Origin: Lytechinus pictus
Lineage: Eukaryota
NCBI RefSeq assembly: GCF_037042905.1
Contig: NC_087252.1
Coordinates: forward strand, 6,016,001 to 6,080,000
Direction of reading: 5' to 3'
Length of the DNA stretch: 64,000 nt
Below, piece after piece: positions 1 to 64,000 of the stretch. Within the stretch, counting starts at the first letter, position 1, and every line of letters begins with the position of its first letter. A program made the position numbers and the translations under genes. A model generated the notes under the pieces. The model was not told the origin of the DNA, made no database searches, and worked only from the letters and a program-made list of their open reading frames with translations.

Positions 1-2470
1 TTGTGCACTAGCAACCTTTATCTTGTGACTAGATTTGTTATCCTTTTTTGTAGTGAGTAACGAAGCTTCTCCCCAAAAAAAAAAAAAAAAAAAAAAAAAT
101 CAGCATCTTCGCTTTTATGTTATTTTTTCTCCTGATGCGCTTGTTGTTCAAAAAGTGGAATAAACGATAGATCAGAAAAATATTCAAAAAAGGGGAAAAT
201 GTTAATTTTGTCCTTGAAATGTCATATGTATATGGAATTCGTTTCCTTGACCAAGAAGACGAATCGACATCAAACTGTAATGTATGCGTTTATTATTTGC
301 TTAGATATACTAGCTGTCATCGAACATATCATAAAAGATCAATAATACACAAATTTAAGATCATGGCTGCACTTTATTCGTCATTAGTGTCAACTCAAGG
401 CATATTAACATGTCATTTGATACGAGCTTTGTCTAAAAGAGCCGAAGTGTACTTAAAAGATGTGAACAATATGCATCACAGGCATGAAAACATTCCTTTT
501 CCTACTTACAAAATCAATTCACATTCAACATTTCAACCGGCGTTTGTTTTGTCCCTTTATCATGTTTATAGAGAAGCTGCAATGGCGGGCCTGCATGATA
601 TCATGAATATACACTTGCATTCCGCACCCTACAGTGAATGTTCCTCTTCCTCATGAATCGCAAGCAGATAACTCTCCGTTGACATTAGATTAATTTTGTT
701 CAGAGGCTTATACTTCTTCCATCTTGAAAGCTTCAACATTGACGCAGGGGTGCGTCAGCGGAAAGACCCAACGCCATCAAGGACTATTATGACACGTTAT
801 TTTACTTGGAAAGCTGTATTAGAATAGATCGTGGTCAAGTGTTCAAACCATGACTTTTTGGTCCGTTTAAATAAAAACACATCTAAAACAAACTGGTAGT
901 ATTATGTACAGAATAATACAAACGTTTCACTTTTAAGTCGACGCAAGCCTGTGTCATTAATGGGCTCATCGGGCAAAATGCATAATGTGAAATGGCCCTG
1001 AAGCATCCAACGCGTTGATCCTTTCCAATGGACCATCAGCGAAGAGAGAGAGGGATAAACGCTAAGAGAGATTTACGGCTTTACAAGACAACCAAGCTCG
1101 TCTGATCTCTCTCGTCTTCGAGCGAGAAAAGGACAAGGAAGATTTTCGACATATGTTTACGATATGTCTTGACGTGAATGTAGTTTAGATTGGCCAACAA
1201 AGTACAATGCCATCTCACGCTATTTGATGCTGTCAAGGTTGCCCCACTAAATTACGGGTAAATCTTGTCGATTTCAGATACGGGCGTGAGCAAGACACAC
1301 GTCCTCCTGATCTTCACCTTCCACATTCATCAGTGGGCGTCGTGGGCATAAAACATTTCGTCATGAATAGAAATTTTCATTTTCCATTTGCATGAAGCGT
1401 CTGATTAAAGCATAGCATAAAATAGAAATGAAAATTTCGCTCCATAAATGGTGTGTAAAGCTCCCCTTTATGTTTATCCTTAAATATTCAACAAATGAAT
1501 TTAAAACATCGATGTTAGTTCATGTAAAAATATACAATTTTAGAATGACTGATTTTAATTGTGGTTAATTAGCAGTTATGTGTTCGGATTCGACCCGACC
1601 TCGTTCAAATATACACATATTACCTCCGACAAAATGATAACAACTTCCAAATTACTTGCACATGATTAAACGCTTTATAAAGGGGGGAAACGAACGTCCA
1701 AAAAATAGAAATTGATTGGGAAATGCATAACAAATTTATTATTCCCGATCACTTCTTCTATATCATGACTATTTAACACTCAGATCATGAAATCATTAAA
1801 ATTCCTTTGACTTTACGGATATCAGGTATAACGATAAAGAGTTGAGTTTCGTTTTTCCAATGCAAGACGCCGGTTTTAATCACCGGCCATTTATCACGCC
1901 GCACTTTCCATTTTCTCTTTATTTTCAAAAGGAAATTCCAACTATTGACTATTGCAAAATATATCGTGGAACCTGCTTACAATCTAACTTTGATCATATT
2001 CGTTAAGAGAAATACAATGGCGTATAATTTTGTGGTGTTTGTTTCTTAACCGGCAGATCTTGTTTGGTCACAGAAAATTGCACGATTGATTTAAAAAAAT
2101 GCAAGTGCTGTGTCTTCAGTGACGGTTTTTATTATAAATAAGCTCAAAGAAAACTTGTCTGAGAATTCGAAGTCGTATCGATGTTTTCAATCAAAATATT
2201 GTTTAACAACATGTTAACAGTAGATAATATCAAGGATACCGATTGAATATTCGTGCTTACGAAGTTAAAAAAATATCAACCGACCGTAAATGATTTGCTT
2301 CCAATTGCAGATAAAGTGATACGATCTATTTCCGGCGACAAATTCGAATAAACAATTATTATATCGCCATGATCATTGGCATTAGCATGCATACAGCATT
2401 TGAAATATCAGCAAATCGAATACATGAGAGAAGGAGGACAATAACAGGAAAAAACTATGAGTGTGAAGTA

Positions 2471-2711
2471 CACTGCAAAAACTCTGGTGTTGATTTAACA
2501 CCAGCCCGGAATCTATATGTCCACACCAGAGAAGTGTTAAACAACACCAGTTTTTGTTTTGGTCCAACACCATATAGGTGTTTATAAAACACCAATTAGT
2601 ATTAAAACAGCATCGGTTTGATTCCAAACTGGTGTTGTATCAATACTTCTCTGGTGTGGACATGTATAGATTCCAGGCTGGTGTTAAATCAACACTGGAG
2701 TTTGTGCAGTG
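2471..2711. mobile_element. Non-autonomous DNA transposon (MITE) with CACTG...CAGTG ends, EnSpm/CACTA-like; copy A
   Basis: Long imperfect TIRs (cactgcaaaaactctggtgttgatttaacaccagc... / ...gctggtgttaaatcaacactggagtttgtgcagtg), TA on both sides, internal aacacc/ggtgtt repeats; related copies at 2847 and 20241. Confidence 0.8.
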
Positions 2712-2846
2712 TAAAGAGATAATACCAAGGCATCCGATATGGGATGACGAAGGAGGAATATTGAAGAAGGGATAAATTATTCATTGCAAACAAAATAATA
2801 ATCATGACAGATATTACAGGAAAATCATAATTAATATATAAAATTA

Positions 2847-3086
2847 CACTGCAAAAAATCCGGTGTGGATTTAACACCAGCCCGGAATCTATATATGTCC
2901 ACACCAAAGAAGTATTGAAACAACACCAGTTTGGAATCAAACCGATGCTGTTTTATTACTAATTGGTGTTGTATCAACACCTTTCTGGTGTTAGACCAAA
3001 ACGAAACTGGTGTTGTTTAACACTTCTCTGGTGTGGACATATAGATTCCGGGCTGGTGTTAAATCAACACCAGAGTTTTTGCAGTG
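2847..3086. mobile_element. Same MITE family, copy B, inverted relative to copy A
   Basis: ta|cactgcaaaaaatccggtg...gagtttttgcagtg|ta; internal segment is the reverse complement of copy A. Confidence 0.8.
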
Positions 3087-6000
3087 TAAGATTTGCCATA
3101 TAAATACTTTCCAAATAATAGGTTTGTTATCATGATTGCCTTCATATTTCTTTACAATTGGACTACTTGGTTCAATACAGTAGGATACGAAGGATATTGA
3201 AGGGCGGACCCTGATTAATAAACGCGTTATAAAAGAGTGTTCGGCGCCTTATAATGTGTCCGAGATGCGAGTTTGTTTTGAATGTCAATATCACTAAGCA
3301 CTGGGAATGTAGCTGATGCCTAGAGGGTATTATTCAATATCATAATTATATTCCTGGTGGGAATTTGGGAAGCAGTGGCATTGTATTATGAAAAATCATG
3401 ATGAAGAGGGGAAGGTCATATTTTACAGGGATAGTTGTAAATCTAAAAACAAGAGGGCTTCTACGATGGTCGGATCGACAGAATTAGGGAGGCTGGGAGG
3501 TATGCATGAAAATTATGTTTAAAGGAAGGATAATGAGGTGAATAATTTAACAAGCAAACGGAAAATTGAAAACAAACCTAGGAAGGTGTTTATGTGAGCT
3601 ATTGCTTTGAAAATGAATGACTTGTTATTGGTATACGGTGGGAATTTACTGTTCAAACATAACGGTTTACATGGACGGAGCTTGCCTAAAATGCTCGAAG
3701 AGATGGCGGCGTAATGTAAAACTTCTTCAATTCCACCACTCTTTGAATGTTATAACATGTTACATTTACTTACATTCTGAATGTGAATGTAGTCATGCTT
3801 ATATATTGCTTCTTAAAAACACATCAGCGATTTACAGAAAATACATGTATGTAGGTAAAAATAGATATGATAACAAAATATAAATACATATGAGCCTGCT
3901 GAGGGAAATACGGATTAAATTCAATTAAGTTACAATATGCATGTCTGGTTTTTATCTCATTCTGGTTATGCATTTATGTACATAATTCTAAAAAGACCAG
4001 GAAGAATCTACCGTGGTCAGCCATTACATTATGATACACAGTCTTTGACTAATCTCAGAGATCTGAATGACTCTGAACTGTAAACGGTACATGGACCTAC
4101 AATGTCGAGTTAATTAAACAGACTGCACACAGCCGCTCCAAGGTGAATCACATATCGATCTCAGTTCGGTAGCCGAATCGTGACGTCATTGCTAGATTAT
4201 GACGTGACATTCTGGTTGAGTAGGTTTCAATACATTAATTGCAGATTGTGGTCTCAAATTCTTAATTCAAGTTTGAACCTTGCTTGAGGATAGGTCATGG
4301 TTGTGATATAATAAAAATATTCACCCTCCCCCTTTCCCTATTCTGCCCCGTATGCCAGTATTTGCGCAAGGGTAACCCGGCCCCGACCCAATTGTGGTAT
4401 ACTTCAAGTTTATTTGACTTCAAGTTTTTCGAACAACGTTAAATTGAATCCGCGCATTAAAAAAGTAAAAGTCCGACTTAAAACACCAAGATGAATACGA
4501 GTAAATCCGTAATTAATTGAAACGAATGGAGAAAAAAAACCATCGATATTTCTTTTTTAATAGGGAAATTTCGAAATATAGAATTTAAATATGATAAACA
4601 CAATGAGTATAGCAAAATAAAATCAGAATTTAAACAAAACAATGAAATGCAAGTATTGAATAGGTAAGCTTAAATAACATTTCAATTGATGTTAATATAT
4701 AATTTTTAATCACATTTAATAGTAAAAACAAAGCGAAAGAGAACAAGATCCAAGCAGGGTCCTTTGTTATATCTGAGTGAGCATTATAAAGAATGCACGG
4801 TGCCATACAGTTGTACCTTGTTTTCACACAATACAACGTTATAACAACTGATTTTCTTTACCCTTTTCCTGCATATCTTAATTCTAAAGGAAACCCGGGG
4901 GTGTTACCTTAAGACATGAACCTGATTTAGAAGTCGAGCAGAGTTTCCTGATCAAAGGGCCTTGCGCTAGAATAATCTAGTAGTCTGCATTTAAAGACCG
5001 AAAGATTTCGGTTTTTTTTCTCTTTTATTTCAAGTATTTGTTTCATTTCTGAATGATGAAGGGAGAAATAACAAGGTTGCTTTATTACTGGTTTAACATC
5101 TGCCGTTGACTTGGAAATACTTACTGGCGTTCAACGATTAAAGGGATAGAGCCTCGTCGATCTGGCGCTGCACAGCGGCTGCCGGGCCCACGATCAATTG
5201 GGCAAAGCAAATTTTCGAAGTATTTCATTTCATGTCTATTTCGAACAATAAATTATAAAAAAAAATGATAATAGAAAAAGATTATAATAAAACAAGTTAT
5301 CAGAGAATTTGGAATTAGAGACAAAATTGAACTCGGAAGTAAAGGAATGAAATGGACGATTTCCTAATTCCTTTCAATTATGTTTTACTATCAAAATAGA
5401 CCTAAGATTTTTAGAGAAATTGCCCCCCTTCCACTTGAAATTTGATGTTGAATAAGTTTGCTTTCTAATTTAACGAATGTGTTGTTTTTCTTTTAAACAA
5501 AGTCTTTGAAAGCAGACTAAAGTCTTTATGATAAATGTTGAGACAAGGCGAGCCGAGCAGGTGGTCTGTAGTAGTAGGTAAATTGAGAAGCGAGTTGTGT
5601 TTTCCTCCTGGTCTTACAAATCAATTATGGGTTCCCTTTTTGTTCACCCAGGCTATACCAACCCCTAACAAACTCCGTAAACCCCCCATGTCTATTATGG
5701 CTCCAAGAAGATAGGCAAAATTGAAAAAAAAAATCTTACATAATCTAAGATCACTCTAAAGCAGGAAGGAAATTACATGAAACACATTCGACATGGAAGG
5801 GGTATTATGTGTGCGACATAATTATCACATATAAATGAATTTTGTGGTCCGTGTTTTTGAAAGGGGAGTGCAATATGTTACGAGCAAACTAAAATCCTCT
5901 GTAAATTTGGTTCAAATTCAAAATCATAGAAGATGCAGCCTAGGGTTCCAATCGGGTAGTATGCTCGGTTTAGGGTTAGGTTTAGGGTATAGTGTTAAAC

Positions 6001-7904
6001 CCAAGGCTTTTGGTCATTCGATTAGTGTGTGGAATGCAGAGCGGAGCAATTATCGCCGGAGCAAATGTCATTTTACCCAAAATATAGAAGGCAGTGCCAG
6101 TGGTCAATATGTTAAAAGTCCAAACAGTGGCTTCAGTGAAACAAACGTAACTGGAAAAAGAGTCGTCACAGAATTACTCAGACCAAAAGATGGCCTACTA
6201 ACTTGACTGGGACGCAATTAGGTGAGGACTCTCGAGATCCATCTCATCTTTTCCACAGGATTGATCAAAGGGATTCACCGTATTCGATGAAGATTCTCTG
6301 TTGTCGCTTGTTAGGTTCGTCGAAATAGGAGAAGGAAACATCGCCGCTATTGATCAAGATGCCATCATTCCTTAAGGATAGACGTAAAGTTGGGAGCTAT
6401 AGACACGGTACTTGAAGACAAGTAAGTGAGAAATAATTGGTTTCAATGCAAGACGACCGGTACCTGAGTGCTTACGTGAACGGGATGTGAAGAAATCAAA
6501 GCGACAATTAATAATATTGGTATTCAGAAATAACAACGCGAACTGTGTACTTTGTATAGTATGTATTTATGTTCCGATCATATTGAAATACTGCTCTGAT
6601 TAAATCTGGCAGAAATAACGTGATTCAGAATAAAAGGTTAGTGATCTAAAGTTGTGTCAAAAAGATCTTCATTAAACATGTTAAAGGGTTAATACACAAT
6701 GAGACTAAATCATGATAATCATTCATATTTTGTCTTCATGTGACATACAAGACTGCAGTGAATATATATTTATATAACCCATGAATAATCATTATTAAAC
6801 TACAGCTTTTGCTCACATTATTCAGCTTTCCTATTTTGGTTAGGGTTGTAGGTCTCAGGATTTATCTAACGGGACGGCTAGTAATTTTGTGACGTCACCC
6901 GTTCCATCAAAGTCACTTTTTAAATGAAAGTAAAGGTCAAAAGAAGAGAATGTACCTACAAGCAATCATTGTACTGTCTTATCTAATAAGGATGTTGACA
7001 TACTCAATGATCAACATGATTTATTTTTGTGAAACAGTGCCTTGTTACATGCACAAACGCAACAAAAAACAAACCTGGGGTACAGTTCACGTAGCTTCTT
7101 TCTCTATTTTTTTTTACAAGAGATGTAATATTAGCCAATCACATGGAAGCATTTAATAGCTTCTAACAGCATCAACGACTAACAAGGTTTATCAATCTGT
7201 GACAACATTTGCTCTAGACAGGACAACATTACAATCAAATAAAAGGGAGGTCCTCCCAAAATATATTGGATTAATTTCATAGCATGTTCGCTCCATGGTA
7301 CATGTTGAATACAGAATGTTGACAAGTTCGCGTAGGATGATGTAGTATATCCTCCATTCCTGATCAAGTTTGTTTGTTCACAACACAGTTGTGTATGCGT
7401 GGTGACTATCAATACCACGGAGGTTTGTTCCTTTATCACAGTCATCATCTCTAGTATATGAATTGGTAGAAGTATGCTATTCATTAATTTCGTTTGAATT
7501 AATCTTTTTCGTTTCAGTTATACTTTTTATTCTTCTCTGTCGCTAATCTCTATGTCGTTTTATTTTCAATTATGTTTATTTTTGTCATTCACTCATTCAT
7601 TATAAAAAAAGTCCAATCTTGACATCATCCAATACCATATACATACTCCCAAGAAACATAATAGGCCTAATTATGATTCACTTCGGAACATTCACGTTGT
7701 ACAGTACAGATCAAATGATTGTTGAGTTTAAAACTTTATTGTAACAATGCATCCAATTGTTTAATTAACAGGTATTCATCAAAAAAGATTATACAGTACA
7801 TTCGCATATTAAAAAACTATTCAGTGCGTTGCTTATAAATACATCTGGCGGTCATTCACCTTCAATGCTACTAGGCACCCTCTGTGTTCTAATATGAGAC
7901 TCCA

Positions 7905-8140
7905 TGTCCCAGTCTTTCAAAGAATTACGATTGATCAAATCAACCATAACTATGAAAAACCAGCAGTATCAACACCTGAAATTAATGTTTGTTCAACATA
8001 TGATATATATTCTTCCATTTAGTGTTTCTCTCTTTGTTGAAAAGGTTTATTGTGAAGATTTCCTGAATAAATGCTATTAGTGGATTTCCATATACTTGAG
8101 GTTAATCGGATAAATCATAACTCTTTGGGAGACGGGACCA
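7905..8140. mobile_element. Degenerate MITE
   Basis: ~50-bp imperfect TIRs: tgtcccagtctttcaaagaattacgattgatc... / ...taaatcataactctttgggagacgggacca. Confidence 0.55.
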
Positions 8141-9572
8141 AAATTGGCAGGATTCATATTCATATAGATTCATATAGAAGATCTACGGTAGATGTTAATG
8201 CATTTCCACACCCAAATTGACAGAATTGCGTTTGCAATTATAAGAATGTATAAAATATCCTTAAAAAAAGAATGGATGGGTACAGCTTAATGAAATAATG
8301 AAAACGAAGGAAATTGGAATGAAATGCACTTGCTATTTTGTCAACAAGGCCGTTAGAACTAATTATTATCACTTCAGTTAATATCGCTTTCAAGCATTAA
8401 CACCTATTTTCATAAAAAATATTTTTTGATATATTTGTACAGTTTGAAACATTCAGATAAGCATTTCAAAATCATTGATATCTGATACTAGCAAATATTT
8501 GTTTAAATATAGAAACCAACGACAAAGAAACTTCCCCTGTTAAAAAGCCGTAAATTAACGTAGAAATTCCAAACGGTGTGCTTGTCAGTTTTATCTCAAA
8601 TTGGTTCGGTATTGGTCTAGAGATTTTTTTTTTTTGTCAAGTTCCTAGAAAGTATTCCACTTGAGATGTGGAAATGGTGCGTGTTAATACGAGGCCGAAA
8701 CGATGACTGCTCCTCAAGAAACTTCAATCTGTCATCGCATCAGCGGGTTCTTGATTGTTAACGTAAACACCTTGGACAGGTGTTATTAGAAACACATACA
8801 ACCATCAATCTGTGCTACCTGTCACCAAGGACCACTACCAAGAAAGGGAAAGTACTTTTGTTTCCTCATTCGACTGTTTTCACTTGGCTGATCAGCTGGT
8901 ATCGCATTTCGATGTATGAATGAAAACCCATTCTAATGACTCTTCCATTGCACTTCTACCTGGGTGATATTGATGGACAGCAGTGTCCGTTATGTCCTTA
9001 CACGGAACAAGGACTTGGGCTAATTAGATGCAAGGGTTTCCCTAGCTTTTAACAGTCGTTACACAAAAATTGAGAACTTGGGCCATGACGGGTATTTTTG
9101 GCAAGCTGATTTCGAAATCACCTTATGGGATGCCAATCCTACATAATTATGTGCGAGGAAATTACGAATCCATGCTGTTGAAAAAGCAAATTTGTGGCTA
9201 TCCCACTTAACCATGTTAACTGTACACTTATCTGACTATTATGACAAAGAAATGATGAAGAAAGGGGGTGTAACTATTCTCTGTAAGTGGTGTGGGGGTA
9301 ATACTGTTAACATCGATCTTAACAAGGATCAATCTCATGCACTTCTTTATATAACTTGACAAGATACATTCTAATTTGGATCTGTTGGAGTCTCATGATT
9401 CTTCGGAGATATCATTGGGTCAACTATTTGCAATAAACATTATATTCCCCTTCTGTTGGTTATATACATTTGATTATACATGTACATACAAAATGAAGGA
9501 TTTTTTTATTATAAGGAGTTTTCGCTACTGATGTTTTAAAAAACAAAGACAATATATTACAAAATGCCTTCC

Positions 9573-9765
9573 ATGCCATTCATGACAATGAACAACCAAA
9601 AAGTCTTTGTCCAAAATTGGTGAATCAAAACAGCAGTTTCGTCTTGAAATCTGGACAAACGACAAAGTTGAAATTTCTCGTCAGCTTCGAAACTTAGGAC
9701 GAAAGAGCTGTTTTGATTCATCAATTCAGACAAATACCTCCTAGCTGTTCATTGTCATTTGGCAT
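9573..9765. mobile_element. Degenerate palindromic MITE-like element
   Basis: Arms atgacaatgaacaacc...gaatcaaaacagcagtttcgtc and gacgaaagagctgttttgattc...gctgttcattgtcat are imperfect reverse complements. Confidence 0.55.
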
Positions 9766-9831
9766 TAATTTTTCAATACATTTACTGTGTTATTGGCTGC
9801 GTCTTTCGTCATGAAAGCGAAAGCTGCTTAA

Positions 9832-10362
9832 AGTCCCCCCCCCCCCCTGCAAAATAAAAATGTATGACATCAATAAGTTTCGCTTAATTTCACGATAAAG
9901 TTATTTGCACATCCTGGGTGTGTATGCAAATGAGGGGACTGATGACATCACTCACTCACTATTTCTTTTGTATTTTATTAGCTGAAATATGAACAATTAT
10001 ATTGTTTCCCTCATTGTCCTGTGAAACAATGTTTTATTGCTCCCTAAAAAGGTATAATTACCATTGTTTAAACACTATACGGTTCAGTCAAGTTGGTCAT
10101 TATTGCCAAATCTGTAAACACTAAAATATTGTATAATTCAAACAATAAAGAAACAAAAGAAATAGTGAGTGCGGGACATCATCGACTCTCTCATTTGCAG
10201 GTCACTTAATTGTGCAAATATTTTGTGAAAAATAAGCGAAACTTTCAAATGTCAGAACTATCTATCTTTAAATCCGATTTTGGTGAAATATTCAGCATTA
10301 TGCTTGTTTGATTTTTCTCTATTGATTCAAATTAACATTTTCCTGTGGTGGACGTGACCTTT
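9832..10362. mobile_element. Non-autonomous DNA transposon fragment, possibly TTAA-type (Kolobok-like)
   Basis: Nested internal inverted repeats (aagtttcgcttaatttcac / gtgaaaaataagcgaaactt; ctcactatttcttttg / caaaagaaatagtgag); starts after ttaa; diverged relative at ~43165-43780. Confidence 0.5.
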
Positions 10363-12732
10363 GATAATGGGGACGACGATAAGGGATCACTTTTACTTGA
10401 AGTACCTTTCAATTCATGAAATATTTAAACTATCTCAGGGTCAGACTCACAGAACAGTGTATCCATCACTCTCCTAAGACCTTCTTCCGACCCAGTAGGT
10501 TTACCCCAACCGATGAATCAAAACCAATCTTATTAACCATCTCAACATCGTTTACTCTCTTCTTTCTAGGTCAAATCTGACTATTCTAAAAGGACGTTCA
10601 TACATCGTATGACAAAATCAAACAACATTTCCTTGGTCAGTGTTGGTTCACAATGCAATAGACATGTCCCCAAATACAAACCGTCAACTGTCAAATAAAA
10701 GTACGCATGTCATCCTTCCTTCATTAATTTTATTTATAAATCAATTTTTTTATGTTCAGTCACGGGGAAAAGTGTTCTCTCATTGAATTGAAATAGAAAA
10801 TATATATCGTACTGAACAGTTGAATTGAATTGAACTACTTTATTTCCATTTTTATATATGCAAACATTTTTATTCCAATATTGATGATTAATAATATAAA
10901 AATCAATAAAAAAAAAATTGCTGATTCCTCATAAATGCAACAAAGCTAGACTATTAAACGCACCATTGGCAATGCGAGGATATGGGAATATCATGAATAT
11001 AGGGCGAGACAAGCGCATACGTAATGGAGGTTAACAATGGAATGATGAACAAAGTTTAACTGCAATATTGGCTATGACATTGACCCAGTTCAAGGTCATA
11101 TGGGCATCTTATATCCTGTTATATTGTTACGCAGCATAAATTAAATTGGATAAAATTGAGGCCATCTGCGTTGGCTCGGTTAATACGTGGTTTATAAATA
11201 CCTTCGACTAGACATGCGATGCTTGAGTGCTTGGCTACTCTCGATTTTATGTAGCAACACAGGGGGTATCACGAGTGCAAGGTACATCGATTCTACCCCG
11301 ATCTCTCACGAATTGACCTTTTTAATCATGCCAATTTTTCTGCAATAAAATGTGTATGATTTTATTGGCGTTTTAATGGGCTCCAGTTCTTTAATCTAAA
11401 GGTCTCACGTTTATCCTACTGCGGATTGAAAATACAGGTTTTCTGTAGGCCTGGTAAGAATACTCTTCGGTAAAGTTTCGAAATGAAATCATAATTTACA
11501 TGAAAACTTACCAATTTCTGGTGACAAGAGAGCCTTTGTTGTGTCCAAAACAAGCATGTATATTCCTTATGACCTGCGTGTGAATAAAAAGTAAGTGTTG
11601 GATGGTCAATATTTTTAAATCAGAAGTGATCATTTTCTTCAACAGACAGGATCAACAATAAAAAATTACGTTAAGAGAAAAATTATGAATTATGAAGATT
11701 GAATTATTGGTTTCATTTTTTTTCAAAACGAATTAATAGCGAAATTGATTTTTTGTTTTTAGTTTTAAAATGTTACCATCGTATATTTTTTTCTATTTTG
11801 CCCCGATGATGTCAATAACGGAATAGGATGTTTGAAATATAGATATGAGGAAAATAACTCATCTTCCAATTCGCACTTTGGTATTAATAGTGGTATACTG
11901 TTTTAAGCACTAGTTTGCATAAGCTTGTCTACGAAAAGCCGTGGGTTGATGAGGCCATAGCAAGCTTCATTTAACTCGAGCCAGACGTTTTGAACTGCCG
12001 AAAAGGCACGTTTTTAATCAAATTTACCGCCTTTTTCGGCCTTTGACTAGCCTCGTTCGTCTGGCGGTAAATTGCAACAGCAGAAGGGAATCTGAAAACA
12101 GTTCGACTTGCCCTCCAAAAGGTTGACAATTAAATCAAATTAGAGCTTTTAGAAATACTTCGATGCTACACAACATATGGTGTTTAATGGCGGACTAGCC
12201 GACACCACGTGTAGTAGTATATGGAATGTCAGAAGATTACGTGAGTTCGCCATATATTACGAATAAAATCAATAGAAATGTTATTTTAAAAAAGATCCAA
12301 AGTTATGCATCTTATGTGTATTTTATCAAGACTGGTCTTTATTCATGAAATTTCTAAATATCCCTGGAAATTCCCGTGCCTTTTTTTTTCATTTAGATTG
12401 AATGGGATTAACCTCGAAATCCTCAAAAAGTCATAAAAACTTATCAAAGTCAGAACTGTGTACATGGTATTGGAAGGGGATAAAGTACGACAACCACCAC
12501 GCCCCCCCCCCCCCCCCAAAAAAAAGTCATTTTACTTTTATGAACCATATAACATGAAATTTAAAACAAAATGTTAACAGTCACTCTTTTTCAAGGTTAC
12601 CCGTTATTGTTTGAAGTAAAATCGGCATAGAAAAGATGAATATTCAGTACGTTTAAAGGATATCCCCTAGTTGAAGTAAAAAGATAAATAACAAATACAG
12701 ACGGAACTACACCGATGAAGTTTGAAATACAT

Positions 12733-12895
12733 CAGGGGCCGCGAAAGCGGGGGGCTGGGGGCTTCAGCCCCCCCCCCCCCCCTTTTTTCAAAAACCATGT
12801 ACAAAAACGTAAAAATTACCATACGATTGTGATTTTTTGCATGGTCAGACCCCCCCCCCCCCACCCCCACTTTGAAAACCGTTCCGCGGCCCCTG
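12733..12895. mobile_element. Short GC-rich MITE
   Basis: TIR caggggccgcg...cgcggcccctg flanked by the direct repeat tacat (12728-12732 and 12896-12900). Confidence 0.7.
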
Positions 12896-15800
12896 TACAT
12901 ACACTGTTAGATTTATCATTGGGCATATCCAGTTTCACGCATACAGGTTTTAACAACGCCATTTTAGATGGTAGAAGGCGTAAGTGGGGCAGTAACTACA
13001 AGTATCGGACGTGTAATAACATTTGGCCCGGAACGCCCCCGTTGATCTGATTACAGCGCTTTGCTCCCATGCTCGTAGCAGTGGGACAGAGCCAGATCGA
13101 TACAAAACGAATTCAAGCCGAATTCCCTGTCTACTAATAATACTGAAGAAGCCGGGGAATTGTATTTGCGTTGAAGCAGCTAAGAAAACAGAGGTTGGAA
13201 CTTGGGATGGCCATGCGTTGCCGCTGGAGAGAAAAATTAACCCGGCAACAGCAATGCGTAGTTTTTGATGAAATGACGATGTGTGCGGCGGGACGATTAA
13301 ATGCTTGTCTGATGTGTTTTATTCACGAGGGGGATCCTTTCAAGACGGTCTTGTCTGCGCGGTGTTATAAGAGGTAAAACAGCGAAAGGTGCCTATAGGG
13401 TAATTGTTATAGTTAGGTTGGTAAGCATGTGAAATAAAAAGGACATTTAGAGAATGAGCTTTTCACTTTCACGGGAATAATTATGTACACTAAAGCTCAG
13501 TAGCCTGTCTATAATTGGTGAAATACTTTCGTGGGTATCACTCTAAAAACAGCACGTTTTTACAGACATAGAATAAAAGGTCTAAATAATTAAGTACGTA
13601 AAGATCGATTATTTCGATTTCCATAGATTTCATTCGTTTAAAAACAACATATAAGTAACAAAGCGAGACTTCATCTAAACACCATGAAAACATAAAAACG
13701 ATTGGCCTCTTTACGACGATTTGACTGGCTATTCTTTCAGCTAGTAGTGGATTAATGTAAAGATTTCTTCTTTTTTTTACCCACGTTGCCCATTAACTGC
13801 TTGAAGTCAGAACTCAGCCACGCATGGTGTTGGAAATAGCCGTAAACGCAAACACCTCAACACTATAACGACATAAGGGGCCGCTATACGACGATTTTAC
13901 TGATTATTTTAGCAGCGAGGAATGGATGAAAGTAGAGATTTTATCAAAACCCATTTCGCCCTTAAACTGCCTGAAGTCAGAGCTGGTGGCGTTTGAAATA
14001 AACCAACAAATCTTGAAAAGCCTTTCCATTTCAGGTGAAACCGTTCTAACAACGTCATCGACGAAGCATCAGCGCGAAACAAATGCTTTGAAAATAAACA
14101 CAGTGATGCCTTGAGTCATTAGGTGTTTGCTAAACTTACTGGGCTATCACCAAGATCAACTGTGTCGGGACTGATCCCCGCAGATCATCAGCCGAAGACA
14201 TCGCTTCGAGGATCGGGTTGATAAAAGGCCCGATCTAGAAAGTGCCGACGTTTGGACTATAGTATTTCAGGCCATGTATAAACGTTGAGACTTGTTTGCA
14301 TGATACTAGCATTAGAGTAATTCCTTTGTACGGTTACAGAATTCGGAAGATGTGGAGGGCTTCCATAATGCATTGTTACAGATGGAAAGATTACAGTTTG
14401 TAAAATAATATGGAGTTAATCCATTAGATTTGCATTTGATAAACATAGTGAGGGAAGAATTCGATTTCCTTCGTTTATCGTTATATATCTTACGGCTCGT
14501 TTCATTGCAATGATAGGAAAAAAAGCAGCCATAACATACCCATCAATTTCAGCCTGAACTCTTCAGGAATTAGCCTTGCTTAACTTGTTCAAGAAAAGTA
14601 TGCCGTATATATAGCATCTAAATGTTGATATTTGAACGGTAAAGCAAATCGATGCGAGGAATGTTATGGCATGTTTTGCTTCTTTTCCGTTTTTCTGACT
14701 CGATATTCTCGTTACGTTAATGCTTACAGAACATTCTTCATTCTTTTTTTGTTAAGAGCAAGCTGATAAGACATGTTGATACCGTGTCTATATATACACC
14801 GCATTCAGAGCGTAATGGTCAGTTCTCCTTAACGATTGGTGAACTTTATCAAGAAAACTCTAAACGTACATGGAAAAGGGGTTTCAAGTAATATGTTTTG
14901 CTGTGGAATGCGAAATTTAAAGAAAGTCATACGAGCAAGGGAAATTTATGTCAATGAAATTTTACTTGTCTTTAGTACATTATTGTACTGATAGGGTTGT
15001 CAAATATTGCAAGTATTTTAAGGCAAATACAACCTAACATTCCATAAAGGTGTACACTGCATTTTATTCATTATCCGGACTTGGAACCATTTCTTATTTG
15101 TAGGAATGAGTGTCAATTGACATGACTCGCCAAACTTAAAGTTGTGATTAATTACTTCGAACGGTTGCAAGCGAAATGCAGTCATCCCATCATTGAATTG
15201 GTGGCAATCTTCACAGTCAGTGATATCATCTTGATCAATAACCTCGGATCAAAAGGCGTGAGAAGGAAGCTTGCCTTGCAGCAACTTATGATTGGGTGTA
15301 ACACTTGGGTGACGTCCAAAGAACCAACAAATGAAATGAACCCCAAAACCTTTCCACTCTATAACTCGTCTAACACAATAAATCATTTTGCCCGTTTTCG
15401 ACGCAGTCATACCGATCAAATCGAACCCAGAACGATCAAGGTTCCTTATGTTATTGTCAATGGCACACTTTTGATCGGTTTCGCTGGTGTGACACTACCT
15501 CTACCATGTGCCGTGCAATATGCGTGGCGCCTTGAAATTAAATAAGGAACAGCTAATTGGTACGTGCTGGCCAAGGTTTCAGCCTTTCATTAGTGAAGGG
15601 ATCTTGGAATGGGAGCTTTTATTTGCCAAGGTACGGAAAAGCAGTTTATGAGGGTAGCGAGTCTGTCCCCATTGCCAGAGCCCTGATTTTGTCAGGTTTG
15701 TTCTCCTGTATGATTCAGTCACACCGATGAAACGATTAATAAATGACCGATCAAGTGCAATTCAAATAACGTAATCGCTTTGATCGTCCTGGAGTTGCTT

Positions 15801-18800
15801 TGGTTGGTGAAACTTTAGACAAAGTGTAAATAACGTCCTAACCAGCAACAATTAGCACATAGTCATGCGTTGCTCTATTGGTCAGTCACAGCCTTTCCAA
15901 CTATCATTGAAGGAAATTTGGTGAAGGGAGCGTTTTGTTTTCCTTTTTACGCCAAATCTGTAATTATTTTCTATTAAAAAAAAACATGCTTCCTATTTTA
16001 TATTCTAAAATTATTATGCGTTCCCTACTTTAAAAATGTCATCTTGGTAATGATGATTTAACCTACCCCATCGGTGTAAGTAAAAATGTATAATGACTAC
16101 AATATGCCAAGTACTGCTACGTATGTTTATTTCAAGTTCACGCTGTATTCAACAGTTTACTTCTGCAAAATGCTTTTACCACGATTGTGAAAACTATACC
16201 CTATGTTCTTTTTTTCTGTCTCTAAGTAGAAGTGAAATGAAAAGGGAATGTACCGGGAGGTATAGTTAATGATAGGAAAGGTCACAGGGCAAGCGTCCTT
16301 GCTTAGTGATTGGAGAAGATAAATCAATTTCAATCAAAATTTCAAAAATAGCATCCATGCATCTAACGTGTGCGAAGATGCTGAAAGTTCCGAAGGATGC
16401 TGATATATGTATTCATTTGACATGTTTGAGGTGTCATTGAAAGAGGTAGGGTCTGCTACAAATTTGATCAGAGTATATAATCACCTGAAAGTTTATTTCA
16501 TTTACTTTTCGAGCATGTTTATTTTACTTATAGAAACAAAATGTAATATTTCTTGTTTGGTGTCAACAAGATCTAATAAACCTAGTGCATCAATACAGTT
16601 TAACATTGATATTTTCAACACGTTCAATCCATGCTTAGAAGGCTGAAAAAAGAACTACATCTTGGTTTGTCTCACAACTCCTTACCCAAATTATTATTCC
16701 CTAAACCCTTTCTTCCCAGTCCTCTATTTTCCTTATCTTTCTTCTTTCCTTCTTTCTCTCTAATTTTTCTTTCTCTCTCTCTATCTTTCTTTCTTTATTT
16801 CTTCCTTCCCTCCTTCCGTTTTTCTTCCTTTCTTTTGTTCTATCTATCTATCTATCTATTTTTCTTTCTTTCCTTTGTTTGTTGCCGCCTTTTATTCACA
16901 GTCCTTGCCTACTCTCAGAGGAAATAAGTGTTTAATGGGTTCACATCTACGATAGATGTCTATATAAAATAATGCAAGTAATCTCCCAAAATTATTCATC
17001 TTCCCCCTCCATGTCTCTCTATCCCTGCCCCCCCCCCCCCCCGCCATGTATCTCTCTCTCTCTCTCTTTCTGACATTTTGATGACCCAAAGATCAGGGAA
17101 ACACATCATTTATCGTTCAACATTGATATTTTCAACAACTTTGAATCATGCTAAACTGAATGAAATTAACTAGATTAAGCACTCACAATTTTCCCTCACA
17201 ACAACATCCTTCTCCCCTTTTTCCTTGTTATCTCCCCCCCCCCCTCTCTCTCTCTCCCTCCCTCCCTCATTTTGCTCTCTATAATTGCTCTCAATTCACC
17301 CTCGTTACCCGTGCCCAAAAACTGTTTGTTAGTATATTCACATCTACGTTGGATGTATAAAAATATTTCAAAGTCTCCCCAAACTGTTCACACTACTTTT
17401 CTTTTTTCTCTCCCCCCCCCCTTCTTTCTACATCTTCCTCCCTTTCTTCCTCTCGTTTCTTTTTTCTTTCCCCCCCCCCCCTTCTTTCTACATCTTCCTC
17501 CCTTTCTTCCTCTCGTCCATTTGCTCGTTTTTGCTCCATTTTTTCCCTAGTTTCTATTTTTTATGTTCGTAGCTTATTTATTTTGCCGTCTCTATTTTTC
17601 AATTCATCCTTGTCCACTGTTTTCCCATCCTTGCCTTCTTGTGAACGGATATGAATATCCCCTCATCTTTTGTATCTTAATATTACCAGTTTCATTTCAC
17701 TATTTCCAACTTGCCTAGTCCCCCTTGTTTTGTAAGAAACGATGAAGCAGAAAACACATGCTTTAGAGAGGGCATTAACATATATTATGATATTGAAGAA
17801 ACTTTGAAACAGCGTAGTAAACTAATATTTGAACGAATGGTACTGCTAGCGGAGTTCCTAATGGGTTCATTGCATCTGCGGATCATCTACAATTAGCGGT
17901 CTTTTGGTGTCTTTATTGCCCGCATTCCAGAAGTTATTCTTCTCTCGTGAAGAAAGGACGACATGAGGTCAAAGAAATTAGTAGGTATAAGATTTAATGA
18001 TACATCTGTAGATCATTACAGTTCCTAAGTAAATAGATAATTTACAGAAGGTTCATCCTTTCAAGTGAATACAAGACACCGCCGAGGTAGTGAGGTATTG
18101 CTATTGAACGGTTATGATTAGGAGGATTTCAAGGGGCCGAACACAAGTATTGCAGAAAAAAATCATTGATCAAAACCAGGTAAAGAGAAATAACAACACA
18201 ACTCGTGGCTCCACCTTCAGGGGTTACTAGAATAAATTGAAAGTAGGTCAAATCCCTGACATGATGATAGACAGAATAGAAACGCATTTCATGATGTAGT
18301 TTTTACCAATCACTGATTGCGATCGTAGTACGAGGTAATATTTTTTTAACATTACATGACGAAGTTTCTTCTGATGCTCTTTCATTTTTATGAACAAACG
18401 TAACAGTATGAAATGATTGGAACTGTATGACATTTATCAGGCGGAAAACACATTAGCTAACTATCATGACTAAACTGACATTGATTACATATATGTTGTG
18501 ACGCATTGGTGTGTTGAGCTCCTTGAAATATGCATCAGAACTTGTTATATTGCCCTGAAGCAGTTCTTTTAGTAAGATTAAATCTAAGGGAAGGATCCAA
18601 ACAAAGTTCTATTCAAGGATTTCGGCTCCTTTAATACATTCTATTTTTGTGATATCCAGTGCTTTCACACTTATTTTTACCATTTAATTTGTTTTACACT
18701 TATATGTCGGGAATGACCATTTCCAGTTAAATTGGGAATCAAATTACGAAACAAAATGTCAGTTAAGAGACTTGCGCTCTTTTCGATCCCCATGAAAGTG

Positions 18801-19794
18801 AAAGTTCTTGCCATCGCCCTTGGGAAATGTAATCATTTGTTTACTATATCCATCAAGACATTAGTTATATCCACTGTATGCATTAGGAGTGACACGAAGA
18901 TATGCATTCGCGATATTAATGGGCATTCGGGTCGTTACACTCTCTCAGTACTCAGCAGAATTTAAATCTTAGAAGGTCGTCGAAGAGGAGCAAGGAGATC
19001 TAGTGCACGGATGCTGGCAAAAAAAGTCCTTCCTTTCACTAATGGATCCTATCCTAATAGGACAAAGACTAAATATTATGGAAAGTAAAAGTACAATGCT
19101 CTGTGGCATAAAGAAAGCTGTTTATTAAAAACTTGACACTAATAGCGATGTGTCATTAATATCAACAGGTCACTGAAAGGGTTGTAGTAATGGAGAAACG
19201 CATCTGTCATATCTGAGTAGATTGGGCGTGTTAGGGATTGTAAGCGAATCCAGTAGGTAAGAGAATGAAAGAAGTGAGGCACTGAAAGAAGGAGAAAGGT
19301 ACACAGCTTATAGATGAGTGACCTACTAATATTTAGGAACATAGATATTAAAATTACAGATCAACTGGGACATGCATACATGAAAAAATCAGCGATAAAT
19401 CAAAGTTACATGAATTATTCATGAGTGATCAGTACAAGTAAGATATCGTCAATAAGAAATAAAAAGCCAAACTTAATCCGATCTTGGAAAGAATAGCATC
19501 TATCTAAAGGATTGACGAAACGTGTTCGTGTGTTTAAAAGGAACTAAACCCTAACTCATATAAAAAGAAAACGAAACCATTTTCCCTTCAACATGTTCAT
19601 CGTTTTTATTTAAAAAAATATCAAAACAATTTTATTTGAAAATTGTTATTCTAGTCATATTTGACTCTTTCTAGTAGTATTTTACTAAAACAGGGTTATT
19701 TCTAACGAGAATATATGTCAGAAATGTGACTAGTATATCAGTTATCAGTTGTCTCGTCAATTTGACCGATTTGTTTTAAAAAGTGTATATTATT

Positions 19795-19848
<54 letters not shown>

Positions 19849-20240
19849 GTAATAACGGAAAATTGCTACAAGGATTAGATATTACTAGGAGTTTTGGTGT
19901 TTGTTTTGTAAGAATATCATGTAACACATAATTATCTTTGAAGATATACGGCAGTGATCATAAGTTTCATCTAGTTATTTGCTTCGGTACGGGATCTTCA
20001 AAAGATGTATCATGTATCCAATATAATTGTATTATCAGCGTTGGTCTTCATCAAGTTCGTTCCACTTCGATCGTACAAAAATAGATCGAGGCTCACAGCA
20101 TTTAGGTTTAGTTGCAGACGATAGATGGAGAATGTGGGGGGGGGGGACTGGAGATTGGGGTTCTATCAAAGTAAAGGAGGTAATTAGAAAATATTGAGAA
20201 AATAGAGATAGGGTCATGGTGTTCTATATAAGATACCATA

Positions 20241-20625
20241 CACTGCAGAAAAACCGGTGTTGATTTAACACCATCTCGGTATCTAGATTGGTCCACACCA
20301 GAGAGGTGTTTAAACAACACCAGATAAGAATCACACCGATATTGATTTAACACTAATTGGATTTGCTTAAATGCCGAGATGGTGTTAGCCTAACGCCAAA
20401 CCGGTGTTGTTTCAACACCAGAGAATCGGAGAAAACACAAGAGAAGCGTTGAAACAACACCAGTTGAATCAAACCGATATTCGTTTAACACTAATTGGTG
20501 TTGCTTAAATGCCAAATTAGTGTTAGCCTAATTCCAGACTGGTGTTGTTTCAACACCTCTCTGGTGTGGACTGATATATATATATATCAGGCTGGTGTTA
20601 AATTAACACCGGCGTTTTGGCGGTG
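20241..20625. mobile_element. Longer, diverged member of the CACTG MITE family (copy C)
   Basis: ta|cactgcagaaaaaccggtgttgatttaacacc ... ggtgttaaattaacaccggcgttttggcggtg|ta, with an internally duplicated block. Confidence 0.7.
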
Positions 20626-22486
20626 TATCCTTCGGGCAAGCGTTGATATTGCGCCCCCGTTCACGTTCTGACACTGCTTGCACCATTTCTTGTATGAAGG
20701 ATTGAATAAGTGGGGGAGAATGGAGGGGGCACTTCCTAGTACCCCTATTTCCACGTCTTCTGCAAAGCCGTGTAGCGTTTAACAGCACTTACCATGATCT
20801 AACCCAAACATGTCAATTGGGGTGAGGTGAAATGAATTACAGATATGGGAATAGATTTTACGCATGGAATAATGGTTGTGGAGGGGATTGTGAAGAAAAG
20901 GTGAGGTAAATACAGACAGACAAATACAGGGAAGACGTCGAATGAGGAAAAATATAATAAGAAACAAACCAAAAAAATTTACACAGTATGCAAGACATAA
21001 AATACAGAGAGGAGAAATAAAGATGCGGAGAAAATTAGATGTGGGAGAACGAAAAAAAACATGTACGACTGAGAGGGGCGGCTAAGGGAACGATAGATAG
21101 CCGAAGAGATAATCGATATTGCTCATTAAACTGTTCGAAGCGGATTGTTTCTGTCAGTATTGCGGCATTATATCAAGGGTATCGGATGAGCAACTAATCT
21201 CCCACAGCCAATGCAATGAAAAAGTAATGTAATGTAAATACTCCAAACCTTGAAGCATGGTAAACAAATACCTTTAAGAAGATGGGTAATAAAAAAAGGA
21301 GGGACTGTTTTACGTGCTCTCAACTTTTCTTCTCATCTTATAATAATTCAAAATTAAATAACATGAAGCTGTCGGAACAATATCAAATTAAATCACTACT
21401 GTACTTTTTAGCATATATAAATGACAAGTTTTCTCAAAGAAGGCATTCGCCCTTTTCTGTTAATAGAAGAGGAAGAGACATAGATTTATAAGAGGCAAGA
21501 TACATATCTAAAAGAGCATGCCACCTGCTATGGCACTTAGTACTGCAAACCCTTTCTAGGCAATATCACGCCTACTAATGGATGGAAATTGGGTTTGGGG
21601 TACTTTTTATGATAACCATAATATCTTCTTTTCTTCTTATAAAGTCGATGATAGATTTTACACCAAGAAGCAGAGAATAAACTTTCCTCATTAGAGTAAC
21701 GTGTTAAAAAGCTGTCCGGCTGCACTACAAAGCTCAAGGCTGAGTCTAGCCGTCTGTAAACTTGTCACTTTTTTGCTATGGTGGAGGTGAAGAACAAACA
21801 CAAAAGAGCGGAAGCGCCAGCCCGGATGTAAATGTGCCGCCATGCATCCGTGAATATCCAATGGGTGTGAATGGCTACCCTCTGCAGAGATGAAAGCACC
21901 AGGACCTCTGTGCAGTGCCCTAGATAGTGCATATAGCGCCATGTTAATGTTCGTCAAAATAATCTATGAAAGAAGTTTTTTTTTTCATTTGTGAATGACA
22001 TATTTAATTATATTATTGACATGGAGAATCAGTTAACACTCTAAAAACACATGGTATACAAATAAAACATGCATTATACTGCACTAACCTATTATTGACG
22101 TCAGAGAATAGTAAATTTTCTTTCGGGCATTTTTCAACAATATAGCTAGAAAATGTTTGGTCACAAGATGCTGTTCAACCAATCACTTTGCAGGATTTAA
22201 TTCTATGTAGGATATGATAGACTTATTGATTTGCTAAGAGGGAATATGATCGGTTGGGGGATAATAGTACCTTCTTGATAAAATGCATGGGCATTCAAAA
22301 TGCATTGACACTGTTCTAACAAAATAAATAAAAAGAAGAATTCCACAGGATATCCCACGGTTTCATCACAGTGCGAAACACAGTATGAAATCACCCACAC
22401 TATTAAGCGTGAAAATCTTACTTTCAGATTGTCTACTACATGTATGTGAACACGTTGTGAACACACTGTCATGACTGTGGACAAAG

Positions 22487-22759
22487 TGTCCCGTATTATG
22501 AACTCGGATTTAATTCAAACTCTGGTCTAAACTTGTGGTTTAACTTTGGAAAGTCAAATACAACAGGTATATCTAACACTAAACTTCAATATTTTAGCTG
22601 GCCATAATAGACTGACTGAGAATAATTACTGAAATATTTCGCTTCATCGTTAAACCATGAAGAAAAAGCCAGGTAAAGGTAGGAAAAATGTTAAATAAAT
22701 TCAATTCATCTGGCTTCCCATAATTTCAACACAGAGTTAGACCTTCCGAATACGGGACA
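22487..22759. mobile_element. Degenerate MITE
   Basis: TIR tgtcccgtatt / aatacgggaca. Confidence 0.45.
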
Positions 22760-22852
22760 GTGTGTTCTTTCCAGTTAAAACTCTTCTTGGAGTATTTCGG
22801 AGGAACGTCATACCAAGTACCAAGTATTAGCGGACGTTTAGGGGTGATCTTA

Positions 22853-23303
22853 AGACCCAGTCATCATGGTCACGCATAGACGCCGGACCACACCAGATCT
22901 GACGCCTGGGGCATCATTGGATGTCTGCGTAGGTCCCTACACGTCCTAGAGGCCGCACGGCAGTTTTGGGAGGTCAATATCATCCTGCTTCATTGTTGGA
23001 CTGTCTTGTTGATAGAGCGATCCGGGATGGTCCTTGTAGCTGTCTTGCAAGTCCGTGTGACTGCCGCGTTGGTCCGTGTAGCTGCCATGTTGGTCCGTGC
23101 TGTCGCTCTGATGGTCCGTATAGACGCCGTGATATACAAACATGGTCTGTGTAGATCCGTGTAAAGGTCGTGTAGATGCCCTGTTGATCCGGATAATCCG
23201 TGCCACTGCCTTGTTGATAGCCATGTGTACAGTCATCAAGGCTCATCGACACTCGTCTGCCTTGCAGATCCTTGAGGATCCGCTATAAAATGTGACTGGG
23301 GCT
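22853..23303. mobile_element. PIF/Harbinger-like MITE
   Basis: tta|agacccagtca ... tgactggggct|tta (TIR plus TTA TSD); GC-rich interior with ~21-bp repeats containing ggtccgtg. Confidence 0.65.
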
Positions 23304-24539
23304 TTAACAGAAACTTACTTTAACTTCCGGAGCTTCCCCCGGGGCAAGCTGAATTAAGCTCATAGGCATTTCCCATGCACTGTGTTAATACATGTACACT
23401 GAAAACTAGAGCCTGTAGATTCTCAGAATTGTTTACTGTATATAGGGAACATCTAAATGCTCCTGAAGTTTGATCGGGCCAAATCTCTGATGAGATACTA
23501 ACCGTGACCTGTATCCTTCGACGGTACGTGGTGGAATCTGACCGAAATAGCGAGTACGAAGATTGAGAATAGGAGGATGCTCTCTAGCCGGAGGGTTCCC
23601 GGGCAAAATTGGGGAGAACCTGAAACCCTGCACCTTTCGCCTTCTTCAAATAAAAAGCAGAAGTTCGTCACTCTTCCAAACGAATTACGCCGTGGAATTG
23701 ATGATCGGTTTACACGAGTGAATCAACGGCAATTAGATAAAGTGCCTTCCATGGATTGGGTTACGTCACTCCCACCTGTATGTGACCAACATATCAGAGC
23801 GCATGCGAATTCAGTTGTCCAGGCATCACCCAAAAATTAGGCAAGGGAGGGCTAGTGGGGGGATGGGGAGCCATTATGCTTATAAGCTTACAAATCGTAA
23901 TAATTAAAATTTGAATACTTCCTATATAGGTATTCGGTATAGGCCTACAGTGTACAACGATTTTCACTGAACTGGGTTATTTCTGAAAATAAGTAATGCT
24001 ACAAATAATAATCTTTGGCGTATTTTGTCGTGTTCATTTTCCCCTAAGATGTAATGGATAATATTTGAATACTTCCTATAGGTATTGGTCTTCGGCATAC
24101 AGTGTACAAAGATTTTCACTGAACTAGGTTTATTTCTGTAACGAATTAACGTTACAAATGTATTTTTTCTGCTTATTTTTCCCTTAAAGTGTGTTCTAGG
24201 ATTGACAAGCGTTATTGGATAATTAAATAGAGAACATGCTGTTGCCGTGGCAATTGCTTATTTCCAGCCAAGACAGTTTTAATTGAAAAGAAAAAAATCG
24301 ATTACAGTTTACGCACATTTATTTCAAAATGTATTTACCTTCTTCTATTAAATTCTCTCTCAATAAATTTGTGATTTGTTATTATCTAAAAATAGAATTT
24401 AAGAACATCATTAATCAAAGCAATGATTCATACAATAGACACTCTAAAGATTACGATGATTAAGAGGATCAGAATAATGTTTATTTATGATAATTAGCAT
24501 CGTAATGGTGATTGTTGCGAAAGTGATGGGATTAATGAC

Positions 24540-24675
24540 CCTGATGACGATGACGATTATGATGATGATGATGATGATGACGACGATGATGATCGTGATG
24601 ATGTTGATGATGGTGATGAAGATAATGGAAATGACAATGACGGTAATACTGATAGTTGTAGCAATAATGATGATA
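24540..24675. repeat. Degenerate (GAT)n microsatellite
   Basis: Direct reading of sequence. Confidence 0.9.
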
Positions 24676-27600
24676 TAGATTGATTTGAAATGATAATAGC
24701 GATTTTTACATTGCATTACTCATTTTTACATTTGTTATGGATGGCAGTATAGGCCCTACCATAAAGCTTAATCTAATACATCGGAATGACGTATCTCAGC
24801 ACTTAACATATATTATCGACATCATATGAGACTGGATATGGTAGAGTCTAGCTAAATAATGATAAAAAAAACATCTGAGTATTCTTAAGAATTCATTCTC
24901 GACACGATAGTCCTATAAGACCAAGGTTATGACCCAATCTCAGAGAATGAATTCAAACAATAATCAGAAGCAAATTTAATTAGGCTGAGGTAAAACCCCG
25001 TCTATGTCTGAGTCTCCTCATTGATACCAATCTTAATTATGTACAATGTAAACTATGAACCTATACAATCTAATATGTAGCATTGTAGTTGGGGCATGTA
25101 ATAGATGTAATGAGGGAACACAATCAATAAACTTCATTAGTATTGAACCTTGAACCAAGGATTGAAATCATAATTATTGGACGGAAACAGAAAGGCGCCA
25201 GCCTTGGAGGCCGAGCACCAGTGCTAACGCTGCATCTTGTTACAGTCACACCTACGAAAAGGGCTCCAGACCGACCGATGGTACGTCATCGGAAACAACG
25301 TACTAGAAATGGTAAGTTTGAAATCAGTTACGCTGGGGTGACGAGGGCACCTATTTTTAGGGTCCTTACTATTTCATTATAGCTTCTTTTTTTTTCTAGA
25401 TGGGTAGAATATGTACCGTGACCTTTTCCCCCTTCTATTGCCATTCAGTAATGGCAAATTGAATTTGATTAATTCAAAACCAAGTTTACATTGCTCGAGA
25501 CGTCATCTAGTATATAGGCCTATAGTTACAGTGTAAAGCTAAATCTTAATTTATCAGCCAGCGGAGTAATTGTATGATCTCGAGCAGATTTGAGCAGCAT
25601 GAGCATAACACGCTCTGTGAAGCATAACTCATTAGAAATGAATGCATATTGATAATGCACAAATGCTGATAAACAGTGAATGGGTGTAATTTTAACTTTG
25701 GGGAAAACACTGTGTAGATCTACTTTGCAGTATAATTCAACTTAGCAGTATAATTCAATTTTATAATAATCTATTTCAATATAGTTTTTTAATGAAATTA
25801 TAAACCACTTTTCGTTTGCCGATATCTACCGGTCAACCCTAATGAAATCGTCTGTATCTATTCCAATTGCTCCATGATAGAATGTGTCCATTATCAATCA
25901 CATCTTACCCTATATGACCAGTAAATGGCATTGCCATTGCAGATAGCGATGGTGAGATTGAGCTTTGTAGACTCAGCTGAGTACACGTTAAACATCACGG
26001 ACCATCTCACCCACTCTTAAAAAATCAAATATTACTTCCTCATAAATCACTTGTTGATGTTTCGGTGCGTTCCCACTGCCATTATTGTATTCAGGGTATA
26101 TGGCATACTTCTTGAATTCGTTGGTCAGTCATTAATCATTAATAATTATTGTTAAAGGCTTCTGAAATCATTCATTATGATAAGCTGAGAACTATATACT
26201 GAACCGGGGGTTCGAATTGGTTTATTTTATATTTTGTTATGATTAAAGCAACGGGTTAATAAAGGAGCTTAGTCCCAGCGTATGACATTTGATTTAGAAA
26301 CCTCATATCTACATTCGTTTTTATTTTAATCGATTTTTTTTTAAAGAATCATCTGTTAACCAATATTACTAACAAATGCATCGATTTGAGAAGCTGATAA
26401 GAGAATTTATTTCACATTAATTCTGCCTTTATTTGATATTGCTGACAGCTCACTTCATGAAAAGTTTCAAATAAAAGAAAAAAATTGACAAGGAAGGCCG
26501 AATGACGTTGCCTAAAACTTCAAGTGTTTATTTTATATATATGAGAATTCCGGTTTCAAAATTCCCTGCAGCAGCGAAAATCGATACATGACAAGTCTTT
26601 TTTTCTCTTTCGTACCAGTTTCTTCTAGAATTGACGATAGATAAACAGGAAATAGATACATAAATATCCAAGCACTGTTATACGGATCACACGAGTGAAA
26701 TTGTATATCCCGTTCGGATATACACTTCCATTTCCAAGATATAATATAATTTAGAGGAGAAAGTCATCATTTTCGTTTATATCGATTTCATGTGCGTCGC
26801 GAATTTGCAATTTAGAGATGTAATCCTTCCTGAGGCGAAATATGAAATCGCAAGTACGAATAATTATAAAGCTTGGATTAAGAACGTTAATGGAATCAAT
26901 TTTAATTTAATACAATTATTTTCGAAAGGAATACTGAGAAGCGGATTGGTGAGAGATGCAATATAATTGTTAACGCATTATCGGGATGTTTCCGGGCAAT
27001 ATCGATAGGAATGGGGATGTAATTGTGCAATTATTCTAGAATTGCATTCAAACACGCCTCATTCTTATCAATTACAAGCATTATAATACCAGTTTATATC
27101 AATGAATTAGTTTCAATTTGTTGGTGGATGTAGATAAGTAAATTACGTTTATACCGTAGGTAAAATTCCTGGTACTCTTGGTATTGTCGAGTAGAATAGA
27201 GTCAATAAACTCCGAGCATGGCAAGGTGTTTGTGTGTGTTGTGGGGTGGGGTACGGTGATATATTTAATGCTACCAAACCCTTTTTAACGTAGTTTCATT
27301 ATCTTACTCCCTAGCACTCGATAAAATGCCTGCGACCTATCATCGCTTTCATTGCTCGAAGTACTTATCACGCTAGCTAATAAATACATGCAAATATATT
27401 TAACAGAAACTTGATTTGGGGGGGGGGGGGATAATCCCCAGTCATTCGCTGGTGTTCTTTCCTTTTTTTGTATGTTTTTTTTACTTCGATATTGTATGTT
27501 TGAATATTGTATGATGATTATTGTCAATGTCCTGAAATTGACTATTGTATGAGCATAACGTGTACCTGGAAATGAAATAAAAAGAATATGTGTGTGCGTG

Positions 27601-29955
27601 TGTGTGTGTGTGAGGGAGGATGAGGGGGGTGTGTGTAGATGTGGGGGTGCGTATTTGAGGGTGTGTTTTTGTGTGTATGAGTATGTATATATACACAGAC
27701 ACCTGTCTGTGTATGTATACACACATAAATGTATATACATATATCCTTCCTCTCACACCCTTTTCGTTACTTCACCCCTTGTTCTTTCCCTGCATATTCA
27801 GCACAATCTATGTCACAACCATCGTGACAACCGTCTTTCGCTATCTAAGCCAGCCCCCACCCTCCCTCTCTCTCTCTCTCTTCTCATATACGCATTAAGA
27901 ATGTGGGATGTTCCTTTCATGGAAGCCGCTAATAGACCAAACCAGGTTAGCTTCGATTGCCACAAATGTCATTCCAAACTGCGTTGACATTTTGGTGTTA
28001 GCATTGTGACTAAGGAGGAATGATAGTTGATGAACATTTTCCATTCTCCCGAAAGAACTCGCCCCCACTTCATCTCATTTGCACCATATTTTCAGATCGA
28101 GTTATGCGTTTATTCCGAAGTCCACTTACCTTTTTATATCACTCATTATCCTCGCTTCAACAAGATTTAGGTCATTGTCTGTAACAAAAAAAACTAGCGA
28201 TTCAGTCTTTCATTTTCGATACACAAATACTTGTTTGACATGTTAAAATTCACTTTATTCATAATTAGACCCCCCCCCCCTCTCCCCCTCTCTTTCTGCC
28301 TCTCTCAATCTCCCTATATCCATCTCTATATCTTCCCCTCTCTCTCTTTCTATTTGTGCCTCTCTCTCCCTATATTTCTATCTTCCATCAAGAATCATCT
28401 TAACAAAGCACTTTTGTGCTTGTCCTCCTCTCAATTCATAATCATCCTACATGGTTTCACAATGTATAGTTTTGCATATGAGAGTTCTTTTCTGTAATAT
28501 CTTTCTTGTATTAATATTTGCAGAGCCATGTACGCGTTTTCCTACAAAAATAACGATTTTTCGTAAATTACAATCGATAGCAATCAATATTCAGTATTCA
28601 CCGCAGAGGCAAACCCCTGTTTCTTTCTCTGCAGAGGAAGTCTTATGAATAGATGGGAATACGAGTCAAGAACATACAATTCTGTATAGTTTTATATTTT
28701 CTACTGCATCACATATTAATTGTTAAGAATGGGGCCGAGGATTCAAGAGCATTACTGACTCTGGCGCATTGATAGTGACTTGATTCATTTTGAAGGATGT
28801 GGGAATGGTATACAAACCCGCTCTCCCCCGAAAAAAAAAAGATGGAATAAAAAAATGAAAAGAAATAAATTAACAAAACAGGGAGGGGAATAAACGTGTT
28901 TTCAAAAAAATCAATTTATTTTTTCGCGACATTTTTTGCCAACCATATTTTTTAATTAAACATTGCCTATGGAAATTACTGCAGACATGTACAGTAGAGC
29001 ATATATTTTGATCAAACGTTCTATGAAAGAGGTGCCCACAAACTCAAATAAAGAAACAAAATATCCAGGTTTTTTTTTTATTTTTTTTTTTTTTTTCTCC
29101 GAAAAAAAGGTCCATCATGCCGCCAATGATTTCAATACCTTTTCCCACGTCTTGCATTTCTTTAAAAGGTTTAATCAAGGCTACCATGTGTTAGTAACTA
29201 TAGTAAATATGAATGCTCCACTTAACGAATCGTGTGGGGGTCAATATACTTGTACAATACATATTTATATTTAAAAAATCTACCGTTTCGTATTGTTTTA
29301 AACTATTTTTTCCTGAATAAAACTTATTTCTTCGCAATGTTTAATTGAACAAAATATATATTGTCATGATTTTAACAGTTTCCAATACCAGAGATGGTGC
29401 GAAACTGTGATATAGTGTATACTATTGCCTCTATGTTATGGAAGCGGATGAAATGACCTTCCGTAAATGACCTTGATCGTGAACCTAAAAGAGAAAACAC
29501 CTGTACGGGTGTCCAGTTAGGAAACATCAAAGTATTTAAAGCAAAGCATCAACATCTATCAAAACTAATCAATATAACAATGAGTGTGAGTTGTTTAAAG
29601 AACATTTGAACCGAAGCGCTGAAATGCACTTATTGTGTACTCTTCTGAAATAATACTTGCTGTTGACTCTAAAAGTAATGAATACCACGAGTTGCAATTT
29701 GTGAAACAGTCATTGTCTGATTGATCAACACATCCTTTGGTAACGATTGAAATATTGAACACATCGGTGCAAAACAGACAGTTCACAATAAACACTTCCA
29801 TTACTTTTATTTAAAATTAGTTTGCCTATCGAGTAAAACCCTGTGGAATTTATATATATTTACGTTGATACACATGTTATTTTTAAATGGGGAAAGGCAC
29901 TAGCGAGGGGAGATGGTGGGTATTCAATACATGAAATACAACAAGATGAATATTA

Positions 29956-30332
29956 GGGCCTTTTCACACGTGAATCTTGAATCATCATTGAAATGATGAT
30001 TGCAATTAGTTTTTAGAATCATCGGACCTTTCACACGCTCACTCGAAAACTGTGATACACTGCATTAAAGTGCTTTAAAGGTCACGTAAACTCCGCCCCC
30101 CCCCCCCAAGCGGAGGTCAAGCTTTTCATACGCAGAATTCGTACCGTAATTTGAGTGAAACTTAACTGGAATTCATCTCCGGAAAAGAATTTGAATTCGT
30201 GATTGTCATTAGCGTTCGTGATTCTAACCTTGTTCTAGCTTGGTTTCACACGCGCTTAAAATTCGCCATTAGCCTTATTTTCCACTGGAATCATCATTCA
30301 AATTGCGGGGTTCTATACCGTGTGAAAGGCGG
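29956..30332. mobile_element. Harbinger-like MITE (degenerate)
   Basis: tta|gggccttttcacacg ... cgtgtgaaaggcgg|tta; internal repeats of tttcacacg and gaatcatcatt. Confidence 0.5.
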
Positions 30333-30404
30333 TTACTATCTGCTGGGGGTCGGGGTAGGAAATGTGTGTTTTGTACTTTCGATTACAATTACACAATACT
30401 TTTA

Positions 30405-30426
30405 ATGATGGTGGTGATGGTGATGG

Positions 30427-30460
<34 letters not shown>

Positions 30461-30486
30461 AATGGTGATGATAATGATGATGATGG

Positions 30487-30532
<46 letters not shown>

Positions 30533-30535
30533 GAT
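30405..30535. repeat. (GAT/GGT)n microsatellite
   Basis: Direct reading of sequence. Confidence 0.95.
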
Positions 30536-31142
30536 GAGAGTAATAAAAACAACATTATCAAAGTATCTATAAGAAAATATATGTTCACAAATGATGATAG
30601 TAGTATTAATATGTATTCAATAATCCTGAAATTGGTATTGGCCTACATATATGTTGAAATGGTCAAAGATATATAATATTACGAACAATTACATGCAAGA
30701 ATAATATTTTGTATTTCATATTCACTGGTCTGGGTTCAAGTAGTATTTGTAAAAGGTGACCAACCCACGGGGAACCGTTTACAAATCCGAATTAACTATT
30801 GTCAACAGCATTTTACAAATGGTTTATCCGTGAAAAACAACGCTTATGTATATATATATTTTTGATTGCTACCCATGCAGTGGAAGCGATTGAGAAGTGA
30901 CGAGTGATAGATGACGAGTATTATCACTAGAATATAAATCATAAATCACTGTCAAGTGAGTAGTGTGTGCACACCTATTAATTAATATACTACTACAAAT
31001 GATTTTTTTTTCAATGAAAATATGTTAAATGTATTTTGTCACCCTTTTCTAATGTTCATTTTAACGTGAGGGTGTGTGTGTGTGTGTGTGTGTGTGCATG
31101 CGAGTTTTGTATATGATTATACTGTCAAAGTTGGAAAGAAGA

Positions 31143-31222
31143 GCAGTAGTAGTAGTAGTAGTGAATGGTAAGTTATGTTACAGTAGAAGTAGTAGTAGTT
31201 TTAGTAGTAGTAGTAGTAGTAT

Positions 31223-31314
<92 letters not shown>

Positions 31315-31354
31315 ATAGTAGTAGTAGTGAATAGCAATTTACGTTGCAGTAGCA

Positions 31355-31423
<69 letters not shown>

Positions 31424-31572
31424 ATAGTAGCAGTAGTAGGAGTAGGAGTAGCAGCAGCAGCAGCAGTAGTAGAAGTAATAGTTGTAGTTGCAGTAGTAGT
31501 AGTAGTAGTTGTTGTTGTTGTTGTATTAGTAGTAGAAGTAGTAGCAGAAGTAGTAGCAGTAGTAGTAGTAGC
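31143..31572. repeat. Long (AGT)n/(AGC)n microsatellite, followed by (TA)n and poly-C
   Basis: Direct reading; source of the poly-S/V/L/T ORFs in the track. Confidence 0.95.
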
Positions 31573-32335
31573 ATATATATATATATATATATATATAGTA
31601 TACATGTATATCCCCCCCCCCCCCCCCCCAATTGAGAGTGGCAATGGGACTGGTCACCAAGACAAAGACTGAAAGAAATTCAATTTAAATTCAAATGTAT
31701 TAACAGTTGAGGTGTTCTAGATGCTGAAAGACTAGCTTTGAGAAAAGAAAATACACTGTCGGATCGTATACACCAAGAAATCAAACACCATTTTCGTTTT
31801 CTTTTAATTCTCTTCATCCACTCAGTTTACATCATCCCCAATCCTACTTGTTATCACAGCATCCATCTTTATATCCATCATATATCCTTACGTCAATCCA
31901 ATATTTCAATACCTGTAATATTTTATATTCTATTTCTTTATAGTTTCTTCTATCAAAGATCTACGCATGTCTGTATCCACGCGCTCGTATTACTTAATAA
32001 TTTGGTGTGACTTTCACACCCACCCATTCGCGAGGCACTTCGTAAATTGAATTTTCACCGTTCTTCTGATGTGGTGCTGAAGCTTGCGTTGGGATCCCGT
32101 TTCTTACAGAGGTGATGTGGTGGCGTCCTCACATCGTCCTGTTCACACCGGAAGTTTAGTCCCGAGGAGAACGCTTAAGAACAACTTTCTTCATTTTCTT
32201 GGAGGCATCACTGTGCATTCAATTCTACAAGAGTGCAATTGCAATATTGCTGACGTTTATTGATCAAGAAGTAACATTTTGGTCTTTTAGAACCGAACTT
32301 CCATGTCACCTTCGAAGAGACAACCACAGTCTCCT

Positions 32336-32480
32336 CTGAAGCATTTCATTAACAATTTCTGCGTCTGACAAGTTGTCAGATCTGACAATATTCCCTACTT
32401 TGATTCGCTGACAACCACAGTTCCCATGGTAATTGTTGGATAAACGTCCAACGTTTCTTTTTTTTCATGAAACGCTTCCA
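32336..32480. mobile_element. Short degenerate MITE
   Basis: TIR ctgaagcatttcattaa / ttcatgaaacgcttcca; internal palindrome ttgtcagatctgacaa. Confidence 0.45.
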
Positions 32481-34584
32481 AGGAAATCGTGATTTCATGT
32501 ACGGACCGACAATTCACGTCACCATCGGATAGGTACAGACTAAGGTTTGCCATGTTTCAACCAGGTACATCTAGGGCCCATCTCATATTCGAGCTACAGT
32601 AACAACAGTCTTTAAGCTACTAAAAGCATTTGGTTTAATTGGTTGGGAGCGGACTTGTCGTTGACGGGACGATATAACAAAATACGTAGGCAGCACCTTG
32701 ACTAGATTGGCTCAGAACAGAAAGTCATGAAAAGATCATGAAGAAGGCTACATCAAACTGTGGTGAACTCAGCCTGGTGAGGTGAAGTGAGGAACTTGTT
32801 TTAGAAAGTGTGTAATCGTTATTATAACAAGCCGTTATGAAACGGGACACCGAATCAGTATTTCACATTCGGAGGCAGTTGGACGGAATGCGAATTCAAC
32901 GTCGCCAAGTTGCAGAATTGGTACTGAAACAAATAATTCAATTAAACTGAGTACGAAATAGGTATGAAAGGTGTCTGTGAAATGTCATTCGAGTCAAGAA
33001 AAGTTTAAGCGTGTTACAACAAAGGAAAGCACACTACCAACGGAACTGTATTTAACCCGAAACACCTGTAACCAAAACTATCACACTTACACCTTCCCGC
33101 ACCTGCACCCACATATCAAACTATATTGATATATTCATCCTTGTTATCATCCACGCCGCCGTGGGAAAAGGTTTTGAAAATTGGCGGGAAACTAAATAAG
33201 ATAAGTTGCCTTCAGCTTGGTATCGATAGCGGGGTATTGCTAACATGTTTGGGAATACAGAGCAAGGTTAGCTTTTCTGATCAGTACTGTATGCAAGGAA
33301 TACTTTGCTGGCGGTGAAACTGGTTTGGGAATTGATCAGAATTACGTGTCAAAGATAACAAACAATTGAATAACTCGTTCGGTGGTGCAGCGTATGGTAT
33401 CTCAGATTGGAAATTTGCAATTATATTTTTATTCTTTATTCCATTTTTAACCCAATAGCCGTCTTACTTGTTTGCGGTGGCGACAAAACTCGTTTCTGTA
33501 GATGATTATTTCAACTTGACTACCATGATTGATAACATGGGGCAGAAATCATTGAATTAAACGACATCTACGGATCACATTGTCAACGTGTAAAAAAAAG
33601 TTTTATTTTAGAGTGATATGTTCACAAGGTGTTTTGGCGAATCACCTTTTGGGCAATTACTTCAGACTGTAAAGTGCATATAAAACTCGGATTATAATTC
33701 ATGCTGGAAATGAAAAAAAAAGGTTCCGTAACCACCTTATCGTGGCTCTTAAGACGTTATATCTATCTGTCCTACTGTTCTTTTTTCTGCTGTAAACTTT
33801 TGTTTTACGACTTGATGAACTTTTGACCTAATTTCCATAATTGTCATTTCCCCCATTTTAAAGTAGTGGTTTCTTCTCAGATGTTTCTGCAAATTGATGA
33901 AACCATGCACATAACAAATTGCGTTGCGTGATCAGAATATAACATGTATGTTGGCCTCAAAGAGCAAAGATAGATCCATCACTGTTCCTGTCAGCTAGGT
34001 TTACCTCTGTAAATGGACCGTTTAACGTGTACGTCATGGCTGAACTTATCAACAAGACCATGGTTCGTGGTACACGATCTGATGATGGTATGCGTAAAGG
34101 CATCTCGTGCTCCCCAGTCCATTATTTGCTAAACGTCCATGTAAGGACTCGTCTTAAGTTTCGAAAAACGCTATGACAAAAAATGGATAAAATGACTTAT
34201 GATGTATTTTTCTATCAACTTATCTTTCTATTTAATTAAGAAACAAGTGCAATTTTGTCCAAGAGCGATTAATATTTAACATTTTTAATAGGAAGAACTT
34301 ATTTTTAATCAATGAATAGTACTTGAACAGTAACTGACTATTCTTGACTGGAAATGTGTGAAACACGATTTTGCACTTTTTTGTTGTTGATTCTTGTTGC
34401 ATATAAAACGGTCATAAAATATGATATTTGTTCTAGTCCTTATGCTTGCTTCGATATTAATAGATGAAATAAAACCTTCGTAAGATAAACGGAAATCCAA
34501 AACTTATTCAATCTTAATAATTAGTCAAATGCTGAACTGATCTGTATCAAATATCGTTAATTTTCTTTGTATTAGTCTTTATAT

Positions 34585-34955
34585 GGAGGAGCCGCGGTGT
34601 AGTGGTTCTGACTCTCGCCTTGTAAACAGAGGGTTGTGTGTTCGTATCCCACCGCGGTCTGGCGTCCTTTGGCAAGGCGTTAATCCACACTTTGCCACTC
34701 TCGACCCAGGTGCTAAATGGGTACCCGGTAGGATGTGAAAGTCATTGTAGCTTGTCCAGTACTGTGTGCGCCTCACCGGCGACTGACTGGAATACTCCCC
34801 AGGGAGTGGAGGATGTGCACACATTGTGTGCGGGAATGACTGATTGAATCCGATGACCGGGGTAATAATATATCTGTAAAGCGCTTAGACACGTCGTTCC
34901 GATGTATTAAGCGCTATATAAAAAACGGATTATTATTATATTATATTATTATTAT
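34585..34955 (+). mobile_element. tRNA-derived SINE, full length, with CORE-like centre and L2-like 3' tail
   Basis: tRNA-like head with A-box (cggtgtagtgg) and B-box-like gttcgtatccc; central ctttggcaag...ctcgacccaggtgctaaatgggtac; tail tgtaaagcgcttag...taagcgctatataaa followed by (TTA)n; second copy at 41587-41916. Confidence 0.85.
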
Positions 34956-35898
34956 ATATAGAAAGTGAAATCAATGATCAAATTGCGTATCGATCCGTGT
35001 TGTAAAAATATAAGTGAACCAATCGCCTTTATCGTTATTTTTATATCTCATACACTACTTTTAGTTATGCATATATAGCTGCAAGTATATGGTGTTGTCA
35101 AGGTTCTAGGTCTGTTAAGTAGTAATGACTGCTAAACATGTTAGAGACGAACGATTATTAGGTCTTTGACATTTGAAATTTACATTCTGATAATGCAATT
35201 AATAGCACGAGAGTTCAAGTGACCAAAAATATGAATCTCAGAGAAACGATATTTGTTAAAATGATGAATGGTGTCTTTGGCACATACATGGGTCATGTGC
35301 AATAAATCACAAGCGATCTTCATTCCAGCAGATTTCAACTCCCTCATATAAATATTGACACGACTGGGAAGTGTAATACCTCGGTCACACAATCAAAACC
35401 GACTTCAGATCTCCACGGTTATTGCGTTATCCGGATTGACATACTATTGATCGGTTTGTAGTAAGTTACCTTGGTGTGGCGGTAGCATTTAGCTTGAACT
35501 CTCAACAGTTCCCCTCGGCAGCACTCGGAATCACCTTTTTGCTGGTACCCCTGAGGGACTATCACAGATAGATTCGCCGCGCATGGCAATCTTTTAAGTA
35601 GGACAGCGAACTGTTAAGTGGGTTGGGAGTTGTTTTAAGTGTTTATAGATTTAAGGCGACTTACAGTTATTTTGGAAATGCATTAGATTTTCGAGTGAAT
35701 GTTGTATATTGTTGCACTTGATTCGGGAACTACGTATAGGCATTTTAGGCATCCGGGCCACGATAACTATTCGAAGAAGATAATGAGAACTGTTTTGTAA
35801 CGGTAGGGTGAAACTTGAAGTTATATAGATCTCTAGAGACCAAATTACTGCCCACATTATAAGTGTTACATGGCGAAATTGAAACAGCTTGTTGAAGA

Positions 35899-36797
35899 TT
35901 TTTGTCTCGCCTGCATAGCAGAGCGAAAATATAGGCGCCGCTTTTCTGACGGCGGCGACGACGGCGTCGTCAACATTGAAATCTTAACCAAGGTTAAGTT
36001 TTTAAAATGTCATCATTACTTAGAAAGTATACAAATCTAGTTCATGAAACTTAGACATAAGATTAATCAAGTATAACGAAACATCCTGTCTGAGTTTTAA
36101 GTCACATGACTAAGGTCAAAGGTCATTTAGGAAAAATGAACTTCGACAATGTTGGAGGAATCAATATCGAGAACTTAACCAAAGTTAACATGGTTAAGTT
36201 TATGAAATGTTGTTATAACTTAGCAAGTAAATAAACCTAGTTCATTAAACTTAGACATAAGATTATTGGTGTATTACTGAACATTCTGCTCGAGTTTCAG
36301 GTCACATGATTAAGGCCAAATGTCACTAAGGGTCAAAGAACTTTGACCATTTTGGGGTATTTGTGGAATTGTCATCATAACTTTGAACATCAATGGGTCT
36401 AGTTCATGAATCTTAGACATGAGAGTAACCATGTATCCCTGAATATCCTGTGCGCGTTTCAGGTCACATGACTAAGACCAAGGGTCATTTAAAGTTAATG
36501 AACTTTGGCCGTGTTGGGGTTATTTGTTGAATAGACATCACAACTTAGAAAGTTTTTGGAGTTACACATGTGGTTCATGCAACATGGGCATAAGGGTAAT
36601 CAAGTATGTTTCGCTCACGTCTTAGGTCACGTGATCACGGTCTATTGTCATGTTGGGTCATTGGACATAGTATTTTATCATCATATTATGTGTTTCCTTT
36701 TGTGAATGATTATTTAATAGCTGTTTTCAAAATCAGCACTGCTGCTATATCGAGTTGCGTAATGCAGGCAAGACTGTCAGAGGCCTTCCACTTGTTT
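35899..36797 (+). mobile_element. Non-autonomous Helentron/Helitron-like element (HINE-type) with internal tandem repeats
   Basis: 5' tttttgtctcgcctgca and 3' tgcaggcaagac subterminal inverted repeat; ggcggcgacgacggcgtcgtc microsatellite near 5' end; ~4 diverged 160-200-bp units (ctagttcatgaaacttagacat...ggtcacatgac...aaggtca); ends cttgttt in T-rich site. Confidence 0.65.
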
Positions 36798-39700
36798 ATT
36801 TTTAAGTCAAACTCGAGTAGTGACAGTGACGAATGATTTCAAGATAAATTTCCCCAAATTATGTGAAATTGATATTATAATTTCTTCTCTAGATTTCACA
36901 CAGCATGGTTTAAAAGCAAACAAAGCCATCTCACTTTTCTCAATCTAAAGATAAATTGCGCTTAGGAGTAAATACCACCAACTCAGATTAACAGAATAAG
37001 ACATTGTCGAATTAAAAAAGACACGTCTGCTTACAGAGTGATATATTTTTTTCCTAATTATTTATCATTAACACTTTTCTACCGATATCAGTTTTGGTAA
37101 TAATCCTGATTTATTTCCAACTGCATACGCACACTCAAATATATGGTCCTATTATTAGAATCTGCTCAAATGTGGTTATACAAATATATCATACAAAGAC
37201 TGGAAGACATACAAGATATTCTAAGAAAATGTTGGTCATTCTTCAAAAAGATTAACTCGTTGAACGGTAAAACTAAAATTAAATTCAACTTTTTATTTCT
37301 TACAGTCAGCCCAAATTACTTAATTACCAGGCTGGCGGGAAAAAACCAACCCAACAATTAGAGACACACTTTCAAACTTGTAAATGTCTATCAAACAACT
37401 CTCGCCACGCTTTGTGAAGAATAAATGTGTCTCTAGACGTGTCATCAATACTACGGCACTGTGAGGAGTTCACCAGCAACACCATCAACGTTTTCCAAGA
37501 CGGATTTATTCACAATGCGCGAAGAACTCTTTAGTTCTTAAATGTTCGCGCCAACCAAACTTGAGACATGAGATGGTTTCTCAGAAGCATAAAAAGAAGA
37601 AGAAAGTAAGTCGCATCAGAATTTCTAGGGCACGCCACATTGATGTGAATCGATGTGTATGTAGTGTCAAATAAACCACTATTCGTAAAATTCTTTAAGA
37701 ACATGTTGAATACAAAAAAGGGGAAATCAAAGGGAGAAATACTAAACTACATTGAAAGGGTATCAAACCACTTTTTCCTATCCACGTCTAACCACAATCC
37801 ACCTGCGCTATTAACTGGTCTTGATAAAATGTATTTCTCCTGTCACCGTTGACAATAACCCGGGGTGCGTAAAACACATCCAAGATCTAACGTATTGACA
37901 AAAGAGAAATATTTTTAATTGTACCATCATATTTCAGTTTTTAAGGCACCGCTAGCACGATTAGAGGCAATACGGATTTGATGAAAAATCTGTGAATGTA
38001 AAATGAAGAATTTAATAGGTTGATAACAACCCGACACATCCATAATAACAGATCGAGTTACGTGGTAACTGTTCCGTTTTAACTATCACAGCATTATTCT
38101 TCATAATCGTCCTATCCACTTTCGTTCTCTCATTACGTGTAATATCTTTTTTTTTTCTCATTTCTTAATTTTTCTTCTACATGGACTTCTCATCTCTACT
38201 TTTCTCCTATTTGATTACCTCTAGAATGTCTCAACCGCCATTTTGAGGATGGTGGAAGTTACCTTGCATGTTTTATATTTATGATAAGATTACTTTCAGT
38301 TCTTTTAATTATCGGTCTTTTAGATGAAGCCAGACAAATCAAGGACAGTCTCGTGCCCGGGATTGTAGCGTCTGCATCTCTTTAGCAGAGGTGGCAACCT
38401 CGCACCTAGAATCCAAGCGTTCCTAATACGTGTCTAGCAGGCGATACACACTTGATTGCAGACTAACGCCTTCACACATCTTGCGGAAACATCGCTGTGA
38501 CAATGTTTGCAAGCTTAGTTTATCGCTACGTCTATTCCTTGATTTTAACTGGATTGCATTTTTAGACTTGACGGAACTATCTTCATTGTAACATTCTCTA
38601 AAGTAAAAGCAAGTTTAGGAAACGATTGCAAGATAATTTAAACAATTCGCCCACCAATATCAGTCAAACTTAAAAAGAGTTTTGCATTTTTCACTTCAAA
38701 CTGCTTATTTACTCCTTTTTTCATCATGATTAAAAATCATTTTTATTCGATATATCCTAGTATCAAGAAAAAAGAAAGAAAGAAAAGATCGAGAAAATAA
38801 TCACACGCACAAAAAAGAAATGTCTCTACGCATAAACAAAATGTGAAATAATTATGGTAGAAACTTTGTTAACACTCAGTGACCAGCACGTGGATTTCTA
38901 TCCTTAGACAGACTCGAGACAATGACATACCAATGTTTTTTTTTTAATTGTGTAAACAGTGTTTCAACAAGTTTTAGTATTATGATTGTCATTTTCATTA
39001 TCATTGTTATGATTACTATTAATTTTATTATGATTATTAGTAGTAGTGTTGCTGTTGTTGTTGTTATGTTTGGCTTGGTAACTGGAAATGTCTCTTTTAA
39101 ACTATATGTGAAGAAATGTGCAGTCAGTTTTTAACGAACGAATCTTCAAATACTCTTTTTTTTCAAGTGCAGTATATTTATTGCGATCATAACACCGTGG
39201 TATTCTGTAGGTGTGTATGTTTATACAGTTTCAGCACAATACCCTGTTTTTATTGATTTGTCTCTGTACTGTATTGCTAACACCTCAGGCCTACAGCGTA
39301 TGCACTAGGGATTGTATCGACTAACGCTATTAGTAGTATCGAACAATGATTCGGTGTGACGTAAGTATATACCAAACAATATATTACATTCGATTACCTA
39401 GTTCCTTTGCACTTGGTAATATTTGTGAAATTATATTACTATATTTGTAGGCTCCATATATCTCATTGGTTTCAAATTTTGTATCCTATTAATAATACTG
39501 GTCGGAAAAGGGCAGTTGAACGTGATCGCCATTTCGTTTCTTCATCGAGGCTGACGTACTTAAAGTAGTTACATTGATTATTCATTACATAACCGCATAT
39601 CGATTGATATTTGAAATGATAATCGACAGAGTTTATGGCTAAAATCACGTTAACCAAAAGAGCCACATCCTTAATTGATTCTATTATAAAAGCATGGCAT

Positions 39701-41586
39701 GAATTTTGTTTCTGTTTAATATACTTAAAAAATAAATTGGTCCGAGACGTAATGCCTGGCCCCTCAAAAAGTTTTAAATCTTACGATACTAATGGAAACC
39801 AATAAAAAATGAAAAATAACAATTTTAGCAGCGTCAGAAATATTACGGTCATTTAAGAATTTTGAATGCGTAGACAGGTAGATGAGAAAGACTTTATTTT
39901 CATAGAAAATTATTGACAGAAAAACGGTAACCTGAGCTTGCATTGCATTGTATTCATAATCTAATACCCATGCAAATCATGATTAAAAATACGCTTGAAG
40001 AATGCAATACAATGGAAGAAATGAAAATCTGAAATCCTATGAGAATTGAGTATAAATGGATGACATAAACGTGATAAAGAAACTTCCTTAGGCAAAATGA
40101 TTTTGGGAATCCGAAAATCGAAACACAATCCTCACGAGAAATCAAAAACACAATGTGGCATTTCCGACGTGGTTTTTGCTCGGAAACTCGGTGGATTTTT
40201 GATTGAATTTCAAATGAAGCTGGCCATAACTGAAGTAAATATATATATGTATATATATATATATATATATACATATATGCATAGTTTATATACATATATG
40301 AAAAATAAAGGTCGTAGCTTCTAGATATATTCTTCTTTGTTGATAAACCAAGATTTCGATTTATGAAATCTTCACTAGGCACATTCCTTTCTTATTATGT
40401 CAATGATCTGATATGCTGATTATTTAAAAAAAACTTTGTTTTTGGACTGGTATGGTTACTGAAATAATGCATTTCACTCATGAAGCAGTGAGAATCGATC
40501 AGAGAAAGATATTTAAAAAAAACATGGAAGGAACGTAGAATTTTGAAATTATTAAACTCGAACATAATAAGAAAATAGTAACAGTAGAATGTGACACCCT
40601 GAAATTACTAATAAACAGACAAATCGGATTCAATATAGTACTTATCTCTCACTGGGAGTATATTCTACTAGGTATGTCAGGCTGAATGCTGAATCTATTC
40701 TCATCTTGAAGGAGCAAAGGTGGACCTACGTGGCGCAAAAAAACAACAACCAACAAACAAACAAAAGGTGCCAGGATGCAAAGTTTAACTTTTCGTTTCG
40801 AAAAAGATACAGGTTAGAGAATTCTGTAATAGATTGAAGGAGGTCCATGTTTTCGGAGCTAAATGTACATGTACAACATCTCTATCACAAGGAGGGATGA
40901 CAATGGTTTGAATAAATAAATTTGATTATCAATTCGCTTTGTAATTTTGGAAAGGAGTACGTACATCGTTAAAAGGGAACGGAATGCGTAAAACATTTCA
41001 GCATTAAAGTGATTTTAAAAGTAAATCATATTGCACGGTGCATACTTTTTTTTTACTTATTTCAGAAGTCGACAACATCCATGAAGTCATTTATCCTTAT
41101 GACTTGAACATTGTGATGTGATGAGTTTTGCTTTAAATTCCACTTTGACCTTTTGGGATTGCACTTTATTTCTAGGACAATACCATGGAGGTATAAGACG
41201 TTTCTGACGCTGTTTACTCCGGTGATTTCCGCCATGCCGGACTTGGGTATTGGACGTGTAGTCACCTAAAGTGCAGGTCAGGTGAAATAATCTTCCAATT
41301 GATTTATTTATACTGAATAAAGACACCATGGAAAGTTGTATTTACCTTTCTGAAATAAGGAGTATTTGAGGAGAATGTGATGTGAGATTGATTTAAAAAC
41401 AGGATGAAAGAAAATGTATGGGTGAAAAGGGGGAAAGGAGGAGAGAAAAGGGGAAAGGAGGAGAGAAAGGGGGAAAGGAGGAGAGAAAAGGAGGGAGAAA
41501 GGAAGACATACCATGGACCTATATGGACATACAAACAGAAGATAACAGTGGTATAATATTGACAATACTATTATGAAGGCCTGTAT

Positions 41587-41916
41587 ATAACAATCCGATT
41601 TTATATAGCGCTTTATACATCGGAACAACGTGTCTAAGCGCTTTATAGATATATTATCACCCCGATCATCGGATTCAATCAGTCATTCCCGCACACAATG
41701 TGTGCACATCCTCCACTCCATGGGGAGTATTCTAGTCAGTCGCCGGTGAGGCGCACACAGTGCTGGACAAGCTGCAATGACTTTCACATCCTACCGGGTA
41801 CCAATTTAGCACCCGGGTCGAGAGAGGCAAACTGTGGATTAACGCCTTGCCAAAGGACGCTAGACCGTGGTGGGACCCTCTGTTTACAAGGCGAGAGTCA
41901 GAACCACGGCTCCTCC
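41587..41916 (-). mobile_element. tRNA-derived SINE, second copy, with two internal deletions in the tRNA head
   Basis: Reverse complement aligns with the 34585 copy over its whole length. Confidence 0.85.
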
Positions 41917-42024
41917 ACAGTATATATGTTAAGGGAAGATAAAAAATGTTAACGTAAACTCATGAGCGCACGCAGGTTTTCATACATACGTGCACACAGA
42001 CTTACACACCCACACCCTAACGGC

Positions 42025-42239
42025 AAGGGCGGATACAAGATTTTCCAAAAGGAGGGCATTTTGTACAGAAAGTTTTGACAACCTAAAAAAGGGTATTCAC
42101 TAAGTAAATCGAAGTCATTAGTTGCAGGAAAAATTTGACAGGCCAGAAAAAGGGTCCTCACTTGCCTATGCATGACATATCAAAATAAAATATATATTTG
42201 TGCCTCTCAAGGGGGGCGCACGAGTCGGATATGCCCCTT
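42025..42239. mobile_element. Degenerate MITE
   Basis: aagggcggatac ... ggatatgcccctt terminal inverted similarity with G-runs. Confidence 0.4.
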
Positions 42240-42411
42240 CTCTCACGGGCAAACACACCAACATGAAGCAAACATGAATACACACGAACATGAATGAACG
42301 CCTGTATTGATAAATAGCTAAATATTACTGAAAGTGATGGAAATTTATATGGGCCTCGTGACATAGATATATATTTAAGTGTATAGGAAAGAACAATAAG
42401 GTTGTTTGAGT

Positions 42412-42453
<42 letters not shown>

Positions 42454-42644
42454 ATATATTGGTTTGTTTTCATATATATTTTTTATTTCTAAACGTTAGT
42501 TTTGTTTGGTTTATATATAAACACAATATATGGTATATATATATATATATATATTTTTTTTTTTCTTTTTTTTCCTGTCATTTTTTCGCCTAAGTATTTG
42601 GTACAAGACACAGTAGTCATGTTAAAGAGTGGATGCCTGTTTAC

Positions 42645-42680
<36 letters not shown>

Positions 42681-43164
42681 TTTATATATAAACCAAACAA
42701 AACTACCGTTTAGATATAAAAAAATATATATGAAAACAAACCAAAATAAGTGTTTATGTATATCCTTACAAATTTTGCGTATTATTTTCCATTTTAGCCA
42801 AGTGGACATTCCTGTGATTTTGATTTGATATTGCACACAATGTCCAGCGGAGACAAAGCGTAATTAGACAGAAACGAATATGTGTGACATGATTATAATA
42901 TTTATTTCTCATTTTCATAATCACATTCATAATGAGATACTCATTTAGCCTTGTGCAGAACGAGATATCACATAATATTCGGTATTGTAATGAACGCAGA
43001 CCAGGCTTTGATTAAAATCACACCTATACAAACAGTCGATTATGTTTCAAGATTATTAAAACATACGCGACAGAATCCTAAAACGTGAAAACCGTGAATG
43101 AATATGTTAGTTTTCATCTTAGATATATATTACAAGATCACTCATTGATTTACACATTCAACAT

Positions 43165-43778
43165 TAGAGGACTACTCTGGGATGAAAAATAATCATATCT
43201 AAATATATAGAGTAAAATCCACCGAACAAAATGCTGAAAATTGTTATCAAAACCGGATAAAAAAATACCAATATTGAATTCTAAGATGAGTAATATTTTG
43301 TTAAAGTAGTTACATGTACACCGTCGTGCATATGCAATATATGGGGTGATGATGTGATATCACCACTTCCATTAATTTCATATTATTACATGGAATAATA
43401 AATATTAAATATTTTCATATATGAGCGCATGACACGCATCCCTTGTAACAAAATACGTAGCAGCAGTAATTATCGTACATATTTAATCATGAGACAATCA
43501 TTTCTTTTCTTCATTGTTGGAGGAAAAAAATGTGAAAAAGATAATATCATTTGAAAAAAATGCAATATAGTAAGTAGGGATATGACATCATCAGTTCGCT
43601 CATTGAATATTCAGAACAATTTTTGAAAGAACTGTTTCTCAGTAGTAATGTAACACTTTAAAAAGTTCATTATTGTGTTATTCCTCATCCGATTTAAATG
43701 AAATTTTCCGTCTTTTATTTGTCCAATTTGACTGTATCTGTTCAAATCATATCATTTTAGCCTAGAATTTCACATTAA
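43165..43778. mobile_element. Highly diverged TTAA-type DNA transposon relic related to 9832-10362
   Basis: Long imperfect terminal inverted similarity (aaaatgctgaaaattgttatcaaaaccggat / atccgatttaaatgaaattttccg); shared tgacatca motifs. Confidence 0.4.
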
Positions 43779-46700
43779 CTTGGAAAAATTAGAAAACAGT
43801 AAGCATATTGTCATCTACTTCAGTAAAAACAAAACAAATTACATTATTTTGTAAGAGGAAAAAGGCAAGTTTGATTGGTAAAACATCAAAGTAAAAGCAT
43901 GTGCCTCTAGTTAATTTTGCAAATATTGCCTAAATTTTGAATAGTTTTAGACTTCAATTTATCAACAAACTTTCACATTTTTCCCGGAATCCCCCTCTAC
44001 ATTAACGAACCCGATCTAAATTATATACCAATATTTACAATGAACAGATATGTGCTTTGATTACTCCGTAATAAAACATCACTCCAATTTATTTAAAGTA
44101 ATTTGAATTCCAATTAAATTTGATATCGGATAGAGATCAATATGCCTTGAATCAAAAGTGTATATCTATCAATTTATTAACCATGGAATTTATAAAAATG
44201 AAAGCAAGGGCAACATGGTCATAATAATATCAATTCCACATTTATTTCGGAAAGTTTCCACAGATTTGGTCAAACCAAGTTTTATGCAACCTTTTGAAGC
44301 ATCCTTTCAAGCGTTAAGTCTCTATTTTTCCCTTTCCTTAGACATCGTTCTCTAACTCATTATCTCCATCTCTCTCACTAGCTCTTTCTCTCTTTCTCTC
44401 TCCCGATTACATTTGGCTCGTTGCCATGAACATCATTATCAAAAGTCATAAGGTACTCGGGGCCCAGTTTTGATTTTGTATTAATTATATTTCGCCATAT
44501 CTCACATCTTATTACCATTGCATACGATTTAATGAGTATTAATCGATGTACATTTAGATGCATATGTTTTACATGTGTTGTAGCCTCCATTAGCAGTTAG
44601 ACAATTAGACATATTCAATCACCAGGATGTATTCCATTTGCATTTTGAAGGAGAAGATAGCATCTTGTACCCATTGATGTTTTCTATGAAAACCGGAGGG
44701 GAAGAAGGGGGGTAAAGCCAATGTAACACTCCACTTTGACCTTAATTACTCACATATTTCCTGGACTCTTAATTCATATGGTTTCTCTCTCTCTCTCTCT
44801 CTCTCTCAAGCACGGACCATTTCTTTTCTTGTTTTGTTCGGGGTTGGGGAAAATAATCTCATTTTCACATTGCATATTCTTTGTACTTATCAGATAGTTT
44901 CGGTTTCGATATAATGGAATGAAATAAAAATAAGGATAATAATAAACCAATTTTTGCCTACCTTTTGAACGGTACACTAAGACGTAGACCCCTTTCAGTA
45001 AGATCCAAAATACAGAGAATTGTAATAACAGTTTCTTCCAAGCAAAATTACAGGATACGTATTCCACTCACAGTGCTTTATTGTAAGTCATGTCAGACAC
45101 ATCACATTGAATCAAAACAGAGGTGAAAAAATGCTGGGTAAGTACCCCACTCCTTCGGCAGGACAGTCCGATGGATATACCCTGTCTTTCCTCGCGAGGC
45201 AAGGTAAACATGGAGTGGCCAGATATTTGCAGACTCGTACGAGATCAGAATAACCGAACAAACTTTCCACTTCTGATTCCCCCCAGCCGGAGAGAAAAAT
45301 GCTGATAATTTCGATACAGCTCACACTGAAAAGGCATTGACAAGGAGTTAGTGTTGGGTGACGAATCACGAATTTGCTTTCAGAGTCCTCAGACGGTAAA
45401 TGCGGTATTAGAGAAGTAAAAACCCTATAAACCCTTCCAGTATTTTGCCGCACATTGTTCGATTAGTTCGCTTTCTCACACAAGCTGCCGATACAACGCG
45501 TTTTGGCAACTTTTGTGACAACAGCAGCAATCCATAGAAATGGGGGTAATCGATGTATTGATTTTTAACTCGTTTTGCATATAGTTTAGCAGACGTTAAC
45601 ACATGTTACGCATTTCTGTGCAGACACAAACGCGGTTGACGGTGCCCAACTTTGAAAGGCGGCGAGCAGTGTTAAACCCGAATGTAGAAGGCGACTGCTG
45701 TGGATCCTGAAAAGACAAAATGCGGCGCCACGGAGCGATGCAGTGAGCATGTGATTGTCGCCTCCTCCTTTTTTGCCCTTCTTATTATTCCTGCAGACCA
45801 CAGTGGTGTCAGAGAGTCTTTCGCCGTACGCAAGGTCGGGGGTTCAAATAACAGATTGTGGTTGTGAATGTAGGCATTAAGTTATGTACTAAATGCCCAT
45901 AGCAATGTTTCGTGAACGATGATAATGCTGATAGTGCCCAGCTTGGAGCTTTTGTAAAAAGATAATTGAATGGTGTAGTTAAATCAGTTGAAAAAGACTG
46001 TTTCGCCAGAATGCTAATTAGCAACTAACCGTCTTTAAGTATTCTAATGTGTTAATTGTACTTTTGTATCATAAAGGATCTTTTGTATTCTTGCCTCACT
46101 GCACTTGAGCGTACACTCTAAAGAATGAGAGAGTGGAAAGGGGCAAATCACCCTTTAAAAAGGCCGGGAAGTGGCAGCGTTTCCACCCTTAATAAACACG
46201 CTGTCATTCATCCGCCCTTTCAAATCCGAACATCTTTTTATTAATCCGTCGCAAAAGGAATGGTAAATTTGTTGGAATATCGAAATGAATGGCATATACT
46301 TTCAAAATATGGATCACTTCAAAATTATCACCCATGAAAATGAAAGGGGGACAGGGGTTAATAAATAATTTTGCTAATTTTGTTATTTTTTAGTATGGTA
46401 ATAATTGTGTGGAGTCTCCAGCCCATATTTTTTTACAAATGCATTCACTGTGCAAGAAAGGAAGCTAAGGATATCCCCCCCCCTCCATTTCCCCCATGTC
46501 ATACAAAAACGATAAATGCCACATTGAGCTCATTTTTTACACAAGGACTTCATCGCTTGTCGACGAGTAACATTTTTTTTTAAATAAAAGATAATAAATG
46601 TGCCCCAATAAAAGTATTTCTTGGTCCCCGAATGAACCCCAGATCATTTGGGATCCTGGGTCTGCCGCTGTTACCAACGATATCATCGATCGATCAGCAG

Positions 46701-47084
46701 TATGTATTTTCCCACAGGTAGGTAGAGAAAATCGTTGCTTGTTACATATCCATCGCATTCCATTAATTCATTTTATTACAGGATTTTACGGTCTCTAAGT
46801 AATCATCACGTTCTGCATTTTTGTTTATCCTGACTTGAGTGGGATCATGTTATTATGTTTTTGAATTATTCCATCAAAAGACAGTATATTACCTTCACTT
46901 TGAACATCATAAAATCAGGTCCTACTTCACAAAACATTTCCTGGGTTTGTATCCACAATTTTGATCGTGGATTTTTTTTTACAAACCCACAAGATTAGTA
47001 CACAATTCCGCTACTGATACTATCATGGACACCGCAACAACTAAAAAGGATACAATGCTTTGTAGTTTGCTTCCAAGCACCTAT

Positions 47085-47091
47085 TTTATAT

Positions 47092-47167
<76 letters not shown>

Positions 47168-47253
47168 CTCTTCATCACCATTGTTCTCTTCATCAATTTC
47201 TTTACAATATTTAAATAAAAGAGTTGCCAAAGCTGTTGTACATGTATAACTTT

Positions 47254-47347
<94 letters not shown>
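47085..47347. repeat. Two long (TA)n microsatellites
   Basis: Direct reading of sequence. Confidence 0.95.
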
Positions 47348-47350
<3 letters not shown>

Positions 47351-49997
47351 TAAGATGAAATATCTGACCTAAACTTTAAGAACGTATAATTAAGTGCGTT
47401 TGCTTTATGAAAATGTAAAGTAGTAATACTCATAAATAAACCAATACAGGATATTTAATGTATGCAAATTATTTTTTTTTATCGTTTCTTCGTTTGTTTT
47501 TTACAACATATCGACATAAAGAGGATGGGTTTTTAATTATCTGTTTTACTTATTTATAGAATTGTTTTCTTAACCTACTTCAAGCGAAATAAATACTTTA
47601 CAAGGATTCCTCCTTGATAATGTCCATAATTCTTTAAATTTGAAAGAAAATGTCATCCGTATATATAGTTATCATAGCGTGATTGAGAGCAGGTGTTTAA
47701 TTCGCTGCTCCATGTTTCTATCTCAATAGAAATCGGGTCAACACCTGATCCCGAGGTCAGCTAAAATGGCGCCAAATAAAGATTTCAAACATCAATTTTG
47801 ATTCGTCGATACTGGGTATGTTTAACAATGTGTGCATGGAACCGGGAACCCGATAGGCCGTCGCTGTTTTGGTCTTGATGTGAGGTCAAGTGAAATAGGT
47901 TTCTTTAATTGCATTTCCAAGATAGATGGTTATTGACTTGTTTTATTCTGTTGACTTGGTATAAGAAAGGAAACGAAGACCATAATTCCTGTATAATATG
48001 AATAGAAAGAATGATGTAAGCACAAATACCATCTTTAAGTACACGCAACAGACGATGTCTTGATGTAGAACTGATTATAGGAACGATGCTTTTCTTTTCA
48101 ATATCTTATTTCAAAGAAGATGGGAAAATGATGCAAAAGTATTTGCTCTTATAATACTAATCATTGTTGCAATTACTTCTTTTGCAAGCATTGCCCTTCC
48201 GATCTAATGAATATCATCGTCTGGGATAAGCTACTTACTTATTAAAATACACCTTGGATCAGAAGATTATCATCCCGTGTCAACATTTTATCTGATATAA
48301 TCCAACTAGAACCATCAAAATAATTGTCTATGTTACATAATTGTTGTTCAAACAACCAGTCAGATGATTGACTGACATTTAAGGGATATTATGAAGAAAT
48401 TATAATTGTCACAAAGCCACATGATAATACAATCAAGAACAACTAAAGTTTGATAAGAAATAGCATGATAATATTCGGCTGAGAAAATTCTAAATCACAA
48501 AAATGTGTACATGTTGCATATTTTCCCACTGAGTTTAAAACTAGATAGCATCTTAGCCACGATGGGCGCCACAACATCGTTTCACTATACACATACAGTG
48601 TAATATTACCTCCCAAGGGTGTTACATTGCGACATCTATATTGCTTGAATTCTTTAACAAGAATATGCTATAAGAAGAGGGTTTTAAAGTGCATTGGGTG
48701 TTACGCTAGACGGTTTTAAAATGCCATTAACCTATCGTATAAAAAGATGTGAAGTTCCCTGAACTATATGGTCTTTGTGGAGGTGTATAGGATTCCATAC
48801 ACTCTAATGTCAAGTAGGGTGTGTCATAAAATGGATATATATCAATTTATATCTTCTTAAACGTGTTGATATGTAAGTATCGAAAGCAATTCTTGCTTGT
48901 ATAGAAAAGCACTATGCATTCTAAAATTGGTTATCCAAGATTTTGTAAAACAATGATGCTCGTTGGATAAACTAAACAAATGTTGAATAGATTTTACAAA
49001 ATATTGCCTGATAAGCTGCCCCAAATGCACATTTTAACATTACGGTTTAGCCCTAAATATTTCGTATTCATTGAATATTGTATTTTTAAACTTTAGGGGT
49101 ACGTAATTAAAGGTAGCATACATTCTTTAAGATTTATTTCTATACTTTTTCAATTGATGATAATAAAGGCGATTTGAAAATTGAAATATCAGTCTCTTTT
49201 TGTTTATTTTTTATCAAAGGAAACGTGAAAATTAAAAACGATCGACATAAGGTTTGCCATTCAAGGTCACAGAGCGGCACTAATGCAATTGAATAACTTG
49301 ATCACTCCCCTTTCTAGTGAGCAACCAAGCTTTCTTTTTTATGACACATCCTATTCAGGTGGAATTGAATGAAGCTACTTGAATGGCTAGCTTCCCTTCC
49401 CGTATTGTGTGCAACTGGGTCAAGTGAGGAGACTATTTTTATCCAAAACCGTCTCAAATTTTAATTGAAACTTGGCAAATTTGGCGATCATTCTTCAGCT
49501 GCCCCCATGAGATGTGCGAGAAAGAATGAAATCAAACAGAAATCTGTGGTTGGTTATTGCATAAAAGCGTTGGTACGACTCTGTATTATGTTTACTTCAG
49601 GGTAATATGAATGATTTCGCTTCTGCGAGTCGCGAGCAAGCAAGAAGCAAGCATTTTAAGCGCGAAATTGTATTTGTTGACAACGCTTCTGATGGTTAGG
49701 ACTATTGGTTATAGAACTCACGCCCCCATTCCAACAATCTGCCCTACAACACGTACAAGCTCACTGCATAGTCGTGGGTGTTTTAAAGGATTTGCATACT
49801 ATTACGCCACTAAGAATTATCGAAATGTTATTCATTGTTTTAATTTTATGATGTATATCACCAAATTATAGTTTTTTTCAACTAATTTCAGCATCATCAT
49901 ACGCCTTTACTTTACCTATAAATGTGTTTTATTGCGGTAACATATTGCATATTTTGACCATAAAATCATATGTTATTGTGTTGATATGTATATATAT

Positions 49998-50031
<34 letters not shown>

Positions 50032-53000
50032 TTTATTGGTTTATAAGGAATCTAAGAGTCTGATATGATTAAAATTCAATCTAATATTTGAGGGAACTTG
50101 TATACACAAAGCCGTAAAGGAATTTTTGGTTCTCTCATTTCATGTCTTATCTATATTATTACCTACATATACGAAGTGTTTTCCTTGGCAATTATTTTCA
50201 ATTTTTTCTTCCTCTGCTTCCACAGCGGTCAATATCATGCAATATTTTCTTTCTACCGGGTTTTCCCCCGCTGACATTTGCCTGTGTTCTACCGGTTGAA
50301 AAGGGGCAAGGCTTAACTCTGTGCTATACAATTTATGGAAAGCCTAAATTGGAAATCGACTGATGGTTAACCATTGGCAATAGGTTATAACAGAGCTTCT
50401 ATCGGTCTAGGGTCGATTTGGCATGCGTATAACTGTTGCATAAGGAAGCCATCTTTGCTTTTACATTTTTTGTTTTATTACGGCTGAATCACAATTCCTT
50501 CTTTTCGGTGTAGGGGACACAGTCTCCTCCATCTCCCCTCTCCCCCCCCCCCTCTCTCTCTCTCTATCTCTCCCTCTCTATCTCTCTCTCGCTCCCTCTC
50601 TCTCAAAGAAAAGACTTATGTCACCCTGATCAGGAATATCAGTCAAGCAGAGCAGTCGCCATAATCCGTATCGTTATCCCCAAACTTAGCCACAAAAATC
50701 ACTCGAAAATAACTTGCAGTGTAAACTAGCGAAAAGGGTGGTAAAACCTCGCAATACCTCACCCATCACTTTAAAAGAGAGAAAATTCTTAAGCCTCACT
50801 CTCCAAAAACCACCTACTTCACCCAGCATGGATGATGTGACGAACCACTCTGGCGGGACTAGTGGATAATGTAACTTAAATAGAGACGTTTGGAAACCAC
50901 TAATGTGAAATACAAGCCGAATGTATTGATTGTGCCTTTATTTGCAATTCATATTCGAGGAGAGCCTTTCCAAACCAGTTTGATCATTCTGACCACAGAT
51001 TGAAATCCGCTCAACCATTTTTTTTTCTTCACATGTCAGCAGATTTGCACAATTCCTAGAGCATTTTGGCATTTACTAAAAAAACTTAATGCGGTGATCC
51101 ACATACAGCCTTTAATCTTTTTATACATACGTTGTTTTTTGTATTGGTTCGGTATATACCATATTTAAGAAAGATAAAGGACTAAATAGGTTTATATTCC
51201 TTTCCCCGAAACAAATTGAAAATAGTTTTCTTTATTATTCAAGTATCAGTTAATTAAAACATCTGTCACTGAAGTAAAGTCCAAGCGATGAATCTATCGT
51301 TTCACCCCCCCCCCCCACATTTTGATAGTATGACGTCACGGAATTTCGCAAGTGATATCTGAGCATTTACATTTATCGATTCCCGCACTCTATTACTCAT
51401 TATTGTTATTTGTGTTGTTGTTGTTTTTTTGTCCATGCATTGATTTCAGTTGTTAGAATCAAAATACAAAGGGAAATAGAAACAGGGAAACGAAGATTGG
51501 CAGAAAAAGTTAAAAATTTCAAAAATTCTTGTTGCATAATTACGTATATCTTGCACGACAATGCTGAAAGGTCATCTTGTTTAGATTATTATTTGTCTTT
51601 GGTAGTAATTTCTTACATTTTTCTCTCTAACATATTTCCCCGTCATCGTATAATATATGTTGCGTAATCGATTCCAACTGTAAAAGCTTGCCTTAATGTA
51701 TGACAAAAATTAGTATTGTATAGATTCGTTTACACGTTGAACAAAACGTATAAAAATCATTAAAAAACGAGAACATTGAAATTTATTTTGCATTAAGTAA
51801 GTGATACATCAAATGTCCATGGGGCGTGCATCATTCGATGTGACCTTGGCTATGGTATCTTCAGTCGGTCGGATCTAAAGAGACAGTTCTGCAAGATTTC
51901 CGCCATGTAACGAGGGTAATGGTCCGTACCTAGTCGCATGCATCCGACTGGCAACATGTAAAACACGTGATTAACTGTTCACACTCCAAGAGTGTAGGCC
52001 TACGAAGCAAATTGTGAATGTTGGAAATTGAAATAAACGAAATGAAATAAAAATGATGCACGTTCAAATGTGCGAAGCAACAGACTGTATACTTGCAGTA
52101 ATGCAAAAACATTTTATTGATGCTGTGAATGTTTATGCTGTTTTAGTGTTAACATGTCGTATGAAGGAAATGTGTTCAAAAGGAAATTTCTATGTCGTCA
52201 ACGTTTTTTTTTTCCGTGTGTAATAAAACCAAGTTAAAGGGCCTGCCACGTATACAGGCGTTAATTTTTATTTGACAAGCCCTTTCATTATGTTAAGTCT
52301 GACGTTTATTATTTATTTCAGCTATTCTAACTCTGCTTTAAACGTTGTAATTAATCATTAGAATGAAAAGAAAAACAAAATTATTTTTAAATTTGAGGTA
52401 ATTTTTAGAAATACTTTCAGTATGCATGAGTTGTACCGTTTATTGTGTCTGAATACCAAAAAACAAAGAAATAAAAAGGTGGATTTTCAGCGGGTGTCTG
52501 TGTGATTATACAAAAATAACAAAGATTAAATAACGCACATGTGGAACTTTTTTATCTTTGAATTTCCAAATGCAACCTGGGCAGCGGTACATGTCCTTAT
52601 CAAAATGTCTAACCTTTCCCTTTTCCTCCTCATCTATTTCATCCTCTCAATAAAACCGTCGGCTAGAATCATCTTCTCCAGACCTCGCATCTCTTCCCAA
52701 GAAGCTAATGGATGTTGACATCGGGTCGGATCCTAGACACAATAAAAGGTCGTAGATTTGAACAATAATCTTACATCATGATACTTCGAAATAGAGGGTT
52801 CACACTGACAAATTAAACGGTTCGAGATCTCATTTATATTTTGTTTTATTGCTTTCATTTTATTCTTAAATTATTTGTTTTTTATATATTTATTTCTCTC
52901 ATCTCATTTTTGGGGGGTGCGTCAGGACTTCGTTACCCTGTTGATAAGAAAACTATACCACAGTGTGGTCGGGATGTGGTAAATAATGTGAAATCTTCTT

Positions 53001-53355
53001 CCATTTCAGCCTTTTAAAAGTGTAGATCAGATTGCAATTCTGAGAAAGTGAACACACCGTGAACCGTTTTTTTTTTCAACAGGATATCGTTAATCCTATT
53101 TGATGATATCATGAAATGACTGTTTCCGGCTTTCAAATGCTTGCGAAGAGGCGGCAAAGTAATGTAATATAAAAGCGAGAGAGTGAGGCGATCGAGCATT
53201 TTACAATGTCAGTGTGGTTGTTAGTTTTAGTTGGGGGCTCAACATTTGGTACTGTGACTTTTCATTGTTACATTTACGAAATTTGACGTATAAATTCATT
53301 TTCTCATATAAAAGGATACATCATTATTTTTGGTTACATTTTGTAATACATAATG

Positions 53356-53361
53356 TATTCT
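53356..53361 (+). repeat. Left target-site duplication TATTCT
   Basis: Identical 6-mer immediately after the right end, at 58566-58571. Confidence 0.9.
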
Positions 53362-53497
53362 AGTAGTTATAGGATAGACCTCATACCAATTTGACCTTTG
53401 AGTGACCTTTGACCCCAACTTCCGGTCACTGTTGACCCCGTGACCCCACCTTCCGGTCAATCATGACCTTTGACCTTTGGGTACGCGGTAAACAGGA

Positions 53498-53758
53498 AAT
53501 TGGATAATGGAGCGCGGGAAGCGATTTTAATTGGATAATGGAGCGCGGGACGCGATTTTAATTGGATAATGAAGCGCGGGACGCGATTTTAATTGGATAA
53601 TGACTCCGCGTGGGGACGCGATTTTAATTGGATAATGACTCCGCGTGGGGACGCGATTTTAATTGGATAATGACTCCGCGTGGGGACGCCATCTTAATTG
53701 GATAATGAAACGCGGGACGCGATTTTAATTGGATAATGAGGGTCGGCGTGGGGACGCC
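53498..53758 (+). repeat. Subterminal tandem array, 8 units of 31-35 bp (AATTGGATAATG-var-GGGACGCGATTTT)
   Basis: Units counted directly; mirrored at 58169-58429. Confidence 0.9.
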
Positions 53759-53819
53759 ACGCTTCAACCCGGAAATGATGGGGGTGAATCTTAAAGAAAG
53801 AGTAAAAAGCAGCGCGTGC

Positions 53820-53855
53820 TATAAAACCCGCCAACTTGGACACCCGGCGCATTCT
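53820..53855 (+). promoter_or_regulatory. Candidate Pol II core promoter (TATAAAA plus Inr-like CATTC), pointing inward
   Basis: TATAAAA at 53820-53826; the A of CATTC lies at 53851, 31 nt downstream; located just after the ATTGG-containing array; mirrored on the - strand at 58072-58107. Confidence 0.5.
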
Positions 53856-53912
53856 GGACCTCGGACTAACCAGAACAGCTCTGCCGCAGGAACACCAATT
53901 TATCTACATGCC

Positions 53913-54131
53913 ATGTTGATAACCGTGTGGATGTTGTTTGCGCTTTGGAGAGAGCCGTACATAGGTTTTGAATTTTGGAGGAACTGGGAGAAAGTGTGGG
54001 AAGCGTATGAAGAGGAAAGGAAGAAAGGTATATTTGCCGGTCCAAAGGTGAATCATGAGTCAAACGCAGTGGAGCACCGAGGACGAAGCCATGCTTCGTC
54101 TCCTTCTGGTGGGAGATCATATTCAAGGTGA
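53913..54131 (+). CDS. Hypothetical 72-aa Trp-rich protein (MLITVWMLFALWREPY...), element-borne
   Basis: gccATG in good context ~60 nt after the predicted TSS; no recognisable domain. Confidence 0.3.
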   Translation: MLITVWMLFALWREPYIGFEFWRNWEKVWEAYEEERKKGIFAGPKVNHESNAVEHRGRSHASSPSGGRSYSR

Positions 54132-54246
54132 AAGCCGGCCCTCTCTGCCTCTTATTACAACAATGATTGGTAATCCAACATGTGATTATAATAGTGACAT
54201 CTCAAGCTCTACTCATTCCAGACTTTTACACATCAAAACTCTTTGA
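54055..54246 (+). CDS. Hypothetical 63-aa protein (MSQTQWSTEDEAMLRLLL...), element-borne
   Basis: ATG-initiated ORF overlapping the previous one; W-x-x-E-D-E-x-x-L start is only loosely like a Myb/SANT first helix. Confidence 0.25.
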   Translation: MSQTQWSTEDEAMLRLLLVGDHIQGESRPSLPLITTMIGNPTCDYNSDISSSTHSRLLHIKTL

Positions 54247-54748
54247 CTTTTTCATACTGTTTTGTTCATACTTTTCATACTTTTCATATTAACTGCCCGG
54301 CTCTCTGACCCGCAAAAGTATACTATATTGAAACCAGTAGATGACTCCTTTAAATCAACTTCATTCATCCGCAGTACATATGGTGATAACATGAAACACT
54401 ATACAGTCAAGGATGATTCTTTATTATTACTATCATTTATTCTATTCCATTTCAATGTAGATAGGTTCAATTAGTGTATAAACAGCAGATTTTGATACAA
54501 AGGTAAAAATAATGTAAGATATGTTCTCAAATTACGTTGTCACAACAAAATAATTAACTGTTCATTGTTAATATTAAAGTGAAGTTCTCGTTTTTTTCTT
54601 TCCCTTCGCTTAACTTATTGGATTGTAACACATGTCTATGGATGGCATTCAGAAAATATGAACACAATGAAGTTCAAACTGTCATTTATGCCCGCATTTA
54701 TGTTGACGGCGTTTTCTTGGATTATTCGACAAGCTGATGTTTGTGCCT

Positions 54749-55399
54749 TTAGTTGTAGGTTCCATCTTCACCCTCCGTTTCTTCTCCACCATCATCATTA
54801 TCGTCATCGTCACCTTGATACTGGAATAAACCATCGAATTGTGAACCATGCCTGGCTAACACTCTCTGTACGGCTTTCCGGAATTCCATGCCATTCTCTA
54901 ATCTTTCCGTGAGATCGGACACGATTTCACGATTGATGTCAGCGTCTTCGAGGTACACGTTCTGCTGCAAGAACTGAGAGTACAGATCGAAAAAGATGCG
55001 TTTGACTGCCCACATTAGTTTCACGTGAGCCTTTGCTTTAGCGTCTTCTTCTTCCATTCCTTCTGAGATGTATTTCTGATATTTTTCGTCTCTCAAGTCC
55101 TTGGTGGCCGTCATGGCTTGCTCTAACCATCCTCGATAAGCGAGGTTGTCTTCAGTTTCTTCCATGTTTGCTGTCATTGACGATTCGTGTCCATCGCTTT
55201 CTGATACGCTCGTTTCGGAATCACCGTTGGATTCTTCAACTCTTTGCATTTGAGAGGATGGGTCGGATTCTTCATCTTCACTCGTTTCTTCTCCAGTATC
55301 ATGCTCAATTTGTTCATGCCTCTGCATGTTATATTTCCTACTAAAAGTTTTATCGCATCGTGAACAAGCGTAACGGTTGGACATATCCAATATATTCAT
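54749..55399 (-). CDS. C2H2 zinc-finger protein, 216 aa (N-terminal finger, acidic linker, helical domain, acidic tail); left copy
   Basis: YACSRCDKTFSRKYNMQRHEQIEH matches C-x2-C-x3-F-x8-H-x4-H; intronless, complex-sequence ORF; first ATG at 55399 (track starts at an upstream TTG, 55447). Confidence 0.8.
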   Translation of the reverse strand: MNILDMSNRYACSRCDKTFSRKYNMQRHEQIEHDTGEETSEDEESDPSSQMQRVEESNGDSETSVSESDGHESSMTANMEETEDNLAYRGWLEQAMTATKDLRDEKYQKYISEGMEEEDAKAKAHVKLMWAVKRIFFDLYSQFLQQNVYLEDADINREIVSDLTERLENGMEFRKAVQRVLARHGSQFDGLFQYQGDDDDNDDGGEETEGEDGTYN

Positions 55400-55490
55400 G
55401 CTGACTCGATGATTATTTGTTGGGAAATGAAGAAAATTAACGTTCAAACTTGTAATTATACGTAATCATGAAACGCGCGCGAAGGTACTT

Positions 55491-55907
55491 TGATTCTTAC
55501 GGATTTTTACGCATTCTTACGGATTCTTACTCATTCTTACGGATTCTTACTCATTCTTACGGATTCTTACGGATGTTTACTCATTCTTACTCATTCTTAC
55601 TCATTCTTACGGATTTTTTACGGATTCTTACGGATGTTTACTCATTCTTACTCATTCTTACTCATTCTTACGGATTTTTTACGGATTCTTACGGATGTTT
55701 ACGGATTCTTACGGATGTTTACGGATTCTTACTCATTCTTACGGATTCTTACTCATTCTTACGGATTCTTACGGATGTTTACGGATTCTTACTCATTCTT
55801 ACTCATTCTTACTCATTCTTACTCATTCTTACGGATTCTTACTCATTCTTACGGATTCTTACGGATTTTTTACGGATTCTTAGGGATGTTTACGGATCCT
55901 TACGGAT
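55491..55907 (+). repeat. 10-bp variant tandem array (ACGGATTCTT / ACTCATTCTT / ACGGATGTTT / 11-bp ACGGATTTTTT), ~41 units
   Basis: Direct reading of sequence. Confidence 0.95.
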
Positions 55908-55950
55908 CCACGTTGGAATGACCCATGCTGTGGGTCATTCTAGCGTGGAT
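55906..55950 (+). other. 20-bp hairpin in the unique centre of the element
   Basis: atccacgttggaatgaccca-tgctg-tgggtcattctagcgtggat: 18 Watson-Crick pairs plus two G:T(U) wobble pairs on the + strand. Confidence 0.75.
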
Positions 55951-55989
55951 GAACATATTTTCCTTGAGATTATATGAAAGCATTGATTA

Positions 55990-56436
55990 ATCCGTAAGGA
56001 TCCGTAAGAATGAGTAAGAATCCGTAAGAATGAGTAAGAATCCGTAAGAATGAGTAAGAATCCGTAAACATCCGTAAGAATCCGTAAAAAATCCGTAAGA
56101 ATGAGTAAGAATGAGTAAGAATGAGTAAGAATGAGTAAGAATCCGTAAACATCCGTAAGAATCCGTAAGAATGAGTAAGAATCCGTAAGAATGAGTAAGA
56201 ATCCGTAAACATCCGTAAGAATCCGTAAACATCCGTAAGAATCCGTAAAAAATCCGTAAGAATGAGTAAGAATGAGTAAGAATGAGTAAACATCCGTAAG
56301 AATCCGTAAAAAATCCGTAAGAATGAGTAAGAATGAGTAAGAATGAGTAAACATCCGTAAGAATCCGTAAGAATGAGTAAGAATCCGTAAGAATGAGTAA
56401 GAATCCGTAAGAATGCGTAAAAATCCGTAAGAATCA
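55990..56436 (-). repeat. 10-bp variant tandem array, right copy, ~44 units
   Basis: Reverse complement of the left array, ~30 bp longer, with a different unit order at its inner end. Confidence 0.95.
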
Positions 56437-56466
56437 AAGTACCTTCGCGCGCGTTTCATGATTACG

Positions 56467-56502
56467 TATAATTACAAGTTTGAACGTTAATTTTCTTCAT
56501 TT
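56467..56502 (+). promoter_or_regulatory. Candidate core promoter of the zinc-finger gene (TATAATTA plus Inr-like TCATTT)
   Basis: TATA-like element at 56467, TCATTT at 56497-56502, ATG at 56528; preceded by ttcgcgcgcg; mirrored at 55425-55460 on the - strand. Confidence 0.4.
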
Positions 56503-56527
56503 CCCAACAAATAATCATCGAGTCAGC

Positions 56528-57178
56528 ATGAATATATTGGATATGTCCAACCGTTACGCTTGTTCACGATGCGATAAAACTTTTAGTAGGAAATATAACA
56601 TGCAGAGGCATGAACAAATTGAGCATGATACTGGAGAAGAAACGAGTGAAGATGAAGAATCCGACCCATCCTCTCAAATGCAAAGAGTTGAAGAATCCAA
56701 CGGTGATTCCGAAACGAGCGTATCAGAAAGCGATGGACACGAATCGTCAATGACAGCAAACATGGAAGAAACTGAAGACAACCTCGCTTATCGAGGATGG
56801 TTAGAGCAAGCCATGACGGCCACCAAGGACTTGAGAGACGAAAAATATCAGAAATACATCTCAGAAGGAATGGAAGAAGAAGACGCTAAAGCAAAGGCTC
56901 ACGTGAAACTAATGTGGGCAGTCAAACGCATCTTTTTCGATCTGTACTCTCAGTTCTTGCAGCAGAACGTGTACCTCGAAGACGCTGACATCAATCGTGA
57001 AATCGTGTCCGATCTCACGGAAAGATTAGAGAATGGCATGGAATTCCGGAAAGCCGTACAGAGAGTGTTAGCCAGGCATGGTTCACAATTCGATGGTTTA
57101 TTCCAGTATCAAGGTGACGATGACGATAATGATGATGGTGGAGAAGAAACGGAGGGTGAAGATGGAACCTACAACTAA
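56528..57178 (+). CDS. C2H2 zinc-finger protein, 216 aa; right copy, identical to the left
   Basis: Identical translation to 54749-55399; AATAAA signals downstream near 57487 and 57502. Confidence 0.8.
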   Translation: MNILDMSNRYACSRCDKTFSRKYNMQRHEQIEHDTGEETSEDEESDPSSQMQRVEESNGDSETSVSESDGHESSMTANMEETEDNLAYRGWLEQAMTATKDLRDEKYQKYISEGMEEEDAKAKAHVKLMWAVKRIFFDLYSQFLQQNVYLEDADINREIVSDLTERLENGMEFRKAVQRVLARHGSQFDGLFQYQGDDDDNDDGGEETEGEDGTYN

Positions 57179-57680
57179 AGGCACAAACATCAGCTTGTCG
57201 AATAATCCAAGAAAACGCCGTCAACATAAATGCGGGCATAAATGACAGTTTGAACTTCATTGTGTTCATATTTTCTGAATGCCATCCATAGACATGTGTT
57301 ACAATCCAATAAGTTAAGCGAAGGGAAAGAAAAAAACGAGAACTTCACTTTAATATTAACAATGAACAGTTAATTATTTTGTTGTGACAACGTAATTTGA
57401 GAACATATCTTACATTATTTTTACCTTTGTATCAAAATCTGCTGTTTATACACTAATTGAACCTATCTACATTGAAATGGAATAGAATAAATGATAGTAA
57501 TAATAAAGAATCATCCTTGACTGTATAGTGTTTCATGTTATCACCATATGTACTGCGGATGAATGAAGTTGATTTAAAGGAGTCATCTACTGGTTTCAAT
57601 ATAGTATACTTTTGCGGGTCAGAGAGCCGGGCAGTTAATATGAAAAGTATGAAAAGTATGAACAAAACAGTATGAAAAAG

Positions 57681-57872
57681 TCAAAGAGTTTTGATGTGTA
57701 AAAGTCTGGAATGAGTAGAGCTTGAGATGTCACTATTATAATCACATGTTGGATTACCAATCATTGTTGTAATAAGAGGCAGAGAGGGCCGGCTTTCACC
57801 TTGAATATGATCTCCCACCAGAAGGAGACGAAGCATGGCTTCGTCCTCGGTGCTCCACTGCGTTTGACTCAT
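57681..57872 (-). CDS. Mirror copy of the 63-aa hypothetical ORF
   Basis: Identical translation in the ORF track. Confidence 0.25.
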   Translation of the reverse strand: MSQTQWSTEDEAMLRLLLVGDHIQGESRPSLPLITTMIGNPTCDYNSDISSSTHSRLLHIKTL

Positions 57873-58014
57873 GATTCACCTTTGGACCGGCAAATATACC
57901 TTTCTTCCTTTCCTCTTCATACGCTTCCCACACTTTCTCCCAGTTCCTCCAAAATTCAAAACCTATGTACGGCTCTCTCCAAAGCGCAAACAACATCCAC
58001 ACGGTTATCAACAT
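57796..58014 (-). CDS. Mirror copy of the 72-aa hypothetical ORF
   Basis: Identical translation in the ORF track. Confidence 0.3.
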   Translation of the reverse strand: MLITVWMLFALWREPYIGFEFWRNWEKVWEAYEEERKKGIFAGPKVNHESNAVEHRGRSHASSPSGGRSYSR

Positions 58015-58168
58015 GGCATGTAGATAAATTGGTGTTCCTGCGGCAGAGCTGTTCTGGTTAGTCCGAGGTCCAGAATGCGCCGGGTGTCCAAGTTGGCGGG
58101 TTTTATAGCACGCGCTGCTTTTTACTCTTTCTTTAAGATTCACCCCCATCATTTCCGGGTTGAAGCGT

Positions 58169-58429
58169 GGCGTCCCCACGCCGACCCTCATTATCCAATT
58201 AAAATCGCGTCCCGCGTTTCATTATCCAATTAAGATGGCGTCCCCACGCGGAGTCATTATCCAATTAAAATCGCGTCCCCACGCGGAGTCATTATCCAAT
58301 TAAAATCGCGTCCCCACGCGGAGTCATTATCCAATTAAAATCGCGTCCCGCGCTTCATTATCCAATTAAAATCGCGTCCCGCGCTCCATTATCCAATTAA
58401 AATCGCTTCCCGCGCTCCATTATCCAATT
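58169..58429 (-). repeat. Subterminal 31-35-bp tandem array, right copy
   Basis: Reverse complement of 53498-53758. Confidence 0.9.
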
Positions 58430-58565
58430 TCCTGTTTACCGCGTACCCAAAGGTCAAAGGTCATGATTGACCGGAAGGTGGGGTCACGGGGTCAACAGTG
58501 ACCGGAAGTTGGGGTCAAAGGTCACTCAAAGGTCAAATTGGTATGAGGTCTATCCTATAACTACT

Positions 58566-58571
58566 TATTCT
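58566..58571 (+). repeat. Right target-site duplication TATTCT
   Basis: Matches 53356-53361. Confidence 0.9.
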
Positions 58572-59909
58572 GTAATACATTACATTTTGTGAATCTGAAT
58601 ATCTAAATAAAGGCACGAAGGTAAAGCATATTCTTCGAACTTGGACATTTTCAAAACGCTCAATTTTATTTTGAATTCGTCAGGTTTGGGACTGTGTGAA
58701 TCCCGCTATTACTTACAAAAAAAGGTCATTTGTACTTTAAGCATCTTCCAAACAACATTTACTTCTCAAAGGGTATGAGCAAAACGAACTTGAGTGAAAT
58801 ATTTAGCCTTTGCAACTCTTACCATGAAGCTTTGATTGCCCGGGGATCAGCGAACCAAAATTTGGCTGACGTTTTAGTAGGTAGGGAGGACACTAACAGT
58901 TTTTAAATGGATTTGCCGTTTAAACTTGAGCCTTGAGTGAAGGGAAAGTGAAAGGATTTGATATAAACTTGTCCATCTCTTCCTAGTGTCACATGTCTCG
59001 AACATTTATTGTGAATCCTAAAGGCAACGAGTTAGAGGTTCCCAGTTCCGCTTCTCTCTTTCTATTTCCAAAAAGAGCGAGTTTCTTGCAAAGTTTTGGC
59101 ATCTTTTTACACACAAACGTTGAATATGTTAAACAATTAAAGATCATATAAGAATAATGAACAAATGACTTCATTAACATGTTCTACAAATCAATAGATA
59201 AATAGAATAATGCATATTAATAAGGAAAAAGTAGAAATATATACATGTATATATTAATAAAGAAAATCAAATAAATCAGTAGATAATATCGGCTGATTAG
59301 ATAATGAAATAAAAAGAAAAAGAAAATGAAAAAATAATGACAACCTAATAGAATATTTGAAAGTGCTCATTTATTCATATCAGCATGATGATAATAATCC
59401 GTCTATGGTTTTTTTTTTGATGAACAATTATTTCCCGCCATGAATTTGTGCCTATTTTTGTGAAATTCACTTGGATCGATTCATACTGAATTCTCATTAT
59501 ACCAATCAATATGGCAATTTTTCAATCAACAAATGCTAAATGAATCATTAGTTTTCTATCCGATCATAACCAGAAAACGACCCAGTGGCGACATTTTGAC
59601 ATTTGGAGGTTTTCTGGGAAGTTGTTTACGAATTCGGAATATGAGCTTTCCATTTGCCTGACTTTATGAGAAATAATGGTTGGAGATATGCTATCCCGTG
59701 CCTGGTAAAAATCAAGTGATTTTAGGACGTTAAATCTTAGTTTCAAAAGACACCAACATATTTTATTGAAGTTTTCGAGCGTATATCAATGTTATTTTGA
59801 AATCAAAGGCCATATAGCTACTGATATAGGACTTCCGCGATAACATCACAACCCTGAAAATTATAAATTATATGTATATTATATGAATTGCCACCCTCCC
59901 CCACCCCTC

Positions 59910-59985
59910 CATCTCTCTCACACACAGACACACATACCCACAAACACACACACACTACCTCTCTCTCCCACCCCCTCCTCTCTCT

Positions 59986-60067
<82 letters not shown>

Positions 60068-60108
60068 TCTTCTCTTGCCATCTCTCAATCACACACACAC
60101 ACACACTC
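59910..60108. repeat. Compound (CA)/(CT)/(TA) microsatellite
   Basis: Direct reading of sequence. Confidence 0.9.
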
Positions 60109-63100
60109 AAATACTTTCAATGATTTCACATCTACTATAGATGAGTAAATACTAATACTTGAGGTTGTCCATCATAGAAACTCTTCGTCTTCCACCTTCT
60201 CTCTCCAACAATTACCTCCCAACTCCCTCCTTTTTATCCCCCATCCCTTTGTCAATCTGCCCCTCACTTTTAGGTATCTTTATCCTCCCTCCTAGCCGTA
60301 TTCTTGTGTTTCTACTTAAAATTAGCTAGACATGTATTTCCCCCGCAAAATGATTACATAAAGCGTGGGCTCGAGAGATAGATAAGGGAGAGGAAGAGAA
60401 AATGGGGGGATAGGGGGGGAGGAGAGAACAGGAGAGAGGAAGAAAATGTCTTGCACAAGTTGAGATGCACAAGTGCGACGTGGGATGTCTTTTTGTATGT
60501 ACTATCCACTCACCATAATTCAAACAAAATCAATACAGCAATAACAAAACGAGACACAGGAGAATCAACAACTAGAAACTACTTTTTAAATGATAGAGAC
60601 TGAGGTGTGAGACATACAAGAAGAACTAGAGTTCACTGATCGTATACGAGATCGAATAAAGGTTACTATACGATGAATCTGAAGTTACAGGTAGATGGGA
60701 CGGGTATAAGTGGGAAGCATCCCGGGATTGGGATGGTAATATTCTCTTGATTTTCCACACCTCTTCGATAAGAATTCCCCATGTCGCTATGACCCCCTGG
60801 GGTTATTAAGGAACCTCGCTCCTCTCCTCTATATTTTGTAATGGGATTGGCTTGATTAAATTAAAGTGTAGTATGCCCGTTAACCAGTAGACTACCTTTC
60901 CTATCTCCTCTCAGGTAATACCTTCTCAAAGAAGAATAAGAAACTGTTATGCTGCAGGGGTTCTCAAACCCATATTTCCATGCCAGCATTTTCAGCAACC
61001 CTTTTCACACGTTAATGTGCCATATACGACAACCGGACATCTTATTTGTTTCTGCTATAAAATCAATAAGTAATCAAATTAATTAGAGGGGAAAATGCAT
61101 GAAATAATGTGAGGCTAGTTCAGATGTCTTTTACTCCTTTATTTTAATTAGGTTTTATCATGTTTTATCGGAGGTGATATTGTGTCATGATTTTTATTCC
61201 GAAATATGATTAAAAATTATTAAGAAGGTAATTTTGATATAAAACCATATAACACTGTCATACGCCGCTTTCCTATCCAAAAGTCTGTTGCATTGCTATA
61301 CATTTCTGTAACGGAAAAGAAAGAATAATGGTTGTTTTCACCAGCAAAAAAAGACATATTGCACTCGAAGTAGGATTATAGGCCGACTACCAAAACACAT
61401 TCCAGTGGTAAGACGATTAAATTGTATTCACATTTTCAACGCAAAAAATAGGACTTCTTAAGTACATTGTAGTGTATTTCTGCAGAAGTGGGTAACTTCT
61501 CTATTCATTCATGACGCTTTAAATTTGATCAAAACATTGAAAACGTGCGATATTTTACAGACCGATCTGTTCCATATACATATCAAACAGTTAATCTCAC
61601 ACTTCACTCTTTTCGCTAAGCAGGTCCAAAGAGATTAAACTGCGTGCAACCAGTCTACGAGTAATGTCGAATCCATTGCTTTATAACACGGTGGTGATGA
61701 GTGAAGATCTTTAGCAGCAAGCACTGGAAAGGCATATGTGGGACTAAAGTGAATTACAATGTCTGCCTGGGGACCTGCCATTATAGAGAATGTCATTGGT
61801 AATATCCTTAAACGATCAACGTCCTTCGACTGATTGCTTGCCGATTAGCCGATTTCCTTCTCCACTTTTGGATTAATTTTCTTGATTTGGGTAAAACCAA
61901 AATCTGCCATCCGTCTTATCCCCTAGCTATATTCATCAAAATCGTATTCTATCAATCTTGTATCAGTGTCCATATGCGAATCTGAGGAATGTGAAGCAAT
62001 TTCCCTACATGATAAGAAATCAACTTGAAAAGGTGAACATGAAAGATTTATCATAATTTTATTTTTATTTACTAGGTGTTATTTTTATTTACTAGTTTGT
62101 GACTATGCTTGATTTGTGGACCAAATAGTGATAGGTAAACATCAATCTCTTTCCCGCGAATATTACGATAAGCAAATTGCAACTTTGCATTTAGCATAAA
62201 AAGAAGTAACCATAGAAGTACCCGTTGAAGTATGTACGGGATGATTTTGTCTCATTGTCACCAGTCTCCCCTTCCCTTCCCCTCTCTCTTTCTCTCTCTC
62301 TGCCCCCCCCCCCCCTCCCACACACACACACACGCTCACATATTCTCAATCTAAATATGTTAGAAAATATTTATATGATTAAACACTTTTGAAATACTTA
62401 TAAACTTACTACTTATAAAATGGTTCGTTAATTTATATGACGTTAAGTGGGAGGGATTATAAAGAAAAGTAAAATATCGAAGCTTCCTGTCAATATACAA
62501 GATTACTTTGCAAATTCAATCGGGCAAAATTGCGAATGTAGGTCGAAAACCAGACACTTTCGATTCATCCCTACCAATGGTTTATAATGATGTATTTTTA
62601 TCTGCTATGTATATCTTTGCACCTGTGCCCCGGGCAGACGTCTCCCATCATCAATTACATCTCAGATTACTTTTAATCAGACCAGAGTCAGAACATTTTC
62701 AGCTATCAATATTGAAACAGAATCTGCGATACCTGTATTAAAGAGGAATGTGTTTTGATGCTGGCCTTGTGCATAGTCGTTGAGAATGTCTACAGGCAAA
62801 TCTGCCGACATATATTTAGACATTGTAATCCTTTGGACCTGAAATTGTGTCTGCAATATTGACGGCCAAGCAAGTGGGCATGTTTAAAGGGGATATAAAT
62901 GATGCAACATGCCGTAGATCATGACATTGTCTTATCTTCTTGAATGTTAGCCATGTTAGTTATGTGTGAAAGTTTCCCACGTTTTGTCCATTTGTTATTT
63001 CACTCGTTCCTAATTCTTGAAATCTTTATTGGAATGTGTGACAAACTATTAAAAAAGGGGGGTTAATGATTTTTATTATGTAGTAATTCATCACTTAATC

Positions 63101-64000
63101 TAACATTCAAATCGTTCAGAACAAATGGATAAAAACATAGAAGGGAGAACGCCCAGGGCTTATCTTAGTAAACAGAATAAGCAGGGCATATTCCATTCTG
63201 CAGAATAAAACAAAATAAAAACATAAATCAGATAAATCTACGAACATGATGAAGGATAGACCAAAATCTAACACGCAGGCAGAGACAGCACCGACAAAGC
63301 AGGGGAGAGAGTAAAAGAAATCTCTTGGATATTCGGAATATGCCTATCGTTTATTGCTATGATTATTTCCAGGTGGAACCAAGTAGTCCCCTTGTCGGTT
63401 TATTAAAATAAACTACCAAGAGTTACAAAGAGGTATACTGGCACGCTGAAATGGAAACAGTATAGTTTGGTTTACACGGGCAATATTTTTCCTAATTCAA
63501 ATCGCTGCGGGATCGTCGGCTTGCAGCCTACATCTAAATTACAATCCTCGTGGAAGACTTCATTTCCAATTACCCCAAAATATATCTGATCTTCAGGAGG
63601 CTGCATCTGGGTCGCACCCAATACCCTCTTCTGGGATAACTTCTTGATGACCTCCTTGTACCAATTGTTGATGATATTTGAGTACACAATATAAATAATG
63701 TACATCCCCCCCCCCCGGTCCCCATTCCACAGAGGGGAGACATTTGAAGGACCTCTGAACGACCAAAAATTGGCAAGGTCTTACAGTCTCAAAGATAACT
63801 GAAAATTTTCATCTCTGTGGAATGACTCTGAAAGACCCCTCAAAAAACAATGAAAGACTGATGGATATATCTTGTCTTACTGGTCTTAGACTAGTCCTAT
63901 AGAGGTCTTTCAATTGTATTTCAGAGATCTTTTTATAGAACAAGTGATCTTTCAGAATTCTTCCCATGGATTTTGCCCGGTCTTTCAATTATCTTTCACT

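What the first reader, a model, noticed from the sequence alone, without database searches (positions are those of the whole stretch)
53362..58565. A 5.2-kb, almost wholly palindromic mini-Maverick/Polinton with no replication or integration genes
Seen: AGTAGT...ACTACT termini, exact 6-bp TSD, two ~2.5-kb mirror arms making up about 95% of the element, only ~82 bp of unique centre, and one convincing gene per arm. Known: Mavericks/Polintons have AG(T)-repeat termini and 6-bp TSDs made by a retroviral-like integrase. They are normally 15-20 kb with TIRs under about 1 kb and encode pPolB, integrase, ATPase, protease and capsids; non-autonomous derivatives exist. Inference: this is a satellite or defective-interfering-like parasite of a polintovirus that keeps both origins and a regulatory gene and is mobilised in trans. 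Arm identity and the intact TSD imply very recent insertion, and hence an active helper.
Basis: partly seen in the sequence, partly recalled or inferred. Interest (0 to 1): 0.9.

Follow-up and report, generated by a model that had tools for sequence, protein, structure and literature searches.

The report
Palindromic satellite of Polinton virus-like transposons
This 5.2-kb mirror-image DNA is one of dozens of hitch-hiker elements in a sea-urchin-like genome that borrow the ends of a virus-like Polinton transposon but carry a small gene of their own, related to a domain that other such elements attach to their DNA-packaging motor.

Summary
In detail: 5,204 bp, 2,476-bp identical arms, AGTAGT ends, 6-bp target duplication, ~81-bp centre, one zinc-finger gene per arm. 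It belongs to a family: 14 of 16 two-ended copies examined have exact, all-different duplications, and at least 52 divergent gene pairs exist. Three 16-17-kb Polintons share the ends. It is not a plain deletion derivative: only the outer 748 bp match the helper, siblings carry different lengths of either helper end, and the gene, repeat arrays and spacer are absent from the helpers. Three further palindromic lineages carry the same gene family behind unrelated ends. The gene's helical domain is fused to A32 packaging ATPases in bivalve proteins. Best reading: a helper-dependent Polinton satellite that captures ends and copies them to both arms by fold-back replication. Not shown: an active helper, the protein's function, packaging. 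AI notes of this scan report similar palindromic Maverick-ended elements in other genomes (unchecked).

The parts
53356..53361 (+). Left copy of the 6-bp target-site duplication (TATTCT)
53362..55837 (+). Left arm, exact reverse complement of the right arm (2,476 bp)
53362..54109 (+). Helper-derived end: AGTAGT terminus, Polinton TIR-like region, then about 340 bp unique to the helper's polymerase-side end (97-99% identical to two of three long elements, 82% to the third)
53498..53757 (+). 31-35-bp tandem repeats with an ATTGG (CCAAT-box-like) core, shared with the helper TIR; copy number varies among siblings
   Evidence: CCAAT-box label is recalled
53820..54131 (+). Helper-derived TATA-like box and a 72-codon ORF behind it that runs across the capture junction; no Pfam match; function unknown
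54110..55491 (-). Satellite core, left copy (3' region, zinc-finger ORF, short leader); no match in the long elements
54749..55447 (-). ORF, 232 aa from TTG (216 aa from the ATG where most homologues start): C2H2 finger, acidic linker, ~110-aa all-helical domain, acidic tail; points outward
55492..55907 (+). Left 10-bp tandem array (about 41 units, ACGGAT-rich), upstream of the ORF
55908..55988 (.). Unique central spacer, with a local hairpin (z = -8 for 55895-56000); its core 11-mer occurs in 14 of 17 sibling stretches tested
55989..56435 (-). Right 10-bp tandem array (about 44 units), inverted
56090..58565 (-). Right arm
56480..57178 (+). Second, identical copy of the zinc-finger/helical-domain ORF; points outward
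57486..57507 (+). Two AATAAA hexamers about 310 bp behind the stop codon (candidate poly(A) signals; mirrored in the left arm)
   Evidence: function inferred
57818..58565 (-). Helper-derived end, right copy
58566..58571 (+). Right copy of the target-site duplication (TATTCT)

Best explanation
A non-autonomous satellite of a Polinton/Maverick. SHOWN: it has the ends and 6-bp duplication of a 16-17-kb Polinton family in the same genome, lacks all its enzymes, outnumbers it by more than ten to one, and carries a core (repeat array, conserved spacer, zinc-finger/helical gene) that the helper lacks. INFERRED: when a helper is expressed, its integrase and protein-primed polymerase act on the satellite's ends. 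In strand-displacement replication the displaced strand of a near-total palindrome folds back into a full-length duplex with a ready origin, and any end picked up from the helper by a template switch on one arm is copied to the other. That explains why each copy has two identical versions of one helper end, why the captured lengths and junctions differ from copy to copy, and why the same gene family sits behind four unrelated kinds of end. SPECULATIVE: the protein, a stand-alone form of a domain that is fused to the packaging ATPase in bivalve elements, binds the satellite's own arrays through its finger and engages or competes with the helper's packaging machinery.
For: Family with exact, all-different 6-bp duplications in 14 of 16 two-ended copies. 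Three long elements with the same ends and own duplications encoding pPolB, rve integrase, A32 ATPase, a cysteine protease and a double-jelly-roll-like protein. Helper-like stretch ends at different points: TIR only in most copies, to helper position about 504 of the left end in L037, and 609, 881, 925, 1009, 1548 of the right end in L036, window, L040, L031, L054, with different junction sequences. First 130 bp identical between arms in 13 of 16 copies and one gap apart in two more, against a median of 5-8 differences between copies; 36 copy-private core variants are present in both arms (9 of 12 copies). No profile match of the gene in the six helper stretches; none of 191 listed gene matches lies within 59 kb of 20 pPolB or 16 capsid positions. 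Other lineages: L056, L057, L058 are 4.7-5.1-kb palindromes with 6-bp duplications and unrelated AGN-AGN ends; the L056 end recurs 1.9 kb from another pPolB match. pN/pS 0.34-0.43 between subfamilies. Helical domain lies behind an ATPase domain in 116 of 120 top hits of a profile built from such proteins; stand-alone forms make one supported clade (100/99). Panhandle formation as a model for re-initiation and for restoring end homology: PMC11886824, passages.
Against: No active helper shown: pPolB is not one open frame in any of the three long elements as assembled. RNA is scarce (119 and 44 reads laid from about 8 million records each) and biased to the direction that in most stranded libraries means antisense to the gene; polarity was not calibrated. 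41 private variants sit in one arm only, and L044 and L048 have unlike arms, so homogenisation is incomplete; it could also come from conversion after insertion or from assembly polishing. Only 150 of 333 and 150 of 277 gene candidates were scored, and only one of about ten Polinton families in the genome was read directly, so a Polinton carrying the gene is not excluded. No helper was found for the L057 and L058 ends. Selection rests on about 23 differences per comparison. The same paper notes that direct evidence for panhandles is lacking.
Confidence: 0.8

Rival explanations
1. Copy-back (defective-interfering-like) derivative of a Polinton not seen here, in which the zinc-finger gene was a terminal accessory gene; the gene now rides along passively and ends were later swapped by ordinary recombination.
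For: The domain is Polinton-associated (fused to A32 ATPases; three Mya gene models continue into an integrase). Close homologues P0005, P0010 and P0016 lie on contigs of 16.7, 15.0 and 15.7 kb whose content I could not read. A 14.6-kb element of unknown content has the L058 ends.
Against: Four lineages 62-87% alike in the helical domain all have the palindromic layout, one with the genes turned inward; frames stay open and pN/pS is about 0.4; stand-alone forms are one clade; no gene match near any pPolB or capsid position.
Confidence: 0.12
2. Assembly artefact: a collapsed 17-kb Polinton or a fold-back chimera of reads.
For: Perfect 2.5-kb arm identity is what collapse or polishing would give; no spanning read was seen.
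Against: Many loci with their own duplications, sizes (4.6-6.3 kb for 12 two-armed copies), array lengths and junctions; the interior is not helper sequence; full-length helpers are assembled elsewhere; contigs of two independent public runs hold the core at high identity.
Confidence: 0.03
3. A foldback-type cut-and-paste transposon (FB/Galileo/Mutator-like), or two one-armed elements inserted head to head, that only resembles a Polinton.
For: Long, internally repetitive arms are the foldback habit, and AI notes list other foldback families in this genome (unchecked).
Against: Ends match Polinton TIRs over 400-750 bp, with 97-100% identity in unique parts; the duplication is 6 bp as in the helpers; no terminus or duplication lies at the centre; no transposase ORF.
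Confidence: 0.03

Closest known systems
Polintons/Mavericks (polintoviruses, 'adintoviruses'); vertebrate set of Barreat and Katzourakis 2021, PMC8097293 (passages and section 7 read)
   Same: (AGT)2//(ACT)2 end motif, 6-bp target duplication, TIR sequence shared with a canonical 16-17-kb element in the same genome.
   Different: [quoted passage not shown]
Non-autonomous Polintons (recalled from Kapitonov and Jurka 2006 and Repbase; the paper was not held)
   Same: Polinton ends without enzymes, moved in trans, outnumbering the autonomous copies.
   Different: As far as I recall these are described as internally deleted or filled derivatives; I could not check whether any is near-wholly palindromic. 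Here the core is foreign to the helper and the ends are re-captured repeatedly.
Snap-back / copy-back defective genomes and panhandle end repair of protein-primed linear replicons (adenovirus, PRD1; PMC11886824 passages; other adenovirus work recalled)
   Same: One end duplicated by fold-back; inverted repeats keep both ends alike.
   Different: Integrated, inherited, with its own conserved gene and several lineages, not a transient by-product of one virus.
Transpovirons (PMC5499653, passages)
   Same: Small linear TIR-bounded DNA, no capsid genes, dependent on a larger DNA virus.
   Different: Transpovirons are ~7 kb, encode an SF1 helicase and ride in mimiviruses; this element has no helicase, is 95% palindrome and uses Polinton ends.
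Phage satellites (PICI/SaPI) with their own small terminase subunit (recalled)
   Same: Analogy only: a satellite gene related to the helper-type packaging apparatus.
   Different: No homology shown; binding and packaging untested.

Membership tests
Autonomous Polinton/Maverick | Protein-primed family B polymerase | tested here: not met
   No such ORF among the ORFs of 60 aa or more; no PF03175 match at this locus among 36 matches in the genome
Autonomous Polinton/Maverick | Retroviral-like integrase, ATPase, protease, capsid genes | tested here: not met
   no match at this locus
Autonomous Polinton/Maverick | (AGT)2 end motif and 6-bp target duplication | tested here: met
   definition from PMC8097293
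Autonomous Polinton/Maverick | Size 12.7-24.6 kb, TIR 46-1,447 bp | tested here: not met
   5,204 bp, arms 2,476 bp against PMC8097293 section 7
Non-autonomous Polinton | Ends shared with a gene-complete Polinton in the same genome | tested here: met
   three long elements
Non-autonomous Polinton | Dispersed copies, each with its own duplication of helper-type length | tested here: met
   14 of 16; helpers 3 of 3
Non-autonomous Polinton | Mobilisation by helper proteins | not testable with these tools
   inferred from ends and duplications
Defective-interfering (deletion/copy-back) genome | Sequence wholly derived from the helper | tested here: not met
   arm positions 749-2640 have no BLASTN or profile match in six stretches covering the three end-matching elements; other Polinton families were tested by coordinates only
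Defective-interfering (deletion/copy-back) genome | Interference with helper multiplication | not testable with these tools
   only a copy ratio is known (at least 52 gene pairs against 3 long elements)
Viral satellite | Helper-dependent, with a core unrelated to the helper genome | tested here: met
   dependence inferred from absent enzymes
Viral satellite | Packaged in helper particles | not testable with these tools
   no particle data
Transpoviron | SF1 helicase gene | tested here: not met
   no ORF of that size or family
Foldback cut-and-paste transposons (FB/Galileo, Mutator-like) | Ends of a transposase superfamily and its duplication length (7-9 bp, recalled) | tested here: not met
   ends are Polinton TIRs, duplication 6 bp

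The most novel reading that the evidence does not exclude
An old, widespread class of true satellites of polintoviruses: ~5-kb linear palindromes defined by one monophyletic gene that split off from the C-terminus of a Polinton packaging ATPase, which change helper by capturing its ends through fold-back replication and use their protein and repeat arrays to get copied and packaged at the helper's expense, a eukaryotic counterpart of phage satellites.
Probability: 0.4. Interest if true: 0.9.

Novelty: new variant of a known kind. Interest (0 to 1): 0.74.

Why it matters
Polinton replication, end recognition and packaging have hardly been tested in animals. This family is a natural deletion series: dozens of insertions with different amounts of helper end define what is needed in cis (one sibling end keeps only about 75-90 helper-like bases), and the arm homogenisation is the genomic trace predicted by the panhandle model. 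A satellite gene related to the packaging ATPase's extra domain would point to particles and to a parasite-of-a-parasite layer in animal genomes, and gives a first handle on an unannotated ~110-aa domain common in mollusc and echinoderm databases. The copies also disturb host gene annotation: three database proteins fuse parts of this ORF to host enzymes or low-complexity names.

Tried and rejected
Rfam: two weak CsrC matches far below threshold, taken as chance; a hammerhead-like reading of the spacer was checked by eye and dropped. Fold searches with the whole model and with the helical domain alone gave no Foldseek match at E<=0.001 in BFVD and best Z about 7 over 60-70 residues in the PDB, which is not informative for helical proteins; PDB sequence search hit only generic zinc fingers among the 60 rows shown; ESM Atlas gave no usable hit; PHROGs none. 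Viral-contig scans with the gene, an ATPase fusion and the terminal motif found nothing; the metagenome scan gave one 1.6-kb contig without context. Binding of the satellite domain to the helper ATPase is untested: no model was produced. No RNA holder on record was listed. Insertion polymorphism could not be judged: no run covered the flank. The ORFs over the 10-bp arrays are by-products of the repeat and were not counted as genes. Using arm identity to date the insertion was rejected. Literature: ten full-text searches, seen as listings with abstract starts, showed no description of near-palindromic Polinton derivatives; Kapitonov and Jurka 2006, Krupovic and Koonin 2015 and one adenovirus paper were not held, Repbase/Dfam could not be searched, and no supplements were read, so prior description cannot be excluded.
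Full report
1. Observation. The element spans 53362-58565 (5,204 bp). Its arms are exact reverse complements over 2,476 bp, it starts AGTAGT and ends ACTACT, and TATTCT flanks both sides. Inside each arm, from the end inward: about 400 bp with 31-35-bp tandem repeats, a TATA-like box with a 72-codon ORF, a non-coding stretch, an outward-pointing 232-aa ORF, and a 10-bp tandem array of 41-44 units; about 81 unique bases with a local hairpin separate the arrays.

2. Host and family. The window lies in an 812-Mb assembly; the nearest named homologues of the ORF are from the sea urchin Lytechinus pictus. The terminal 439 bp gave 62 matches from 40 of 153 candidates scored. I fetched 24 stretches around them. 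Sixteen elements, the window included, had both ends in view; 14 of 16 have an exact 6-bp duplication and all 14 differ (the misses are L038 and L042, the latter part of a tandem array). Left out of that count were the nested C7 cluster (L032, L054), the one-ended L047 and the long elements. Twelve of the 16 have two full arms and measure 4.6-6.3 kb; L031, L035, L039 and L046 are deleted or lopsided. The ORF gave 150 scored matches of 333 candidates: 52 divergent pairs (about nine in one tandem array on C17), 2 convergent pairs and 42 singles; with a distant query, 191 distinct matches and 65 divergent pairs. These are lower bounds.

3. The helper. Three long elements have the same ends and their own 6-bp duplications: G000:C6:1299810-1316732, C17:12792967-12809161 and C21:5789358-5806584 (16.2-17.2 kb). 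The C6 element encodes pPolB (PF03175, E=2e-34), an rve integrase (1e-10), an A32 ATPase (1e-7), a PC4-like protein, a protease related to pS273R (E=2e-4) and a 445-aa protein whose nearest Atlas clusters carry the DJR-like family in 14-30% of members. This fits the Maverick definition in PMC8097293 (passages and section 7 read). The integrase, ATPase and capsid proteins are 98-100% identical among the three. As assembled, none has pPolB as one open frame; one interruption has GT/AG-like borders. I did not resolve which breaks are introns, so activity of a helper is not shown.

4. Not a plain deletion. Only arm positions 1-748 match the helper, namely its polymerase-side end; the unique part is 98.8, 97.3 and 81.8% identical to the three long elements. 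Positions 749-2640 give no BLASTN match, and profiles of the ORF family no significant match, in the six stretches that cover the long elements. None of the 191 listed gene matches lies within 59 kb of 20 pPolB or 16 capsid positions. Most siblings have, between the TIR and the core, a sub-terminal region of their own that the helper lacks; the window copy has replaced it with helper sequence. The helper-like stretch stops at different places: within or near the TIR in most copies, at about position 504 of the helper's left end in L037 (134 bases 100% identical), and at 609, 881, 925, 1009 and 1548 of the right end in five others, with different junction sequences. Each copy carries the same captured end on both arms, except the chimeric L048.

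5. Arm homogenisation. The first 130 bp are identical between arms in 13 of 16 copies and differ by one gap in two more, while copies differ from each other by a median of 5-8 changes. In the core, 36 variants private to one copy are present in both of its arms (9 of 12 copies), and 41 in one arm only, 28 of these in L044 and L048. So arms are corrected against each other, though not always; conversion after insertion or polishing of the assembly could contribute. Arm identity therefore does not date the insertion. Recent activity is better supported by intact duplications, by 12 ORF matches identical to the window's protein, its own two included, and by 97-100% identity of captured helper pieces.

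6. The gene. C2H2 finger, acidic linker, and an all-helical domain predicted with high confidence (mean pLDDT 94.7 alone) without an informative fold match. Between subfamilies pN/pS is 0.34-0.43 on about 17-24 differences, modest purifying selection. A profile search of 1.84 billion representatives returned many 200-250-aa relatives and longer proteins in which the domain follows an A32-type ATPase; the domain alone scores 46-80 bits on these against at most 7 for shuffled controls. A profile built from 14 such proteins found 1,257 hits; in 116 of the top 120 the domain lies behind an ATPase, the named ones are from bivalves, and three Mya gene models run on into a Polinton-type integrase. 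In a tree of 47 domains the 23 close stand-alone forms, including all four lineages of this genome, form one clade (100/99) among the fused forms; the root is a midpoint, so the direction 'split off from the ATPase' is inferred, not tested. The helper's own ATPase lacks the extension.

7. More lineages. I read three distant gene pairs. L056 (4,809 bp, ends AGAAGA, duplication GATGCT), L057 (4,666 bp, AGCAGC, GACAGA) and L058 (5,069 bp, AGTAGT followed by unrelated sequence, CACACT) are all near-total palindromes; outside the gene region they share no detectable sequence with the window's ends. In L058 the genes point inward and the ACGGAT arrays again lie upstream of them, so the array belongs to the gene and the symmetry axis arose more than once. 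The L056 end recurs 1.9 kb from a separate pPolB match on C2; for L057 and L058 no pPolB or capsid match lies beside any listed end match.

8. Expression. On one arm, two raw RNA runs gave 119 and 44 reads from about 8 million records each, mostly from sibling copies, with first mates mainly on the plus strand; in most stranded libraries that means RNA running inward from the ends, antisense to the gene, but polarity was not calibrated. Sense expression is not shown.

9. Mechanism. Established for protein-primed linear replicons: end-motif repeats serve jumping-back initiation (PMC8097293), and a displaced strand may fold into a panhandle that re-creates an origin and restores end homology, a model without direct proof (PMC11886824). 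Inference: a DNA that gains one Polinton end by a template switch becomes two-ended by folding back, replicates from short self-annealing intermediates, is inserted by the helper integrase, and can update both ends with one event. Confidence 0.8 for the satellite with end capture; the packaging role of the protein is a hypothesis (about 0.35), with self-regulation of transcription through the upstream arrays as the main alternative.

10. Novelty. Non-autonomous Polintons are a known idea (recalled; PMC3014272 passages mention their absence in a lizard). Ten searches found no account of near-palindromic ones with a gene of their own, but key papers and Repbase were out of reach. AI notes of this scan describe similar palindromic Maverick-ended elements in other genomes (unchecked), which suggests a recurrent pattern but is not independent evidence. 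Verdict: real; new variant of a known kind; interest 0.74.

Noticed in passing
G000:C17:8135235-8180127 (L042 is one unit): About eleven units of the palindrome in a head-to-tail tandem array, which may be an integrated replication concatemer or a local amplification.
   Followed up: partly
G000:C19:4647614-4662238: A 14.6-kb element whose two ends are 100% identical to the L058 ends but which has no pPolB, capsid, ATPase, integrase or zinc-finger match; content unknown. Related ends bound 32-kb (C14) and 41-kb (C29) stretches.
   Followed up: no
L048 (G000:C17:29772646-29778828): Chimeric copy: arms from two subfamilies, right end with only about 75-90 helper-like bases, yet an exact 6-bp duplication; suggests a short minimal end.
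   Followed up: partly
L051:1950-6775; L043; L045: Helper pPolB frames are interrupted; one interruption and the region before the main frame look like spliceosomal introns, unlike the intronless vertebrate Mavericks.
   Followed up: partly
L050 and L051 termini (G000:C6): The two ends of this long element differ at positions 9-13 and both variants occur among the satellites, pointing to exchange of ends within the family.
   Followed up: partly
L052:1968 and L052:5768; L032:2762-4657; G000:C2:26726467-26753077: Nested or repeated ends: a duplicated left part in the C17 long element, three stacked right ends at the C7 locus, five same-strand copies of the L056-type end on C2.
   Followed up: no
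L038 centre: The usual spacer is replaced by an unrelated ~200-bp sequence that has its own short inverted ends.
   Followed up: no
P0002, P0013, P0015: Database gene models of Lytechinus pictus that join parts of this ORF to other exons (named DMP1-like, sialyltransferase-like, hydroxylysine kinase-like).
   Followed up: no
window 34647-34923 and 41599-41875: A 277-bp inverted repeat pair (95%) 6.7 kb apart, probably another DNA transposon; no duplication seen at the reported borders.
   Followed up: partly
window 2500-3050 and 20239-20557: A small foldback/MITE-like repeat with internal inverted units, present twice in the window.
   Followed up: no

What the first reader, a model, noticed from the sequence alone, without database searches (positions are those of the whole stretch)
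54749..57178. The only clear cargo: twin, divergently oriented single-C2H2-finger genes
Seen: two identical intronless 216-aa ORFs reading outward from the central arrays. Each has one N-terminal C2H2 finger, a Ser/Glu/Asp-rich linker, a ~110-aa predicted helical region (EDNLAYRGWLEQAM...RHGSQFDGLFQY) that I cannot assign to a named family, and an acidic tail. Inference: a Polinton accessory regulator, such as a transactivator or acidic DNA-mimic/chaperone. Its retention when all core genes are gone may help the mini-element hijack or suppress its helper, or may only reflect closeness to the end.
Basis: partly seen in the sequence, partly recalled or inferred. Interest (0 to 1): 0.7.

Follow-up and report, generated by a model that had tools for sequence, protein, structure and literature searches.

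The report
Motor-less ATPase paralogue in palindromic mini-Polinton
A small virus-like jumping element in a sea-urchin-type genome is made of little more than two mirror-image ends, each carrying the same gene for a zinc-finger protein that looks like a viral DNA-packaging motor without its engine and probably binds the repeats next to its own gene.

Summary
Window 53362-58565 is a 5,204-bp element with AGTAGT/ACTACT ends, a 6-bp target-site duplication and two perfect 2,476-bp inverted arms. One gene lies in each arm, so it is one gene in a long terminal repeat of a non-autonomous Polinton-type element.

The unassigned helical region matches the C-terminal module of a widespread zinc-fingered A32-type ATPase ([C2H2]-ATPase-[C2HC]-helical-acidic; hhalign 99.8%). 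Two bivalve gene models run from that ATPase into a Polinton-type integrase. The window's protein is that architecture without the motor and inner finger. Such stand-alone proteins form one old clade containing none of 120 ATPase fusions.

The finger has a DNA-reading helix (Arg-1, Asn3, Arg6, predicting GAG). The decamer array 93 bp upstream is GAG-rich, and Asp3 relatives have GCG arrays upstream.

Most likely it is an array-binding regulator or adaptor that works like adenovirus L4-22K beside IVa2 (0.5). Passive carriage in the repeat is the main rival (0.25). Binding, oligomerisation, expression and the helper element are not shown. DNA mimicry is unsupported. New variant of a known kind; interest 0.5.

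The parts
53362..58565 (.). Non-autonomous Polinton/Maverick-type element, 5,204 bp, almost wholly palindromic; ends AGTAGT...ACTACT
   Evidence: end motif and 6-bp TSD as in PMC8097293
53356..53361 (+). Left copy of 6-bp target-site duplication TATTCT
58566..58571 (+). Right copy of 6-bp target-site duplication TATTCT
53362..55837 (+). Left arm (terminal inverted repeat), 2,476 bp, no mismatch to right arm
56090..58565 (-). Right arm (terminal inverted repeat), 2,476 bp
54749..55399 (-). 216-aa ORF, left copy: C2H2 finger, acidic linker, helical domain, acidic tail
56528..57178 (+). 216-aa ORF, right copy (P0001), nucleotide-identical to left copy
56555..56626 (+). C2H2 finger (res 10-33; H-X4-H; helix R-1, N3, R6); mirror copy 55301-55372 (-)
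56777..57112 (+). Helical domain (res 84-195), homologous to the C-terminal module of zinc-fingered A32-type ATPases; mirror copy 54815-55150 (-)
55492..55907 (-). Left decamer array, about 41 units, upstream of left gene; candidate finger-binding sites
55989..56435 (+). Right decamer array, about 44 units (19 AATCCGT, 17 AATGAGT, 1 AATGCGT), ending 93 bp before the ATG
55908..55988 (.). Unique central spacer of about 81 bp, the only non-repeated DNA of the element
55906..55950 (+). 20-bp-stem hairpin with 5-nt loop and two G-T pairs on the + strand; role unknown
   Evidence: z -5.67, 0 of 200 shuffles (100-nt stretch)
53498..53757 (+). Left subterminal 31-35-bp array, about 7 units, each with GGATAATG and a CCAAT box; GCG-rich
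58170..58429 (-). Right subterminal 31-35-bp array (mirror)
53392..53475 (+). Cluster of 7 TGACC[T/C] motifs just inside the left end (mirrored at the right end)
   Evidence: 7 in 439 bp versus 0.4 per 439 bp outside the element

Best explanation
Shown: the locus is a recently inserted, non-autonomous Polinton-type element reduced to two long identical arms around inverted decamer arrays. The two genes are one gene carried in the terminal repeat. Shown by homology: the protein has the N-terminal finger type, the C-terminal helical domain and the acidic tail of a zinc-fingered A32-type packaging ATPase, and lacks the motor and the inner C2HC finger. It belongs to an old stand-alone clade. Inferred: the single finger reads a G-N-G triplet (GAG here) repeated once per helical turn in the array upstream of its own gene, and gains avidity by oligomerising through the helical domain. 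Inferred, weaker: bound to the array it acts as a specificity and regulatory subunit, switching on transcription from the array with its acidic segments and recruiting a helper's finger-ATPase through the shared helical domain. This is how adenovirus L4-22K works with IVa2 at repeated packaging elements and at the late promoter. Integration, and any replication or packaging, comes in trans from a helper. An excised single strand would fold into one 2.5-kb hairpin holding a single double-stranded gene copy.
For: Ends, TSD and perfect arms match Maverick criteria. Multi-copy with the same end: in run X11 the arm's ORF bins have depth 182-642 versus about 35 on the flank, and 3 contigs leave the element at 58565 with differing flanks. 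Six RefSeq accessions in L. pictus fall in one cluster of 5 intact 225-aa proteins, two of them consecutive loci on one contig. Homology: hhalign 99.8%, E 6e-29. A helical-only HMM from 6 ATPase fusions scores P0001 86.6 bits versus at most 9.2 for 500 shuffles. 116 of 120 top ATPase hits carry the domain and 38 of 120 have an N-terminal C2H2 finger. Gene models P0245 and P0218 continue into rve and chromo domains. 30 of 30 stand-alone fingers score higher on the N-finger than the inner-finger HMM. H-X4-H spacing occurs in 31 of 32 stand-alone and 39 of 42 ATPase C2H2 fingers. The stand-alone clade has 53 tips and 0 of 120 fusions, support 0.959. R-1 occurs in 31 of 32 and R6 in 32 of 32 stand-alone fingers. 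The predicted triplet is the most enriched G-N-G upstream in the window (GAG 15 vs 9.7 shuffled, 27/500), L001 (GCG 14 vs 3.8, 1/500) and L002 (GCG 11 vs 5.2, 11/500). The helix RSDNLTR reads GAG in PMC1920264 Table 1. dN/dS between L001 and L002 is 0.12.
Against: No binding, oligomer or ATPase contact was measured. Only 17 of 37 counted right-array units carry GAG; 19 carry CCG, and the unconditioned enrichment is modest (27/500). L003 (Thr3) has a GTG array, whereas the Thr3 helix's table was selected for a middle C. L004 has only 103 bp upstream and no enrichment. L001 and L002 are 89% identical, so they count as one lineage. The near-identical L. pictus protein P0006 has Asp3; its array was not seen, and the GCG-rich subterminal array (32 GCG) is an alternative target. 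The AAT-GNG context was chosen after seeing the data. No helper or autonomous copy was found, and no ATPase is coded in the window or L001-L004. The tree is unrooted, the stand-alone set was collected with this query, and the 116 of 120 figure is biased because the query contained the domain. RNA reads (134 laid) fall on both strands and as deeply on the subterminal array as on the ORF.
Confidence: 0.5

Rival explanations
1. Passenger: the gene works only for the autonomous parent, where it lies in or near a long terminal repeat. The mini-element keeps it only because the deletion or fold-back point fell in the arrays just inside it.
For: Gene-bearing TIRs of about 2 kb giving two gene copies per insertion are reported for butterfly polintons (10.1101/2025.02.07.637071). 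The arms are too young (0 differences in 2,476 bp) for decay to show. The dN/dS value comes from another host's copies. Tandem arrays are natural breakpoints, and other rearranged copies appear as joints in run X11.
Against: The stand-alone clade is diverse (pairwise identity 28% minimum, 42% median). In 4 of 4 fetched loci there is no ATPase within the 1.5-2 kb held. These contigs are too short to exclude a full parent.
Confidence: 0.25
2. Decoy: the motor-less paralogue co-assembles with the helper's finger-ATPase through the shared helical domain or competes for its arrays, so it suppresses the helper or diverts its motor to the mini-element.
For: Domain architecture is that of the ATPase minus the motor. 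Both finger types share R-1 and R6 (33 of 38 each in ATPase N-fingers).
Against: The helical domains of the stand-alone clade and the fusions are only about 25-35% identical. Residue 3 differs: D or N in 31 of 32 stand-alone fingers, but V, N, A or S in 33 of 38 ATPase fingers. An earlier AI note (e1-7394257, unchecked) reports a small acidic finger protein encoded together with the ATPase in one element, which would suit a partner rather than a parasite.
Confidence: 0.12
3. Acidic DNA mimic or histone-type chaperone.
For: 25% D/E overall; acidic linker and tail.
Against: The folded domain is near neutral (16 K/R, 20 D/E). The acid lies in low-confidence segments. The finger keeps DNA-reading arginines in 31-32 of 32 homologues. 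The same acidic tail ends the ATPase fusions.
Confidence: 0.05
4. Assembly fold-back artefact, or an ordinary duplicated host gene.
For: A perfect 2.5-kb palindrome can arise from chimeric long reads (general knowledge). No run spans the element; the best run holds 0.54 of sampled words.
Against: The palindrome stops exactly at AGTAGT/ACTACT with a direct 6-bp TSD and different flanks. The centre is asymmetric (41 vs 44 units and a unique spacer). The same end joins other flanks in run X11.
Confidence: 0.03

Closest known systems
Polinton/Maverick elements (polintoviruses, adintoviruses)
   Same: (AGT)2//(ACT)2 ends, 6-bp TSD and TIRs (PMC8097293, passages). The protein is homologous to a module of an A32-type ATPase found next to an rve/chromo integrase; a C-terminal chromodomain is described for adintovirus integrases (PMC11071296, passage).
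   Different: 5.2 kb versus 12.7-24.6 kb. Arms are 2,476 bp versus 46-1,447 bp in intact vertebrate elements. No core gene is present; about 95% of the element is TIR.
Butterfly polintons with gene-bearing TIRs (bioRxiv 10.1101/2025.02.07.637071)
   Same: TIRs of about 2 kb carry genes, giving two copies per insertion (passage).
   Different: There the TIR genes are hexon and adenain in full-length elements. Here the TIRs are the whole element and carry a finger protein.
Zinc-fingered A32-type (Pox_A32, PF04665) ATPases of bivalve and other marine-invertebrate Polinton-type elements
   Same: N-terminal H-X4-H finger with R-1/R6, helical domain and acidic tail.
   Different: Motor and inner C2HC finger are absent. 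The stand-alone proteins form a separate clade. Not found described in the papers searched; seen in earlier AI notes of this scan.
Adenovirus L4-22K with IVa2
   Same: Works-like analogy: a small non-motor protein binds repeated packaging elements with the ATPase (PMC5033970, passages) and regulates the major late promoter (PMC5389519, search listing).
   Different: No homology is claimed or tested. The adenoviral domain lies near the end; here the finger-matched array is central.
Snap-back defective viral genomes and self-complementary AAV
   Same: A genome made of one end copied back on itself folds into a single duplex and depends on a helper (snap-back DI genomes in search listing; self-complementary AAV recalled).
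   Different: Integrated in an animal germ line with a TSD. Whether it arose by fold-back or by deletion between long TIRs is unresolved.
GAGA factor (recalled)
   Same: Single C2H2 finger plus an oligomerisation domain binding arrays of short sites.
   Different: Unrelated second domain; only the finger matches structurally, with a non-significant E-value. Oligomerisation is not shown here.
Maverick PM and adintovirus 'Ziftr' ORFs
   Same: PM is an unassigned ORF directly after atp. Ziftr is a label for adintovirus finger proteins.
   Different: No PM sequence was available. The 17 of 24 Ziftr entries seen (some cut) are heterogeneous and show no obvious helical-domain motif by eye; not aligned.

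Membership tests
Polinton/Maverick | (AGT)2//(ACT)2 or (AG)3//(CT)3 ends | tested here: met
Polinton/Maverick | 6-bp target-site duplication | tested here: met
   TATTCT on both sides
Polinton/Maverick | Terminal inverted repeats | tested here: met
   2,476 bp perfect, longer than the 46-1,447 bp
Polinton/Maverick (autonomous) | Encodes pPolB and integrase | tested here: not met
   All stop-to-stop frames of 60 aa or more in the element are listed; none is long enough, and the longest non-array frame is the finger gene. So it is not an autonomous Polinton.
Polinton/Maverick (autonomous) | Packaging ATPase, capsids and protease | tested here: not met
   ATPase HMM finds nothing in the window; no frame is left for the others
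Non-autonomous Polinton derivative | Cognate autonomous element with the same ends in the host | not testable with these tools
   no genome held; no match to the end motif in viral contigs
Non-autonomous Polinton derivative | Multiple insertions sharing the end | tested here: met
   in a related organism: depth excess and 3 contigs with differing flanks at 58565; whether those copies are core-less is not known
Zinc-fingered A32-type ATPase family | P-loop ATPase domain | tested here: not met
   absent from P0001; so a paralogue of the non-motor part, not a member
Zinc-fingered A32-type ATPase family | C-terminal helical domain | tested here: met
Zinc-fingered A32-type ATPase family | N-terminal H-X4-H C2H2 finger with R-1/R6 | tested here: met
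   short motif, and part of the HMM contrast comes from the last ligand
Sequence-specific C2H2 DNA-binding protein | Measured binding to a DNA site | not testable with these tools
   only code-based prediction and array covariation
Maverick PM protein | Sequence homology to PM | not testable with these tools
   the supplement held lists tables without PM (part 1 of 43 read)
Adintovirus Ziftr | Sequence homology | tested here: inconclusive
   17 of 24 entries viewed by eye; supplement cut at about 4 MB
Any solved or modelled fold for the helical domain | Significant structural match | tested here: inconclusive
   best Z 7.1-7.2 (rmsd 2.9, 62 aligned) among generic helical hairpins; Foldseek no E<=0.001

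The most novel reading that the evidence does not exclude
The stand-alone clade marks a widespread, old family of satellite elements of Polinton-type viruses in marine invertebrates. These would be self-complementary hairpin genomes whose only product is a motor-less copy of the helper's packaging ATPase, tagging their own array and capturing or blocking the helper's motor. That would be an animal germ-line counterpart of phage satellites, with finger and array co-evolving as a self-recognition code.
Probability: 0.2. Interest if true: 0.8.

Novelty: new variant of a known kind. Interest (0 to 1): 0.5.

Why it matters
How Polinton-type elements recognise their own DNA for expression or packaging is open, as far as I recall. 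This locus offers a minimal testable pair: one small soluble protein with a readable finger, and one 10-bp array, with natural Asn3/GAG and Asp3/GCG variants as built-in controls. It ties an unnamed helical domain to the packaging ATPase, and shows that a Polinton-type element can integrate as little more than two ends. It also flags RefSeq 'uncharacterized' and 'dentin matrix acidic phosphoprotein 1-like' models in L. pictus as probable mobile-element genes.

Tried and rejected
- No whole genome was held, so copy number, helper and empty site could not be surveyed.
- Viral contigs gave nothing: protein or alignment scans and the end motif. The array motif gave 2 single matches with no helical-domain or ATPase hit; dropped as chance.
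- Fold searches found no significant match for the full model or the domain alone. A PDB sequence search matched mainly the finger; one weak helical-region hit (8xks_M, E 2e-4, 50 residues) was not pursued.
- ESM Atlas: no usable hit for the domain; finger-driven hits only for P0169. Pfam has no family for the helical domain.
- Homodimer prediction: no answer, score 0.00, alignment not used; no evidence either way.
- Rfam: 2 mirror matches far below the gathering score.
- Expression: no RNA holder listed. Raw RNA reads are few, on both strands and from a related organism; X2's RNA status is a guess.
- P0098 among the 136 hits is a repeat protein and was disregarded.
- The careful IQ-TREE run did not finish; the quick tree used 45 of 120 fusions and FastTree used all 197 domains. 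Domains covering under 95 profile positions and duplicates were dropped before both trees.
- The 131-aa arm ORF and the 169/174-aa array ORFs were rejected as genes.
- Literature: searches listed no paper that evidently describes this element or protein family; most were seen as listings only. Motif searches in the supplements of PMC8502044 (0 hits, about 4 MB held) and PMC11071296 (cut; no CDDCG or TEGSHH hit) are not exhaustive. Repbase and Kapitonov and Jurka 2006 were not consulted and may hold non-autonomous sea-urchin Polintons.
Full report
OBSERVATION. The two 216-aa ORFs exist at the stated coordinates, diverge from the centre and are identical over 651 nt. The finger (res 10-33) reaches the Pfam zf-C2H2 cut-off. 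AlphaFold with 60 aligned homologues gives a confident finger, a low-confidence acidic linker, a confident helical region at about res 86-192 and a low-confidence tail; the domain alone has mean pLDDT 95.6.

THE ELEMENT. Both ORFs lie inside a palindrome, 53362-58565. The arms match without a difference for 2,476 bp, leaving a 252-bp asymmetric centre. The ends are AGTAGT and ACTACT and the flanks repeat TATTCT directly. These are the end motif and TSD length given for Mavericks in PMC8097293 (passages). Each arm holds, from the end inward: TGACC motifs, a 31-35-bp array, about 1 kb without a credible gene, the outward-reading gene, and a decamer array. The two decamer arrays share their outer units in the same order and then differ (41 vs 44 units), around a unique spacer holding a 20-bp hairpin (z -5.67). 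No core gene fits. The TSD, differing flanks and asymmetric centre argue against a fold-back artefact. So 'twin genes' means one gene in a long TIR. Gene-bearing TIRs of about 2 kb are already reported for butterfly polintons (10.1101/2025.02.07.637071, passage).

HOST AND COPIES. The closest named homologues are from Lytechinus pictus (84% identity in the domain, and 98% over part of it), so the host is probably a Lytechinus-like sea urchin (inference). One L. pictus cluster has 5 intact 225-aa proteins under 6 accessions on several large contigs; two are consecutive loci on one contig, as a twin arrangement would give. Two other models are aberrant (P0006, P0010). In DNA run X11, a related organism, the arm's ORF bins have depth 182-642 against about 35 on the flank, and 3 contigs leave the element at 58565 with differing sequence. 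RNA evidence is weak: 134 reads in about 6% of run X23, on both strands, with strand not resolved.

THE PROTEIN. The helical domain found 136 representatives at E<=0.001. Several distant ones continue N-terminally into a Pox_A32 ATPase. A search with six such fusions returned 1,347 proteins at E<=1e-10 among 4,333 candidates, with named ones from Pecten, Mytilus, Mizuhopecten, Argopecten, Pinctada, Solemya, Ruditapes, Mya and Mercenaria. Of the 120 listed, 116 score 20 bits or more with an HMM built only from close stand-alone domains, 119 have an inner C2HC finger and 38 an N-terminal C2H2 finger; the query selects for this. The reverse test gives 86.6 bits against at most 9.2 for 500 shuffles, and hhalign gives 99.8%. 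Two Mya gene models run from ATPase and helical domain into rve or chromo domains, which places the module beside a Polinton-type integrase. All 30 stand-alone fingers tested fit the N-terminal finger profile better than the inner one, and both types use H-X4-H spacing (31 of 32; 39 of 42). The window's protein is thus the two outer parts of the ATPase architecture. In a tree of 197 domains the 32 stand-alone proteins and 21 fragments form one clade with none of 120 fusions (0.959; SH-aLRT 91 with 45 fusions), and pairwise identity within it falls to 28%. The motor-less form is therefore old, not an accident of this insertion. The root is unknown, so loss of the motor and insertion of a motor into an older finger protein are both open. 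No fold or family match was found for the domain.

FINGER AND ARRAY. An earlier AI note from another genome (e1-7394257) suggested that such fingers match repeats beside their genes; I tested this on my own loci. Stand-alone fingers have R at -1 (31 of 32) and 6 (32 of 32), and D (21), N (10) or S (1) at 3. R-1/N3/R6 reads GAG in PMC1920264 Table 1 (passage); D3 for a middle C is recalled. Upstream of the window's gene (N3), GAG is the most enriched G-N-G (15 vs 9.7; 27/500 shuffles). Upstream of L001 and L002 (D3; 43-44% identical to the query domain) it is GCG (14 vs 3.8, 1/500; 11 vs 5.2, 11/500), in similar AATGCGT units. L004 (D3) has one such unit in 103 bp, which is uninformative. L003 (T3, broken) has a GTG array (36 vs 10.6), which fits G-N-G but not clearly the middle base. 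Against this reading: half the window's units are CCG, L001 and L002 are one lineage, P0006 has D3 with its array unseen, and the subterminal array is GCG-rich. L001 versus L002 gives dN/dS 0.12, in another host.

MECHANISM. The best reading (0.5) is an array-binding subunit. One finger per monomer, oligomerised through the helical domain, covers sites spaced one turn apart, activates transcription there and can recruit the helper's finger-ATPase. Adenovirus L4-22K with IVa2 is the working analogy (PMC5033970, passages; PMC5389519, listing), not a family assignment. Oligomerisation and ATPase contact are inferred from architecture only. Rivals are passenger (0.25), decoy (0.12), DNA mimic (0.05) and artefact or host gene (0.03). 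On origin, either a parent with long gene-bearing TIRs lost its interior between the arrays, or one arm was copied back at the arrays or hairpin; I cannot separate these. The helper need not be a canonical pPolB-bearing Polinton: an unchecked note (e1-7276535) reports integrase-plus-finger-ATPase mini-elements, and the finger-ATPase motifs were absent from the held part of one adintovirus protein compilation.

NOVELTY. Non-autonomous derivatives are a known kind (recalled), and gene-bearing TIRs are in print. An element that is almost all TIR, and a motor-less ATPase paralogue with a finger-array match, did not turn up in the searches named under Tried and rejected; Repbase was not available. 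Other papers seen as passages: PMC11131425, PMC8502044, PMC11071308, PMC3671162, PMC6431247, PMC10748475, 10.1101/2024.01.15.575659, PMC5260074, PMC11071296. Verdict: new variant of a known kind, interest 0.5.

Noticed in passing
window 55906-55950: 20-bp-stem hairpin in the unique spacer; its two imperfect pairs are G-T on the + strand only, which suggests a strand-specific single-stranded role or a fold-back point.
   Followed up: partly
window 53362-53800 and mirror: Each end clusters 7 TGACC[T/C], 9 CCAAT, 8 GGATAATG and 3 CCGGAA[G/A] motifs (0.4, 0.96, 0.03 and 0.04 per 439 bp outside). [quoted passage not shown]
   Followed up: partly
window 57817-58120: Segment replaced or absent in related copies (same loose end at 57817 in X1 and X23), while the gene and terminal array are kept.
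   Followed up: no
run X11 laid on 56436-59400: Joints 56437-57296 (opposite strands), 56709-57169 (skip 459) and 58564-57240 show further rearranged or deleted copies in a related organism.
   Followed up: no
L001:1-193 and L002:1522-1705: The same array-plus-spacer block lies upstream of the gene in L001 and inverted downstream of it in L002 (93% identical).
   Followed up: no
P0061, P0094, P0111: P0061 begins with a read-through of a tandem array; P0094 is fused to ubiquitin-like sequence; P0111 has an ATPase tail and the helical domain without the inner finger and branches next to the stand-alone clade.
   Followed up: partly
window 2466-2714, 2842-3089, 20236-20628: Three short MITE-like copies with TACACTGCA...GCAGTGTA-type inverted ends.
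   Followed up: no
window 34647-34923 and 41599-41875: 277-bp inverted pair, 95% complementary, 6.7 kb apart.
   Followed up: no
window 35989-36550: 162-200-bp dispersed/tandem repeat, three copies, 71-78% alike.
   Followed up: no
L004: An animal-type mobile-element gene sits on a 1.5-kb contig of a bacterial MAG, probably contamination.
   Followed up: no
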